From the NCBI GenBank assembly GCA_031835245.2, contig JAVKOQ020000036.1, forward strand, positions 62,001 to 126,000: a stretch of 64,000 bases of DNA, written 5' to 3'. The notes beneath the pieces were generated by a model. The model was not told the origin of the DNA, ran no database searches, and saw nothing but the letters and a program-made list of their open reading frames with translations. This DNA is from Balamuthia mandrillaris. Taxonomy: Eukaryota. Positions 1 to 64,000 of this stretch are shown here, piece after piece (positions within the stretch are counted from its first letter, which is position 1; every line of letters starts with the position of its first letter). Both the position numbers and the translations under genes were made by a program.

Positions 1-489
1 CTTTCCTCGTCCCGTAATCCTCAAGTTCATAAAGCATTACAAAGGCCAGTCCCAGTCGTGGGGCTCGCTGTTGAAACTGATCAAAAAGGACCAACAAGAG
101 GAGCTACAGCAGCAGAAAGAAGCACCATCCTCAGACTCTCCCAGGAGAAGGCTGAGAGCTTCAACCCATAGCCCCCAACCAAACTCGAGGCTGACCAGAT
201 GCGCTTCTGGGGTTTTCGACCAGCTCAAACTGAACGCCATAAACTTTACCGGTTTATCAGGTAGGGTAGTCTCGCTCTTCTCTTCAGAAGAAGGGGTTCT
301 ACCACAAACACAAACGCACATACTGACTTCATATTCCTTCTAAAACAAACAGAACAAGAGCTAAGAAAGCCACAAACCAAGCTTAAGGCGAGCACCTCTG
401 CAGTTGCCAAATCACCTTCTGCTGCGACTTCCTCTGGCAGCTTCATTGTGGTCCGTCGGCAGAAGAAGAACGTGGACAGGAGAACCTAA
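1..489 (+). CDS. 3' end of a spliced hypothetical protein gene (partial)
   Basis: ORF 71-295 is followed by a GT..TACTGAC..CAG intron (~296-352) and a last exon reading EQELRKPQTKLKAS...VDRRT*, then AT-rich 3' sequence. Confidence 0.5.
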
Positions 490-558
490 GAGAGAAGAGC
501 ATTCGCAAGCATTACTATTTATTTTTTTTGTATTTTTTTAAAACCGATCTTATTTTGT

Positions 559-1096
559 TCAGAGATAGCTATGAGCTTTTGTTTTGGAAGGTACAAGGGT
601 AAGGGTGGGTTCTTCTCCTTCCCTATCAAAGTGGAGCGCACAGAAAAGAAGACAAAGGAGAAGAAGCAACTGAAACGGCAAGACCGACCGAAGCCTCTTC
701 AAAACGGTCCACTCGCCGTGTGCCGCCTGCTTCTTGTTTTGTCTCTTGAGACTCTTGCGGGGTTAACACATGTCCACTGTGGAGAGCAACCGAAACCTGA
801 GCCTGGTTCCTTTTGAAGATGCCCTATCATTGAATTTTCCTTGTCTATATTGTTCATTATGAATACAGATGAATGAAAGGCTCTTTTGGCCTCATCCCAC
901 GACCCAAAGAGGGCCTACGCCGCAGGACAAAACCCAAATCCATGTTTTGGATACCCTGAAGTTTCAGCAGAACTGAACGCCGCATACAAAGCGTGAAGAA
1001 CGATGCGAAAACAGAAACTCCTCCATGATGGATTTCGAGGACAATGCTCTCCTCCAACCAAACTTTCCCATTCTTGACCAACTTCGCTTCGACCAT
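559..1096 (-). CDS. Small spliced hypothetical protein (tentative)
   Basis: Coding-like segments (MVEAKLVKNGKVWLEES..., GIFKRNQAQVSVALHSGH..., ALHFDREGEEPTLTLVPSKTKAHSYL*) are separated by pyrimidine-rich intron-like gaps. No recognisable homology. Confidence 0.3.
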
Positions 1097-1174
1097 AAAT
1101 ATCTCCCTCCTTTGGGAGAAAGAACCACAACAACAATAAACAGTTCAAACAACAAGCTCAGCGAACAAACGAAA

Positions 1175-1717
1175 ATGAAGGCAAACTCTATCAAGCTCTC
1201 GTTGGTTGCCCTGTTTTTGGCCGCCTTTGTTTCTGCTGCTTTCGGTGCGGAGGAAACAAGCAAGGCTCAAACCAAGAAGTACTACGACGGTGGCGACATC
1301 TACGATGGAGGTTACGGTGGCGGCAACGTCTTTGATGGGCGCTACGACGGAGGCAACGTCTACGATGGAGGTTACGATGGTGGCAATGTTTATGATGGTG
1401 GTTATGATGGAGGCAACGTCTACGATGGCGGCAATGTCTACGATGGAGACAACTACGACGGCCACGACATCGACTACTATGATGACTACACTGACGAGGA
1501 CGTCTATGACCCCTGCGGCGGTGATATCCACGACGGCCGTGATGGGAACGTGGATGACGGTTATGATGGCAACGTGGAGGACGGCTATGATGGCAATGAT
1601 GGCAACGTGGGAGATGGTAAGAATGATGGAAAGGACGACTCCAAGGACTCGGGAAGCAGCTCCTCCGGAAGCAGCCAGACCAGCTCTGCTGCTTCTTTGC
1701 GTCCTTTTTTCTTCTAA
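1175..1717 (+). CDS. Secreted Tyr-Asp-Gly-Gly (YDGG) repeat protein, 180 aa, intronless
   Basis: Signal peptide MKANSIKLSLVALFLAAFVSAAFG, tandem (N/D)VYDGG(YDGG) repeats, Ser-rich linker and C-terminus LRPFFF. Confidence 0.85.
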   Translation: MKANSIKLSLVALFLAAFVSAAFGAEETSKAQTKKYYDGGDIYDGGYGGGNVFDGRYDGGNVYDGGYDGGNVYDGGYDGGNVYDGGNVYDGDNYDGHDIDYYDDYTDEDVYDPCGGDIHDGRDGNVDDGYDGNVEDGYDGNDGNVGDGKNDGKDDSKDSGSSSSGSSQTSSAASLRPFFF

Positions 1718-1839
1718 AGTGAACACTCACCTTTTTTTTTTCCCTCAACAAACATTAAATATAAAAGTTGATATACAATCCCTTTTAATACATTCTTCAC
1801 CTTTTTGTTCCACTTTTTTCTTGCTCTTGTCTTTTTTTT

Positions 1840-1940
1840 CATCTTCGTTTTCTTCCTGATGTTCTTATTCTTGTTCTTCTTGTTCTTCTTGTTCTTCTTC
1901 TTCTTCTTGTTCTTGTTCTTCTTCTTCTTCTTTTTCTTCG
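1840..1940. repeat. (TTC/TTG)n microsatellite between convergent YDGG genes
   Basis: Directly visible trinucleotide repeat. Confidence 0.9.
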
Positions 1941-2053
1941 CTTCGTCAACAAATACAAACTACCGAGACCGAAAACATAAACAATATATTTAAAGTTAAG
2001 AAAATAGTAACGAAAAAGCAAAACGTTGCGGTTGTTAAACTTGTTTTAGAAGG

Positions 2054-2977
2054 TTAGAAGAAGAAGGGGCGCAACAAGTCAGCAGAACTCTTGTCACCGC
2101 TTTCATGGTGTCCAAAGGAACCGCTGTCGTCGGTGCTGTCTTTGGAGTCATCCTTCCCGCCATGATGCTTGCCATCGCCCACGTCTCCTCCGTCGTGATG
2201 CTTACCGTCATCCACGTCTCCTCCATCGTGATGTTTGCCATCACCGATATCTCCTCCGTCATAACCATCATCCACATCTCCTCCATCGTAGCCATCGCTG
2301 ACATTGCCTCCGTCATAACCACCATCATAAACGTTGCCACCATCATAGACGTCCCCTCCGCAGTATCCGGGACCATAGACATCATCTCCGCCATCCTCAT
2401 AGTCGTCATAGTAATCGATGTTGCCACCATCATAGCCGTCATAGTCAACGTCTCCTCCATCGTAGTCCACGTTGCCTCCGTCGTACCGTCCGTCATAGAC
2501 ATCTCCACCGTCGTAGATATCGTCTCCGTCGTAAACATTACCTCCATCATAACGTCCATCATAGATGTCACCGCCATCATAGCCAACGTTGCCACCATCG
2601 TAGATGTTACCACCGTCGTAACCAATATTTCCTCCATCGTAACGTCCATCATAGATGTCACCACCGTCGTACACATCTCCGCCATCATATCCAAGGTTGC
2701 CGCCATTGTAGATGTTACCCCCGTCGTAACGTCCGTCATTGACATCTCCACCATCGTAGCCAATGTTGCCACCATCATAGATGTTGCCGCCATTGTAGAC
2801 GTCACCGCCATCATAACCATCGTAGTCGACATCTCCCCCGTCATAGGCAACGTTACCGCCATCATAGACATCACCTCCGTCATAGCGGCTGTCGTAGACG
2901 TCACCGCCGTCATAGCCTCCACAGAGGGCAACAGAAACTAGCGTCGCCAACAACAAAGCGATGAATGTCGGTCTCAT
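2054..2977 (-). CDS. Secreted YDGG repeat protein paralog, 307 aa, intronless
   Basis: Signal peptide MRPTFIALLLATLVSVALC, dozens of YDGG units, DGKHHDGG repeats and the same C-terminus LRPFFF. Confidence 0.88.
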   Translation of the reverse strand: MRPTFIALLLATLVSVALCGGYDGGDVYDSRYDGGDVYDGGNVAYDGGDVDYDGYDGGDVYNGGNIYDGGNIGYDGGDVNDGRYDGGNIYNGGNLGYDGGDVYDGGDIYDGRYDGGNIGYDGGNIYDGGNVGYDGGDIYDGRYDGGNVYDGDDIYDGGDVYDGRYDGGNVDYDGGDVDYDGYDGGNIDYYDDYEDGGDDVYGPGYCGGDVYDGGNVYDGGYDGGNVSDGYDGGDVDDGYDGGDIGDGKHHDGGDVDDGKHHDGGDVGDGKHHGGKDDSKDSTDDSGSFGHHESGDKSSADLLRPFFF

Positions 2978-3660
2978 GGTGCACGGTTTTCTGGTTTCTC
3001 TTCTCTCTGCTTAGTTTTGATTAGTTTGGTTTGGTTTGGCTTTGAAGTTGTTGTTCGTTGTTGTTTGTAGGTTTTATGAAAGAAACTATTTATGGACGGA
3101 GGGTCAGTGCGAAGAAACGAAAGTAATGATTCGTTGTTGTTCTCCCTCCATGAAATTCAACGAGCCAGAGTATCTTGTTCGTCGCTTTTTGTCCATTCTC
3201 CTTACTCTTATCTCATTGATATAGGGCGCGCAACTCTTCCCGAGAAACTTCCCAAGAGGCTATTCCTGAATGAGGTCATAATCAATCAATTATATGTGGG
3301 CTCTATACCGGCAGCCTCATTGCCTTTTTTTCAAACATACAATCCAATGAAAAATCAAAGCCATTTTCGGGCCTCATTAGGAATTTTAGGTATTCAAAAA
3401 ATCCGATGAATTCTTGGAATGGATATCATTGTCGACACGTAGTCGACATAAATGATCCTACACCGTCGACACGAGAGTCAGCTGGGATGGCTGCGAAATT
3501 TCGAAGAGAAAACATCGAAGGAGAAAGAAGCGACAGCTCTCTCTTCCAAAACTATCCAAGCCTCTCCTGTAACAGTGGTGTTTGTTTGAAAAAGAAAACA
3601 CCCCACACTACGTACTGCGTAGTCAGCATTGGACGTTGTGATAGTTGCTCCACTCCTTCC

Positions 3661-6600
3661 ATGCCAAAGGTGCCTACTCCTTGTTCTCGTCACTATCATT
3701 CTTCTTCTTCTTCTTCTTCTTCTTGTTCTTCTTCTTGTTCTTCTTGTTCTTCTTCTTCTTGTTCTTCTTCTTCTTCTTGTTCTCGTCACTATCATTCTTC
3801 TTCTTCTTCTTCTTGTTCTTCTTCTTGTTCTTCTTCTCTCTCTTCTCCCTTCTCTTCTCTTCTCTTCTCTTCTCTCCTCTCTCCTCTCTTCTTATGCTGC
3901 TGCTTATGCTTTTTCATTTTTGTATTTATTTTTTCTTTTTCTCAAACAAAAAGATCAAGTCGTCCTCTTCCTCATCTTCCTCAGTTTCAAAGCATGAAGG
4001 AGGAGAGAAAGAACGAAAGAAACGTGCCAAACGAGAGAAGAAGGAAGAGCGAGAGCGACGCAAGAGACACGAAAAGAAGGCTGCAAAAAGCAAGAAAGAC
4101 GATGGCATAGATTCTTCTTCAGACAAAAAGAAGAAAAGAAGGTCTCGCATGCTTCTTCGCAAGAAGAAGAAGAAGGAGACAACAAAACAAAAGACTGAGG
4201 CAGGGAACAAAAAAGACGGAGAAGCGACAGAGACAGAGAGTGAGTGGGAAACGGATGACGACGACAGCAGCATTGCTACTGGCAGCGAAGTCAGCGACGT
4301 CAGCGACGCCGAAGAGCTTTCCTCCGACAGTTCTTTCACAGACAGCGAAGAATTCGAGACGAACGACGAGGAATCTTCCGCTTCCTCGTCTTCTGTCTCT
4401 TCTTCGTCATCCTCCTCCTCTTCTGCTTCTTCGTTGACCCACGAAGTGGAGAAGGAAACCAAAACAAAGTCTCATTCTAGAACTCGTTCATCAGTTGCAC
4501 TGCCAGAAGAAAAAACTTCTTCAACTGCTACTACTGCTGCTGCGAACAAACACCCAGAGAAAGAGAGAGAGAAAGAGATCGAAAAGAGAGAAGAAGAATT
4601 GGAGAATCGTTATCAACAACAACAGCGAAGAAGCAACGAAGAAAGAAGACAACACTACGAAAAGGAGCCACAAAAGATCAAAATGAAAATAGTGGATGAT
4701 GATTCATCTTATAGCACAAGAGGAAACGGAGAGTTTGGTCAATTGTCTGTTGATAATTTTGGATGTTTCATATTTTGCAAAGATACTATTGATGGTACGC
4801 ATTTTGCTTTTCTTGTCCTTCTGGGCTCTTTATTTTGCTTCTCTCTTTTTCTGGTCGCTTTGCGTCTTTCCGTTCTGTGCCTCTGTTATACTCTTCGCTC
4901 TGAACTTCTTCTTTTCTCTCTCTTGTTTCAGAAATGTCGCTGCAAGTGAAGCAAACTATTTTATCCAGCCACCAAGGACTTCCCAAACTGGAAACGACCT
5001 ATGCCGGTTTGATCTCTTCGCTGATTTCTCTTTTTTAAACCTCTGTTTTGTCTAATGTCCTGTATTGTATTAGAGCTCATCACTAAAACGGAGAGAATTT
5101 TTAGTTCTCTGCTGGAACGAAAGAAAGAGGCAGACACTAAGAGGAACGTTTTGGCTGCTCTGCAGCGTTATCGATTCGTGTTTGATCTCCCTATACGCAT
5201 CAAAGAGCACATTCAAGCAGAAGAGTTTGATAAAGTTGTTCGAGTAAGTCGTTTGCTCCATGTCACGCTTCGTCCGTTTTTACGCTTTTATTCTTCTCCT
5301 CCTCCTTGTCACTTTTGTTCTCTTTATAACGTCACAGCAATAGGATTACAACAGAGCAAAAACTCATCTCTCACAAACGAACGTCGGTATATTTAAACAA
5401 GTTTTAGTGGAAGTTGAAAAACTGGTGGAGAATTTTCGAGCGGAGCTCTATCGTCGCCTAGATGACATCAGTGCCACCTCTCCAGAAGAACAGGAGAATA
5501 TCATAAGACTGTTAGGAGAGCTCAAGTCGGAAGAGGATAAAGAAGATCCCGCTTGGCAATACTTGAAGAGCCTCCAGCGCAGAATCTCGGAACAACTGTC
5601 TGCTCCTGCATCTGCCAACAGAGAAGACAGGAGAAAAAGCGTGGCGCTCTTCGCTTCTATGGCCAAGCAAAGACCAGTTATTGATGAGGAAGATAACATG
5701 ATGGCGAAGTGCAATCAGATCGCAGAGTATTCGCGCGTGTTGATGACTTACTTACCATCCTTTTGGAAGATTCATGCCTTTTACTTGGCATCTACTTTTG
5801 CTGCGAAAGGTGAACGAAGCAAACCTTCTGCTGCAATTAAGGTACGTGCACTTGCCTTCTTCGTGTCATCTCCACTTCTTCTTTTCTTTCTTTTTTCATC
5901 GCACTAATTTTACTATCCCAACGTTATACACTATAGCACAAAAAAGAAGTTGAAAAACTGGCGAAAGAAATCGTTGAACTGTACGCTTCGCGCGTACGCT
6001 CTTTGTTTGCAGCAATAGTGAACGAGGAGGCAAAAATAGCAGCTACCAATGTTTCTTCGCAGTCACAAAGCACTGCGGAGGAAGAAGAACAAGAAGACAC
6101 CGAAAATACGAAAGAAGGAACTGATAACAACACGAGAAGAAAGGCTCGCTCGCAACAACGCGAAAGTGCTGCTTCGCATTTAGATGCGCATGGCGATCAA
6201 ACTAGACCTATTGCAAGACAAAACAGAACACGATTAGACAAGACAAACAGGAATGACAAAAAACAAAACGAAGAAAGACGAAGCATTTACTTAGCGATGC
6301 TGCTACTTTGCGTGGAGGAAGTGAAGAAATGCTTTGAAGGCTTGAAAGAGTTAAAGATGCCACGCGCTTATATGGAAGGTATTTATGAAGTGCTGCACGA
6401 CTTTACTCGAACTTACATCGATGCAACTGCCAACCATTTCATTCATAGTACACTCTCTTCTTTGCATCTCTTGCGCAATGATTTTTTTGCTTATTCTTTA
6501 TTTACATTTGTTTTGAAGTAATTTCTCGTCTGGGAGAAGAAGAGACGTGGGAGGTGGAGCAAATTGACTTCGGAGACATTTTAGGATTCAACCATTTGCT

Positions 6601-6804
6601 TTCCGAACGGCGAAGTGACTCTTTCCTCGTGAAGACAACTACCACAAGCGAGGCTCTTGGGGAACCGACAACTGGTTTCATGCACACGACACTCCCTTCT
6701 TTATTCATGACAAAGCTCACTGATGTGCTCCAAATGCAATTCCAAGGGCTCGGTATTGGATCCATTCATACCGCAACTCTGGAAGAGGTTTCTTATTTAT
6801 TCAT

Positions 6805-6839
<35 letters not shown>

Positions 6840-8251
6840 ATCTCTCTCTCTCGATCTCACACACGCACTTTTAAACTCATTACTCTCCTTGCCGTTTTGT
6901 TTCAGCCATCGTTGGCGAGTCTTGTGTTGGACTTCCAAGTTGCGGCCTTTCAAACATTCCAAGAAACGTTGCAACGCCTTGCAAAGGATATCTTTTCAAC
7001 AAATGAGAAATCAGAAGATGATGACGACACAGTTGTTTGTTTCCCTGCCTTCTGAAATCTTTTCTGCTTCTGCTTCTTCTGCTTCTTCCGCTTCTCCTCT
7101 TTCTTCTTCTTCTCTCTTCTTCTCTCTTCTTCTTCTTCTTATTCTTGTAATCTTTGTCTTCATTTTTTCTTACTTATATTTAACAACAGGAAAAGAAGCT
7201 AGTGTTGGTATTAGGAAATTGCACCTTTGCACGTAACCAAGTGGTGCCTCAAATTTTTGAACTCTTCTATTCTCTATTTCACAGCACTGACACCGCTGCA
7301 AAGCGAGAGCTGGCACAGACTTACTTGCAAGATTCTATGAAGGTTTTCCATTATTTGCGTCGCATTTGTCTCCTTTATCGTTTTTTTGCCTTATTCTCTT
7401 CTTTCTTCTATTTCCAAATCATACAAACTCACACACAAACAGAAAATAAACAGCAGTATGGAGCAGTTAGAGGAATGGCTGATAGATGCTTTTGTTCAAC
7501 AAAAGAGCAACAATCTCATCTCCATCATTCGCAACGGACTTTTACATACTCCCATCTCTGCCAAACACTTGTCAGTCAGCAACTATGTCATCCAACTTCT
7601 CTTACAATTGGTCAACGTTCACCACCAGCTGTCTTCTTCTTCATCGTCTTTCTCCTCCTCCTCACCCACAAGAAAAGAAAGAAAGAACTCTTCTACCTCC
7701 ATTCTGTCTCGTTTGGTGGATCACGTTTTTAACGCCTTTTTGAGCTCTTTACGCGACCTGGACAAAGGAGAAGGATCAAACGGTGTCGCTACTTTGCTCT
7801 CCTCTTCTGCTTCTTTGTCTTCTGCAGACACGTCAACAAAGGAATGGGGCAAACAAAAGCTTCAACTTAGCTCTGAAGATCTTCATGCAAAGAAGAAAGA
7901 CAGCAAGAAGAAAGCAGTCAATGACCCCAAAGCCATTTTGTTGCAGATAGAAAGGGACGTTCGCTTCGTGGAAGGAGTCATGCGCAACTACATCGATGAT
8001 GACGCAAAAAGTTATCTCCGCAGCTTGGACGGCCTCTTGGAGAAGTGGTATGCTCGCTTTGGCGATCTGAGTGCTTCTGGTTTGTTTCCTTGTTCTCTTT
8101 TTTTGTTTCAAGGGTTCGCTTTTTATTAACACCATTTTCTTTTTTTTCAAAAAACATTTTGAACACACCAATAGCAAGGAAAAAAGCGACCAAAGGAGCT
8201 TTGCTCGAGAACGCCAAGTCCAAAACTTGGCTCCTCTTCAGTTGCTTTTGA
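3661..8251 (+). CDS. EXOC2: Exocyst complex component 2 (Sec5), multi-exon
   Basis: ATG CCA AAG|gt...ag|ATC AAG splices in frame. Sec5-like motifs LSVDNFGCFIFCKDTID and LQRYRFVFDLPIRIKEHIQAEEFDKVVRDYNRAK; C-terminus KTWLLFSCF*. Confidence 0.8.
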
Positions 8252-8615
8252 ACCTCTTTTATTCAACCCAAAAAAAAAAAAAAACAATGAAATGTAAATA
8301 CCTTTTTTCTCTTCTCCACCATTTTCTTTCACGTTTACCGCTGGCTCGCTTTGCGTCTTCTGCCTGACGCAAGGGCAACGTGGTGTCCGCCTAAAATTCA
8401 AAAGGGCCAATAAGAAGCTCAGCTGTTTCTAAAATGAAGGTGCCCTGCTTTATGGAAAAATGTAATTATAATATGGTTATTTTGTGTTATTCGAATACCA
8501 ACAATTCAAATGCTATTGGCGGATCTTGCAAGCGTTGCTTTTTATTCCCCGGTGATATGTTTTCGGGAGTTGGGTTGGTTCCTCGTTCCTCTTGTTGGGT
8601 ATTTGAACTGCTGCT

Positions 8616-8647
<32 letters not shown>

Positions 8648-8677
8648 ATCATAACACAAGCAAACAAAAGCCTACAA

Positions 8678-11600
8678 ATGACAACGCCTTACTTTCCGGC
8701 TCTCTGTACTATTATCCTGTTCGTCTCGCTCTTTGCGTTCAGCTCGGATGCTCTGCGTGAACGTTCCGCTCAGGAGGAGCTGCTTCACCCCGGACTTTTG
8801 CCCCTTCGCTCCGGCCAAAGATTGGGGGAGGAGAGGCATCATGTCCCGCGACACAAGCCCGGCTATCTCCCCAAGTTTGGCGGGAGGAACTCCTACAGGC
8901 AGCTCAGCGATGCCCTGGCCAACGAGACCGCCATGAGCGACCCCTTCCAGAGCAACTACCAGCTCAGCAAGGCCAAGAACCTGGTCGTGGTGAACCGCTT
9001 CGAGAAGTGCGCCAGCCAGGAATGTGGAGAGCAGGTCCCAGCGACGGAGATTCTTTTGACGGAGTACAGAAAGCTGGACGGCAACAACGAGTTCCGCTAC
9101 GAACTGCCACCATTGACGGAGGTGTATGCGGTGGCCAGCCCGGACTTTGAGGGCTCTTTGCATTCAAGCCTTGTGGTGTTCTACTCCTCTGACACGGGTT
9201 CGTTTCCTGTTCCCCCTCGCTTCCCCTCCCTCATTATTGTATTACGGTTTAACATAAGGTCGTATACGCAGGGTGCAGCAGCAATGCGTACGTCATCTTG
9301 GACACCAAACACGATGACTTCGCTACCGGTAACGCCCCATCGGTGATCAAAGGCTGTCTTGGAGGCGTACGTCTTCTGCCCTCCTTTTTCCTTCAAAGCT
9401 TTTAGTTTGTTTGTTAGTGTTTTCTGTTGTTCTTTGCATAACTTCTAACTTTAAAAAAACAGGCGAACGAACAAGTGCGCGGAGTGGCGTGGGGCAACGT
9501 CAACCCAACTCCGGCCAATGAATTGCACAAGGAGGAGCTGTTGGTGGTCACCCTGACGACCTCCGGAACAAACGCTGGGAGACTGACGTTCAAGCTGTTC
9601 AGCCGAAACGAGGATACTGATCTGTTGGAAGAGCAGAGCAGATTGTTCATCGACGACGTGTATTCCTTTGAGCCAAACAACAAACTGGGAGATAGTATGT
9701 ACTGCTTACTATTACCCTCTTGTTTCTTTCTCCTTTTCTTTGTTCGCTGTTCTTGTTGTGGTGCTTGTGCTTCCTTTTTCTAACGTCTTACCCATAGTTG
9801 TGACCGGAGACTTTGATGGAGACGGTATTTGAACGCCCTCCTTTATATATCCTCATCGATAATCTTTCTTCTTCGTGTTATGTTCTGTTATAACAAACAT
9901 GGAACAGGTTTGGAAGAATTTGCCGTCTTGTACTTCACAGCCGAAGATGAAGCCGAAGTGGCCATCGTAGAGGCAGACCCACGAATGAAGCTCCTGGTCG
10001 ACACTGCCATCACCCTGGATGAGTTTGGTTCCAACGCTAAAGTCCACGGCCAAATGGCAGCTGGGCACTTGTTCAGTCCTGATTGGGAAGAACTGGCTCT
10101 TTTGTTCGGTGTTACTGCCGATAAGGTTTCTTTCTTTCTGCACCTCTCTCCCTCTTCCTCTCCTGTTTATTTCCTCTTCTATATTGATGTTGGAATGTAC
10201 CTATAACGTTTCTACCACACATTCTACAGAATGCAGACAGTGGTTTCTTTTTGTATCAGCTCAGTTTAAACAACGCTGGTTTGTTACAACAGGGAACTCC
10301 TCCTTACAAGCTTCCCAACGGAGCGATAGACAGAAGTGCAGGACACATGGGAATGGACATTGGTGTTGGGGACTTGAACGGTGACATGCGTGATGAGGTC
10401 AAACACCTTCAATTCCACCAACGCAACCTTTGGCGATCGTTCTTTCTAACCTGGACTTGTAGATTGCTTTTGTTTACACCAATGATGCATCCGGCAGCGC
10501 CTCTGGATGGCCTGCGTACCTTGGCGTGGCTGTTGCGAATCCGATAGGCTTCAGCATCATCGATACCTTTTCCGATGATCTTAACAACCTGGTAGTAAAC
10601 AATGCTCTCGGGTTGATGTGCTCCTCTCTGGCCATCGGTAGGTTCAGTCAACAAGAGGATATTGAGGTCGAGGGAATGTACGCGAACACACCCTTTAATC
10701 ATCGTGCCTCCTTCCTTCTCCTTGATCGGACTCGCTCATTCATTCCCAACAAAAAAGCTTTCAAGAACACATCGCTATCATGGGCCATGGAGTTGTGAGC
10801 CTATTCCGTCTCCTCGACGGCTCTCTGGAAAAGCTCTCCACCATGGATCCTATTCCGCGAACTGGAGGAGGACAAGAGCCCCCCACTGAACAGTACAGCA
10901 AGGAGTTCATGGTGGGGGTGTATTACGCCACCCAGAATGTTCGCTTGGGTAAGCCTCGTCACTGGAAGTACCCTCAAGTCCTCAACATTGTTGCTTCTCT
11001 TCGAAGTGCGTTTTCCCTCAACTCTCAGTGTCTCAACTCCGTTGTTTAACAAACGTTTACTCATTGCTCTCCTCTTCAGCTCCACCCAGGCATTACGACA
11101 TTGTGGATGGAGAGGTTTATGCAGTCCACGTAAATCCCCCTAACAACTTTGGATACGTCGCTACCAAGACCTCCTTCGAAACCACCCAAAGCACCGGCTC
11201 TCGTTTCAGCATCCAGTACAAGAAGAGTTGGTATGCTGGTTCTTCGTTAAATGTAAGCCGCTCTTTCGCTTCAGTTTCGTTGACTCCGTTACCTCGTCGC
11301 TTATACACTTTCATTGCATAACGAAGGTCTATTTGGGCAAAGTTACTATCGGCCTTGAAGCCTCATACGGGCAAAACTTTGAGAATGTAAACACCCAACA
11401 ATCCATCGAAACGTGGAGCGACTTGACGAACGCCGTATCGGATGACGCTCTCATTCGAACGGAAGTGATGTATGATGTGTGGGAATACCCTGTGTACTCC
11501 TTCAACTTTACCGAAACGGAACCCACGGACTACATCCTTGTCATCTGGCCGGAACGTTTGCCTGATGGCTCCGAAGCCAGAAGACTCCATTCCCTTGGGT

Positions 11601-12881
11601 GTGTTATTTTGTTTCTCTCTCTCTCTCCTTTTATATGCACTGAGTTTACTGATGTTATTTAAACTAGTTTTAAGGATCCAAACTCGTTCGTGCGTCCCTT
11701 CAACGAAGTCAATAACCTGTTTTCCTACTACTACCAAAGACCGCCCAACTTTGGTCGCCAACTGAAAGAGACCAAAGCAAACTCCTACGGAGGCGTCAGC
11801 TCCCTCTTCACAGTCACTTGGGAGGACATCCAATCCGAAGAAGGGCTCGAAACTACCAGTTGGGGAGTGGGAGCTTCCTTCGGCCTTGACGTGGTGGCCG
11901 CCACCTCCACTGGTTTCGACTTTTTTGGCAATAAGGCCTCTACCAGCGCCCGCTGGGGTTTCGACCTTCAAGTCGAAGGAGAGTACAACGAGGAGCAAAT
12001 GGAACTGGCCACAATGACCATCAGGTACTACCATTAAGACGTGTTTGAAACAAACGAATGCAAACCTTTTTTGTTGTTGAAACAGTTCAGGCATGTCGAT
12101 AACTATCCAGTTGTCAGGAAATGCAAACGGAGGGACTTATCCTTACACCATCTATCCTTATGTTTTTTATGATAAGTACCATGGCTATCTCTGCGTTGAC
12201 TTTGCGGTCGAGTTAAGCGATGCGAATCATCAAGGGACTGTCACATTCTGGGAACTTGTTTACAAGTATATTGTTTTCTCTCTGCCTCGCTTCTCCTTCT
12301 CCCTTTCTTCCACTAAAGCTTCTTATTGTTGCCTTCGCTCTGTTATAACCTGAAGTAAGCCGGATCTAACGTGGAACATGCCCTACCGATGGGACATGCT
12401 CAACAACCGCCCCTCGGACAACAAGTACTTCACCAAGTCCCTCGTGGCCAGCAACGACAACCCCGAGGCTGGCGAACAGCTCGCAGTCGTCTTCCATGCG
12501 CGCGACTACAGTCTCATCCCCGCCAAAAACGCGGTGCTCCGCTTGTTCCAAGGAGACTTCAGGAACCCTGCCAACCAGTTCGGAGAAGACGTGCTGTTGG
12601 AGGAAGTCTTTCGCGACGGCCTTTATGGAACGGTCAACGGCACATGGAGAGAGGTGGAAGAGCCATTGGATCGTTGTCTGTACGCCTGGTTGGATCCTGA
12701 CGATGAGATGGAGGAAGTCCACGAGGACAACAACGTCGGGTACATCATCATGAACGTGCAATCGTTCAGCCAGAACGAACTGGTCTTGTGCGGGGAGATC
12801 ATCAAGGACACCTTTGGCTTTGAGATTCCGCCAGACAGCCTCTCCTCCTCTTCCTCCTCCCTCGCTCCGTTTTGGCTTTAA
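8678..12881 (+). CDS. Secreted FG-GAP-repeat protein with C-terminal CARDB-like domain, copy A (multi-exon)
   Basis: Signal peptide MTTPYFPALCTIILFVSLFAFS; GDFDGDG and GDLNGDMRDE Ca-binding FG-GAP-like motifs; LDPDDEMEEVHEDNN matches the CARDB DPxNxxxExxExNN pattern; GT-AG introns. Confidence 0.75.
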
Positions 12882-12939
12882 TTGTTGATACTATTTATTT
12901 AGTTGAGAATTCTTATCACGAGAACCACAACCACATGGT

Positions 12940-13220
12940 GAGGAGAGAGATGAGGGAGCGAAGAGAGAAAAGCGAGAGGAGAAGGTGAGAGAGGAGAGAG
13001 GAAAAAGGAGAAAAGAGAGAGGAGAAGGAGAGAAGAGGGGAGAGAGGAGAGAGGAGAGAGGAGAGAGGAGAGAGGAAAGGAGAGCGAAGAGAGGGGAGAG
13101 AGGAGAGAGGAGAGGAGAGAGGAGGAAGAGGAGAGGAGCAAGGAGAGAGGGAGAAGAGAGGAGAGAGGAGGAAGAGGAGGGAGACAGGAGAGAGGACAGA
13201 GGAGAGAGGCGAGAGAGAGC
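12940..13220. repeat. GA-rich low-complexity (GAGAG)n tract between the tandem duplicates
   Basis: Directly visible. Confidence 0.9.
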
Positions 13221-13513
13221 ACAAACTGACGTCACCCAATGTTGAAATTCGCCTAAAGTGAGATGGACCAATGGGGTGGCCGCTTTGAAAACTATATTTG
13301 GAAATTTTAGATATGAATTAAAAGTTATTTGCCGAATTTTATTCGCTCATCTCATTAGGCCGTTTATATGCATGATGCTGTTTCTTCCCCCCACACGAAA
13401 CTTATTTTTTAAAGTTCGTTTCTTTCTCCCGTTTTTTCTCTCTCTTTATTCTGCAAAACGGTAAGGAGAGACTGGTCGCCTTTACCTTCTTCCCACCTTT
13501 TGTAAAAGCAATC

Positions 13514-16500
13514 ATGCAATATTCCAAACGGCCTGGCCTCCTTTTGCTTCTTCCTCTTTGTACGTTTAGCCTTATTTTCGGTGTTCTGCTGCTGGCAGAC
13601 CCGAGCCAAGCCCTGCGCGAGCGCTCCGCCCAGGAGGAGCTGCTTCACCCTGGGCTCTTGCCTGTTCGCTCTGGCCGACAATTGGGGGAGGAGAGGCATC
13701 ATGTCCCGCGACACAAGCCGGGATACCCTCCCAAGTTTGGCGGGAGGAACTCCTACAGGCAGCTCAGCGATGCCCTGGCCAACGAGACCGCCATGAGCGA
13801 CCCCTTCCAGAGCAACTACCAGCTCAGCAAGGCCAGAAACTTTCTCGTGGTGAACCGCTTCGAGAAGTGCAGGGATCAGGAATGTGGGGAGCAGGACCCC
13901 GCGGTGGAGCTCCTTTTGACGGAGTACAGAAAGCTGGACGGCAACAACGAGGCCCGCTACGAACTGCCACCATTGACGGAGGTGTATGCGGTGGCCAGCC
14001 CGGACTTTGAGGGCTCTTTGCATTCAAGCCTTGTGGTGTTCTACTCCTCTGACACTGGTAAGGGTCCCAGCATTTTTCTTTTCTTTGACTAACTCCCCCT
14101 CTCCCCCTTCTCTCTCTCTCTCTCTCTCTCTCTCAACAATAACAAACAACACAAAAAAGGTTGCAGCAACAATGCCTATGTAATATTTGACACTAAACAT
14201 GATAACTTTGCGAATGGCGACGACCCAGACCAAGTGAAAGGCTGTCTTGGAGGCGTACGTCCCACCTTCTATGTTCCTCCTTCTTCCCTTTCCTTTCATT
14301 CTCTGTGCAAACGAACCACTTCGACTCATTGCCTCTTATGATTCTTTCCGTGTGAAGGCTAACGAGCGAGTGCGTGGAGTGGCATGGGGCAACGTCAATC
14401 CCACACCGTTCAACGAGTTGCACAAGGATGAGTTGTTAGTGGTCACTCTGACAACTGCGGGGACCAACGCTGGCCGCCTGACATTCAAGTTGTTCATCCG
14501 AAACGAGAACACCGGGCTTTTGAATGTGGAGAGCAGTTTGTTCATCGATGACGTTTTTGCATTTGAGCCCAATAACAAACGAGGAGACGGTATGCTTCTA
14601 TGCTTCTTCTTCTTCTTCTCGTCTTCCTCATTATTATCTTTCGCCACTAAACTGACCGCTTACATTCGCTCGCAGTGGTTGCCGGAGATTTTGATGGCGA
14701 TGGTTTGCTTTCCCTTTCTCTTTAAGATGTATATAACATTCCGTGCGTATATCGGATATTCACCTTTCTTTTGTTTGAACAGGTTTGGAAGAGTTTGCTG
14801 TATTGTACTTCACCGCCAAAGATGAGGCCCAAGTGGCCATCTTGGCTGTCGACGATGACATGGCGTTGGTGTTGGACACGTCTTATACTTTGGATGATTA
14901 TGAAGGTAACGATATGAAGGTGTTTGGTCAAATGGCCGGTGGCCACTTGTACAGCCCTGATTGGGAAGAGCTGGCCATTTTGCTTGGTGTTGCCGGCGAG
15001 GAGGTTCTCTCTCTCACTCTCCCTCCCTCTGCGCCTTGATCGGTTCTCATCCCACCTCAACGAACAATAGAATGAAGACAATGGTTTCTATCTGTATCAT
15101 CTCAAATTGAGCGAGTCGGGCCAGCTGGAAGAAGGCGCTCCCTCCAACAAGCTTCCCGAAGGAGCCATCACGCGAACCGGGGGACATATGGGAATGGACA
15201 TTGGAGCTGGCGACTTCAACGGAGATACTCGTGACGAAGTACGTTTGAAACACAGAGAGAAACAAAACGAACACAGCAACAAGAAAAACAAAGTGACAAT
15301 GAAAAGTATAAGCAATAGTTTGACCTTGTTCCTTCTCTTCATAGATTGCGTTTACTTTTACGAACGACGCTAGTGGAAGCTCCTTTTCATGGAGTGCATA
15401 TCTCGGGGTTGCGGTGGTGGAACCAACGGCCATCGTCGTTGGAGACATTCATTATGACACCTTCAGCGGCGTCCTCGTGGACAGTTCAACGGATCAATTC
15501 TGCTCCTCCCTGGCTATAGGAAGGTTCAGTCAACAGGAAGAATCAGAGTTTGACGGAATGTACGTTCGTTTGCTGTTCTTCCTCTTGTCCCTGGTGAAAC
15601 CTAACGTTCTCTTTCAAATAAATAGCTTTCAAGAGCAGATTGCTGTCATGGGTCACGGCAATGTGGCGTTGTTTACCTACCTTGACGGTTCTCTGGCACA
15701 GCTTACCACCTCGGAACCCATTCCACGAACTGGGGGAGGACAGGAGCCCCCCACCGAACAGTACAGCAAGGAGTTCATGGTGGGAGTGTATTACGCCACC
15801 CAGAATGTTCGCTTGGGTAAGCCTCGTCACTGGAAGTACCCTCAAGTCCTCAACATTGTTGCTTCTCTTCGAGGTACCGTTCTATTTCTTTTGAATGTCG
15901 TTCATGTTGTTTATCATTGTTGTCTCCCTCTCTTCTTACGTCTACTGGTACCTCCTTTCTCTCTCTTTCCACTTTGTGCAGCCCCACCAAGGCATTATGA
16001 CATTGTGGATGGAGAAGTTTATGCTATTCACGTCAATCCACCCAACAACTATGGATTCATTGCCGCAAAAACTATCTTTGAAACAACCGAAAGTACCGGC
16101 TCTCGTTTTAGCGTCCAGTACAAGAAGAGTTGGTTTGCTGGTGCTGAGCTCAATGTACATATCTTCCTTTCAACGCTGTTCGCATGTTATCATGGAGCAC
16201 TAACTTTCTCGCATTCGCTTTCTTTTTCGTCACGGAACTGCATTCATGATAAAGGTCTATCTCGGGAAAGTGACGGTCGGACTAAACACGACCTATGGCC
16301 AAAACTTCGAGAACGTTAACACCGAGCAATACTCCGAGAGTTGGAGCGACGTGACCGAGGCGGTAGAGGATGACGCTCTCATTCGAACGGAAGTGATGTA
16401 TGACGTGTGGGAATACCCTGTGTACTCCTTCAACTTTACCGAAACGGAACCCACGGACTACATTCTTGTCATCTGGCCTGAACGTTTGCCTGATGGCACG

Positions 16501-17901
16501 GAGGACAGGAGGATTCATTCTCTTGGGTAGGAATTGGTTTTGCATTGTTTTCTGTGACCCTTTTAACGTTATTCTTCCCAACAAAATGCCAACAGCTTCA
16601 AGCATCCAAACTCTTTCGTAAGGCCCTTCAACGAGGTCAACAACCTCTTTTCCTACTACAATGACGTGCCTCCCAATCTCGATCGCCTGCTGAAGGCGAC
16701 CCAAGCGAATTCCTACGGAGGAATGCGTTCGCTCTATCAAGTAAGTTGGGAAGACATCGAAACAAACAAAGAGCTGCAATCCACGAGTTGGAGCGTAGGA
16801 GCGTCTTTCGGTCTCGATGTCGTGGTCGAGACCTCTACGGGCGCGCAAGCCTTTGGCAACGGAGCCAAAACCAAAGGCAAATGGGGCTTCGACCTGGAGG
16901 TTAAGGGCAAATATACCAGCCAGGAAATGGTCCTCAGTACTATGACCGTCAGGTACCTTCATTGTAAATCTCTTTTTAAAAGTTGCAACAAAAGCATAAG
17001 ATAAAAACAAAGACTGATGCACTCTTCTTCTTCTGCTTCTTTCAGTTCTGGAATGTCGATTGCGATCAAGTTGTCGGGCACATCGAATGGAGGGAGCGTT
17101 GCCTACACCGTCTATCCTTACATCTTCTACGATAAAAACGAGGGATACCTCTGCGTAGACTATCGCGTCGACCTTTCCGCAGGAGTACAACAAGGAACGG
17201 TCACCTTTTGGGAAACTGTGTACAAGTTGCGTTTTCACTCTTTTTATTCGCTCTCCTTAATTCTCCCTTTGTTCTCGTTCCGTGGAGGTTATTTTGTATA
17301 ATACCCTTTCACCTGGACCTGTTCTCTCTTTACTGGATGTTCGACTCACTTCGTTACCTCTCACAGTAAGCCGGATCTAACGTGGAACATGCCTTACCGA
17401 TGGGACATGCTCAACGGACACCCCTCTGATAACAAGTACTTCACCAAGTCCCTCGTGGCCAGCAACGACAACCCCGAGGCCGGCGAACAGCTCACCGTCA
17501 TCTTCCATGCGCGCGACTACAGTCTCATCCCCGCCAAAAACGCGGTGCTCCGCTTTTTCCAAGGAGACTTCAGGAACCCTGCCAACCAGTTCGGAGAAGA
17601 CGTGCTGTTGGAGGAAGTCTTTCAGAATGGAGCCTTTGGAGCCATCAACGGCACATGGAGAGAGGTGGAAGAGCCATTGGATCGTTGTCTGTACGCCTGG
17701 TTGGATCCTGACGATGAGATGGAGGAAGTCCACGAGGACAACAACGTCGGGTACATCATTCTGAACACCCAATTGTTCAGCGAGAACGAGCTGGTCTTTT
17801 GTGGGGATATGGTCAAGGACACCTTTGGCTTCGAGATTCCACCAGACAGTCTGGCCTCCTCCGCTTCCTCCGTGCTACCTTTTTGGAGGAGTTCATTTTG
17901 A
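13514..17901 (+). CDS. Secreted FG-GAP-repeat/CARDB-like protein, copy B (tandem paralog)
   Basis: Same exon structure as copy A; signal peptide MQYSKRPGLLLLLPLCTFSLIFGVLLLA; long near-identical blocks shared with copy A. Confidence 0.75.
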
Positions 17902-18348
17902 ATAAACGAAAGAACGCAATAAGTTTTTAGTTCGTCAGAAGTCCAAGGTTGGCCTTGCTGTCCTGCCGGCTCGTCTTGGAGCCAAAGTCACAAGGTTGCC
18001 GTTTTGCTGGAGAGGGAGAAGAAGGAAACCGCGACAGAACAAGGAGGAAACAGGACAGCGAGTCACAAAGACTGGTACTTGTCCCAGACGCCGCTCCCCA
18101 GCCGAGCCCGCGCCGCAGTCCTCGTGACAATGCAGAGAACACTCTGCTCCTTCTTCCTCCTCATCACCTGATTGAGCGGAATTCCACGATCGCTCCGCCA
18201 CCAAAGCAATCCCTGTCGACGACTTTCGATCGATCCCAGAAAAAAATCGGAAATCGAAAAAAAACTACGAAAACTATTTAAACCTCTTTTCATTTATTTT
18301 CATTTATTTTCTTGGTCACGACAAACCAACAAGCATTACCGGAACCAC

Positions 18349-19788
18349 ATGGAGGAGGAGGAGGGAACCAATGTCGAAGCCGGTGGAGGAGAAGGGAGCC
18401 TCTCCTTCCACCAACTGTTGTTCCTGGTGGCCGGCGGCGTGTTCATCGCGCTGGTGCAAGGGACGCTGCGGCAGCTGCTCGACCTCCTCTGGCAGCAGGT
18501 CACCACCACGCTGGAGGTGAACAACCAGGACGAGGCCTTCTCCTGGTTGATGGAGTGGCTGGCCGTGCAGCCCTTCAACGACCAGGCCCTGCTCATGAGC
18601 CTCACCTCCAAACGCCCGACCAAGCGCCGGAGGAAAATGGGGGCCACGCCGGCCCGCGCCGTGGCCGAGCGTCGGGCGGAGAGACGGGGGTGGAAGGTGA
18701 CGGTCACCCCAGGCCCTGGCGGCGCCCACCTCTTCCTTCACGGCGGGACGCTCGCCTGGATGACCCTCACCGTCAGCGACGTGGTCACGAGCCAGAGGTA
18801 CGGGGCCTCCAGCAGGGTCATGCAGACCCTGCGCCTCTCCTGTCTGGGCCGGCGGCGAGGGCTGCTGCTCTCCATCGTGGAGGAGGCCAAGCGGCAGCAC
18901 CTGGTCAAGAGCGTGGCGGAGGACAAGGTCCTCATCTACGTGCAGAAGGACACCTGGAACGGCGGGTGGGGCGGCGCTGTGCCCCGCTCCATGCGCGGGC
19001 TGGAGAGCTTGGTGCTGGATGAGGGCCTCGCCGAGCGGGCCGTTGCGGACCTCCAGCGCTTCTTCGACTCGGAGGGGTGGTACCTGCAGCACGGCATCCC
19101 CTACCGGAGGGGCTACCTCCTCTACGGCCCGCCGGGGACGGGCAAGAGCTCCTTCGTGCTGGCCGTGGCCAGCCACTTTCGCATGGACGTGTGCTACCTC
19201 TCGTTGAGCGTGGGGGATGGGCTGAACGACCACCAGCTCAGCCAGTACTTCAACAACGTGCCGCCCAACAGCATCATCCTCATCGAGGACATCGACTACG
19301 CCTTCCCTGCCATCACTGCCAACAGCCACAAGAAGGGCAAGGGCAGCACGGAGGAAGGAGGAGGAGGCGGCGGCGGTGAGGAGGACGGGGAGGATGAAGG
19401 AGGAGGAGGGGAAGGAAGCAAGTTGACGCTGGCCGGCTTGTTGAACTGCATCGATGGCTTGGTGGCCCAGGAGGGGAGCATCTTGATGGTCACCACCAAC
19501 CACCCCGAGAAGCTCTGCCCGGCCTTCCTGCGCGCCGGCCGCATGGACGTCAAGCTCGAGTTTGGCCATGCCACCAAGGAGCAGGCCCGACGCCTCTTCC
19601 TCTCCTTCTTCCCGGAGGAGGAAGACCTGGCCAAGGACTTTGCGGCGGGCATCCCCGAGAAGCGAGTCGCCCCGGCGGAGCTTCAAGGCTGGTTCCTGCG
19701 CCACCGAGACGACCCCGTTGGGGCCGTGGGACGGGTGAAAGAGCTGCTCTCGGAGCTCGACCTGGAGGACGAGGAGGAGAGGCAGTAG
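18349..19788 (+). CDS. BCS1: BCS1-like mitochondrial AAA ATPase, intronless
   Basis: N-terminal TM segment; TTLEVNNQDEAFSWLMEWL (BCS1_N); GIPYRRGYLLYGPPGTGKSS Walker A; IEDID Walker B; LTLAGLLNCIDG; TTNHPEKLCPAFLRAGRMD. Confidence 0.88.
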   Translation: MEEEEGTNVEAGGGEGSLSFHQLLFLVAGGVFIALVQGTLRQLLDLLWQQVTTTLEVNNQDEAFSWLMEWLAVQPFNDQALLMSLTSKRPTKRRRKMGATPARAVAERRAERRGWKVTVTPGPGGAHLFLHGGTLAWMTLTVSDVVTSQRYGASSRVMQTLRLSCLGRRRGLLLSIVEEAKRQHLVKSVAEDKVLIYVQKDTWNGGWGGAVPRSMRGLESLVLDEGLAERAVADLQRFFDSEGWYLQHGIPYRRGYLLYGPPGTGKSSFVLAVASHFRMDVCYLSLSVGDGLNDHQLSQYFNNVPPNSIILIEDIDYAFPAITANSHKKGKGSTEEGGGGGGGEEDGEDEGGGGEGSKLTLAGLLNCIDGLVAQEGSILMVTTNHPEKLCPAFLRAGRMDVKLEFGHATKEQARRLFLSFFPEEEDLAKDFAAGIPEKRVAPAELQGWFLRHRDDPVGAVGRVKELLSELDLEDEEERQ

Positions 19789-19852
19789 TTGAAAGCGCTT
19801 CAACTTTGTGGTTTTGTTGTTCTTTATTTGTGTGTTGAATGAACGCCTCTGC

Positions 19853-21717
19853 TCACATGACAAGCCTTTCTCTGTCGCTTTCCTGAAGCTGGTGTTGCGT
19901 TGGCTGGTGTTGGTCTGGCTGTTGCAACAAGATGTCTTTGATGGCTCGGACCAACAGGTAGAACAGGTTGCCTTTCCATTTGGGCTGTTGCTCCTCCTTC
20001 TCCAGCTTGGCGATCCTCCTCAACGGCCCCTCCAGAACGATCTCCGCGTTTCTTCTCAGCTCCTCCCATTCGTTGCGGGAAAGGATGAGAGGGAGGGCTT
20101 TGCTTCGTTTGCCTCTTCTTGTGGCTGGTGCGCCACCTCTTCTTCCTCCTTCGGAAGCAAGTTCCATCGATGAAGCTTCCTCGCCAAACATTCCTTCCCT
20201 TTCGGTTTCTTCAAAGTCGTCGATCCCTTCTTCCAATTCTTGGTCCAAGAACGAGGCTGTGATGTGAGAAGAAGAAGATGGAAGAGAAGAACTGAAGTAA
20301 AAGAGATGTCTCCAAAGCAACAGCAAAGTATTCTCCAGTATGTCTATTGTTCAAAAAAAAATGAGGATGAAGGAGGAGGAGGAAGAAGAAGAAGAAGAAG
20401 AAGAAGAAGAACAGGATGAAGGTAGAAGGAAAAGAGAAGAAGCAAAGAAGAAATAAGAACGTACAGAGTAAAGTTGCGATGTCTTTCTCTTTCTCAACAA
20501 TAATGTCGCTCAGCCGCAGCTGAGCCAGGTGTTGACGTTGATGTAAGCTAGTCTCCTCCGATACGTCATGCGTTCGCGAAGCAAGCTGTTCAAACACACG
20601 GCGTTGAACCAAAAGAGATGAGAAACTGCAAAGCAAAACATCTTTAAAAAAAACAAACAAACAAATAGACCACATACATTGGTTATTTCTTCAGAAGGAA
20701 GCTCGATGATGTGTTCGTATTGGAAGCGAGCGGTCTTCAACTGTTCTCTTGCTTCTTCGTGTTGCTTGAGACAGTCGTCCAAGTAGCTGGCCAATATACC
20801 CAATGACGGCGCTTTGCCGCGTCCGCTTATCGCCAAAGGAAAGTCTGTGAATGAAGTGGGGGAAAAAAAGTTGGTAAATCACATTTCTTTTTCGTTTGTT
20901 TGGTTGTGCCGTTTATTTACCTTCATCGGAATTGCCATCGATGGAGCCACCAGCAAAGCTTGGTGTGAACAACACACGAAAGTTTCCAACTGGAGTGACT
21001 GGCATTCCTGAAGAATCTTTTGTTTATTCAGAGACAGTTAGAAAAAATAGAGAGAGAAAGAGAGCAAAGTAGAAGTTCGAGGAAGGGAAAGCAAGAGAGA
21101 ACCTCGAGGACTGTCCGTCAAAATGCGGCAATAGGCAACAAGATTGCGACAAATGCACCTGATGAGAGCATCTACTCGTTCTTCATCTCTTTGATGCATC
21201 ACACTTGCAACATCTGCACCTCCATTGATGAGGTTGGTAAATGGTTGCGTTCTTCTGCCTGCTTTTTTCTTTTGGGAGGCCCAATTCTTTCTCGTGCAGT
21301 ATTTGTACAAAAGGTTCATGAGAAGATGGTGAAAGTTGGCCGCATTATCTAGAGCTAACAGAGGAGATGTGCGTGTAGTTGCAACAGAAGAAGACGAAGG
21401 AGAGGAGCGACGAGAGGAGGATTTGGTAGCGGAAGAAGAAGAAGAAGAAGAAGAAGAAGAAGAAGAAGGAAGAAAGGCAAGGGGTTGAGGAAGGTTGAGA
21501 AGATAAAAGATGGACGTCACAAGTTCAACTTCTTCCAGAAAATCAGGATGCATAGTTGGAGCTCTGTCTTTCAAAATGGTCGAGAAGAGTTCAGAGTGAG
21601 CGTTGATGAACTCGCATGCCTTCGTTTGTTTAAGGTGGGAGAGAGAATGAGTAAAAGAGAGCGCATAAACAGAGGGGAGAGAGAAGCATCCAAGTGACAG
21701 GAGATAGAGTGAGTGAA

Positions 21718-21761
<44 letters not shown>

Positions 21762-23180
21762 GAACAGAGATAGAGTGCATACCTTCGTTAATACGTCGTT
21801 ATTTCGAGGAAGAGCCACGAGAAGAGAAACTGTCAAACGCAAGACTGGTAATAACAGCTGGTGATAAAGTTCGGAGACAGATGGAAGCCACTCCATATCT
21901 TCCTCTGTTGTTTGTTAACCAACAAAAGTTAGAGACACATTGGAAGAGAATTGGAAAATTGATACGTACCAGCCATAGCGGAGTACTCAGGACGATGGTC
22001 TATAAACTCGCACTCGATCAACCGTTGGAAAATACCTTCTTCCACCAACAAAGTAGCTCCCACACGAGTCTGAGCGATGCGCGAAAGCATTGAAACAGTG
22101 CTCTCATAGACGTAAACTTGCTTCAACGCAGCAGCGTCATCCGGCCGCAGCAATACTTGCAGCATGTTATCCTCTTTGTTGTTATTGCTGTGAATAAAGA
22201 TGTCCAAAAAGTCGCGAAGATAGCCTCTATGACTTAAGAATTGGAGACGACTGTGTTTCCTGTCATCGGCGAGAAGAACGTCCAACGTGGCAAACGCGAT
22301 TGACTTCCAGACTTTGGTGGCGTGACAGGCATCACTGCTGATGACTTCCATCAGCTTCTCCCCTGCTCCCTCTAGTATGTCAAAGTTTTGCTTGTCCAGT
22401 TGTTGCTGTTGTGATTCCAGTTCTTGTGCATGCCACAACTGTTGTTCATAAACAACAAAAATATGACATTAACGTTGGGCAGGAAAAACTGGACTGGAAA
22501 GAAAGAAAGAAAGACACAAAGTAGAAAATAGAAAGAAACGAACCATTCGTTCATAGTTGAGTTCTTGTGAAGTGGTGTGGAGGGGAAGATTTGGTGCACT
22601 GCGCGTGAACTGGAGGTAATTGAGGAGGGCAGCGTAGAGATTGCCACGCATGTACTGAGAGGTTCCGTGACGCAATAGACCGGCCACTATGTTGCGCAAT
22701 GTACTGGCCAATTGTTCAACCGGCAAATACTGACCAGAAGCCAAATCTAAGTGTTTTTTGGGGTTTTGTGCTAAGAAGAGAGAAACATCAAAGGGAACAA
22801 CCATAAGCTGGGAAAACAAACCATCGGGAGAAAGCTGATTGCCACTTTGGCGCTTCTGTTCTCTCAACTTGGTCATGAGAGATAAGACAACACCAGATAT
22901 CTTCTCTGCCAAAGGCACGCGCGTCTCCTCAGAGCTCAAACGCTGCAACAAGATGTCCAACAGGTCGTAAAGTATCCTTTCGCCGTCGCCCACGAGGCTG
23001 TGCTGAAGATAGTCGTAACATTTGGAGATAGTGACCTCCGTTAGTTGCTTCCATGCCTCAAAGAACTCAAGCTTCGAAGCGAGTAGCTCTGCAAAGCTGT
23101 TGCGTTGAACTGCCACTTGGAGAATGTTTCTTATCTGGTTACTTGTGGTGTTAGCAGTGACGAGCCAGAGAGAGAGAGAC

Positions 23181-23219
<39 letters not shown>

Positions 23220-25375
23220 TATACCTCTTCAGTGATTTGGCCATGATGGTTAGCAGACATGGAGTAATCGAGCTCCATCCGTCGCTGCTCTTCCGCCTAT
23301 AGAAAAAAGCAAGGACAAGTTGTCAAAAAGAGGGAAAAGTAGAACGAAAAAGAGAGGACCGTACCAAAAGGTGATGAAGTTTCTTGATGTCTATCATGTG
23401 CAGCGAGTTAAATGCACTAAGACAACTATTAATGAGCTCCGGAGTGAAGAAAGTCAGTCCACCAAACTGAGGAGGATCCTTCAAAGGAATGTCAATCGGC
23501 TGCAACAACTCCAAGATCTTCATTCGTTGCTGTTCCCACGCTTCCATGTCTTCAAACTCGCCAGCTTCGTACTCGTCGTTATAGTCTCCTTCCTCCTCTG
23601 ACTCTTGAGGAAGCGGTCCGCCGAACAGCAGAGAGAGAAGTCGCTGCGTGTCGGTACGTTGATCCAGTGAAGCTACCACGTGAATCTCTAATGCAATCGT
23701 CTGTTGTAGTTGTTTTTTTTTTTTGTTGTTGTTGTTGTTGTTGTTGTTGTAAGTTTTGGCCAAAAACATTGAACCAACGAAAAAAAAAATTAACAACAAA
23801 ATGAACAAGGAAAAAAACAAAACCTTCAGCAACCAAGCGCATTGTCGTAGCTGGCTGACGCGCGTTGGAGTAAGGATGCGCATGGGCAGGTTCCTCAGTT
23901 GTCGATAGAAAAAGTCCTGAGAGCGGTTGCGAAGGTATCGCATGACCGGTTTCGAGGTTTGCTTGTGCGAGCAGAGCCGAAAGACGAACTCATAGCACAG
24001 TTCGGCCAGTTTTGGATGGCGATAGCCGAAAGAACGAGAGCGCATAAGCGAGAGAATGACGTTGAGGCTTTTGTAGGGCATCATCTCTTTGGATTGCAGC
24101 TCTCCGCTTTGGTCGTGAAGCGGTTTGGTGACGTCAAAGCCTAGAATGAAGTGGGTAAGGTTGGGAGCGGGTATGTCTAAGTTTCGAAGCAACAGTTGAA
24201 GAATGCTTTCTCGCACGAGACTGTATTGGTTAAAAATTCATCAGAAATGAACGAGAAAAGGAGGAAGAGAAAGTTTTGCATGGGTACAGTACTTGCTGAG
24301 CTGCTTTTCTTTGAGATCGGGTGGTAACGTTTCCATTTCTCCTTCTGTTGGAAAGGTATAAGTGAAGGCAACAAATGTAATAGATAAAGAAGGAAAGACA
24401 ACAAACCTATCTCTGGCTCATCAGTTTCCAAACGACTAACGAAACCTGCGAGAATCTGAAAGCGAGCTTCCTGCGGATCCTCCAAAAAGATGCTCACCAG
24501 CTTGTCCGTCCGTTGGCTCAAATGATCCACGATGCGAACTGATGCAAGACAAAGGTCTGCACGATGGGGGTAACTAACAAAACGAGCAATGTCTACAATG
24601 CGAGAGCGGTCACGAAGCAGGAGTTGATCCATGGAGGTGGTCAGAATGCGCAGCCTGGATGTCCGTACGTAGGCTGTGAACTCCTCTTCTTTTTCCATAA
24701 CCGTTTCAATCAGCTGTTATTATTTGTTAAGAAAAAGTCAGATACAAAAAAAAAAACAACTAAATATCAAATTAAGATAAAAACATTACCTTAAGACAAA
24801 GGAGCACTGATTCCTCATAAGCCTCGCCATCCTCCATACGAAGTCGTTGAATCTCCAAATTGGCTGCTCCTTGGGAGATGATGGTTAGGACCTTACGAAG
24901 CAAAAGCAGGTTGCCTCCTTCAAACTCTTGCATCAAAACAAAACCGGCCGAGAGGGGAACAGCGGAAGAAGACGAGGAGGAAGGGACGTCCATCTCGGAA
25001 GGAGCGATGGCGTTTGCCTCTGCTTCGCTCATGGTCCCCACGCTTTTCTCCATCATGGAGGGTTCCTCAGAAAAACTGGTATCTTCTAATATCTGATATT
25101 GTACAAGCCGTTATTGCCAAGCTCAAAAAAATAAAAATAAAATAAAATAAACACCTTTAAAAAGATTTTGAGGGCAGAAGAGGCGACGCGCCACTGCTCT
25201 CCAGGGTTGAGATAGCCTCTGCTATCGAATCGAAGAAAGACATTTTCCACCAAAAAGGACAAATAAGGAAGGAAACCTGGCTCTCTGTGCTCCGAACCAA
25301 GTGTGCGCAGGAAGGCAGGTGTCGTCGGTAGCAATAACTACAAAAGTTGTTCATAATGGTTTAGAAATTATCCCA

Positions 25376-25414
<39 letters not shown>

Positions 25415-26614
25415 CGATTGAAGAGAATGGAAGAAAAAAGTATAACAAGGATAAAGGAAAAACCTGATATAAAAGTTCTAAGAAGGCAATTAATTGAGGG
25501 TACTCTCTTGCTCGAGCTTCTCGTTCCTCCAATTCAAAACGGATGCCACCCTCTTGTTGCGGGGAGCGGCCGGAAGAAGACGTGGTAACCAGTATTTGGG
25601 ATGCTTCAAGCAAAGGCCATATCAGCATGGCGATTTCTGGAGTTATAGCAAAAGTGGCAATCGTTTCCAAGATTTCGGCTTTAAGTTGCGAAGGAACCGG
25701 ACAACTCAACAACCCAAAGAGAGTTTCCAACGGGTGCCACGAGGGATTCTCACACATTGCTTTCCTGTTATCTGCGCTGTGTCGTAACACCTTTTTTTTA
25801 AAAAAAGTCGGGGAGAAATTGTGAGTTTCAATCGAAAGGGAGGAGTAAAATAATGTAAAGACCTCTTGCATAAGTTTCAAAATGGCGATCAATCCGGCCA
25901 CGTCCTCTGGACGCATTTCCTTGGCAGCAGAGGGTTGAGCTCCTCTGTAATACAAGCCTGGATCTAGCGGCGTCTACGCGCGTTCAAAAACAGTAACGTC
26001 AATTGCTGCTTATTTCTCACAGAAAAACAAAAGGGGAGGGGGACCTCTTGAAAGTCTAAGTAGTAGCGCTCCAAAACTTTGAAAAAGTGATCCCAACTGA
26101 GATGGTTTGCCACAGAATTTTTCAGAAAATGAAAAGCCTATTTTTGTTCGTCAGTAAAACATAGTAAAGAATGAAAACAACAGTGCAAACGAGAATACGA
26201 CGAGCAGGAGAAGAGAAAAAAGTTAATTACGTACATTCACCGCGCATTCGTTGCCCTTAGCTAAAGAAGCCAACATGCTGATATAAGGAACAAAGAAGAG
26301 CTCGTTCATTGACTCACCAGCAAAGCGAAGAAAGCGAAACAGCTGTCTGGCTTGGGGGTGTTGTCCTTGTATGCCCCAAAATTTAAGTGCAAAGTCCTCT
26401 GTTCCCTCCTTTATTTAAAGAGTGTTGGTTAGCATAAAGACGGATGAGGGAAGGCAAACGAGGAATGAGAGAGAGAGAGAGAGAGAATGAGAGAGAGAGA
26501 GAGAGAACGGAAGCGAGGTCCTCACCTTTTCTACAGCAGCGACCAACCGTAAAAGATTACCGAAATGAGGAGGTACGGGTTCTATTTTTGAAAAAGTAAG
26601 TACTATATTCTCAA

Positions 26615-26652
<38 letters not shown>

Positions 26653-26775
26653 CCAGGTCTAGCTCCTACACGGAAATCTCTGTAGGCATTCAGGTTGCGC
26701 AAGGCGTCCTCCTCGTCTATCTTCATTTCTCGTATCTTGAAAAGAGAATAGTTTAGATGAGGAGACGGAGAGAGG

Positions 26776-26807
<32 letters not shown>

Positions 26808-28579
26808 GCGTTCAGAAGTAAAATAGTGATTCCGGTTTGCTGATTATCTTCAGAAGGTTGACCTTCAGAAGAGGGAGCATGTTTCTCATCCTCGCAGCGA
26901 GAGAGAGAGAGAGAGAGAGAAGAGAAGAGAAGAGAAGAGAAGAGAAGAGAAGAGAAGAGAAGAGAAGAGAAGAGAAGAGAAGAGAAGAGAAGAAGAGAAG
27001 AGAAGAGAAGAGAAGAGAAGAGAAGAGAAGAGAAGAGAAGAGAAGAGAAGAGAAGAGAAGAGAAGAGAAGAGAAGAGAAGAGAAGAGAAGAGAAGAGAAG
27101 AGAAGAGAAGAGAAGAGAAGAGAACGATGAAGAGAAGAGAAGAGAAGAGAAGAGAAGAGAAGAGAAGAGAAGAGAAGAGAAGAGAAGAGAAGAGAAGAGA
27201 AGAGAAGAGAAGAGAACGATGAAGAGAAGAGAAGAGAAGAGAAGAGAAGAGAAGAGAAGAGAAGAGAAGAGAAGAGAAGAGAACGATGAAGAGAAGAGAA
27301 CGATGAAGAGAAGAGAACGATGAAGAGAAGAGAACGATGAAGAGAAGAGAAGAGAACGATGAAGAGAAGAGAACGATGAAGAGAAGAGAACGATGAAGAG
27401 AAGAGAAGAGAAAGAGAGAAAGAGAGAAAGAGAGAAAGAGAAAGGGGGATGAGAACCCTAGTGGACATGTTCAAAATAAGGGAAGTAACCAAGTCGTCCA
27501 AAACGCTAACAGCAACATCCTTATTGTCTTCATCCTGTCGGAACGGTTTGCTCTCCACCACAGCAGTCAAGCAGGGGAAAGCGCCCTGTTTAAATAGGGG
27601 CCGTGAGTTTGAGACGTCTTATAAAGTAATAAAGGGTAAAATACCTTCTTCAAGGCCTTGTTGAAAATGAACAGTATGTCCTTTTCTTCGACGCGTTCAC
27701 TGGAAAGACCCGACTATGGTATGGAAAGAGATTGTTTGTAAGGACAAAAACCACAACAGAGGACATTAAAAGAAAAAGTTACCGTGGCTATGAACTGTAA
27801 ATAAAGAGCCCACGCAAACATCACTGGTCCTTGAAAAAACGCTGGTGAAAAAAGAAAAGAAACAAGTTCAGCAAACAGAGGAAAGAAAGAATGGAAGAAA
27901 GGAAGAGAGAACCATTTCGCCACTTAGAAGTCAGTTTGCGAGTAAAATCAGAGATGAATCTTTTGTCGGTAAGAAGAGAAACAGCCGCAGAGGAGCGTGC
28001 AGAAAGAGAGGAGCCAGGAGAACTCGATCCTCCTCCAATTCCATCCTCATTTCGGGAATCCACCAACTCTCCTTGTCTCTCCACATCGAGGAAGCAAAGA
28101 ATGGTGATTAGCAACAGTTGCGTCACATGAAGCAAGTCCATGTCTGTCGGATTCTTTTTCAGTGCTGAACTGCACTTCTCATAAAGATCTATCAAAGCGA
28201 GGGCTTCCTCCGGAGGGATGACTACTTGATAATAAATAGAAAGCAGACAGGAAACGAGCAATACGCGTTCCTCAGCATAAAAGCCAATTCGCCGTTGTCG
28301 TTTTTCTTGTGCTGCGGTTGACGATGGAGCTTGCGCACCTTGAGCAGGAGCAGGCTCGTTTGTCTGCAATAAATATGAACGTGTGTCAGAGAATGAAAGA
28401 GCGACAGCAAAGAGGGCAGTGATACCAAAACGAGGTCAATGAGGCGTTTGGCAAGACCTTCGGCAATGAGCTCGTTGGTAAATTGAATGATCAACGCTCG
28501 TAAACCCTCGGATATGTCTGGATCTCCTCTTCCCTGATAACAACAATGATAGCAGTTTAAGTAAACTAATAGAAAGGAG

Positions 28580-28610
<31 letters not shown>

Positions 28611-29487
28611 GTTCGATAGTTTCCAACAACCACAAAAAGAGGCAGAGGAAATTTGATAGAAACCATCAAAGTGTGTTATTATTAACACATTTTGATTGAT
28701 CGCTTTTGCACAACAAACACGCCCGTGACCTATGGGTTTGTGTAAAATTGTTTTACACCAAGTCAAGGGTTCTAGCGTGTGCTCTTCTAGGGATGGAACT
28801 TGGGATGAATGAGAGCGAAGCGAACGAGAGGTTACCCGCAAGAGATTCAACAAGGAATGCAAAAGATGTTGCCGCTCAGCAAAGTAGATCAGTTCTGCTT
28901 TTGTTAGAACCTCCTCTGCCTCTAGTGCATAACTACCCAACTGTATCATAGAAGAAACACAACATAATATAGTGAGAGAGAGAGAGAGAGAGAGAGAGAA
29001 CAAAGAGCGAAGACAGAGTTGAAGACAAAGAGTGCGTTCAGATAAAAATAGTGATTCCGGTTTGCTTGCTTTCTTCAAAAGAGGCTTCATAGCACTTCAG
29101 AAGAGGGAGCATGTTTCTCATCTTTTGCAGAGAAGCGAAGAGTACGACTACAAACAGAGAACGAAAATGTTTTTTTTAAAAAAAGAGCATTACCTCTTCA
29201 TACGCAGACCGCAACAGCATAACGCTGGATATTTCGTTCAAGTTAAGGTCATCGCTCAACACAAGAGCCTATTTTGAAAACAAGAACATTTGTCAAATGA
29301 ATGAGAGGAAAAGAGAAAGCGAAAAGAATGAGAGAGAGAGTAGGTCTGCAAGATTCAGAAGTAAAATAGTGATTCCGGTTTGCTGAGTATCTTCAAAAGC
29401 AAAAAGACTTGCCTCAGAAGAGGGAGCATGTTTCTCATCACTTTTGCAGAGGGTAGACTAGCGAGAACTCCAAAGGAAAGAGAGGGA

Positions 29488-29534
<47 letters not shown>

Positions 29535-29769
29535 GGGATATACCTGCTGGCTAAACTCTTTTGGCAGCTTCTTGCGAACGTTGTCAATGACCACTTCGCC
29601 GTCCTCCACTTGTTTTTTTTGTGCCGCATTTTTGGGCTTTGGTTTATGTTTTAAAAAGAATTACAAGTTTGATGATAACCACAAAAAAAAAACCAATTCA
29701 TCCGTGAGAAAAGAAAAAAGAAGACGAAAAGGAACAAAGAGAATAGAATAGAATAGAAGGAGAGTGAGT

Positions 29770-29819
<50 letters not shown>

Positions 29820-29964
29820 CCGGATTTTGTAGCGGAGTGAGAAAACTTGTTTTGTGATGGATGAGCACCGTTTGAAGGCGTCTCAGGTTTTTCACTGTGG
29901 CCGGCTGAGAAAAGGCATTCGCGATGCTGTTCGAGAGGTGCTGAAACGAGTCCTCTTCCTCCAT
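19853..29964 (-). CDS. NUP205: Nuclear pore scaffold protein Nup205/Nup192, many exons; snoRNA host
   Basis: Motifs ELEEREARAREYPQLIAFLELL, VFLRFDSRGYLNPGEQWRVAS, ILQLLLRNLDIPAPNLTHFILGFD and RGNLYAALLNYL; very large helical protein. Confidence 0.82.
26808..26896 (-). ncRNA. Intronic box C/D snoRNA, family 1 (SNORD100-like), variant C box AGGAUGA
   Basis: Minus strand reads AGGATGA-GAAACATGCTCCCTCTT-CTGA...TGAAGA...CCGGAATCACTATTTTACTT-CTGA; paralog of four other copies. Confidence 0.75.
26910..27410. repeat. (AGAGA)n pentanucleotide array with AGAACGATGA interruptions, in a NUP205 intron
   Basis: Directly visible. Confidence 0.95.
28602..28805 (-). ncRNA. Candidate intronic H/ACA guide RNA with three hairpins (H-H-ACA)
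   Basis: Hairpin CCAAGT/ACTTGG + AAAACA (ANANNA); hairpin ACACA/TGTGT + ATAATA (ANANNA); hairpin ATGGTTT/GAACCAT + ACA. Each has a bipartite internal loop. Confidence 0.7.
29033..29129 (-). ncRNA. Intronic box C/D snoRNA, family 1, variant C box AAGAUGA
   Basis: Same guide ACATGCTCCCTCTT-CTGA, CCGGAATCA element and terminal CTGA. Confidence 0.72.
29345..29450 (-). ncRNA. Intronic box C/D snoRNA, family 1 (canonical)
   Basis: GTGATGA C box, D' CTGA, C' TGAAGA, D CTGA and terminal stem TCTGCAA/TTGCAGA. Confidence 0.88.
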
Positions 29965-30184
29965 CGATCTTGCTTCTTTCGCTCTCTTTGTCTTCTTCTT
30001 TTCTCTCCAATAATTTTTTTCTTTTCTTTCGATTTAAAGTACTCCTCGTGCATTTTGAAGGCTGCAGGTCATTTCGTGCAGCCGTTGACCTTTGTTTTCC
30101 CGCCCTTTTTGTCGGCACAAATAATGTCGACATTAATATTTTATATGTCGGCAAAAAGTATATTGATGTCGACACAACACCAAG

Positions 30185-30347
30185 CGCCGGAGACGTCGCC
30201 GCATTGAACTCCAATGTCCATTCCCTTGTTCCCCCAGGGTTTGCGTGATGGTTTTCTCCTTGCGGAAGCTTGTTGGAGGGAGCGCCTTCTTCCAGCTGGA
30301 CCGACTCGCTCAACTTGAGATAATACGGATAGAAACCGTTGTCATTC
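30185..30347 (-). pseudogene. Degenerate, inverted copy of one exon of FG-GAP gene B
   Basis: Minus strand matches ~15071-15225 (NGFYxYxLKLSESxQLEEGAPSNKLP) with indels that break the frame. Confidence 0.8.
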
Positions 30348-30479
30348 GGTGTGTGCAAGAGTGCTCTCTCTTGAATCTTACACACGTCTAACTCTACCCT
30401 TTGTCGCTATGGGAAAATTTTTCATAACGCCTTCAATGTAGGTCCAGCTTGCAAAGGGGGCCTTGATCCTTTGCCTTCT

Positions 30480-31527
30480 TTATTGAAGAAGACAAGAAGT
30501 GTCACGTTCAAACGAAGCTTTTGACTTGCCTTGCAAAGCCGCCTTTGCTGCAGCTGTGAACACTTCATCAATATCTATGCCATCCATCGCACTGCATACC
30601 ATGAAGGCTTCTGCGTTGATTCTTGGAGTGTTTTTGTACCTATGTTAGTACCTGAAAAAATAACTATAGAAACGAAAAACAGTTCACACAAATGAAACCT
30701 CTTTGCAACTTCTTCTGCTTGTTTGAGGGAGACAATGTGCTCATGGCCATAGGCCCTGCTGACAGCTGGATCGAAGCGACCACCATCACAGCCATCATTC
30801 TTCAGCCCTACAAGGATTACAGGCACGTCAGGAATATGGTCGCCAATCTCTTGATGCCATTTGGTCACCACGTTCTGTAGAGAACAGGCGTCGGCCATGC
30901 TGAACGCCATTACAATGACATTAGCTCCCAAGTAGGTCAACATTCGAATCCGCGTATATTCCTCTGGTCTAAAGCACAATAAGAAAAATGCAACACAACA
31001 CATCGCAACAGAGATAAAAACAATGGCTCAGCTTACCCAGCAGTATCCCACACGTCCAAATAAAGCCCAGGCGCCAAGCGAAGTTCATAGCTCTCGCATA
31101 TAGTAGGCACGTAGTCCTTTGGGAACTGTTGCATTGCGTAGGTAATGAGGAGAGAGGTCTTTCCAACGCTAGTGTCTCCGACCAGCACTGCTTTAAGCTG
31201 TCCTCTGTGACCGTAGGACAGCCATTCCTCTTCTCTCTTCCTCTGCTCTTGTTCTTTTGCTCTCTTTCTATTGTTATTTGCTTTCGCGTTATAAATGAAG
31301 TATAACAAAACAGAAGGATGAGTCTGTACTTACTGAAGGATGTAGTGTCTCAATTGTTCCTTGTAGCTACGCTTGACTGTTGATGAATAAAAACCACGCG
31401 AGTCCATGTGTTGAACAACATTCTCCCAGAGGTGGTCATCTCTTGTAACCATTTCCCACAGCTGGTCATGCATTGTATTGTCAAAACCTGAGGTCGGTCT
31501 CTCTTTGTCTTGTGATTTCATCTTGCG

Positions 31528-31564
<37 letters not shown>

Positions 31565-33243
31565 AACAATAACAAACCTTGCAAACTTGACTTGCAGTAA
31601 ACAGATCCTTGCCACCGAGGTGAGAAAAAATCTTAAGCAAGATCTCATCTGGCAATCGCTTGCTCCAGGCTTCATCGTGATGCACAGTGGTATTCATCTC
31701 CAACCTCACTCTCCACAATTGTCCCGAACAAGCACCTCCATCTTCTGCCTTCATGCCTCCAAACCAAAGCAACAAGTTATGGCTGTTCGTGAAAGTCATT
31801 GAATGAAAGACTGTGCCTTCTGCCGGTATCTTTTCCTGTGCTGCTTTTCCAACTCTTTTTTTATTCCTCCTTTTTTTCATTTGAAGCTGTTCGCAAACGT
31901 GAAGAACAGGACCCATCCACGTTCCTTCGCGAAAAGTGTATACCCACATGTCTTGAAATACGTTGTCTTTGTCTCGTCCACCACTGATGATCAACACTCT
32001 TTCCTTTTCATCTACCGCTGCAGCATGTCCCCATCTTCCTTCTGGATTAGTTCTCTTTTCTTGTTGTTGGTGAGAAGAAGAAGAAGAAGAAGAAGAAGAA
32101 GAAGAAGAAGAAGAATTCGGTTGGAAGAGACACGTCCAAGTCGCAGTATTGCTGTTCCACTTCCACAAATCAGCCAAGGCTTGTTTGTTGGTGGTTTGGC
32201 CTCCAAAGACATACATGTCTCCTTCAAACACTATTGCTGTGTGATGCATTCTTGCTGTTGGACGATGACAAGAAACACCTTCCTTCTTCTGTTTATGTTG
32301 CTTCTTTGTCTTCTTTTCGGCCTTCTTCTTGTGCTTCACTTCGCTCTTCTTATGCTTTTGCTCCTTCGCATCAACAGAAGAAGCAGTCGAACAGATGTCA
32401 TCAGCCACTTGCTTCTCGGTTCGCCACCTCCACTTTGCGTCGTTCTTCTCAAGAAGCACCAGACAGAACAAGTCATCGCATAAGCGACCATCGTTGTCGA
32501 ACCCACCAAAAACAACCAGTTGAGCTCCCACCACTACTCCGCTATGGCCATATCTTGCACTTGGTTTGCAACCTGTGGTCTCCACTCTTCTCCATTCTCC
32601 TTCTTCTTGCTTCTCTTTGTGCTTCTTCTTGTTCTTCTTCTCTTTCTTCTTTGTGTTGGCGTCAGGACTCGAGTGAGACGACCAACAAAGAATGTCGTTG
32701 TGATGGTTGTGGTCATGCCTGCTCTTTCCGCCAAAGACAAGCATCTTCGTTGTCACTTGCCTCTTGCTTGCTTTGCTTTCCGCTTCGTTTCTTTCTGGCG
32801 GCAAGATCATAGCGCAGTGCCCGGTGCGGTTCAGCCGAAAGGGAGAAGAAGCGAGTCCTGCCTTGTGCCCTGCTTCAACCGCGTTGCCATTGGCGCCATT
32901 GTGCAAAAGTTGCCATGTGTGGTCCTCCAGAGAGAAGCTGAGGAGCTCACCTGCATCATCATACGAACTGGAAATAAGCGCAAGGAAGAAGAACACTACC
33001 GGAAGAAGCAGGAGCAGGAGGAGGGCGAAAGAGAGAAAACATACCAGAAATAGGAGACTGGTGGGTGGTTCCACCACCGAACAGGAGGAGCTCAGCGTTG
33101 TTGTTTGCCACAACAGCAGAGTGACCGAACCTCCCTTCCAGCCCTCGACCTGAGGGCACCACCAGCTGACAGTTTGGTAGCTGCTGCCAGTGGGCCACGA
33201 CTCCCTCTTTGGGGTCTGCTCTCCGGGATCCTCGGCGGAGCAT
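30480..33243 (-). CDS. Kelch-repeat / F-box / Rho-family GTPase fusion protein with CaaX
   Basis: Kelch motifs (GRFGHSAV, ARYGHSGV, ARMHHTA, GRWGHAA, FGG); F-box RLPDEILLKIFSHL...CK|LWEMVTRDDHLW; G1 GDTSVGKT, YVPT, WDTAG, VILVGLKND; C-terminus SCLLQ*. Confidence 0.78.
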
Positions 33244-33446
33244 CGTTACGTACAGCAGCACGGCATCCCGTAGATTTTCACGTCGTCATGAGTGATTCGC
33301 CTTTTAAGGTCAATTCGTGCTGTTTTTGAGCAAAATTGGTGCTGTGCATGTCGATTTGTGCAGCATTTGTGCAACTTTAATGAAGCATCTGTGCAGCAAA
33401 TCGTAGCAAAAAAAAAGTAGCGAGGAGGATCAAAGATTTGAGCACA

Positions 33447-34656
33447 ATGGAAGGCAGCAAGAAGAAAGGTGGCAGCCGAGGAGGAGGAGGTGCAGCTTCC
33501 ATGAGCGCTCCTGGGTCGTCCTCCTCCTCCACTCGCAAATGGGCTTTTAACCTGAACAACAACGACGGAGCAAGTGCTCCTGGCGGTGTGACGCCCCCTT
33601 TGGGCTTTGGCGCTGACACAGATTATACTGGCGTAAGCCTTGAGATCTCTTTTATGATTTGACTTTGTCTCTCTCTCAGTTTCTCTCTACTTTTTTCCTC
33701 ACTCCACTTTTGGTCAAAAATGTAAAAGTCAGGACCAAGCAACAGCGCCAGGAAGAGGTTAGCCACGGACAAGAATGCGTTGCGCGAGCTGAAAAAAAAG
33801 GTATTTGACACACCGAAAGCCTTCTTCTACCTTTCTCTTCTCCTCCTTTTCGTTTCTTTATGTTGTTCCTCTTCTCGTTCGGGCTTCTTGTTCTGTTCTT
33901 CGTGTTCTTCTTTTCTTCACTTGTACTTCTCCTCCTTCTTGTCCTTCTTCCTTGCTTCTTCTTGTCCTTCGCCGTCTCCACTCTGTGCTCTCGTTCTCTC
34001 TGCTTTACACCCTTCTTCCCGTATCTATTCTCTGTTATCTGCTTACCTGCTTGTTTGTTCCTTTGTGATCGATGCACAGAGAGCATGGGAGTTGGGCACC
34101 AGTCCTGCCAAAAGCATATTTATGACCATGTTTATGGTTTGGATGACAGGCAACAGCGTCAACATCTTCAGCATCATGATCGCTCTCTTCACTCTCATCA
34201 ATCCCCTCAAATCCATCTTTCAAACAAGACAAGGTTTCTTTTCTCCTCTCCGCTTCGCTCTTCTATGTTTCTCTACTTCTCTCCTGTTCTCTCGTCCTCT
34301 TATCTTTTTCTTTAACTAAAACGCACATACAGCTTTTAGTCGGTTTTCAGAATTGGGGTCAGACCTCATTCTTCCGCAGTTGGCTTATATTGGGCTGCAT
34401 TTGTTGACCCTCAGCATTGGCGCTTACAAGTGTTACAACCTCGGCGTTTTGCCAACGGAAGCGGATCTCGCGGCTGCCCTCGTTACCAAAGAGGTAAAAC
34501 TTTCTCTTTCTTCTGTTTTCCTTCGTTTTTCTCTGTTTTTCTTCATTTCTCACTTTTGTCTTTGATGTTTCCTGCGGTTGCGAATGTGTTGCCTGCCTGC
34601 AGGCAATGGAAGTATCCGGTGGTGGTCTCGCTTTCTCTTCCTCTCTCCCTCAGTGA
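33447..34656 (+). CDS. EMC4: ER membrane protein complex subunit 4 (TMEM85)
   Basis: PPLGF motif, RAWELGTSPAKSIFMTMFMVWMTGNSVNIFSIM and YKCYNLGVLPTEAD; spliced. Confidence 0.85.
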
Positions 34657-35053
34657 ACCCCTTTCTTTCTTTTCCTTTCTTTCGTTTCTTTCTTCCTTCT
34701 GCATTCTTTGCATTCCTCGTTATAAAAATGGAAAAACCGGGAATTTCACCAAACACACAAAGGAAAGCCGATTTTTTCCCACCTGACCTAAAAACGCGCC
34801 TGTCATTCGTCACAAATACCCGAAAGTTCCCCGGAGTTTCGGAATTTAACCATATAAAGAAAATATGTGAATGATCTGACAAATATAGACAACCTATTTC
34901 CCGGATTCTTCTCATTTTCTTCACTTTTTGGTGCTTTTCCGTTTCTTTTCTCTTTCCCCATTTTTCCTCTCTTTTTATTTTATATTTTTGCTTTCTTTTT
35001 CCATTTTTTTCTTTTTTCACAACAAAAAGAGAAAACCATTTCATAAGGTTTGA

Positions 35054-37093
<2,040 letters not shown>

Positions 37094-37301
37094 GAAGCTA
37101 GCCCACCATCCGTGGAAAGTCACCCCCTGCCGGCTAGACTTGTTCACTTCTACTAGCAATAACACTCAATAATTTACCTTTAAAATTCACTTTCTCTCCT
37201 CCCCTTTTCCCAACTTCTTTCTCTCTCTCACTCTTTCTCTTTCTTTCTCTCTCGGTTGGCCTGGAGCGGTGGTAGAAAAAGTTGTGGAGAATGTCAATTG
37301 T

Positions 37302-38246
37302 TTACTTTTGGTTGCGTTTGCTGAGGATGGTCAAGCAGATGACCCAGAAGAAGCCGACCATGTTGCTGAACAGCACTCGCAGGTGGGGCGGCACGAAGTA
37401 AAAGTTGACCAGAGAGGCGAATGGCCACACCTTCATTTTGGGGCAAAGAGAACACAACGTCAGAGAGGAAGAAGAAGAAGAAGAAGAAGAAGAAGAAGAA
37501 GAAGAAGAAGAAGAAGAAGAAGAAGAAGAAGAAGAAGAAGAAGAAGAAGAAGAAGAAGAAGAAGAAGAAGAAGAAGAAGAAGAAGAACAAGATCAAGAAC
37601 AAGAACAAGAACAAGAACAAGAACAAGAACAAGAACAAGAACAAGAACAAGAACAAGAACAAGAACAAGAAGAACAAGAAGGAGAAGAAAAGGAAAGAAA
37701 GCGCATACCTTCCAGCTGGTACGAAGGGTGGGCCACAAGTTCTGCCTCGTGTTGCTCACATTAGCCCTCGGGCCTTTGCCCTCCAATACGCCCAGAAAAG
37801 TGTAGAACAAAACCTACAAAGAAAAACAAAATAATCAATCATCAAATTAAATTTTTTTTTGTCCACCAAATCGTTTTACTTACGTTGATGATGGGACCGA
37901 AAACAAGCTGATCGACGGCCACTTTGGCCAGGGTCTTCCATTTGCCAAACGGCTGCCAGTTGATCTGCTCCACCAACCAGAACCAGTAGTGGGAGAACGG
38001 GGAGAGGACAAAGCCCAACACGGTGAACCTCAGCAAGCGCTTCAGGTCGAGCGGCTGCCTCTCCACCAATTTCTGGGCGAACAGATTGCCGGTGGAGTTG
38101 ATGAGCGCGGAGGTGAGGGCTTTGGTCAGCACGGGCCTCCTGTTGAGCGCTTGTTGGTAGAGCTGCCACAGCTGTTGTTGGTAGGAGACCACCGCCGTGG
38201 AAGAGGACCTGCTCTGTTGGCCTTCCGGTGTTTTGGGTCCCGCCAT
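37302..38246 (-). CDS. Mpv17/PMP22 (PXMP2-like) membrane protein, 3 exons
   Basis: YQQALNRRPVLTKALTSAL, LAKVAVDQLVFGPI and SWKVWPFASLVNFYFVPPHLRVLFSNMVGFFW. Confidence 0.85.
37468..37680. repeat. (GAA)n followed by (CAAGAA)n microsatellite, intronic
   Basis: Directly visible. Confidence 0.95.
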
Positions 38247-38463
38247 CTCTTCTTCCTCTTCTTTTCTGCTTTCTTTCTTTGCTCAAAAATTTTTGGGTTA
38301 CTTAAAAATTATCGAAATGTTTGATCACTTTGTTGATATATTCACAATGTTTGATAATCGTATGTTTTTTTATTCATTGGATTTGCGTTTATTGAAAAGT
38401 GCAACAAAATGTCAATTATCGGCAGAGAATAAACAAATTTTATGATAAAAAACAATATATTGT

Positions 38464-40880
38464 TTAACTGGCAGACTTTTGTTTCTTCTTCTTCTTGGTT
38501 GTCGTTTTCTTCTTTTTCTCCAGGGGCTCTCCCTCCACATCCATCAACTCGGTTTCTTTCTTCTGGATCCGCACCGGCTTCTCCTTCTCTCCACCCCTCC
38601 AGCTCTCCGTCACGTCATCCCCCAAGACCATCTTCTCCGCCCCATCCCCTTCCCTCTCCTTCTTTCTCTCCAAGGCCGGCAACTGCGTCTCGCACTCCGT
38701 CATGGCGTTCACGTCCAACGGCTGCATCAGCCCAAAGCATCCCGTCCCGCATTTGGGCACCTCGCCCAGCACGATGCTGGCCGAGGGAGAGCTGAGGTCG
38801 TCGTGGTCGCCAAACATGGCCGCGTGGCTCAAAAAGTTCATCGTCGTCTCGAAGCTCATCTTTTGCAGCGGCGAAGTGGAGGAGGAGATGCCGACGCGGC
38901 TGAAGGGCTTGAAGCGACCCTCAAAGGTCATGTAATCGGCAATCAGGGTGAGGTGACGAGGATCCACGGAGATGCCGTAGACGGCGAACACGCCGGCCAC
39001 TTCCAGGCAGATGGCGCGACGAGCGGCCTCCACGCCATAGGTATGAAGGATGGCGTAGATGTCATTGCAGTAGATGTCCTTGGTGATGATGCTGTCTTGG
39101 TACTCCCAAATCGACTTGAAGTTTACACCCTCTGTTAACAGTACCCACTTTTTGTGTTTGTTTTGATATTAGAAAAAGCGAAGAGAGAAAAGAGCAAAGA
39201 GAACGGAGAAACTTACGTCAGGAGTAACAGCCCCAGGGTAAGGAATAGGTGGGTCTTCCGGTTTGTTGACAAAGCATCGTTTAATGCCAGGCACATCGTG
39301 AATGACAAACTTGTTGCTGAGCTCCTCCATGATGGCAATCATGAGCAGCTTCTTGTCATCTGCCCTCACTTTGATGTCGAGGTCAAAAGTCACTTTGGTC
39401 TCATCAAAGTTGTAGTCCATCAACATCTCATCGCTGCCCAAAAGTCTCTTCACGCGAAGACCTCCTCCTTGAGAGCGCTTCAAGCCCGAACTCGAAGCCG
39501 CAGATCTTCTCGACTTGGTTCTCGATGCGGTTTGTGATTGCTTCATGAAAGCGTTCAACGCAGAGGAAGAGGCTTGTTTTTTGGCTTCTGCCTCTTCGTC
39601 CTCTGCCTCTTCGTCGTCATCGCCTTTCTTCAAACGTTCTCGTTGTTCTCGCTCTTGACGACGAATGGAGGCGGCTTCGTCCTCTTCGGCATCGTCGTAG
39701 CCCACTATGGCTCGTTTTCTCTCTCGCAGCTTGGAGGAGACGGCGTCATTGTCTTCGTCGTTGGCGGCCGCTCGAGTGGTGTCCACATCATCGTCGTCGG
39801 CAACGGCTGATTCGTCAAAGGCGGGTCGTTCTGGTCCTGATGGAACTCCCACTGTATAATGTGAGGAATGGATAAATAAGTTTAGATATTAGAAAGAAAG
39901 AAAGAAAAGAAGGAAAGAGAAGGGAGTACATACACTCCTTGTTCTTTTTCATTTTGAGCTTAGCTCGAACGGTGGAAATAACTTGAGGAATAAAGCGTTC
40001 CTAGATTCAACGAGAGAGTAAAGTTAGACTCAAAATAAAGAAGAGAAAGAGAGAGAGAGGTATTGAATTGGCAAGGAATAGTTTCAGAAGAACAGAAATC
40101 AAAAAATCAAACTCATCAATGACATTCAGGTAATGTGGGTAAGTTGAGTTTTTAGTCATCATAATAACTATCCCGCCGCCAACGCAGAGGACAAACAAAA
40201 CAAACGAAAAGACAACAGAATAAAAAGAAAGGTTACCTCCAAAATTTCGGCGAGACGCCAGAAAGATATTCTGTTTACGTCGGTGCCCCATTTCTTCTGC
40301 GGCTTCATCTGGAAGTGAATCTTATAGATACGTGAGCGAGACACCTCCGACCGAACTGACTCTGTGACAGTCAGCTGGTCCACCAGTTCCGCCAAAGGAA
40401 GTCTGTATAACTTGTCTGCAAGCATCTTTGCATCTATCCATTTAAAATGTTAGTAAATAACATACAAATCAAAACAACAAACAAAAACGAACCCGTTTCA
40501 GAACTGCCTTTCGGTAACGGCAAAGTCATAGAAGGCGTCTTGATATCTTTAGAAGCTGTCATCAGGATTTCCTTCAAACGAGGAATACCAAGGGTCACGT
40601 TGGCCTCTCCTCTGCCAGCCAAATGGAAGGTGTTCAGCGTCATCTGCGTAGAGGGTTCTCCGATGGACTGAGCGGCAAGCAGACCGACTGCCTCTCCGGC
40701 GTCCACTTGGCAGCGGCTGAAATAGAACTGCATCAAGTCGCGGAAAGCGCGTTGACTGGGTTTGTAGGTGGCAAAAGGCTTGCTCGGAGGTTCGTCTTTC
40801 TCTCTCAAAGTGCGATCTGGATTCTTTTTGATGTACTGTTTGTGTATAAAGAATGAACACATAATGAGAGAATAGAATAA

Positions 40881-40930
<50 letters not shown>

Positions 40931-43900
40931 AGAAAGGGAAGATGACATACGTCTTCCAAATCTTCAAGGAATCGCTCCGAAGTAACACCAAGATATCCTT
41001 CAGTGATGAATCTAGATTGAAGCTACAGAAAAAAAAGTAAGAAAACAAAATAAATAGATTTGAAAAACAAAAGAAAGAGCTTACAGTTTCTTGCTTATTG
41101 AGTTCAGGATCCTTGGCCCGTTTTCGAAGATACTTTCTGACGGGCTTGGAATCAAGGACCTGTTTAGCGGTGGGCAAATAGTGACGGCTGCCCAATGCTC
41201 TCGTGTTGATGGAGAGAAAGCCAAACTGCTTCTTATCCAAGAAAGCCGTCTTACAAACATCGATCGAATCTTCACCATAGCGAAACTGCGATAAAAAAGA
41301 TTAGGTTAAACGCAAGAAATAAGAGAGGAAGAAAAAAAAGAAAAGCGGGTAATTGAAAGGGCTCAGAAGAACAGAAATCAAAATGAAATATTTCATCAAT
41401 AGAACTCAGGTAATGTGGGTAAGTTCATTTGGTCATCATTGAATTGCCCAGTTGTTTTCATCAAACACCAAAAACAAAACAAAAAGAAGTACCTGAACAA
41501 CTGAATTATCACAATCTCGAACGGTTCCATCGTAGTGCACGCGCAAGTTCTCGAGATGCTTGATGAGACAACGTTGTAGGTAACCAGAACGACTAGTCTT
41601 TACGGCCGTATCGATAAGACCCTCCCTTCCGGCCATGCAATGGAAAAAGTATTCCTGTGGTCGGATGCCCGTCAAGAAGCGATCTTTGATGTAGCCTCCT
41701 GCTCTGGAAGTAGGGTCGTAGGCGTCAAAGGCCGGTAAAGTTTTACCGCTTGCCATGGCCGGACAACGTTTGCCTTCTAATTCTTGTTGACCTGTTAAAC
41801 GAAAGAAGAAGAAGAAACAATAGACAAGAGCAAAATATTAGTAAACACAACTAAAAAACGAAGACAAATAAAAAGGAGAAAGAAAGCGAAAAAGAAATTT
41901 GCAAGATTCAGAAGTAAAATAGTGATTCCGGTTTGCTGAGTATCTTCAAAAGCAGCAAATGGCTTCAGAAGAGGGAGCATGTTTCTCATCACTTTGCAAA
42001 TGAAAGAAGAACAAGACAAACGAGAAAGGCAAACTAGAAAGAGGGATGAACCTAGCAAGCAAGAGATCTGGGAAACGTTGACCATGCCTCCTTTGGCTCC
42101 GGTGAGGGTCATCATCTGGAGGTTGTTCTTGGGGAACAGTTTGAGCTGGCCATTGGGCACGCAAGCCTTGATGATGTCAGATGAGAAGGAATGGGTCATT
42201 CGCTTCATGACTCCATCCAACCCGTTTACTTCATCAGGATTGGCAGTTATGATGTCCTTCAATGTAGCCTTCAAGTCTATTCATGCAAACCAAAGAGAAG
42301 AAGTTTAGTAGTTTGGTCTACAAAAGAGATGTTCGATTGTTTTTCTTTGTGCTACGATGGCAAAAAGGATCAGTAGAACGAAAGTTATAATTTTATGTAT
42401 TTTATGGTCATGGATGGATTTACTCCCTCCTTATACCAATCATTCATCATCCTATCCTTTTTGATCCAAAGAGAGAGACGAGAGAGGAGGAGGAGAAGGG
42501 GAAGAAAAAAAAAGAGTAGCAAAGAATAACATAGAAGAGGGTGATGAAGAGTCGGTACCTGGCAAGTTACGCTCAGAACCGGCCTCCTTGCCGACGAACT
42601 TCTCTGCAACCTCTATACCTTTGTCATTCACCACAGACAACAATTTAAGTCTTTCTTGCTCAGCATGTGGCTATAAGCAAAGAAAAAGTTAAAAATTTTT
42701 CTTCAGAGGCAGGTAATAAGAGTAAAAGTACTAACAGTCAACAAAAGATCGTCCATGCCACAAGTAAAACCAGTAAATTGAAGGAACTGGGTGAACAGTC
42801 GACCGAGCGCGCTCAGCAATTGTCCCGCTTTAGTCATACCATAAAGCTCGTAACATGCCTTTGTTGTGTCGAAACAAATGTTTGTGAGTATAACTCAATT
42901 ACGATAAAAAGGAAGACAAAACAAAAGTACTCACATGAACGAGCCCGTAGGGGGATGCACCAAACTGGTTCTTGTCAAGAACACCTGTAAGCAGTTCATT
43001 GTCCCGAATGATTACCTTGCCCTCTTCTCTGTGCCCTCCCCACAACGTCTCCGGTGTTTTACACTTGCTGTCGAGATTGATTGGCGCCTCGTCCTTCAAC
43101 AGCACGTTCAACAAGTTGGTGATGATCTGCTTACCAGTCCATAGCCTTCTCGGCTTCCAAATGGCCGGTGGGACAGTGTCGATGACTACCTCAACCAGAG
43201 CTTTCTGAGTGGAGAGGTGTCGCCCAGCGCCGCTGCCAGAGGTAAAGTGATGGCAAGTGCTATAGAGGAACTGCTGGAATTCCTCTTTGGTGAAGAAAGT
43301 CTCTTTGGAGGTGATGAGTACGCCCATGACGACGTGATCTTGGATGAGACCACGAAGCGGCATGCCGTTCCTCGGCACCACGTACTGATTATCCGTCAGA
43401 GCAATGTTGTATGCCTCTGCTCGTGCCAACTCGTTCTGAGGAAAATGGACGTTCATCTCGTCTCCGTCGAAATCGGCGTTGTAGGTGTTACAGTTGGCGT
43501 AGTGCATACGAAGAGTCTTTTCAGTCTTGAGGATCTTGACCTTGTGCGCCATTATACTGGGCTTGTGAAGAGTGGGCTGACGGTTCATGAGCACAATATC
43601 TCCATCGCGGATGTGTCGATAAACCTTCTTAACACCGCCATTGGCGCGCACTGCGCGAGAGGACAAGTTGGAGACTGTACGTAACGTGTTGCTAACTGCT
43701 ATTCTGCTCTGTTTGTTGTCCTGTTTATTTCATTAGTTTTTGTGGCCTAAAGAAGTAGAATGCAGAGAGTAGAGAGAGAGAGAGAGAGGGAGAGAGAGAG
43801 AGGGAGAGAGGGAGAGGAAGAGGGAGAGATGGAGAAGACAAGTGAAAATCAGAAAGAGAAAAAGAAAGATACTTACGGCGCGAAGCATTATAAGATTGCC

Positions 43901-46454
43901 CCATTCATCTTCATAGGCGTTAGCTCCTGGATGCTTGTCCGGTCCGTTAATAACTGCTTGGCGCATTAACTTGTAGTTCCCTTCAGTTACAGGCTCCGGA
44001 TAAGTCAACTTCTTTGCAAAGTAGTTCGGAATCTGTTATAGAACAAGAACGAAAGAATGGTCAGAAAAATTCACGAGTCAACTACGAAGGAAACAAACAT
44101 AGTGAAAGAGAGGACTTACACCAATTTCATTCGTATCAATAAAGGGATCGGGCGAAATGACAGTACGAGCCGCATAGTTGACACGCTTGCCCATCATGTG
44201 CTTCCTAAATAGACCTTGCTTCTTCTCCAACAGCTGTTTAATGCCAGGCGAACTGTCAGAGGTCTTTGCCGTAGGAGTATTGTCTATCAAGTTGTTGATG
44301 GTGTATTGCAGCTCCGTCCATTTGGCAATTTGCTTTTGCAACACGTCGCCAGCCGAGGAGCCTTTGTCATCGCCGGCCTCTATTGATGCTTCTTTGCTTA
44401 AAGCTACGAGCTCGCGAGAGAGGGTGAGGGCTTTGGCCAGATGGACGTTTTGGGGATGCTCCACCGCTTGTTCTCCCAAGCGATTCAAAGGGCGAAAGCG
44501 GGTGGGGGCAACGCAAATAGCTTCCACGAAGAAGACCATCGGATCTGCTTCTCGGTGAGGAGGTAGACCACTCACTTTACATAGATGGAGGGGAAGAACG
44601 TTGAGTGTCAAGAAAAGGTATTAAGAGTAAGGAGGGTTGAGAAAAGGAAGAATCGCTATTGCAACATACCTCCACCCATCTTCACGGAACCCCAAACCAA
44701 ACGCATGATTTGATTTTCCTTCTCAAAGAGCTTAATGATGTGTGACATCACTTCAGTTGGGGGCATATACTTGTAGCCCGATGATTTGCTTGGAGCAGCA
44801 GCTTTTGTCGCAGTTTCCTCCTTGGTGGTGTTGCTCTTCGACAAAGAAGACAGAACGGCTGCCTCAGCGTCATCATACTCCTCCGTGGTTGGCTTTGTGG
44901 GTTCTTCTGTGTCGCTATCCTCGTCATCGTCGTCTTCGCTGTCCGAATCAGCTGTGGAGGACTTGTTGTTGCTGGGTCCTCCTTTCTCCATGATGTTGGG
45001 CATGATCTCCTTGGCTTTGCCTCCAGTCTTAAGCCGGTTGATCCGCTTGGAACTTTGGGAAAGGGGTTGTTTGAAGATTTTCACTTTTGTCTCTGAGCGT
45101 AATGCTGGACTCCGCCTATAGATTGTGTTGTTGGATACTTGCGTTAGCAATTATATTCAAAAATAAAGAAAGAAGAAAGTACTTTTCACAGTTTTCGCAG
45201 GACCTAGGAGGCGCTTTTAGCATAAAAGCGTCAATCGCTTGTGTGCGTAGCTGTTGTGTGAACATAACCTTCTCTTCAAAGAGATGTGTTGTGATGACTG
45301 TTTTCAACGAACATAACAAAAAAATAGGTCAAACATTGAACAGAACACAAGCACGAGAGAGAGAGAGAGCAAAGAAGAGGTGATGACAAAGAAAGATTCA
45401 GAAGAACAGAAATCAAACTCATCAATAAAGTTTGTTCAGGTAATGTGGGTAAGTTGAATTTTTTGGTCATCATATTGTTTCTACTTTATCACCTCCAGCA
45501 CGAACATAAACGAATAAAAAACCAAAAAATGAAGAAAAATACAAGAGATGGAGAGAGAGAAACGTACTTTGGTTGCTCTTCAAAAGCGCATTATACTCCT
45601 CTTCTTTTCTCTGGCAGTCCTCAATGGTTTGCCTCATGTACTCCTTAACCTCTGCCCTCCGCAGCTTCACGCTCTCCGGCAAGGAGGCATACTCCGGCTT
45701 ACTCTCCTTGCGGCGCAGCCGCTCCAGCTCAAAACGGCACCACGCCACATGGGCGCTGAGAGGGCGCAAGGAGAGGGCCTCTTCCACGCGCCCCGCGTCC
45801 AGCAGCGTCAAAAACTTGCTCAGCTGCAGCAGCTTTTGGGTATGCACGCGAAAGTGGTGGCAGTGGAAGCATTTGGAGCGGAGGAGACGCAGGAGCACGC
45901 TAAAGAGAATGGGGTTGTAGACCGGCACTGCCAGCTCTATGTGGCCCATATGGCCGGGACAGTCTCTCTCCGAGAGGCCGCATGTCACACAACTACACAA
46001 CGATAAAGACACCGAATCGGATGAGCAACGCGTGTAAAAAGTATAAAAACAGAAGAGAGAGAGAGAGAGAGAGAGAAAGAAAAATAAATCTGCAAGATTC
46101 AGAAGTAAAATAGTGATTCCGGTTTGCTGAGTATCTTCAAAAGCAACAGATGGCTTCAGAAGAGGGAGCATGTTTCTCATCACTTTGCAGAAAAAAAATC
46201 AAGAGCAAAAGAGAGCGATAGAAGAGGGCGATGAGCGAGCGAAAAAAAAAGCAAACAAAAAAATACCTGCCGAATTTGTCGAGCGGACCGAGAACGGGAT
46301 CGTAGAGGCCGTTCTCGACGGCGTTGCCGAGCACGTCGAGGGAGACAGGTTCGGTGATCTTCTTCACGCTGAGCCGACGGATTTCATCGGCGGTGTAAAA
46401 GCCGAACGCGGTGGAAACGATCTCCTTTCCGATGACGCGATTTTTCAGGCTCAT
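38464..46454 (-). CDS. RPA1: RNA polymerase I largest subunit, multi-exon; snoRNA host
   Basis: [107 protein letters not shown] and MSFETT (Pol I-type signatures). Confidence 0.95.
40078..40171 (-). ncRNA. Intronic box C/D snoRNA, family 2 (SNORD34/snR62-like, double guide)
   Basis: ATGATGA...AACTTACCCACATTAC-CTGA...TTGATGA...TGATTTCTGTTCTT-CTGA with terminal stem ATAGTT/AACTAT. Confidence 0.88.
41347..41449 (-). ncRNA. Intronic box C/D snoRNA, family 2
   Basis: Same boxes and both guides conserved; different flanking stem. Confidence 0.87.
41897..42001 (-). ncRNA. Intronic box C/D snoRNA, family 1
   Basis: Canonical boxes; terminal stem ATTTGCAA/TTGCAAAT, compensatory relative to the other copies. 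Confidence 0.88.
42362..42462 (-). ncRNA. Intronic box C/D snoRNA, SNORD59/snR54-like
   Basis: ATGATGA C box; guide AACTTTCGTTCT-A-CTGA complementary to conserved 18S AGAACGAAAGUU; terminal stem AAAAAGGAT/ATCCTTTTT. Confidence 0.85.
45393..45478 (-). ncRNA. Intronic box C/D snoRNA, family 2
   Basis: Same C, D', C' and D boxes and both guides. Confidence 0.87.
46089..46191 (-). ncRNA. Intronic box C/D snoRNA, family 1 (RPA1 first intron)
   Basis: Canonical boxes and stem TCTGCAA/TTGCAGA. Confidence 0.88.
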
Positions 46455-46716
46455 GGTGGCGGTAGTTGTGTGTGTGATTTTAAAAAAAATGATAATTATG
46501 CACAAAAAAAATAAATAGGTGAAAATAAATAAAGAGGGATGCGGGAAAGGACAAAGGAGCGAGGGATGGAATGTAATCTCCGGTCACTCACCCAAAGTCC
46601 TTTTACAAGCGAATAACGCTCCGCACGGTGTGTGTGTTTCGCTGTTGCAACAGTAAAAAAAAAAAGCGTTTCTTTGCTCTTTATTTCTTCTTTTCTTTTG
46701 CTTTGTGTTTTTTTTT

Positions 46717-46977
46717 GGGTAGACACCGAGTCGGAGATACGATAAGGGGAATATCCCCTGCTAAAGGCGTCTATACAGAACCTGAGCATTTGCTCTGGAC
46801 AAAATTTTCCCTCCCTGCGATGCTCGAGAACCGGTGTAATGACCCCTCAACCGCGGAGGAATTCTCGCCCATTTCTCATATTCCCCCTGCGCTTCGGATG
46901 GCTCCAGCCTTCATGCCGCCCGACCGCTGCCATCCGGACACATGGGATCCGGCTTGCTCCCCCACCAGTGTCCACAC
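46717..46977 (-). ncRNA. Unidentified GC-rich structured element, candidate ncRNA
   Basis: Minus-strand 5' GUGGACACUG pairs with 3' CGGUGUCUAC (G-U pairs favour this strand); several internal hairpins; AT-rich flanks. Confidence 0.4.
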
Positions 46978-47016
46978 GAAATATGTATTTTTTGTCGACG
47001 CAGAGGTCTTGCAAAC

Positions 47017-47024
47017 TATAAATA
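47017..47024 (+). promoter_or_regulatory. TATA-box-like TATAAATA in the RPA1/RPB2 divergent spacer
   Basis: Consensus match about 310 bp upstream of the RPB2 ATG. Confidence 0.35.
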
Positions 47025-47329
47025 GGGAAGCTTCCCACAACGAAAAAAATTCATTTGGTCTTTTTCTCTCTGCAAAGAAGAGAGAGAAGCAAAGCAAAAA
47101 GGGGGAAGAAGAAGCCAAGTCGACTCTCTCTCTCTCTCTCTCTTTCTTTGCTTTGTGTGTGTGTCCCATTTCTTCTCTTTTGTCTTTTCGGCCCTCAAAA
47201 GAGAAAAAAAAAAAACAAAAGAGTAGTGGTCAGATCATCATCATCATCAGGAAACAAAAAAACAAAAGTAGAGAAAGGGGGGAAACACACTCACTCAACT
47301 CACGCATACACAACCACACACGTCACACG

Positions 47330-50300
47330 ATGGCGATGGATCTTGATCCGACGCAAGCCCATGAATACATGGGTGATGAGGGTATGCTGCTTTTTTTGAC
47401 CCTTTAGTTTTTTCAATCACTCACTCACTGTCAAAATAACATTTATTCCACAGTGGACGAAATGAGGGAAGAGGAAGATGAAGAGGATGAGATCGAGCAG
47501 GAGGACACGTGGGCTGTGATCAGTGCATACTTTGAGGAGAAGGGTCTGGTCCGGCAGCAGCTGGACTCGTTCGACTCCTTCATCGTCTACACGCTGCAAG
47601 AGCTGATCGGCGAGACGCCTGACCTCGTTGTCAACCCTGAAGCTCAGTACAAGCCCGGACAAGTCGCACAAACCCAGGTTTGTGTTTTTTCTCACCTCGT
47701 CTCGCTCTTCTTTGCCTTGTTCTTCTCGCTTCTGTGGCCTTTCTTTTTTTTCTTTACGCTTCTCTTCCATAACTTTACTCCATTCTCCTTTCTGATGATG
47801 GACTGTTCTAACTTTCATCAAAACAACAGACCAGTCACATTATCCATTTCGGACAAATCTATCTCAGCAAACCGACCATCGAGGAGGCGGATGGCTCCAC
47901 CTTGCCTCTCTCTCCCAATGAGGCGCGCCTGCGTAACCTCACTTACGCTGCCCCTCTCTACGTGGACATCACGCGAACCACCCTCACCGTCGCCGGTGAT
48001 GCTGATGACGCCGACCAGGTGCAAAAACGGGAGGAAACCATTCGCACACACATCGGCAAAGTGCCAGTTATGTTGCGCTCCCAGTACTGCATGTTGTATG
48101 GCATGTCTGACAAAGAGCTCACGGAGTTGGGGGAATGTCCCTACGACCAGGGCGGCTACTTTGTCATCAACGGCGGTGAGAAGGTGCTGATTGCGCAGGA
48201 GAAGATGAGCCACAACCACGTCTATGTCTTCAAGAAGGCCCCTCCCTCCAAATACGCCTACGTGGCGGAGATTCGCTCCTGCCTCGAGACGGGCAACCGC
48301 CCCACCAGCACAATGTACGTCAAGATGTTGGCTAAGACTGGTGTGAAAGGCTCCACCGGACAAACCATCAAAGCCACCATCCCCTACATTCGCTCCGACG
48401 TGCCCATCATTGTAGTCTTTCGAGCCTTGAACTTTGTGGCTGACCGAGATATCCTGGAACACATCGTCTACGACCTCAACAACAACACAGACATGATGGA
48501 GCTACTGCGGCCATCTTTGGAAGAAGCCTTTGTCATCCAGGACCAGAACGTGGCGCTGGACTACATCGGTAAGCGAGGCACCACCGTTGGCGCCACCCGA
48601 GAGAAACGTATCAAGTACGCCAAAGAGATCCTTCAGAAGGAGATGTTGCCACACGTCGGTATCAACCCCTTTTGCGAGACCAAGAAGGCCTACTTCTTTG
48701 GCTACATGATCCATCGCCTCTTGTTGGCCGCTTTGGGCAGGCGGCCGCTCGACGATCGAGACCACTACGGCAACAAACGGTTGGACCTGGCAGGTCCGCT
48801 GTTGGCCACGCTTTTTAGGCAGCTGTTCAAGAAGCTGACCAAGGACGTGCGCATCATGCTGCAGAAGGAGGTGGACAGAGGCAGCGATTTCAGCATCTCT
48901 AAGGCTGTTCGGCATCATACCATGTACGATTCTTTCTTTCTCGTTCCTTTCTCTTTCTGCTTTCTTGTTCTTTCTCCTTCGTTTTATTATTCTCATTCTT
49001 CTAACAAACCGAACGATAACAGCACAAACGGATTGAAGTACTCCTTAGCAACGGGCAATTGGGCTTCCACCCGCTCCGCCTCCGCCAAGTCGGGCGTCTC
49101 CCAGGTGCTGAATCGTCTTACTTTCGCCTCCACCCTCTCCCATTTGCGTCGCCTCAACACACCGATCGGACGGGAGGGCAAGCTGGCCAAGCCACGTCAG
49201 CTCCACAATACCCACTGGGGCATGGTCTGCCCAGCAGAGACGCCCGAGGGGCAAGCCTGTGGTCTCGTCAAGAATCTCGCCCTCATGGCTTACATTTCCG
49301 TCGGCTCCCCTTCGGCTCCTATTCTGGAGTTTCTCGAGGAGTGGGAGACAGAGAATTTGGAGGAGATTGGACCGTCTAACATTGGCGAGTCCAACTCTAC
49401 AAAGGTATTCGTGAACGGCGCGTGGATTGGCATCAATCGACAGCCACGTCGTCTGGTGAGTATCCTGCAGTCGTTGCGGCGCTGCCTGGACGTCAGTGCT
49501 GAGGTCAGCGTGGTGAGAGATATAAGGGAACAGGAGCTGCGGCTCTACACAGACGCTGGGCGGTGTTGCAGGCCGTTGTTTGTGGTGGAGAATCAGAGGC
49601 TCATGCTGAAGCGATCACATATCGAGGAGTTGCAAAAGGTATCTTCTTGTTTCTTTTCTCTTTTTCTCTCTTTTTTATTTTGAGTTTATTAACACTCTTG
49701 GAACAAAAGTTCAATGAAGATGAACGAGAATTCGGATGGACCCAACTGGTAGCCGGCGGTTTCGTGGAATACATCGACACCGAAGAAGAAGAAACCGTCA
49801 TGATTGCCATGACCATCAACGATCTCCGTAACTCCCGCGCCCTTCAACAACAAAGCGCAAGTGGAGGTGGACATAGCGAAGCCTATTGTCACACTTACAC
49901 GCACTGCGAGATTCATCCTTCGATGATTTTGGGCATTTGTGCCTCCATCATTCCCTTTCCCGACCACAACCAGTCCCCTAGGAACACCTATCAGAGCGCT
50001 ATGGGCAAGCAGGCCATGGGCGTCTATGCCACGAATTTCCAGTTCCGCATGGACACGATGGCGCTGGTGCTGTGGTATCCCCAGAAGCCGCTTATCACGA
50101 CACACGCTATGGAGCACTTGCATTTCAGGAAATTGCCCTCGGGAGAGAATGCTATAGTAGCAATAGCGTGCTACAGCGGTTACAATCAGGAGGACTCGGT
50201 GATTATGAACCAAAGTGCGATTGATAGAGGATTGTTTAGATCGACGGTTTATCGGGCTTATACTGAGTCCGAGAAACGTGGAGTACGATTCTTCTTTCTC

Positions 50301-51438
50301 TCTCCTTCATTTATAAATTCTGACCAACGTTATCGACAACAGATAATGTCAGCAACTGAAGAGTTTGGCATTCCGGTCAGAGACGACACAGTTGGCATGA
50401 AGCACGGCTCCTATGACAAACTCGAGGAGGACGGCCTGGTCGCTCCCGGCACTCGTATGTCCGGCGATGACGTTCTCATCGGCAAGACCACTCCGTTGCC
50501 CGCTCAGGAAGATGAGCAACGCACACAAAAGTTTAGCAAGAAGGACACGAGCACCTGTCTGCGTAGCGCGGAGACGGGCATCGTGGACAAGGTCATGATC
50601 ACCACCAATGCTGATGGCTATAGATTCACAAAGATTCGGTACGCTTTTTTTTCCTCTGTTTTTTTTGTTTCTTCCTATCTTTCTTTTCGTTTTTTTCTCT
50701 TTTTCTGATTCATTTCGAACAATAGAATGCGTTCAATGAGAACTCCTCAAATCGGAGACAAGTTCAGCAGTCGTCACGGCCAAAAGGGTACCATCGGTAT
50801 GACCTACCGTCAGGAGGACATGCCTTGGACGGTCGAGGGCATTACTCCCGACATCATCGTCAACCCACACGCCATTCCCAGTCGTATGACCATCGGCCAG
50901 CTGATCGAGTGCTTGATGGGCAAAGTCTCCGCCACGACGGGCGAGGAGGGAGACGCCACGCCGTTCACGGATGTGACGGTGGAGAGCATCTCGCAGGCGC
51001 TGCATCGCTGCGGCTATCAGATGCGGGGCAATGAGGTCATGTACAATGGACATACGGGACGGAAGCTGGAGGCGCAGATATTTATTGGCCCGACGTATTA
51101 TCAGAGGTTGAAGCACATGGTCGATGACAAGGTCTGCTAGCACACTTTTTTTTGTTCTCTCTCTCTTTCTCTCTCTCTCTCTCTTTCACTCTTCGCTTTA
51201 CTAACAGACAAACACAACATCAGATTCATTCGAGAGCGAGAGGACCGGTGCAGATCCTGACGAGGCAGCCGGTGGAGGGAAGAAGCAGAGATGGTGGTCT
51301 TCGTTTCGGAGAGATGGAGCGCGATTGTATGATTTCCCATGGTGCTGCTCAATTCTTGAAGGTTCGTGTTTTTCTTATCTTTCTTTTTCTCTTCTTGCAT
51401 TCTCTTTTTTTAATATTGTATTTTCTTCCTTTCAATTA

Positions 51439-51485
<47 letters not shown>

Positions 51486-51705
51486 AAATCATTAGGAACG
51501 GTTATACGATCAATCGGATGCTTATCGCGTGCATGTGTGCAATTTATGTGGCTTGATGGCCATCGCAAACCTGAGGAAAGGCACCTTTGAGTGCCGTCGA
51601 TGCCGCAACAAGACGCAGATCTCGCAAGTGCACATCCCCTACGCCTGTAAACTTTTGTTCCACGAGCTCATGAGCATGAGCATCGCCCCTCGCATGATAG
51701 TCTGA
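47330..51705 (+). CDS. RPB2: RNA polymerase II second-largest subunit, multi-exon
   Basis: [74 protein letters not shown] and [16 protein letters not shown]. Confidence 0.96.
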
Positions 51706-51927
51706 GCCTTCCTTGTTCCTTTCTTCTTTTCTCTTTTCCAAATGAACAAAAAAAAAAATAGTTTTGTAAAACACCAAAAAAAAACGATAACTTTTTTTGT
51801 TTTGCTAAAACACAGAAAAATATTTATGAAAATATGAACTTAAAAATAAATAATTGCTTGGCATGTGAATTATTGAACTTTTTCGAATACACAAAAAAAT
51901 ATTGACAAAAATGATAAATAAATATCG

Positions 51928-53178
51928 TTACGAAGAAGAAGCAGAGGAGGAGGAAGACGAAAGAAAAAGACCAGCAAAGGCCTCCTCCAAAGCTCTCTTC
52001 TTGGGAATATCGGGACGGAATCCTCCCGCTCTCGCCGCCTTGACTTCCTTTTGTTTCCTCGCTTGCATAGAAGCTGGTGAAAGAGGAACTGTCGTTGAAG
52101 AAGCAGCAGCAGCCGAAGAAGAGGCAAAAGAACGAGCAGCAGCCGCCAACACAGGTTTGGGTTGCACAAAAGTTGGATGAAAGTTTTGTGGCACGTAAGA
52201 AAAGTTTGTGGCGGCGGGCGTTGGTCGTGAAGGAGGAGGCAAGGCCACCGGGGTGGCTTCCGGCAGGGTGACTGTTGCGCCCGTTGCATTGCGTTGTCTC
52301 TTGTTGATGTTCCTTTGGTGCTCTTCTTTCCTCTCTTTCTCCTTCTCCTTTTGCTTTTGTTTCTCCTCCTCCGCTTTGAGCTGGGCGGGAGTGAGAGTGC
52401 CCTTGGCGAGGCCGTCCAAAAGCTGTTCGCGCCGTTTACGACGTTCCTCCAAGGCGCGTTGCTCTTCCTCCAGGTAGGTTTGTTGGCGGTTGAGATGGCC
52501 GCGCTCTTCCTCCGCTAAAAGTGTTGCCAGCTTTCTGTCTTCTTCTGCCTTTTTGTGTTTGAGAAAAGAAAGCGTACAGTAAAAGAAAGAAAGAAAGAAA
52601 GACAGAAACGACAAGAAAGAAAAAAATTAGAAAGAGACGACAGGAGAGAAAAGAAGAGATGCGGAGAAAAAGAAACCTTTTTGGATTGGTTTCGTATGAT
52701 GAGGTCTTGATTTTCTTCTCGATAGCGTTGAATCTTTGCATTTGTGGCATCCACGTCGATGTTGTTTGCTAGGTTGAAAACTTTAAAGAAGAGCGTAAGA
52801 AAGTGCAAACAAAACAAAAACACAATGAGCAAAAGAAACGTACTGATATCTTCAACTTCTTCGAGGTAGTCATTGTAGTCCTTTAGCGTTGGAAAGTCCT
52901 CTGGTCGTTTGTTATATCTGCCATTGGTCAGGAAAAAAATACAACGGGAGAGAATGAAAGAGAAGGAAGGAAAAGCAAGACTCGCCAACAAGAGAAAATA
53001 GAACAGGAGAAGAGCATACAAGAAGACAAGCGAAAGGCAAACTAAAGAGAGGAGAGGAAGAGCGAACAGAGAACAGAGAAGAAAGAAAGGAACGGAGAAC
53101 AAAGAACGAGGAACAGAGAAGAGAACAGAGAACAGAGAACAGAAGAAAGAAGAGAGAACAGAGAGAGAGAGAGGGAGG

Positions 53179-53226
<48 letters not shown>

Positions 53227-53734
53227 CAAATGGACACCAAACAAAAAAACCACGTTTCGTTCTCACTTACTCTCTCAATATCCGCTTCCTGATGGCGCTC
53301 TCCTTCTCCATGGCTCGGTCCTCCCAACTCTGCGTCACAAAGCTGGTCTTCCTCAGCGGCGCGTTGCACACGGGGCACACCAAAATGGACTGCGTGCTGA
53401 AAATCCGATTTATACATGTTTCACAGCTGAACCAAAAAAACAATGATGAGTTTTTGTTCTTACATGCCCGAGAGAGAGAAAGAAAGGTCAAGAGAGAGAG
53501 AGAGAGAGAGTGAGAGGGGAGAAGTACAATCGATGTTGACACACAGAAAGCATCAACTTCATCGTTGGATTAAGATAGGCCTTTTTGTTTCCTCATCGGT
53601 TAGAAAATGAAACACGGTGGTTGGAGCGGTCATGGAAAAAAGGTACTTACATCGTTTAAGCAAATGGGACATCGATCGCTGCTCGCTGATTGAGCGAACG
53701 ACGAGGAGCTTCCGCTCGATACGGCTTTCATCAT
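51928..53734 (-). CDS. MNAT1: CDK-activating kinase assembly factor MAT1 (TFIIH)
   Basis: [38 protein letters not shown]...[28 protein letters not shown] and ARAGGF...[10 protein letters not shown]. Confidence 0.9.
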
Positions 53735-53980
53735 TTTACTTTCTTTTCCGTCGAAGAAATATTGTTGAAATTTGACAATATTTCAAAAAGGTTAAAATAT
53801 TTTTCATCATGTTAACAATTTAAAATGTTTATCGTTTATTCCACATTTTCCAAAATTATCCAAAATTTTTGAAGTTATTTGACATTCTTCTATACAGTGG
53901 GCTTCCAGCTGCTCACTCTATGCATAAACTTACTTCCGTGCTTTCTACAGCAGGCATGGTGATGTGCCCTCCCAAGGTTT

Positions 53981-55415
53981 TCACACACAGGCCGAACAGG
54001 CAGGAAGGTGCGCACGAATGAAGCAGGCAATCTCATCCACCTCCTTTGTGGCCTCCGGGAAGATGCCCATGAACAACGGGAATATGTGTTGCATCTTTGG
54101 AACCACCTGTTTTTGTGTTGTGTGTTTAGAAACAAAAGAGCAAAGCAACAAAAGACTCATCGCTCTCCTGCGTACCTGCAAAGTCACGTCGCACCCAGCT
54201 TCCTCGGCTTTATCCACAAAGTCCACCGAGTCGCTAAGGACCACTTCTGCTCCCCCGGCAACCACATACAGCGGTGGCAGGCCTCTCATCGGACCAAACA
54301 GAGGAGAAACCCTGGGGTCAGCCGCTTCCAACGGCTCGTTCTGAACGCTCGGCTCGGATGCGTTTGCTCGAAGCAGGCGAGGCACCCAAACGGAACCAAT
54401 CTGCGGGGAGACCATCACATCCGTGACAGCGTTCTTGGTCCAAGACTCTCTTTGGCAGGACAGGTCGGTCCAAGGAGAGATGAGCACCGCAGCAGCAGGC
54501 ATGGCGGCAGCGGAGTTTCCTTGTTGGGCTTCATGGAGGATGTGTTGCATAAGCAGCAAGGAGAGACCGCCACCAGCGCTGTCGCCGGCCACGACCACAG
54601 AGGAGGCATCCACCCCTTGGACATCGTTGGTTAACCAGCGGTAGACCGTGATGGCATCCTCCACTGCTGTTGGAAGAGGATACTCTGGGGCACGTCTATT
54701 TTTTTGGGTGGCATGTTTAGAGCCAACTGACTTCTGAAGGAACCAGGCAGCGGAGAAGACTGGAAGGAAAGTGGTACCTGTATTCATACAACAAGACCTT
54801 TGCTTGGGTCTTGTAGGCAAGATGGCTGCAAAAGCCAGAGTGGGAGCGGATGGAGCCCGAAAAGTATCCGCCTCCATGAGAGTAGAGGACAACCTGTTTG
54901 GAGGAAGACGATTCAGGAGGGATGAACCATGCAGCCTCCATGTCATAGCCATCCAGGGTTCTGTTGGTTCGCAGAGAAGAAAGATGAGAAAAAATATATT
55001 TGAAGGGAGTTGAATGAACAAACGAAACCTGATATGAAAGTGTTCCTCAACAACATCGGAACGAGGCGGAAGGATAGCCCCAAAGTCATCAATCTGCCTC
55101 CTGAACTCGTCCAAAGGCTGGTCGCTACCAAAAGCATTGTTAAGACGGAGCAGCTCCCCAAAGGCCTTGGACTCGATGCTTTGTGTGTTGTCGTTCCAAC
55201 CGGAGAGCATGAGCTTCCAAATAACAGCTTTCAGCGCCATGTGAAAGAGCACTTCCACCGTTCTGTAAGGATGTACGAAAGGGAATAAGGTTCGATACAT
55301 GTTTGTTTGGGTAGGAGAGCATCGCCAGGAGGAACCCGTACTGGTCATAGAAGAGGAAGAAAGGCATAGTAGCCAAAAGCCCAATGAAAAAGGGCACAGC
55401 AGCAAGCTTGTTCAT
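53981..55415 (-). CDS. Alpha/beta hydrolase of the hormone-sensitive lipase (HSL) family
   Basis: HGGGY oxyanion motif, EYR|RAPEYPLP, GDSAGG nucleophile, ISPWTD and MQHIF catalytic His. Confidence 0.88.
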
Positions 55416-55695
55416 TTTTTTTTTTTTCCCACTGTGTGATGCGTTCAGCTTCTAAAAAAACAAAAAAAAAAAAACAAAAACTGAAGCTGCAACTGCAACT
55501 GCAACAACAACAACCGAACACGACGTTGACCAGAAGAAGGAACCAGAGTTCCCCCCCGAAGCATGAAACGGTGAAACTACCACCAACGGACACCCGTAAC
55601 CGAAACGACGCGATTCTCCATTTTGGTGCGACCTGGTCGCCAGATCGGGTCGCCACGATGTTCCATGGATACCCAACGGCGACGTTGAAATTTAA

Positions 55696-55720
55696 GGTTA
55701 GGGTTTGACCTGTAGGGTTA
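55696..55720. promoter_or_regulatory. Telo-box-like motifs (TTAGGGTTT; TAGGGTTA) upstream of RPL24
   Basis: AAACCCTAA on the minus strand plus a second partial copy, about 200 bp before the ATG. Confidence 0.4.
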
Positions 55721-55915
55721 GTTGAAATTTCTTGCTGGGCTTCGAAATTTCGATGTCATGCGAGGGTTCAGTTGCTGACGTCTGAAAGAACGGGTCCTTC
55801 TCGTATCCTTCATCCTTTCCTGTCTTCTTTCTCTCTCTCTCAATAATTATTCCTTAGTGCCCAGTTGGCGGTCGACAGTCCCGTTTCAAAGGAAGAGCTC
55901 AAGTGTAAACACAGG

Positions 55916-56681
55916 ATGAAGTAAGTGTGATGCGCCTTTTGCTCCGCGCTGTTTTGTGTGTCTGTGTTGTTGTTGTTGGAGGGGGGAGGAAGCGCCAAAG
56001 GCAAGATTACAGATAAGATTAACCGTTTTTTTTTTCCTTGCTTTCTTTTGTGGTTGGTGTGGTACCTTGTAGGACCGAACTTTGCCATTTCAGCGGCTTC
56101 AAGATCTATCCCGGCCACGGCAAGCGCGTGGTGAGGACTGATTGCAAGGTTAGCACTGCTATTTTTTTTTATACCCGTGATTCGTTGGTATTCTTATTCT
56201 TACGGGTCTTCTTTCTTCGTGGACAGTCCTTCGTATTTATCAACAACAAAGTTGAGCAACACTTCTGGAAGAAGAACAACCCCCGTAAGGTCCCATGGAC
56301 TCAAGCTTACAGGCGTGTACACAAGAAGGGTACCCAACAAGAAATCCAGAAGAGGAAGACCAGGAGAGTCATCAAGATTCAAAGGGACATTGTTGGTGCT
56401 TCTCTCGATCAGATCCGCCAGAAGAAGGGACAGAAGGCTGAAATCAGGGCTGCCTCTCGCGAAGCTGCTCTCAAGTGCGTTTTTCTTTCCTTTCTTTTTT
56501 AAAATCAAACTTTCTTCCTTGTCACACTGTACTTATACTTCAACAAAACAGAGAGATCAAGGAGAGGAAGGCCAAGAGACAGGCCGCTGGAAAGAAGGCT
56601 GGTGGTAAGGCGCAAGCTGCCAAGGGCGCCGCTGCCCCCAAGAACGTGAAGGCCGCCAAGCCCGCCGGCAAGGGAAGGTAA
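55916..56681 (+). CDS. RPL24: 60S ribosomal protein eL24
   Basis: ATG AA|gt...ag|G ACC gives MKTELCHFSGFKIYPGHG; NPRKVPWTQAYRRVHKKG; 4 exons. Confidence 0.95.
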
Positions 56682-56769
56682 AATGGCTCCATGAGAGAAA
56701 AAAACAAAGTTTTTCTTTTGCATTTGTTACCTCGCCCCAATACACACGTGACTCTTCCTTTCTATCTGT

Positions 56770-57286
56770 CTATAATTCTTCTTCAGCCTCTTCTCCCTCA
56801 TCATCCTTGTTCGTTTGTTCGTTTTTCTCTCCGTTCTTGGCTGCGCTTTTCTCCTCTTTCTGTTTTTCCTCCTTTTCCCCCTTTCTCCTGGTCCGGTCTT
56901 CCTTTCCCTTCCGCTTTTCTTCTTCATCGTCCTCCTCTTTTCTCCTTCTGCTTCTGTTGTCTTTTTGGTGATGTTGTTGCTGCAGTCCTCCTTCCTCTTC
57001 CTCCGCTTGCAATTCTTCAAACTTATCATGCCCCCATTTTACTTCTCGCTCCTCTACTGTGTTATTATGAGAAAACTGATGAGAAGAGAGAAGGAGGAGA
57101 GAAGCAAGAACGAACCTCTATGATAGGGGCGGTAATGGAAGGTGTCCGAGGAGGAGCGGAAGCCGCTTCGAAGATCCCCTCCTCTTGCATTAAGGTGTTG
57201 TTGGGGGTTGCTGGTTCTGTTGCTGCCCCGATCATCATGCTTTACCACCACGCCATTCCATGAATAAGCGAAATACGAGAGAGGGA

Positions 57287-57339
<53 letters not shown>

Positions 57340-57852
57340 AAAGATAGAAAAAGAAATGAAGGTACTCACTTCAAAGAAATATCCGCGTCTGGGAACTGAG
57401 ACAGGGTCGTCTAAACTCTGTCGTTGTCGTTTCCTCATATCATGACCTGCTCCTCTCCCTCCTCTACCTCCGCCTCTGCCTCCTCTCGTCGTCATGTGGC
57501 TGGCATTTCTGCTTGCTCGTCTTTCCTCCCATGGACGTTGTTGGTATTGTTGTTGCGGTCTTTCTTGTTCTTCTTCCCTCCATCCTCTTTTCAACCCTCC
57601 TCTTTCTTCTCGTCTCGTAACATATCCATCATTCCAAGAAGAGCGTCTTTGCTGCCCTCTTTCTCCTCTTCTCTCGTCCCTTCCTCTGTCATGATCAGAT
57701 CTTTTGCTTTCAGGGGGACGTTCATCAAATGGAATACTTCTTCTTTGGAAGCAAAAGAAAGAAAAAAAAAAGAAACATCAGCAAAAAGTAGAAAAGACGA
57801 CCAGCTTGCTGAGGAGAGGAACACACAACAAACAACCCCTTTACCTGTTCAT
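56770..57852 (-). CDS. Barentsz/CASC3 (MLN51)-like Btz-domain protein
   Basis: DDPVSVPRRGYFFE|HDDR and KWGHDKFEELQ match the two conserved Btz/SELOR motifs; Arg/Gly-rich flanks. Confidence 0.7.
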
Positions 57853-58058
57853 TCTTCTCTTTCCACTTCACTTTCTTTTCCACTTCTTTTCTGATTTTTG
57901 TAGACAATCCAACGAGGAGTCATGATATTAAAATGGACCAATAAAAATTCATATGTTTTGTGACGACAAATAATCGAAAATAAATTGCTATCGTCAGATA
58001 GTGGAAGAAATTATCGAAAAATAACACTCAAAAATTTCAACAAAACAAAGAAAGAAAA

Positions 58059-59259
58059 ATGGCCACCAAACGAACGGCGGCAGCAGCAGAGGCTGAGGAG
58101 GGAAGGGGAAGAAGAGGCGAGGGAGAAGAGGAGTTGGAGCGAAAGGACAGCAGCGGCTACAAGAAACGAAGAACGGAAGACGCAGAGCAACAAACATCTG
58201 TGCATGAAGAGGGCTTGGCACCAAAAGTGATTCAACAGTTGAAGCGCTTGGGCCTCAAAGTGGATCCTTTTTCTCCTACTTCACCTTCTTCGTCCACTTG
58301 TTCTTCTTCTTCGCCGTCTTCTTCCTCCTCCTCTTCGTCATCGTCTTCTTCCTCTTCCTCTTCCTCTTCCTCTTCTTCCTCAACCACAGCAGGCAGAGCA
58401 GCTTTGACGTCCTCCACTTCTTCTACCACTTCGCAGTCGCTCCCAAACGCGTTGCTTCACTGGAACTCCATCCCTTGGTCTTCCTTTCGTGTCTTTGCCT
58501 CCCCTTCTTCACGTACCTAGTCTCTATGCTCTCTTCTCTCTCTCTCATACTCGTTCTCTCTGCTCTCTGCTCTCTGCTCTCTGCTCTCTGCTCTCTGCTC
58601 TCTGCTCTCTGCTCTCTGCTCTCTGCTCTCTGCTCTCTCCTCTCTGCTCTCTGCTCTCTCCTCTCTGCTCTCTCCTCTCTGCTCTTCTACTCTCTCACAA
58701 CTTTCTTTCCTTTCCTCCCTTCCACATGCAAACAGACTTGACAGACATACAGTTCCACGAGGCATGGGAGCTCGATTGCAACAACTTTGACAGAGAGGCA
58801 ATGGGCGGTTCGGTCGTGGAAATAGGCTTTGGGAGATCTTCTCTCACCGACGCGGAAGAGGTCTTTCTTGCCGTCGCTCTCTCCGACATCAACTCTGACC
58901 CTCCTCTTTACATTGTTTCCTCCAAAGAGAAGCTCAACCACAGAGCAAAAACGAAGAAGAAAGTTGAAGAAGAGGAAGAAGAGGAAGAGGAAGAAGAAGG
59001 ACAGCTGAAACTTTCAGAGTTTTTAAACGGATTAGAGAGAGAAGGAGAGGGAGGAAGAAGACAAGGAGAAGGAGAAGGAAGGGTTTCGGAGGATGACACT
59101 TATGCAGGTTTTCTGAACACGTTTTTGACGGGAGAGGACTTGCCTGAAGATGATGAGGAGGGCGATGAAGATGATGAAGGAGATATAGACGATGAGGAGG
59201 AGGATTTGGAGTGGCAGGACGAGGATGCAGATGAGGAGGAAGACGGACAAGAAGAATAA
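58059..59259 (+). CDS. Hypothetical protein with acidic C-terminus, 2 exons
   Basis: MATKRTAAAAE... with an intron at ~58514-58735 containing a (CTCTCTG)n repeat; D/E-rich tail. Confidence 0.6.
58555..58685. repeat. (CTCTCTG)n heptamer repeat, intronic
   Basis: Directly visible. Confidence 0.9.
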
Positions 59260-59382
59260 AATACACGAGAATTTATTACAGATAGTGAAGGAGGGCTGAA
59301 TTGAAGGAAGAATAAAGCTAAATGACGAAAGCGAGATGAGAAAGAGAATAAAGAGACGACGACAGAGAAAAGACAAACTCAA

Positions 59383-59418
<36 letters not shown>

Positions 59419-59511
59419 GAGAGAGAAGCGAGAAAGAGCAAACAAACAGAGCAACGGAGAAAGAAGAACGTTTAATGAACGTAACACCTCTACTTTGCGG
59501 TCACACTCTTC

Positions 59512-62500
59512 TTATTCATCCTGAAAAGGCCACTTGCCGAGTCGTTTCATTTTCTTTACAAACTTTTTCATCTTCTCTTCGGTCGGTCGTTTGATGGAGG
59601 AGGTGGAGTAAGGAACGCCGCCAGCGTTGCTGCACCTGCACGATGGGCACACGTTGCTCGTCTTTGCACACCACTTGCAGAAGAATGCTCCGCAGTCAGG
59701 ACACCACTGTTGATTAAAAAAGTAAGCAAAGGACAAGTAAGAAGAAAGAAGGAAGAAGAAAGAAGAAGAGGACGAACGTTAATGTTGCTTCCAGAAGTGT
59801 TACACGCTTTGCAGCTGCTGGGAGCCTTCTTGCGAACCGACTCGAGCTTGTAGTTGAGATAAAACTCCTCTTTCTTTTGCTTCAACTCTTTCTTGTCGTA
59901 TTCTTTTCTCATATCATCCATTCGTTCTATGTTTTGTTCGTGTTTGTTGTGTTAAGTTTTGCTTATTGAAGGGAGGAGGAGGGTGAGAGAGAAGCAGGCC
60001 AAACCCATGGAATGTTTGAACATGGCTACAGCATAACACACCGGGATTGGCACAAGTCCTTCAACATTACTCACTGGTAACGCTTCTCTATAGTAGCCGA
60101 AGAACGAGCATGAAGAGACAACATACGTTAAACGAAGAGCAGAGCAGAGCAGAGCAGTGCAGAGCAGAGAAGAGAAGAGAACGATGAAGAGAAGAGAAGG
60201 AACGTACCCTCCCGATCGAGCGAAGACATTGGAGGCAGCACTGCGCGATGCACCCCAAAAGGTTCCATAGCGACAACGATGACTGAGGTGACCATCGTGA
60301 GTGAGAACGACGCTACCCAGGTCATCGGAGGTGGCTTGGAAGCGAAGACGAAGAATAGGCTCTGTGTCGTCTGCTTGCCATGAAGCCTTTGTACCAGCAT
60401 AGGCTCCCGACTACACGCATTGATTTGAGTGGGTTCGTAGAACGACGAAAGGACAGCAGAGAAAAGAAGAAGAGAAGAAGAGAAGAGACAACAAGCGCTT
60501 GGAAGTGCGAGGAAAGAAGATTGTACCTCGCAAACAAGTTGGCCGTCACTGTATTTCCAAACGCTGCCATCAGGAGCAGTAGCCGTTCCTCCATTCACAA
60601 ATGGTTCTATATGCTCTTTCACCATCGCATCCTTATAGTTGTGTAAGAGTTTAATAATAATAAAAACCGAGAGAAGAGAAGAGAAGAGAAGCGAAGAGGA
60701 GAGAAAGAAACAGATGGGATAGAGGCGTGCGTACTCTTTGTTGTTGCTTTTGGCGACCCACCGCTTCGATCTTCTCTTTAGCATCATTCAAAGCTTTGGG
60801 ATAAGCCTCTAACCAAGTTTGATACTTTTGCATCAACTCTTCATGCTCCCTTCTCTGAGATGCTGAAGAGGCATCAAAGTAACTATCCACGATGAGAGCG
60901 AGTTCTACGTTACGGAGCGCTTCCTCGAGCTTCTTCAGTCGAGACTCGTAAAAGTGCTCTTTGAGCAGCTCGCTTTCGTTCACGTTTGGAGCTTTGACCG
61001 AACTGCAAACACTATGGTATCGTTTGGTTTAAAGCAAGCATGAGAAACGAACCAAAGAAGAAGAAGAAGAAGAAGAAGAAGATGATGAAGAAGAGAACCA
61101 ACCCGAGCAAATTGTTGTTGAATCGTTGAAGAGCGTTATCCACGACTCGAAAGACATTACTGCTATCCAACCATCCGACATAGGACATAAACTCAGCATT
61201 ACTTCGAGCTTCAAACACTTTGGCCTGGAACATTTGTTAGGAGACAAAAGAAGAAGAAACAGAACACTAAAGTTTGAAGAAGCAACGAAGAACCAACCGC
61301 AACATCTTTAAGGTAAGCCAGGTGTTTGGGATGTATCTCTCTTAACTGCTTCAAGTGCTCTATCCATGCTGCTACATTCTGTTTCGTGGCCTCCTTTTGA
61401 AGCGTTACATGGTGCTCCATCCATCCCGATGGGAACAGGGCTTTGATCTCTTTGTAACGAGCTTGCCAGTCTCCCACTTGGTTCAACGCATTTGCCACTT
61501 TGGCCGTGCCTTCGGCTATCAGGCTTTCGACCAGTCTTTCAAGTTCTGTTGGGGTTTTTGTTAACACGGAGAGAGAGCGAGCGAGAGAGAGAACGAGAGA
61601 GAGAGAGAGAGAGAAATGCACCTTCCACAGCCTGCACTTTAGGTTGGCAAGCGGGGTGGTCCGGCATCTGGAGCTGGTTGGCTAGTTTCCTTTGGTTGGC
61701 CGCAGTGTCTCGCCATTGTTGTTGTTCCTCTGGACGAGCAAACTGATCCACCGGAACGTTCTTAATCCTAGATGGCGAGTTAGCCGAGTAAACCGAGGAG
61801 GGTGAGAGCAAGAGAGCAGTTATAAAAGCAATGGTTACTTTGAAATATAATGAGCAGCGTTCATCACGTCCACGATCTTTTGTTCAGGATAGGGCAGATG
61901 CGCCTACAGCAGATAGAAGAGGGAGGCGAGAAGCAAGACAACAGAACGAAGAATGAAGAGTAAATATATGAAGGTGTAAAGATATGGGACAGCAACATAC
62001 AGGTAACGGCCGCTTTGCAGGGGCACTAGAGGAAGCAGAAGCAGAAGCACCAGAAGGGGTTGTTGCTGTTGTGGTTGCACGAGTTGCTTGCTGAGTGTAT
62101 GAAGCTGGTTTTCGCCTGTTCTCAGATAATGTTACTACGGTGGAATGGAGGAGGAGGAAGAAGAAGAAGAGAAGAAGAAAGCTGAAGAAGGGGAGAGAGA
62201 AAGAGAGACCTATTGATAGCATTGATCTTTTGGGGTACGGACTGCGCCATCGCGTTGTACTGTCTTGCAGCTGCCACCAACTCCTATTTTTGCTCGGAAC
62301 AGATTAGAGGAAGAAGACGACGAAGGAAGTTTGTTAGGTGTAACGTACTGCTGGCAAGGGCTTCGTGTTCAAAAGGCGTTGCATGTTCTCCTGTCCCCAT
62401 TTCTGCAGTGCTTGCCATCGTTGAACAGCTATTGTAAATAAAGGAACAAAGCAAGAAGGATTAGCAAACGCACAAGCCTCAAGCAAAAAAGAATGGAGGA

Positions 62501-63048
62501 TTAGTACTTGCCATTGCCATTCCACACTTCATCGTCTGAAATGTTTGCAAAGTAGGTCTCGTCCTCTTTCACCTTCTTTATTGCCTCTTGAATGGCTGGT
62601 GGGAGCGACGCAGCAACAGAAGGAGCAGGAGCGGGAGCGGCTGCTGCTGAAGAAGAAGAAGAAGAAGATGAAGAAGAAGAAGAAGATGAAGAAGAAGATC
62701 CGGAAGGAGGAGCTGCAGCAGAACGGGCGGAAGTGGAGGAAGCAGCAGAAGGAGAAGGCGACGGAGCTACCGCAGGGGTTGGTTGTGGCGTCGCTGCGGC
62801 CGCATAGGGTCCAGTGCCTTATTTTTTTTTGTTGCAATAAGAAAATAAACAAAAAGAAAATAAAACAAAAAAAAAACAACTCACCATTGAGTTTATGTTG
62901 CAGGTCAGTGTTGAGCTCGTTGAACTTGGCGGCGAGGGCGTTCCCAACTTCGGGGTTCTTGGCTTGAACGCTTTGTATGCGGATGGGGATCAATTTGAGC
63001 TGCGTTACACCACAAAAAAGATATATTAACAACGAAAATAAACAAGTT

Positions 63049-63084
<36 letters not shown>

Positions 63085-63191
63085 TTGGAGGCATATTTGC
63101 CAAAAGCCGACTTGTTGCCCACAGGCAAGGACTTGACCACAGCGGCAAGGCTGTCGATCTCCTGTTGTACTTGGGCGGCAAAGGCGTCCAT
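59512..63191 (-). CDS. Hypothetical multi-exon protein, helical with a C-terminal Cys-rich (zinc-finger-like) segment
   Basis: Starts MDAFAAQVQQEIDSL...; GT-AG exons throughout; ends CKAC...WCPDCGAFFCKWC...CPSC...WPFQDE*. Confidence 0.6.
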
Positions 63192-63744
63192 GAAGCTAGT
63201 TGTTGTTGTTGATTATCAGCACAATGAGGTGTGCGTGTGTGCGTGTGTGTGAGCAGAAGCAGAAGCACCAGGAAGGGTCGCTTTTTTTTTTCTTTTGGTT
63301 TCAACGATAGTTGGTATAGCAGCAAACCTGTGGAATAATATACACTAAAACAAAATGATAAGAAGACCTTTTTTACTAGAATTTCTCGGTCTCCCACCAC
63401 CGGTGCATTCCTAGCAACCAATGGCGCACCCTTGTGGAGTATTCTTGTTTTTGTACGTTCCGTGAACACATTATATGCCCACAGAACAACACCCTCGACA
63501 AGAAGAGACAGCAGCCTCTCCCTTTCATAGCATTACACGGCTTTTGTTATAATCATATTATTCTATTGTCGACAATATTTCATTCTGTTGAAGATCGCTT
63601 GATCGGGTAGCTGACGTCATGGTCTCAGCGTCTTCGAGACGACACGGAGAACTGAACTGATTGGATCTTCAAGGCGTAACGGAGGGCTTAGCCATGAAAG
63701 CAGAGGAGGAGGAAACCCCCCCCCCCAAAGTGGGGTCCTTTGAA

Positions 63745-64000
63745 GGAGAGGTCGCAGCTGGTGGAGTGGCTTGGAAGGTCGCAGCTGGTGGAGTGGCTTG
63801 ACCTCTTTGCCCAGCGCCGTGGGCCGGCCAAACTCTTCAGGCAAGGAGCTCAGCCTGTTGTCGGCAAGCTGCCATTCCGTGAGAGCGGTCAACGTGCTTT
63901 CATCCGTGCCCAGCGCGGTGGGCCAGCTGACCGCTCTCACGGAGTGCAACCTCCGTACTAACCAACTGGCAAGAGAGTTTGGCCAGCTCAGTGCTCTCAG
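63745..64000. pseudogene. Scrambled, inverted leucine-rich-repeat fragments
   Basis: Minus strand LTALTEWQLADNRLSSLPEEFG and plus strand PSAVGQLTALTECNLRTNQL form an inverted repeat; also a 23-bp direct repeat. Confidence 0.55.

What the first reader, a model, noticed from the sequence alone, without database searches (positions are those of the whole stretch)
28602..28805. Candidate three-hairpin H/H/ACA pseudouridylation guide RNA in a NUP205 intron
Seen on the minus strand: three consecutive hairpins with bipartite pockets, followed by ANANNA (AAAACA), ANANNA (ATAATA) and ACA. Knowledge: typical eukaryotic H/ACA RNAs have two hairpins. Inferred targets from remembered rRNA: hairpin 2 pockets ACCCATA/ATCAA fit 18S UUGAU-Psi-C-UAUGGGU, about 14 nt from the H box. 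Hairpin 3 pockets TCTATC/CTATCGA fit the 18S UCGAUGGU..GAUAGA region. Hairpin 1 pockets ATCC/CCCTTG fit LSU CAAG(G/C)G-UU-GGAU next to the A-loop. A triple-guide RNA would be an unusual architecture.
Basis: partly seen in the sequence, partly recalled or inferred. Interest (0 to 1): 0.8.

Follow-up and report, generated by a model that had tools for sequence, protein, structure and literature searches.

The report
Three-hairpin H/ACA RNA in amoeba intron
An intron of a nuclear-pore gene in the amoeba Balamuthia yields an abundant small RNA whose DNA shows three hairpin-and-box units where eukaryotes normally have two; it likely guides pseudouridine formation in ribosomal RNA, but public reads cover only half of the first hairpin, so whether the finished RNA keeps all three units is unresolved.

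Summary
The RNA is real. It lies in a spliced 302-nt intron of the Nup192/205-family gene of Balamuthia mandrillaris. In three RNA-seq runs of one study, depth is 63-273 over it and 0-7 on the exon beside it. The three boxes and three possible hairpins are present. Hairpin 3 fits a different 18S site best under canonical geometry (5 of 200). Hairpin 1's target is unsupported on the proxy, though its shape plus H box is rare by chance (3-39 of 5000 shuffles). Reads run 20-30 nt past the two-hairpin boundary, so a plain 140-nt RNA is not the main form. They stop at 28767-28787 and never cover hairpin 1's 5' arm. I give about 45% to an intact three-unit RNA and 35% to a two-hairpin guide with a 5' leader. 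A 2025 paper proposes that eukaryotes are limited to two units, so an intact form would test that directly.

The parts
28836..28940 (-). Upstream exon of the Nup192/205-family host gene
   Evidence: Open frame; other exons of the gene hit PF11894; this exon alone gave no Pfam hit
28534..28835 (-). Host intron, GT...AG, 302 nt
   Evidence: Spliced contig of run X12 joins 28836 to the next exon; joined frame is open. The nearer AG at 28566 is not the one used in that contig
28758..28803 (-). Hairpin 1: 6-bp lower stem, 7+8-nt pocket, 4-bp upper stem, 11-nt loop; presence in the mature RNA unresolved
   Evidence: Sequence; chance 3-39 of 5000 shuffles; reads cover its 3' half only
28749..28754 (-). 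First H box (AAAACA), 3 nt after hairpin 1
   Evidence: inside the read-covered body with no listed variant
28685..28743 (-). Hairpin 2: 5-bp lower stem, 8+8-nt pocket; predicted guide for proxy 18S U1565/U1566 (human 1314/1315 by anchor offsets)
   Evidence: Top target, 2 of 200 shuffled pockets as good; anchors
28674..28682 (-). Second H box: ATAATA (28682-28677) overlapped by ATAACA (28679-28674)
   Evidence: a second copy (127 of 416 reads at 28682) loses the first and keeps the second
28665..28696 (-). Competing 13-pair hairpin that pairs hairpin 2's 3' pocket and stem with the hinge
   Evidence: as long a hairpin in 31 of 1000 shuffles of the whole RNA
28608..28666 (-).
   Evidence: 5 of 200 shuffled pockets as good
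28602..28607 (-). ACA box (28607-28605) and predicted 3' end at 28602
   Evidence: molecules begin or end at 28606-28616 in three runs; one piece of a soil RNA run starts at 28606
28606..28775 (-). Read-covered body of the RNA (minimum extent, 170 nt); strand inferred from boxes and host gene
   Evidence: library appears unstranded

Best explanation
An intron of the NUP205-family gene of Balamuthia yields an abundant RNA of at least 170 nt whose gene shows three hairpin-plus-box units; it is likely a box H/ACA snoRNA of about 204 nt that would bind three sets of Cbf5, Nop10, Nhp2 and Gar1, with hairpins 2 and 3 predicted to guide pseudouridines in 18S rRNA and hairpin 1 possibly guiding one beside the LSU A-loop. 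SHOWN: intron, boxes, accumulation, an extent beyond two hairpins, a 3' end within 4-9 nt of ACA+3. INFERRED from established H/ACA biology: release from the spliced intron by exonuclease trimming up to protein-protected ends; each hairpin held by its box about 14-16 nt from the pocket top; the target uridine left unpaired and isomerised by Cbf5. INFERRED and weakest: hairpin 1 is intact, and the missing 28-39 nt at the 5' end are lost in second-strand cDNA synthesis.
For: Depth 149, 273 and 63 over 28668-28680 against 1, 7 and 0 on the exon (three runs, one study). The 3' ends fit ACA+3. In X19 depth is 381 at 28744-28754 against 418 at 28733-28743 and still 273 at 28755-28765, so the first H box and hairpin 1's 3' arm are in most molecules, the second copy's included. 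Hairpin 1 geometry plus box by chance: 3 of 5000 strict, 39 of 5000 relaxed, 16 of 2974 tiles. Hairpins 2 and 3 each have a top 18S target at canonical distance (2 and 5 of 200 shuffles). The second copy's pocket changes keep pairing: A28733G gives G.U, U28658C turns G.U into G-C on the proxy. Hairpin 1's site lies at the uridine pair that includes human 28S Psi4463, by anchors Gm4464/Um4468/Gm4469/Psi4470. Hairpin 1 is unchanged in DNA run X7 and has one pocket-base change in X14.
Against: No read spans hairpin 1's 5' arm: 72 molecules end at 28767 and 28 at 28775 among 580 laid reads; depth is 2.8 at 28777-28787 and 0 at 28788-28798. A 5' end at 28803-28806 needs a loss of 28-39 nt; the figure I recall for this chemistry is 8-21 nt (paper not held), which points to an end near 28785. 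No control RNA was laid to calibrate the loss. Hairpin 1's target is not significant on the proxy (rank 5 of 73; 141 of 200 shuffles reach the top score). The three-hairpin fold is 24 kcal/mol above the free fold. Pocket fits are common: 501 of 5698 boxes in the window score 28 or more under a looser search. The hairpin 2 and best hairpin 3 sites are not pseudouridines in the human table passages read. Both pocket changes also improve internal helices. One related copy (32 reads) has no H box in the 30 nt before hairpin 3. PMC12745780 gives a structural reason against a third unit.
Confidence: 0.45

Rival explanations
1. The mature RNA is a two-hairpin H/ACA guide (hairpins 2 and 3) of about 185 nt with a 35-40 nt 5' leader that begins inside hairpin 1's loop. 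Hairpin 1 would be a vestige, a unit trimmed away because a third protein set binds poorly, or chance; trimming would stall at the stem 28780-28775/28722-28717.
For: Read ends at 28775 and 28767 are 10-13 and 18-21 nt from 28785-28788, within the recalled 8-21 nt loss. The free fold has its most probable 5' stem starting at 28780 (pair probabilities 0.49-0.93). Leaders of about 40 nt occur in some H/ACA RNAs (PMC7601244). A related copy seems to have a U-rich flank in place of hairpin 1 (loose-end consensus, agreement only 0.78-0.83).
Against: It leaves a textbook hairpin plus H box to chance or decay (0.06-0.8% of shuffles), yet its stems are unbroken. Intronic H/ACA RNAs are normally trimmed close to the first hairpin (own knowledge).
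Confidence: 0.35
2. The RNA has two working units, hairpin 1 with the first H box and hairpin 3 with ACA. The middle 80 nt would be an inserted structural domain of two small hairpins, as in snR30/U17, and the second H box and hairpin 2 pocket would be coincidence.
For: This fold is 9.6 kcal/mol more stable than the three-guide fold. The second copy's A28733G strengthens the local hairpin 28736-28722 from -2.8 to -6.9 kcal/mol. One related copy has a GC-rich 7-bp hinge hairpin and no H box. Another shows a double change that keeps the outer hinge stem. The 23 nt 28730-28708 are the best-kept part among copies, not the pockets.
Against: Hairpin 2's pocket gives the clearest target of the three (2 of 200 shuffles). 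The second copy keeps ATAACA at 16-17 nt from the pocket top. The copy with the shortened hinge has an ANANNA at the same spacing before hairpin 3. The 13-pair hairpin arises in 31 of 1000 shuffles. It also needs hairpin 1 intact.
Confidence: 0.12
3. The RNA is the amoeba's U17/snR30 or another non-guide ACA RNA acting in pre-rRNA processing.
For: Length about 200 nt, several internal hairpins, high abundance; AAACTAT 8 nt before ACA resembles motif m2 (AAACCAU).
Against: Motif m1 (AUAUUCCUA in 14 of 14 species listed, last letter varying) is absent from the basal 5' side of hairpin 3. No Rfam U17/snR30 match even at E 10. The pocket pairs in guide orientation with 18S positions 113-128.
Confidence: 0.05
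4. It is an ordinary two-hairpin snoRNA of about 145 nt, and the extra reads come from precursor.
For: One 151-nt piece of soil RNA run X15 matches 28606-28753 and has 3 unmatched letters at that end.
Against: About nine tenths of the depth continues past 28745 in X19 (381 of 418), and similarly in X18 and X20.
Confidence: 0.03

Closest known systems
Canonical eukaryotic box H/ACA pseudouridylation guide snoRNAs (hairpin-H-hairpin-ACA)
   Same: Intronic, accumulates far above its host exon, ACA near the 3' end, bipartite pockets 13-16 nt from the boxes, rRNA complementarity (rules as in PMC1865073 and PMC2780460).
   Different: A further hairpin and H box lie 5' of the two-hairpin core, and the RNA extends into them. 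No Rfam family matches.
Archaeal H/ACA sRNAs with three hairpins
   Same: Three hairpin-plus-box units in one RNA (PMC7991803, PMC5778458, PMC12745780).
   Different: Eukaryotic host and intronic origin, with ANANNA boxes. Archaeal Cbf5 lacks the N-terminal extension proposed to limit eukaryotes to two units. K-turns were not looked for here.
snR30/U17
   Same: About 200 nt, more than two hairpins, ACA tail (PMC7601244).
   Different: Its third hairpin is internal, has no box and guides nothing. It needs motifs m1 and m2; m1 is absent here.
Human tandem H/ACA scaRNA (one listed, four antisense elements, PMC4914119; the name U93/SCARNA13 is recalled)
   Same: Shows that a eukaryotic RNA can hold more than two H/ACA hairpins.
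   Different: It is two complete pairs aimed at spliceosomal RNA. Here the number is odd and the predicted targets are rRNA.

Membership tests
Box H/ACA guide snoRNA | ACA box three nucleotides before the 3' end | tested here: inconclusive
   ACA at 28607-28605; read ends at 28606-28616 fit 28602 within 4-14 nt, but random-primed libraries cannot place the end exactly
Box H/ACA guide snoRNA | H box (ANANNA) in the hinge after a 5' hairpin | tested here: met
   ATAATA/ATAACA after hairpin 2 and AAAACA after hairpin 1; the second copy keeps ATAACA; one related copy lacks it
Box H/ACA guide snoRNA | Hairpins with an internal pocket | tested here: inconclusive
   Can form, but are not the preferred fold of the naked RNA
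Box H/ACA guide snoRNA | 9-13 base pairs flanking an unpaired UN, 14-16 nt from the box | tested here: met
   Hairpin 2: 12 pairs at 13-14 nt; hairpin 3: 14 pairs at 14 nt. Tested on a proxy rRNA (L009), not the organism's own
Box H/ACA guide snoRNA | Stable accumulation as a discrete RNA | tested here: met
   Depth 63-273 against 0-7 on the exon, sharp edges, three runs of one study; one piece in an unrelated soil RNA run
Box H/ACA guide snoRNA | Binding to Cbf5/Nop10/Nhp2/Gar1 and target pseudouridylation | not testable with these tools
   No such data reachable
Three-unit H/ACA guide (archaeal type of layout) | All three hairpins present in the mature RNA | tested here: inconclusive
   The 3' half of hairpin 1 and its box are covered; its 5' arm is not; 5' loss of the library was not calibrated
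Three-unit H/ACA guide (archaeal type of layout) | A target for the extra hairpin | tested here: inconclusive
   Not significant on the proxy; the needed rRNA letter was not found in viral or prokaryote collections; the organism's rRNA was unavailable
snR30/U17 | Motif m1 (AUAUUCCUA) on the basal 5' side of the 3' hairpin | tested here: not met
   Sequence against Table 1 of PMC7601244
snR30/U17 | Motif m2 (AAACCAU) on the basal 3' side | tested here: inconclusive
   AAACTAT, one change, 8 nt before ACA
Any Rfam family | Covariance-model score at the gathering threshold | tested here: not met
   0 hits in the window; 3 sub-threshold hits at E 2.9-6.8, none H/ACA

The most novel reading that the evidence does not exclude
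A eukaryote runs a three-protomer H/ACA snoRNP: one 204-nt intronic RNA carries three working guide hairpins and sets three rRNA pseudouridines, two in 18S and one beside the A-loop of the catalytic centre. That would break the proposed two-protomer limit of eukaryotic Cbf5.
Probability: 0.3. Interest if true: 0.8.

Novelty: new variant of a known kind. Interest (0 to 1): 0.57.

Why it matters
PMC12745780 (PNAS 2025, section 14 read in full) asks why eukaryotic H/ACA snoRNAs have no more than two hairpins. It notes that there is room for a third protein set and proposes that the asymmetric contact of the Cbf5 N-terminal extensions limits them to two. A natural RNA with three hairpin-box units tests that idea either way. 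If the first unit is kept and active, the limit is wrong or has an amoebozoan exception. If it is trimmed off, as the read ends may show, this is a natural case of a third unit failing to hold. It is also an uncatalogued, expressed snoRNA family with several copies in a lineage for which my one search listed no H/ACA survey.

Tried and rejected
ADAPTER FILTERING. Hairpin 1's loop is identical over 12 nt (28787-28776) to the Illumina adapter, the longest such match in the window, and reads stop at its edge. Largely rejected: adapters appear unfiltered in the loose ends, their low agreement fits a mix of read-1 and read-2 adapters, and lowering likeness to 80% brought no spanning read. A library effect of this motif cannot be fully excluded.

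A THIRD COPY defined by about 25 further letter differences. Rejected as probable sequencing noise: the share rose from about 9% to 30-38% when likeness was lowered, most occur in reads with 4 or more other differences (though for some positions the cleanest read has 0-2), and the change types fit two-colour signal loss (own knowledge).

LOOP-LOOP PAIRING of hairpins 1 and 2: 3118 of 10000 shuffles give as long a run.

U17/snR30: m1 absent.

HOMOLOGUES. Viral contigs: 3 hits to an 18-mer, alignments of 18-28 nt, about what chance gives (one of the three read). A 23-mer found nothing in viral or prokaryote collections. No copy elsewhere in the window. No whole genome was held, and the single metagenome scan went to rRNA.

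ORGANISM'S OWN rRNA. None of the 99 fetched loci carried a recalled genus-diagnostic primer motif.

MODIFICATION MAPS. Chaetomium and trypanosome maps could not be placed on the proxy: supplement parts 1 and 85 of 87 of PMC12723226; file 14 of PMC10662448; a search that skipped 6 of its 18 files. Unseen supplements may show whether the hairpin 2 and 3 sites are modified in other species.

MY SCAN for other H/ACA RNAs in the window was too unspecific to give a control.

Full report
SETTING. On the minus strand the finding lies in a gene whose exons hit Pfam Nup192/205 (5 of 7 tested). One exon is 99% identical to an NCBI protein labelled Balamuthia mandrillaris (1 hit among 719 candidates). The intron runs 28835-28534. 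A contig of run X12 joins the flanking exons there and the joined frame is open. No whole genome was held. Rfam found nothing in the window at gathering score and nothing H/ACA-like over the intron at E 10.

WHAT THE SEQUENCE SHOWS. Hairpin 1 has a 6-bp lower stem, a 7+8-nt pocket, a 4-bp upper stem and an H box 3 nt later. Such a unit arose in 3 of 5000 shuffles of that intron part under a rule fitted to it, in 39 of 5000 under a looser rule, and in 16 of 2974 window tiles. The region folds better than 198 of 200 shuffles, but not into the three-hairpin form. That form costs -24.9 against -49.3 kcal/mol free, and other helices dominate: 28780-28775 with 28722-28717, 28757-28751 with 28747-28741, and a hinge hairpin 28696-28665. 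H/ACA RNAs fold on their proteins, so this is a caution and no refutation (own knowledge).

EXPRESSION AND ENDS. Three raw RNA runs of one study (3-5% of each read) gave depth 149, 273 and 63 over 28668-28680 against 1, 7 and 0 on the exon. First mates lie on both strands, so the strand is inferred. The 3' side begins at 28606-28616, next to ACA+3. One piece of an unrelated soil RNA run spans 28606-28753. On the 5' side X19 keeps depth 381 at 28744-28754 (418 just before), 273 at 28755-28765, 79 at 28766-28776, 2.8 at 28777-28787 and 0 at 28788-28798. Of 580 laid reads, 72 molecules end at 28767 and 28 at 28775. A plain two-hairpin RNA starting near 28748 is therefore not the main form. An intact hairpin 1 needs 28-39 nt lost in library making; an end near 28785-28788 needs 10-21. 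I recall 8-21 nt for this chemistry (D'Alessio and Gerard 1988; not held; a search found no substitute). I laid no control RNA, so this is the open point.

TARGETS. I fetched 96 eukaryotic rDNA loci and used L009 as a proxy. It is a full unit that I judge Acanthamoeba-like from its sequence (recalled likeness). Hairpin 3 is best at 18S 119 (8+6 at 14 nt) or 118 (5 of 200). Hairpin 1's LSU site ranks 5 of 73, with a C.C mismatch, and 141 of 200 shuffles reach the top score. That rRNA letter varies: 2 C, 8 T and 1 G among 11 loci. By anchor offsets to the human table (passages of Table 1 of PMC6182160), the hairpin 1 site is U4462/Psi4463, the hairpin 2 site is 1314/1315 (not listed as modified), and the hairpin 3 site is 116-117, two to three bases from Psi119. 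A looser scan shows how common pocket fits are: 501 of 5698 boxes score 28 or more (my sum).

NATURAL VARIANTS. About 30% of reads carry a second copy (129 of 420 at 28733; 127 of 416 at 28682; 80 of 485 at 28658). It has no listed difference over 28734-28784, keeps rRNA pairing in both pockets, and loses ATAATA but keeps ATAACA. Its changes also strengthen internal helices, so they do not decide between models. Two more divergent copies are seen only through 30-nt loose ends. One (36 joined reads) has a shorter hinge with an ANANNA at the same spacing. One (32 reads) has a GC-rich hinge hairpin and no H box. I dropped about 25 further differences as probable noise (see Tried and rejected). 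Hairpin 1 is identical in DNA run X7 and differs by one pocket base in X14. No homologue outside the species was found; those collections hold few eukaryotes.

HOW IT LIKELY WORKS. After splicing, exonucleases would trim the intron to ends protected by Cbf5, Nop10, Nhp2 and Gar1. Each box would hold its hairpin so that the uridine at the pocket top reaches the Cbf5 active site (passages of PMC5778458, PMC1865073, PMC12745780). I put the H/ACA guide core of hairpins 2 and 3 at about 0.8. For the first unit: intact 0.45, trimmed to a leader 0.35, intact with a merely structural middle 0.12. All three pockets active: 0.3.

COMPARISON WITH WHAT IS KNOWN. It works like a canonical H/ACA guide and meets the testable features of that family, apart from fold and exact ends, which are inconclusive. 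It fails the U17/snR30 test on motif m1. Three-hairpin guides are described for archaea. One review sentence says RNAs with one or three hairpins occur in selected eukaryotes without naming any (PMC7601244), and humans have one tandem H/ACA scaRNA (PMC4914119). So more than two hairpins is not unheard of. Five searches of the held library (three hairpins, three-hairpin, third hairpin, three stem-loop, three hairpin with protist) listed 9, 0, 2, 6 and 2 papers. In the passages I read, none named a eukaryotic RNA with three guide units; I saw most of those papers as listings only. The amoebozoan search (30 of 541 listed) showed no H/ACA survey, and the Dictyostelium paper searched for passages deals with box C/D RNAs. 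Marz et al. 2011 on exceptional snoRNA structures was not held and may bear on novelty. The other papers opened gave passages or supplement parts that did not change the reading.

EARLIER SCAN NOTES. Nothing by sequence or place. By words, a three-hairpin reading in another genome was reduced to two hairpins and a U17-like reading to a guide. I did not test these; they only add caution.

VERDICT. A real, uncatalogued, expressed H/ACA-type RNA with an extra hairpin-box unit in its gene and an unexplained 5' extension in its reads. New variant of a known kind; interest 0.57, or 0.8 if all three units prove active.

Noticed in passing
window minus strand; motif starts at 26871, 29103, 29420, 41971, 46162: Five near-identical box C/D snoRNA-like copies of about 90-100 nt, three in introns of the NUP205-family gene and two in introns of a gene I read as the RNA polymerase I largest subunit (name recalled). 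Rfam found none. One element has a 9-nt antisense match to proxy 18S near position 450; it breaks off there, so the organism's 18S may differ from the proxy.
   Followed up: partly
window 28602-28775, reads of X18-X20 and a contig of X7: The RNA belongs to a small family: a second copy or allele at about 30% of reads, and at least two more divergent copies that share hairpin 3 or the 23 nt 28730-28708 but differ in the hinge. One variant copy is present as DNA in X7. The copies could not be phased.
   Followed up: partly
window 28776-28787: A genomic 12-mer identical to part of the Illumina read-1 adapter. It is genomic (spanned by pieces of X14 and X7), but adapter trimmers could clip this RNA in other studies.
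   Followed up: yes
window 28670-28652: The RNA carries its own copy of the hairpin 3 target (9 nt identical to proxy 18S 121-129) just before the pocket that would pair with it, and a near copy of the hairpin 2 target in the hinge and the loop. This could be a self-closing switch or chance.
   Followed up: partly
window 8438-12890 and 13376-17901: Two tandem, closely similar genes for a large protein with a hydrophobic N-terminus; not identified.
   Followed up: no
window 977-1717 and 2054-3010: Two head-to-tail convergent genes for signal-peptide proteins built of YDGG-type repeats, possibly cyst-wall or surface proteins (inference).
   Followed up: no
window about 26900-27450: A roughly 550-nt CTCTT-type microsatellite fills one NUP205 intron, followed by one of the C/D copies.
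   Followed up: no

What the first reader, a model, noticed from the sequence alone, without database searches (positions are those of the whole stretch)
30480..33243. Kelch-F-box-Rho GTPase-CaaX fusion with a predicted GTPase-dead switch II
Seen: splices join the domains in frame (CK|LWEMV, CA|A AAG and GG|A CCA). The Rho domain has GDTSVGKT and DTAGPEEY, so Gly12 is Thr and the catalytic Gln61 is Pro. It ends in the prenylation motif CLLQ. Knowledge: G12 and Q61 substitutions impair hydrolysis, and F-box proteins recruit substrates to SCF, normally with the F-box N-terminal to Kelch. Inference: a membrane-anchored, constitutively GTP-bound SCF adaptor, analogous to RhoBTB but using Cul1.
Basis: partly seen in the sequence, partly recalled or inferred. 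Interest (0 to 1): 0.7.

Follow-up and report, generated by a model that had tools for sequence, protein, structure and literature searches.

The report
Amoebal Kelch–F-box–Rho ubiquitin-ligase adaptor
This is a real, spliced amoeba gene that joins a Kelch propeller, an F-box and a Rho GTPase lacking its catalytic glutamine, likely a membrane-anchored adaptor that tags other proteins for destruction; the same layout was already listed in Naegleria, so the news is mainly that it also occurs in a distant amoeba group.

Summary
Six exons (33243–30480, − strand) give a 780-aa Kelch–F-box–Rho–CaaX protein. Spliced contigs show four of five introns, including the F-box→Rho junction (short overhang) and DTAG|PEEY, so Pro61 is real. 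The architecture is not new: Herman et al. 2021 list 'Rac; Kelch, F-box' in Naegleria and suggest GTPase-dependent ubiquitination, and this scan noted it on Naegleria DNA before. Added here: 21 members in the same order span Amoebozoa (Balamuthia, Stenamoeba, Pelomyxa) and Heterolobosea. Rearranged relatives (Rho–Kelch–F-box; Rho–BTB–Kelch–BTB) share a Kelch signature. Gln61 is kept in 3 of 34 Kelch-linked Rho domains versus 123 of 133 other Rho domains. The propeller's best solved match is LZTR1, which binds Ras proteins for degradation. 'GTPase-dead, constitutively active' is overstated: HRAS Q61P hydrolyses about 8-fold slower yet does not transform. Thr12 and Cys37 are peculiar to this copy. 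Verdict: a new, divergent member of a known, untested kind; likely a farnesylated SCF receptor with a slow, non-signalling GTPase domain.

The parts
33045..33243 (-). Exon 1: start codon (33243) and first Kelch blade
   Evidence: weak Pfam Kelch hit E 3.8e-4; X1 contig covers 33043-33249
32951..33044 (-). Intron 1, 94 nt, GT-AG
   Evidence: 94-nt skip in an X1 contig, 207 nt on the short side
31578..32950 (-). Exon 2: remaining Kelch blades with Lys-rich and poly-Ser loop insertions, then the first two-thirds of the F-box (LPDEILL begins 31655)
   Evidence: Pfam Kelch E 3.6e-36, F-box-like E 3.1e-9; best PDB sequence match LZTR1 Kelch E 2e-17
31462..31577 (-). Intron 2, 116 nt, holds a GA microsatellite; splits the F-box at CK|LW
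   Evidence: X1 record 2 runs from 31578 straight to 31461 (record positions 267 to 268, table 8); paralog P0001 has the same CKLWEMV
31334..31461 (-). Exon 3: end of the F-box and helical linker
31268..31333 (-). Intron 3, 66 nt: the F-box-to-Rho fusion junction; removes the in-frame TAA
   Evidence: 66-nt skip in X1 (24 nt short side) and in 2 raw reads of X5 (21 nt)
31037..31267 (-). Exon 4: linker, P-loop GDTSVGKT (31179-31156; Thr12 codon 31173-31171), switch I with Thr35 kept and Phe37 replaced by Cys, DTAG
   Evidence: Pfam Ras E 9e-12; no Met in this frame between the upstream stop and the P-loop
30969..31036 (-). Intron 4, 68 nt; the only nearby in-frame acceptor gives DTAG|PEEY
   Evidence: 68-nt skip in X1, 163 nt on the short side; acceptor list
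30699..30968 (-). Exon 5: Pro61 (30967-30965), switch II, G4 LKND (30808-30794), divergent Rho insert
   Evidence: Pfam Ras E 3.5e-11
30622..30698 (-). Intron 5, 77 nt with an AAG acceptor (alternative 59 nt with TAG at 30640)
   Evidence: no RNA cover; homolog alignment favours the longer intron; another strain's DNA has indels at 30630 and 30639, which fit intron sequence
30480..30621 (-). Exon 6: G5 CSA (30596-30588), short tail, CaaX CLLQ (30494-30483), stop

Best explanation
The gene encodes one 780-residue protein, Kelch propeller–F-box–Rho GTPase–CaaX, that likely works as a lipid-anchored substrate receptor of an SCF (Skp1–Cul1) ubiquitin ligase, with a Rho domain predicted to bind GTP but hydrolyse it slowly and not to signal through ordinary Rac effectors. 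Shown: the splicing, the domain order, intact G1-G5 binding motifs, loss of Gln61, a canonical F-box, and conservation of the layout in two distant amoeba groups. Inferred: farnesylation at CLLQ (X = Gln favours farnesyltransferase; recalled) tethers it to a membrane; the F-box binds Skp1–Cul1; the LZTR1-like propeller picks substrates there, most likely Ras/Rho-family small GTPases; the Pro61 Rho domain acts as a fixed docking or gating module, not a cycling switch. This copy is a fast-evolving paralog (Thr12, Cys37, lost Kelch signature) that likely has changed partners.
For: Spliced contigs join Kelch, F-box and the Rho exon and show P61 and T12. 21 non-redundant proteins, this one included, have the order Kelch-F-box-Rho; 15 of 21 carry a Pfam F-box hit and all 21 match a family-built F-box profile; this one has the LPDE core. 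17 of 21 end in Cys at -4, 11 of those 17 in Gln. Residue 61: Gln in 3 of 34 and Pro in 16 of 34 Kelch-linked Rho domains, against Gln in 123 of 133 and Pro in 0 of 133 Rho domains without Kelch or F-box, most of them fetched with a Pro61-bearing query. Lys16/Thr17, Thr35, Asp57, Lys116 and Asp118 are kept. The window's own propeller matches LZTR1 Kelch best (E 2e-17, next KLHDC2 1.1e-9); the family model's top four fold hits are LZTR1 Kelch bound to MRAS, RIT1 or KRAS. The same Rho+Kelch pair recurs with a BTB (Cul3 adaptor) in place of the F-box, so a cullin adaptor is the constant partner. Against another strain, 15 synonymous and 14 non-synonymous codon changes over 222 and 816 sites (ratio about 0.25), no stop among them, listed indels only in introns.
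Against: No member has been assayed in anything I read. LZTR1's lead in the fold search is slim (5e-23 against 2.5e-22 for KLHDC3, a C-degron binder; 18% identity), so the substrate class is a guess. HRAS Q61P is slow but not transforming and NRAS Q61P is not tumorigenic, so 'locked on' cannot be assumed. 3 of 21 members keep Gln61 and 16 keep Gly12. Some F-box proteins bind Skp1 without Cul1 (Roy1, abstract in listing). The fusion joint has short overhangs (24 and 21 nt). The 5-model fold of paralog P0002 has pTM 0.56 and low-confidence linkers, so it does not fix how the domains sit.
Confidence: 0.55

Rival explanations
1. The Kelch propeller clamps the protein's own Rho domain (as LZTR1 binds GDP-loaded Ras), Pro61 fixing switch II for that contact, so the protein is an autoinhibited or self-degrading ligase opened by nucleotide exchange, as proposed for RhoBTB.
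For: Loss of Gln61 tracks the presence of Kelch across three domain orders, while 19 of 19 Rho-BTB proteins without Kelch keep Gln. Top fold hits are LZTR1-RAS(GDP) complexes. An intramolecular autoinhibition model is described for RhoBTB (passages).
Against: The full-length model of P0002 does not place the domains confidently (pTM 0.56). Two F-box-Rho proteins without a detected Kelch also have Pro61. Residue 61 varies (P, G, S, R, E) among Kelch-linked domains.
Confidence: 0.2
2. The F-box binds Skp1 without Cul1, and the protein is a non-degradative regulator or sink for GEFs, GAPs or small GTPases at membranes.
For: Yeast Roy1 is a non-SCF F-box protein that binds and inhibits a Rab5-like GTPase (abstract in listing). 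A slow, effector-poor GTPase domain (Cys37) could trap regulators.
Against: The F-box keeps the LPDE core (its Pro and Glu contact Cul1 in Skp2, recalled). Relatives swap the F-box for a BTB, another cullin adaptor.
Confidence: 0.12
3. This copy is a decaying duplicate, and T12, C37 and the lost Kelch signature reflect drift, not function.
For: Long branch in the Rho tree (1.4 against median 0.37); only 35% identity to a Rac3 domain against 50% for paralog P0002; low RNA depth; earlier scan notes report decayed copies in Naegleria (unchecked).
Against: Open frame over 780 codons, correct splicing, non-synonymous/synonymous ratio about 0.25 against another strain, indels confined to introns; nucleotide-binding motifs, F-box core and CaaX intact.
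Confidence: 0.08
4. Kelch/F-box and Rho are two neighbouring genes, or other splicing restores Gln61.
For: Exon 3 runs into TAA if intron 3 is kept; the bridging overhangs are under 31 nt.
Against: The spliced joint is seen in two runs; the Rho frame has no Met before the P-loop; the nearby alternative acceptors at intron 4 shift the frame; 20 homologs have the fused order, 11 of them with Pro61.
Confidence: 0.03

Closest known systems
Naegleria 'Rac; Kelch, F-box' multidomain GTPases (Herman et al. 2021, BMC Biol 19:142, PMC8296547, Table S8 and Supplementary Material 4)
   Same: Same three domains; table rows XP_002672610.1, XP_002668324.1, XP_002677266.1 and N. fowleri Rac42; XP_002676274.1 (listed as 'Kelch') is my hit P0242. 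The paper proposes GTPase-dependent ubiquitination.
   Different: There called novel or lineage-specific in Naegleria; the parts I read mention neither Pro61, nor amoebozoan members, nor the LZTR1-like propeller. This copy adds Thr12 and Cys37.
RhoBTB1-3 (Cul3 adaptors with an atypical Rho domain)
   Same: Atypical Rho domain fused to a cullin adaptor; Gly12 replaced (Asn in RhoBTB1/2); RhoBTB3 has a CaaX (passages).
   Different: BTB/Cul3 instead of F-box/Cul1; GTPase at the N-terminus; no Kelch propeller; two-residue deletion in switch II instead of Pro61.
LZTR1 (Kelch-BTB-BACK Cul3 adaptor for RIT1, MRAS, KRAS)
   Same: Best solved match to the propeller by sequence and by fold; targets Ras-family GTPases for ubiquitination (passage).
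   Different: No GTPase domain, F-box or CaaX of its own; identity about 18% in the fold alignment; GTPase-contact residues not compared here.
F-box/Kelch proteins (plant FBK, human FBXO42)
   Same: F-box plus Kelch substrate receptor; FBXO42 is a weak hit, E 7.5e-7.
   Different: F-box lies N-terminal to Kelch there (recalled); no GTPase or prenylation motif.

Membership tests
Kelch-F-box-Rac fusions (Herman et al. 2021) | Kelch, F-box and Rho-family domain in one protein | tested here: met
   Pfam hits, one open frame, spliced joints
Kelch-F-box-Rac fusions (Herman et al. 2021) | Common descent with the Naegleria proteins | tested here: inconclusive
   Same order and shared Pro61; Kelch tree puts amoebozoan and heterolobosean members in separate groups (88 and 92 SH-aLRT); one clade not rejected, p-AU 0.276; Rho tree unresolved
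Rho family GTPase | G1-G5 nucleotide-binding motifs, Rho-type sequence, CaaX | tested here: met
   GxxxxGKT, T35, DxxG, xKxD, CSA, CLLQ; 35-37% to Rac3/Cdc42 domains; family profile hits Rac1 best
Rho family GTPase | Catalytic Gln61 and Gly12 of a cycling switch | tested here: not met
   Pro61 and Thr12, both read in a spliced contig without mismatch
Rho family GTPase | GTP binding and hydrolysis rate | not testable with these tools
   needs biochemistry
SCF F-box substrate receptor | F-box motif above curated cut-off, with LPxE core and closing Trp residues | tested here: met
   PF00646 33.1 bits against cut-off 20.5 on the first two-thirds alone; alignment
SCF F-box substrate receptor | Binding to Skp1 and Cul1 | not tested
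RhoBTB | Tandem BTB domains after an N-terminal GTPase | tested here: not met
   no BTB hit in any exon frame scanned; GTPase is C-terminal
LZTR1 | Kelch followed by BTB-BACK pairs | tested here: not met
   Kelch is followed by F-box and Rho
LZTR1 | Propeller that binds small GTPases | tested here: inconclusive
   best PDB match by sequence and fold, but C-degron binders KLHDC2/3/10 follow closely in the fold search; binding not modelled

The most novel reading that the evidence does not exclude
An ancient, undescribed family of self-contained 'GTPase-gated cullin adaptors': one Rho(Pro61)–LZTR1-like Kelch module, inherited in both Amoebozoa and Heterolobosea and shuffled with either an F-box (Cul1) or BTB domains (Cul3) in three domain orders, that destroys Ras/Rac GTPases at membranes and uses its own built-in GTPase as gate or decoy substrate. 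This would make LZTR1-type proteolysis of small GTPases a deep eukaryotic mechanism that amoebae expanded.
Probability: 0.25. Interest if true: 0.7.

Novelty: new member of a known kind. Interest (0 to 1): 0.38.

Why it matters
GTPase-coupled ubiquitin ligases are known from animals (RhoBTB, LZTR1) and were proposed for Naegleria from domain lists only. The same Kelch–F-box–Rho(Pro61) layout in a second eukaryotic supergroup, plus rearranged versions with BTB domains, suggests it is not a Naegleria oddity and gives a defined set of proteins and residues to test. As a single gene it is an ordinary, divergent paralog of a catalogued, untested family.

Tried and rejected
No whole genome is held for this window, so paralogs could be counted only from protein collections. 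Rho-domain tree (80 rows; quick tree only, careful search unfinished; 12 redundant or partial rows and rows under 120 aa left out): 7 of 72 branches starred, long branches meet; it says only that the window protein groups with the two Balamuthia paralogs (99). Kelch tree (67 rows): all 34 Rho-linked propellers lie on one side of an unstarred 88% branch with 3 others; one origin neither rejected (p-AU 0.478) nor shown; the rows were picked by a family profile, which biases toward grouping. A search limited to the F-box+Rho region returned mostly mis-fused gene models and one new member, in another order. The word-indexed search with the 20-sequence alignment added no new Kelch-F-box-Rho member. 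Alignment A2 mixed two domain orders and was not used. One scan of viral contigs with an F-box-Rho protein found no relative (single query, close relatives only); a recalled giant-virus F-box-Rho gene was not confirmed in print and is not used. Co-folding of the Kelch and Rho domains was not available, so a Kelch-Rho contact stays open. The spliced window protein itself was not folded; paralog P0002 stood in. Raw RNA runs X4 and X6 gave no splice joint; most of their reads came from a low-complexity stretch at 32617-32651. No listed holder was on record as RNA. Aravind 2012 (PMC3417536) passages held nothing on this fusion.

Full report
1. What is in the sequence. The window is eukaryotic and intron-rich. 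On the minus strand six exons (33243-33045, 32950-31578, 31461-31334, 31267-31037, 30968-30699, 30621-30480) give one open frame of 780 residues; an alternative last acceptor gives 786. Pfam finds Kelch repeats, an F-box and a Ras-family domain in that order on the exon frames. The source organism is not given. The nearest proteins are two Balamuthia mandrillaris paralogs (40% and 35% over the Kelch frame), which group with it in both trees (99 and 100), so the source is likely Balamuthia or a close relative.

2. Splicing. Run X1 (contigs, guessed to be RNA) has a 424-nt contig reading 31844-31578, 31461-31334, 31267-31244 without mismatch, and a 352-nt contig reading 31225-31037, 30968-30806 without mismatch. 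Intron 1 is skipped in a third contig. Two raw reads of RNA run X5 show the 66-nt fusion intron. So introns 1-4 are seen, Thr12 and Pro61 are in the transcript, and Kelch, F-box and the Rho exon lie on one spliced molecule. Caveats: the fusion joint has 24 and 21 nt on its short side, under the tool's 31-nt bar; no listed contig spans the gene; intron 5 is uncovered. Other support: the Rho frame has no Met before the P-loop, and the nearby alternative acceptors of intron 4 shift the frame. A DNA contig of another strain (X3) carries 30461-31848 in one piece, so the arrangement is not an assembly join. Of its 52 differences 40 were listed: 10 intronic and 30 in 29 codons, 15 synonymous and 14 non-synonymous over 222 and 816 sites (ratio about 0.25), no stop; 4 of its 6 gaps were listed, all in introns.

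3. The family. Searches and profiles built from alignment A3 gave 21 non-redundant Kelch-F-box-Rho proteins including this one, after dropping 3 cluster-mates; 15 of 21 have a Pfam F-box hit, 6 only the family-built profile. Named members: Balamuthia (2), Stenamoeba, Pelomyxa; Naegleria fowleri, N. gruberi, Willaertia (2), Acrasis; the rest are unnamed. That these fall in Amoebozoa and Heterolobosea is recalled, not looked up. Two rearranged types also appeared: Rho-Kelch-F-box (7; Mastigella, Pelomyxa, Physarum) and Rho-BTB-Kelch(-BTB) (8, plus one with a degenerate Rho; Arcella, Copromyxa). A blade motif GG[KR]xN[GS][YF] is in 24 of 36 Rho-linked propellers and in 2 of 213 other Kelch proteins held, one of the two being the degenerate-Rho protein. 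The window protein keeps only FGGKS of it.

4. The GTPase. Residue 61 is Gln in 3 of 34 and Pro in 16 of 34 Kelch-linked Rho domains (2 without a residue dropped); in Rho domains without Kelch or F-box it is Gln in 123 of 133 and Pro in none (1 dropped), including 19 of 19 Rho-BTB proteins without Kelch; both F-box-Rho proteins without Kelch have Pro. These rows are related, so the counts are not independent events. Gly12 is kept in 16 of 21 and Phe37 in 18 of 21 family members; Thr12 and Cys37 occur only in the window protein. Binding motifs G1-G5 are intact. From passages of a review (PMC6813200): HRAS Q61P hydrolyses at about one-eighth of wild type but does not transform, while G12T transforms fully. 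From passages of bioRxiv 2021.01.15.426808: NRAS Q61P mice formed no melanoma. By analogy the domain is likely slow and GAP-resistant, but Pro61 does not by itself mean 'on', and Cys37 likely weakens canonical effector binding (role of Phe37 recalled). 'Slow, non-signalling' fits better than 'dead and constitutively active'.

5. The propeller and F-box. The window's Kelch frame matches LZTR1 Kelch best among 20 PDB sequences hit (E 2e-17; KLHDC2 1.1e-9). An AlphaFold model of paralog P0002 (mean pLDDT 76.7, pTM 0.56) has LZTR1-RAS(GDP) chains as its first four fold hits, with KLHDC3 fifth at a similar E-value. LZTR1 is a Cul3 adaptor that targets RIT1, MRAS and KRAS (passage of PMC13565119). 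This makes small GTPases the leading guess for substrates, not a result. The F-box has the LPDE core and both closing Trp residues. 17 of 21 members end in Cys at -4; of the other four, three look cut short and one has a cluster-mate ending CLMQ.

6. How it likely works. Shown: one spliced protein with these parts under purifying selection. Inferred: farnesylation anchors it, the F-box brings Skp1-Cul1-Rbx1, the propeller captures membrane substrates, and the Pro61 Rho domain serves as a stable docking or gating surface (0.55). Rivals: the propeller clamps its own Rho domain (0.2), a Skp1-only regulator (0.12), a decaying copy (0.08), separate genes (0.03).

7. What is known. Earlier notes of this scan pointed to Herman et al. 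2021 (PMC8296547). I checked: main-text passages, the Kelch rows of Table S8 and the second half of Additional File 4, the Ras-superfamily text. The table lists N. gruberi Rac genes with 'Kelch, F-box' and N. fowleri Rac42; the text calls such architectures novel in Naegleria and suggests GTPase-dependent ubiquitination. I did not see Figure S7 (file 13), which may show the domain order. RhoBTB features come from passages of PMC4931677; Roy1 from a search listing only. Seven full-text searches listed no paper on this architecture in Amoebozoa or on Pro61, but they also missed Herman et al., whose statement is in supplements, and most subscription journals are not held, so absence from print is weakly shown.

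8. Origin. The Kelch tree separates amoebozoan and heterolobosean members without strong support, and neither one origin of the Kelch-F-box-Rho type (p-AU 0.276) nor of all Rho-linked propellers (p-AU 0.478) is rejected. The Rho tree is unresolved. Same order, same Pro61, same Kelch signature and same CaaX type favour common descent (ancient or by transfer) over repeated fusion, but this is not shown.

9. Verdict. Observation confirmed; interpretation partly supported; new member of a known, untested kind. Interest 0.38. The wider reading, an ancient shuffled Rho-Kelch cullin-adaptor family acting on small GTPases, has probability about 0.25 and would deserve 0.7.

Noticed in passing
proteins P0107, P0111, P0102, P0074, P0009, P0039, P0263, P0266, P0302 (Arcella, Copromyxa, unnamed): Rho-BTB-Kelch-BTB-CaaX proteins: a RhoBTB-like frame with an inserted propeller carrying the family signature; residue 61 is Pro or Arg, not Gln. 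Their propellers form a 99% clade. Not found in the papers searched.
   Followed up: partly
proteins P0168, P0200, P0218, P0252, P0260, P0269, P0270 (Mastigella, Pelomyxa, Physarum, unnamed): Permuted order Rho-Kelch-F-box without CaaX; none keeps Gln61; P0218 and P0269 add a C-terminal Vint/Hint domain.
   Followed up: partly
proteins P0058, P0123, P0129-P0131, P0145, P0156, P0160, P0161, P0163: Rho-BTB-U-box proteins (Pfam PF04564) with canonical Gln61: another GTPase-E3 fusion in amoebae and Anaeramoeba.
   Followed up: no
proteins P0096, P0104, P0113, P0141, P0165: Ubiquitin-like domain (most with PF25106) fused N-terminal to a Rac domain with a CaaX end, one from Physarum.
   Followed up: no
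protein P0015: Kelch-PB1-protein kinase with the same Kelch signature as the Rho-linked family, falling among them in the Kelch tree.
   Followed up: no
window 33243-33449: The gene is head-to-head with an EMC4 gene (+ strand, likely ATG near 33449; Pfam PF06417) across about 200 bp, likely a shared promoter.
   Followed up: partly
window 35054-37093: Long single-frame, GC-rich (61%) DEAD-box helicase ORF with an RGG-rich tail, Ded1/DDX3-like by recall.
   Followed up: partly
window 30622-30651: Intron 5 has a perfect TACTAAC branch motif followed after 3 nt by TAG, yet homologs and strain indels favour the AAG 18 nt further on; a possible two-acceptor site adding or removing six residues.
   Followed up: partly
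window 26000-29660: Many short exons of a large minus-strand gene among long GA and AGAAG microsatellites; two frames tested gave no Pfam or PDB hit.
   Followed up: partly
protein P0001 (Balamuthia), first 90 residues: N-terminal extension that looks ankyrin-like by eye; may be a gene-model fusion.
   Followed up: no

What the first reader, a model, noticed from the sequence alone, without database searches (positions are those of the whole stretch)
38464..46454. RNA polymerase I largest-subunit gene hosts six rRNA-methylation guide snoRNAs
Seen: six RPA1 introns each hold one C/D snoRNA (two of family 1, three of family 2, one SNORD59-like). No C/D element was found in the neighbouring RPB2 introns. 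Inference: synthesis of the enzyme that makes pre-rRNA is physically coupled to synthesis of the guides that modify it.
Basis: partly seen in the sequence, partly recalled or inferred. Interest (0 to 1): 0.75.

Follow-up and report, generated by a model that had tools for sequence, protein, structure and literature searches.

The report
Six guide snoRNAs inside RPA1 introns
In the amoeba Balamuthia, six introns of the gene for the largest subunit of the enzyme that makes ribosomal RNA each carry a small guide RNA predicted to mark ribosomal RNA with methyl groups; one of these guides also sits in a nearby unrelated gene, so this is likely an ordinary case of guide RNAs spreading through introns rather than a special coupling.

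Summary
Observation confirmed. The gene is Balamuthia mandrillaris RPA1 (17 introns; 1842/1842 residues match the public protein). Introns 1, 2, 9, 10, 11 and 15, the only ones over 200 nt, each hold one sense-strand box C/D element: two of family 1, three of family 2, one snR54/SNORD59-like. All six introns are spliced in RNA data. Family-1 RNA piles up inside its intron as short inserts, and the snR54-like element shows a weaker pile-up. On other eukaryotes' rRNA, family 1 pairs at the SNORD100 site (human 18S G436) and the single element at the snR54/SNORD59 site. Family 2 pairs at a large-subunit adenosine missing from the yeast, plant and Dictyostelium tables read, and carries an invariant second element with no target found. 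Co-transcription is likely, but family 1 has three more copies in introns of the NUP205 gene about 9-12 kb away, at least one apparently expressed, and these are more diverged than the RPA1 pair. This fits known intron-to-intron snoRNA duplication among housekeeping genes. I found no earlier report of RPA1 as a host, and Dictyostelium's guides are almost all intergenic. The scan's own notes held no earlier finding on this or look-alike DNA.

The parts
38464..46454 (-). RPA1 (RNA polymerase I largest subunit) coding region, 18 exons, 17 introns, 1842 aa
46099..46183 (-). F1a: family-1 box C/D snoRNA in RPA1 intron 1 (45993-46266); D' guide predicted for the SSU G equivalent to human Gm436 (SNORD100/snoR30 site), plus a conserved 8-nt block complementary to the rRNA just upstream
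   Evidence: 28 of 52 family-1 reads carry its letters
45398..45473 (-). F2a: family-2 box C/D snoRNA in RPA1 intron 2 (45298-45567); D guide predicted for an LSU A 34 nt 3' of the snR68 site; invariant D' element without a target found
42370..42450 (-). S59: snR54/SNORD59-like box C/D snoRNA in RPA1 intron 9 (42277-42558); 13-bp guide before box D for the SSU A equivalent to yeast Am974 / human Am1031; 9-bp terminal stem
   Evidence: read pile-up
41908..41992 (-). F1b: family-1 snoRNA in RPA1 intron 10 (41792-42051); 2 differences from F1a between the boxes
   Evidence: 14 of 52 family-1 reads carry its letter
41363..41439 (-). F2b: family-2 snoRNA in RPA1 intron 11 (41286-41492)
   Evidence: low read depth (about 1.5) in 1 of 3 RNA runs
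40084..40162 (-). F2c: family-2 snoRNA in RPA1 intron 15 (40001-40236); 9-bp terminal stem
29355..29441 (-). F1c: family-1 copy in an intron of the NUP205/Nup192 gene (intron limits read from sequence, not RNA-checked)
   Evidence: 10 of 52 family-1 reads carry its letter
29038..29124 (-). F1d: diverged family-1 copy in the next NUP205 intron; box C reads AAGATGA
26812..26892 (-). F1e: diverged family-1 copy in a long repeat-rich NUP205 intron; box C reads AGGATGA
47330..51705 (+). RPB2 gene, head-to-head with RPA1; 8 modelled introns of 60-146 nt, none with a C/D pair (control)

Best explanation
RPA1 carries six intronic box C/D snoRNA genes that are likely cut out of its spliced introns and are predicted to guide ribose methylation of rRNA, and they likely sit there because snoRNA copies spread from intron to intron among neighbouring, constantly expressed genes rather than through a link special to Pol I. 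Shown: the elements, their sense orientation, splicing of all six host introns, short RNA from family 1 and more weakly from S59, conserved boxes and guides, and three more family-1 copies in NUP205. Inferred from the known pathway: Pol II transcribes RPA1, Snu13/Nop58/Nop56/fibrillarin assemble on the C/D kink-turn, the intron is released and trimmed to the terminal stem, and the base opposite the fifth nucleotide before box D or D' is methylated. Predicted sites: the human 18S G436 equivalent (family 1, helped by a second 8-9 bp pairing just upstream), the yeast 18S A974 equivalent (S59), and an LSU A 34 nt 3' of yeast A2640 (family 2). Several copies likely raise guide dose from modestly expressed hosts.
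For: Six of six introns of 207-282 nt hold one element and none of the eleven of 59-156 nt does. Boxes and guides are invariant among paralogues while spacers drift: family-1 pairwise identity 67-94%, family-2 63-70%, flanks included. Guide pairing on eukaryotic rRNA (loci; three confirmed by Rfam): S59 13 bp, 0 of 40 shuffles as good; family-2 D guide 13 bp, 0 of 40; family-1 D' guide 1 of 40; family-1 second block 1 of 1000 (loci were chosen by this pattern, so partly circular). RNA: the 66-nt bin inside F1b has depth 27, 13.6 and 5.0 in three runs against 0-1.5 in the flanking intron bins; inserts run from nt 5-8 to nt 65-67 of the 85-nt element and then into adapter. The 52 reads split exactly into 28 F1a-type, 14 F1b-type and 10 F1c-type letters. 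Contigs of a divergent strain show no listed change inside F1b or S59 but many in the flanks. Mobility: F1a/F1b 94% alike, 88% to the NUP205 copy F1c, 67-74% to F1d and F1e. Literature: cis- and trans-duplication (PMC2653536), constrained drift (PMC3511168), nucleoporin and RNA-polymerase-subunit hosts.
Against: Six guides in one gene against three in NUP205 and none found by my scans in the other genes of the window is more than even spread would give, and family 2 and S59 are confined to RPA1 within this window. Ribosome-biogenesis hosts are enriched and comparatively stable in vertebrates (PMC13736004), so selection for this host is not excluded. Balamuthia's own rRNA was not available, so all targets are read on other eukaryotes' rRNA. 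For family 1 a G.U-rich site near SSU 1105 scored slightly better (-21.1) than the chosen site (-20.2) in 2 of 3 rRNAs. No element reaches an Rfam gathering score. Family-2 expression evidence is thin. Reads are few, from three runs of one study, and copies outside the window could contribute.
Confidence: 0.72

Rival explanations
1. Selected coupling: RPA1 is a preferred host because tying guide output to RPA1 transcription matches methylation capacity to pre-rRNA synthesis.
For: Three unrelated rRNA guide families share this one gene; 42 of 52 family-1 reads carry RPA1-copy letters; ribosome-biogenesis genes are 3.45-fold enriched as hosts in human and often carry four or more snoRNAs (PMC13736004); 33% of intronic hosts in Ostreococcus are ribosome-biogenesis genes (PMC7671301).
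Against: The same guide is made from NUP205; only three target sites of the dozens a ribosome needs are covered; RPA1 was not found among the 1,093 rows of ancient host genes from 44 genomes, whereas RPB2, RPC3 and four nucleoporins were; host and snoRNA levels correlate poorly in the papers read.
Confidence: 0.2
2. The snoRNAs are transcribed on their own (Pol III or Pol II units nested in the introns).
For: Dictyostelium C/D snoRNAs are independent genes in 46 of 47 cases (PMC8817022); T-runs follow box D in 5 of 6 introns.
Against: All nine copies in the window are on the host's sense strand; no TATA, A-box or B-box match upstream within the six introns; spacing to splice sites is regular; T-runs are common in these pyrimidine-rich introns.
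Confidence: 0.04
3. Some copies, chiefly of family 2, are silent or redundant leftovers, or guide a non-rRNA target.
For: F2b had reads in only 1 of 3 runs; F2a and F2c were seen only at coarse resolution; the invariant 16-nt D' element has no rRNA match better than shuffles (38 of 40 as good).
Against: All four boxes and both antisense blocks are invariant across three copies that are otherwise 63-70% alike, each with a flanking stem of different sequence.
Confidence: 0.04

Closest known systems
Multi-snoRNA ribosome-biogenesis host genes of vertebrates and their cis-/trans-duplicated paralogues (PMC13736004, PMC2653536; passages read)
   Same: One snoRNA per intron, sense strand, several paralogues in different introns of one protein-coding gene, further copies in another host.
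   Different: The host is the Pol I largest subunit, which I did not find listed as a host; the organism is a single-celled amoebozoan with short introns.
SNORD100/HBII-429 (human 18S Gm436) and Arabidopsis snoR30 (Gm392)
   Same: Family-1 D' guide pairs at the same site with the same register; human HBII-429 also has extra base-pairing upstream (PMC3116282).
   Different: Rfam score about 22 bits against a gathering score of 58; the extra pairing here is directly adjacent to the guide duplex, over the stretch that human HBII-202 uses as its guide; the site is not in the yeast or Dictyostelium tables.
snR54 (yeast Am974) / SNORD59 (human Am1031) / plant snoR59
   Same: 13-bp guide with the same target adenosine.
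   Different: The guide precedes the terminal box D here, whereas yeast snR54 uses box D'; no clear C'/D' pair; 26.8 bits against a gathering score of 50.
Dictyostelium discoideum box C/D snoRNAs (PMC8817022; passages and section 20 read)
   Same: Amoebozoan box C/D guides of rRNA methylation.
   Different: 46 of 47 are intergenic there; none of the three sites predicted here has a counterpart in its 49-site table.
snR68 / snoR68Y (LSU Am2640)
   Same: Neighbouring region of the LSU rRNA.
   Different: Not the same guide: snR68 pairs 34 nt upstream of the family-2 site.

Membership tests
Box C/D snoRNA | Terminal box C (RUGAUGA) and box D (CUGA) 60-100 nt apart | tested here: met
   All six RPA1 elements canonical, 76-85 nt; shuffle control
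Box C/D snoRNA | Terminal or flanking stem closing the C/D motif | tested here: met
   Flank duplexes of -7.9 to -22.5 kcal/mol for the six; no shuffle control was run on these
Box C/D snoRNA | Internal D'/C' motif | tested here: inconclusive
   Present in families 1 and 2 (weak covariation in the family-1 inner stem); not recognisable in S59
Box C/D snoRNA | 10-21 nt antisense element directly before D or D' | tested here: met
   10-13 bp with conserved eukaryotic rRNA for all three families; Balamuthia's own rRNA not available
Box C/D snoRNA | Accumulates as a discrete small RNA | tested here: inconclusive
   Clear for family 1, moderate for S59, thin for family 2; ends not mapped
Box C/D snoRNA | Binds Snu13/Nop56/Nop58/fibrillarin and directs 2'-O-methylation | not testable with these tools
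   Inferred from the known pathway
Intronic (host-processed) snoRNA | Sense strand of a spliced intron, one per intron, clear of splice signals | tested here: met
Intronic (host-processed) snoRNA | Uncapped, production depends on host transcription and splicing | not testable with these tools
   Only the absence of promoter-like matches was checked
SNORD100 / snoR30 (RF00609) | Rfam gathering score | tested here: not met
   22.1 and 21.4 bits against 58; works like SNORD100 by target, not filed as an Rfam member
SNORD100 / snoR30 (RF00609) | D' guide for SSU G436/G392 | tested here: met
snR54 / SNORD59 (clan CL00065) | Guide for SSU A974/A1031 | tested here: met
snR54 / SNORD59 (clan CL00065) | Rfam gathering score and guide at box D' | tested here: not met
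   26.8 bits against 50; guide is at the terminal box D
snR68 / snoR68Y | Guide for LSU A2640 | tested here: not met
   Family-2 site lies 34 nt downstream

The most novel reading that the evidence does not exclude
RPA1 is a selected snoRNA hub in this amoeba lineage, so that Pol I supply and guide supply rise and fall together, and family 2 is a new two-armed guide: one arm writes a ribose methylation unknown in model organisms, the other, invariant in three copies and resembling the 5'-splice-site-binding end of U1 (recalled resemblance, untested), acts on a non-rRNA target.
Probability: 0.12. Interest if true: 0.68.

Novelty: new member of a known kind. Interest (0 to 1): 0.38.

Why it matters
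It adds the Pol I catalytic subunit gene to the known snoRNA hosts and shows animal-style one-per-intron hosting in an amoebozoan, where the studied model (Dictyostelium) uses independent genes. That suggests intron hosting varies within Amoebozoa. One guide present in both RPA1 and NUP205, with copies that reads can tell apart, is a natural test of selected co-expression against drift. Family 2 predicts an rRNA methylation not listed in the tables read. None of this is a new mechanism.

Tried and rejected
No whole genome is held, so no genome-wide host survey and no Balamuthia rRNA. Rfam at gathering score: 0 hits in the window. I first took family 2 for snR68; the yeast alignment in the supplement of PMC3116282 showed a different site and I dropped the name. 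Rfam's SNORD59 and SNORD37 matches to family 2 (E 0.8, 1.4) were rejected because the guides do not pair at those families' sites. Family-2 D' element: no rRNA target beyond shuffles; extra pairing next to its own LSU site not significant (139 and 127 of 1000 shuffles); an 8-bp match to 5.8S rRNA in 2 loci is too short; no other match within 3 mismatches in the window. Family-1 D-adjacent stretch: no target (19 of 40 shuffles). Viral-contig scan: 6 loci, the 4 checked held no rRNA. Genome-contig scan for the family-1 guide: 38 prokaryotic matches, taken as chance and not examined further. The one metagenome scan went to rRNA, so RPA1 introns of other species were not examined. The run search listed no indexed holder on record as RNA; raw-read runs of the same species label were laid instead. 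One search used a misregistered structure and is disregarded; one search is the corrected one. The fungal snoRNAome main text held none of the positions searched; its supplements were not searched. Supplements of the Balamuthia preprint were not seen and may list annotated snoRNAs.
Full report
The gene. Joints in RNA reads and contigs gave 14 introns between 39148 and 46266, all CT..AC on the + strand. Three more were placed by frame. The model has 18 exons, 17 GT-AG introns and 1842 codons, with the NADFDGD motif at residue 676 (motif recalled). It equals protein P0001 at 1842 of 1842 residues, which its source names as a DNA-directed RNA polymerase subunit of Balamuthia mandrillaris. Homologues whose names give a class say RPA1, RPA190 or Nuc1, and the exons hit Pfam RNA_pol_Rpb1 domains 1-5.

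The elements. These are the six introns of 207-282 nt; the other eleven are 59-156 nt. In 1000 dinucleotide shuffles of the 17 introns, none gave more than one such intron. Box C starts 53-108 nt after the 5' splice site and box D ends 77-116 nt before the 3' splice site. Each element has a flanking stem. Rfam gave nothing at gathering score and weak C/D matches at E 0.7-9.8. The eight modelled RPB2 introns (60-146 nt, not RNA-checked) hold no C/D pair, but most are too short for one with flanks, so this control is weak.

What the finding leaves out. Family 1 has five copies in the window, not two. Three lie at 29355-29441, 29038-29124 and 26812-26892, in introns of a minus-strand gene whose exons hit Pfam Nup192. 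The RPA1 pair is 94% alike over the alignment, 88% to the first NUP205 copy and 68-74% to the other two; the NUP205 copies are 67-71% alike among themselves. The deeper divergence lies in NUP205, which fits older residence there and later spread into RPA1, although gene conversion between the RPA1 copies would look the same. The three family-2 copies are 63-70% alike with invariant boxes and antisense blocks.

Targets. Balamuthia rRNA was not available. I fetched 99 metagenome loci with a family-1-derived pattern; the three checked are complete eukaryotic rDNA. Family 1: the D' guide pairs 10-13 bp and points at SSU position 389 of L007, the site of human Gm436 and plant Gm392 (PMC3116282 supplement; PMC11542601 table). 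A second invariant 8-nt block pairs directly upstream (1 of 1000 shuffles). Because the loci were chosen with this pattern, the match is partly built in; the independent points are the Rfam identity of the loci and the agreement with the known site. A G.U-rich alternative near SSU 1105 scored -21.1 against -20.2 in two of three rRNAs. S59: 13 bp in 31 matches (one locus counted twice) among the 99 loci, many of which do not reach the site; 0 of 40 shuffles did as well. The target is SSU A979 of L007, equal to yeast Am974 (snR54) and human Am1031. Family 2: the D guide pairs 13 bp in the LSU in 5 of the 8 loci long enough to test, 0 of 40 shuffles. The site is 34 nt 3' of the snR68 site, about yeast 2674, in the helix-84 region (helix name recalled). 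It is not in the yeast list, the plant table or the Dictyostelium table; the human column of the plant table lists only shared sites, so human was not fully checked. The invariant 16-nt D' element has no target that beat shuffles.

Expression. Three raw RNA runs of one study, 3-5% of each read, were laid at 66-nt resolution on 41000-42950. The bin inside F1b has depth 27, 13.6 and 5.0, against 0-1.5 in neighbouring intron bins and up to 8.5 and 13.7 in nearby exon bins of the two deeper runs. Inserts begin at nt 5-8 and end at nt 65-67 of the element and run into adapter, as expected of a small RNA and not of a retained intron. Three diagnostic letters split the 52 reads into 28 of RPA1 intron 1 type, 14 of RPA1 intron 10 type and 10 of the first NUP205 copy's type; mates count separately, and copies outside the window or strain differences could blur this. 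S59 bins reach 5.4-10.2 in one run, 2.6-4.2 in a second and 0 in the third, against 2.1 and 0.3 in the flank. F2b had about 1.5 in one run and 0 in two. Contigs of a divergent strain show no listed change inside F1b or S59, while the flanks carry many.

Mechanism. Shown: position, orientation, splicing, paralogy, small RNA for family 1. Inferred from the known C/D pathway: assembly on the kink-turn, release from the excised intron, trimming, and methylation opposite the fifth base before box D or D'. No TATA, A-box or B-box match lies upstream within the six introns, so co-transcription with RPA1 is the likely source. Whether it is selected is open, and the NUP205 copies speak against anything exclusive.

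Comparison. Intronic snoRNAs move among broadly expressed genes, and their location is not ancestral (PMC3511168, passages). Duplication into other introns of the same gene or into another host is documented (PMC2653536, passages). In human, ribosome-biogenesis genes are 3.45-fold enriched as hosts and often carry four or more snoRNAs, but show the lowest snoRNA-host correlation, median 0.13 (PMC13736004, abstract and passages). Ostreococcus has 72 intronic snoRNAs, two in a nucleoporin gene, with levels unrelated to host mRNA (PMC7671301, passages and supplement rows). The table of ancient hosts from 44 genomes lists RPB2, RPC3, POLR2K and four nucleoporins, but no RPA1 under the terms searched (the yeast gene id was recalled). 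Full-text searches found no report of RPA1/POLR1A as a host or of Balamuthia or Acanthamoeba snoRNAs (search listings only); a Balamuthia preprint does not contain the word snoRNA in its main text (supplements not seen). In Dictyostelium 46 of 47 C/D snoRNAs are intergenic (PMC8817022).

Verdict. A real, expressed and tidy example of a known arrangement. New details: the host gene, intron hosting in an amoebozoan, and a family-2 guide for an unlisted site with an unexplained second arm. New member of a known kind; interest 0.38.

Noticed in passing
window 46454-47330: RPA1 (Pol I largest subunit) and RPB2 (Pol II second subunit) lie head-to-head with about 875 nt between their start codons, so they may share a promoter region.
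   Followed up: no
window 46715-47015: GC-rich 300-nt stretch between RPA1 and RPB2; the minus strand folds at z -2.7 (1 of 100 shuffles as good), the plus strand at z -1.5; no credible Rfam match. Possibly an unannotated RNA or UTR structure.
   Followed up: partly
window 42345-42456: Four reads in one RNA run go back 112 nt, joining a point about 25 nt after box D of S59 to just before box C, with 4 nt of microhomology; contigs of another strain show no duplication there. A circular or template-switched precursor; perhaps only two molecules.
   Followed up: partly
window 45440-45455, 41410-41425, 40130-40145: The invariant family-2 D' element includes a 7-mer like the 5' end of U1 snRNA (recalled), i.e. 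complementary to a 5' splice-site consensus; no target in the window.
   Followed up: partly
window 46234 and 42547 (minus strand): The upstream flanks of RPA1 introns 1 and 9, which host unrelated snoRNAs, share a 14-mer with one mismatch found nowhere else in the window at that level; possibly a trace of shared origin of the introns.
   Followed up: partly
window 41900-41995: In the divergent-strain contigs this stretch is one record of about double depth with no difference from F1b, which may mean that two family-1 copies are identical in that strain, as concerted evolution would give.
   Followed up: no
window 26900-27450: About 550 nt of degenerate pyrimidine/purine short-unit repeat inside the NUP205 intron that holds copy F1e.
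   Followed up: no
window 2050-3010: An ORF region built of short Gly-Asp-Tyr-Val-rich repeats on the minus strand with no Pfam match.
   Followed up: no
window 43923-43954: A 32-nt piece of an RPA1 exon is shared with another transcript in RNA reads and contigs (loose ends on both sides), probably a paralogous polymerase subunit.
   Followed up: no
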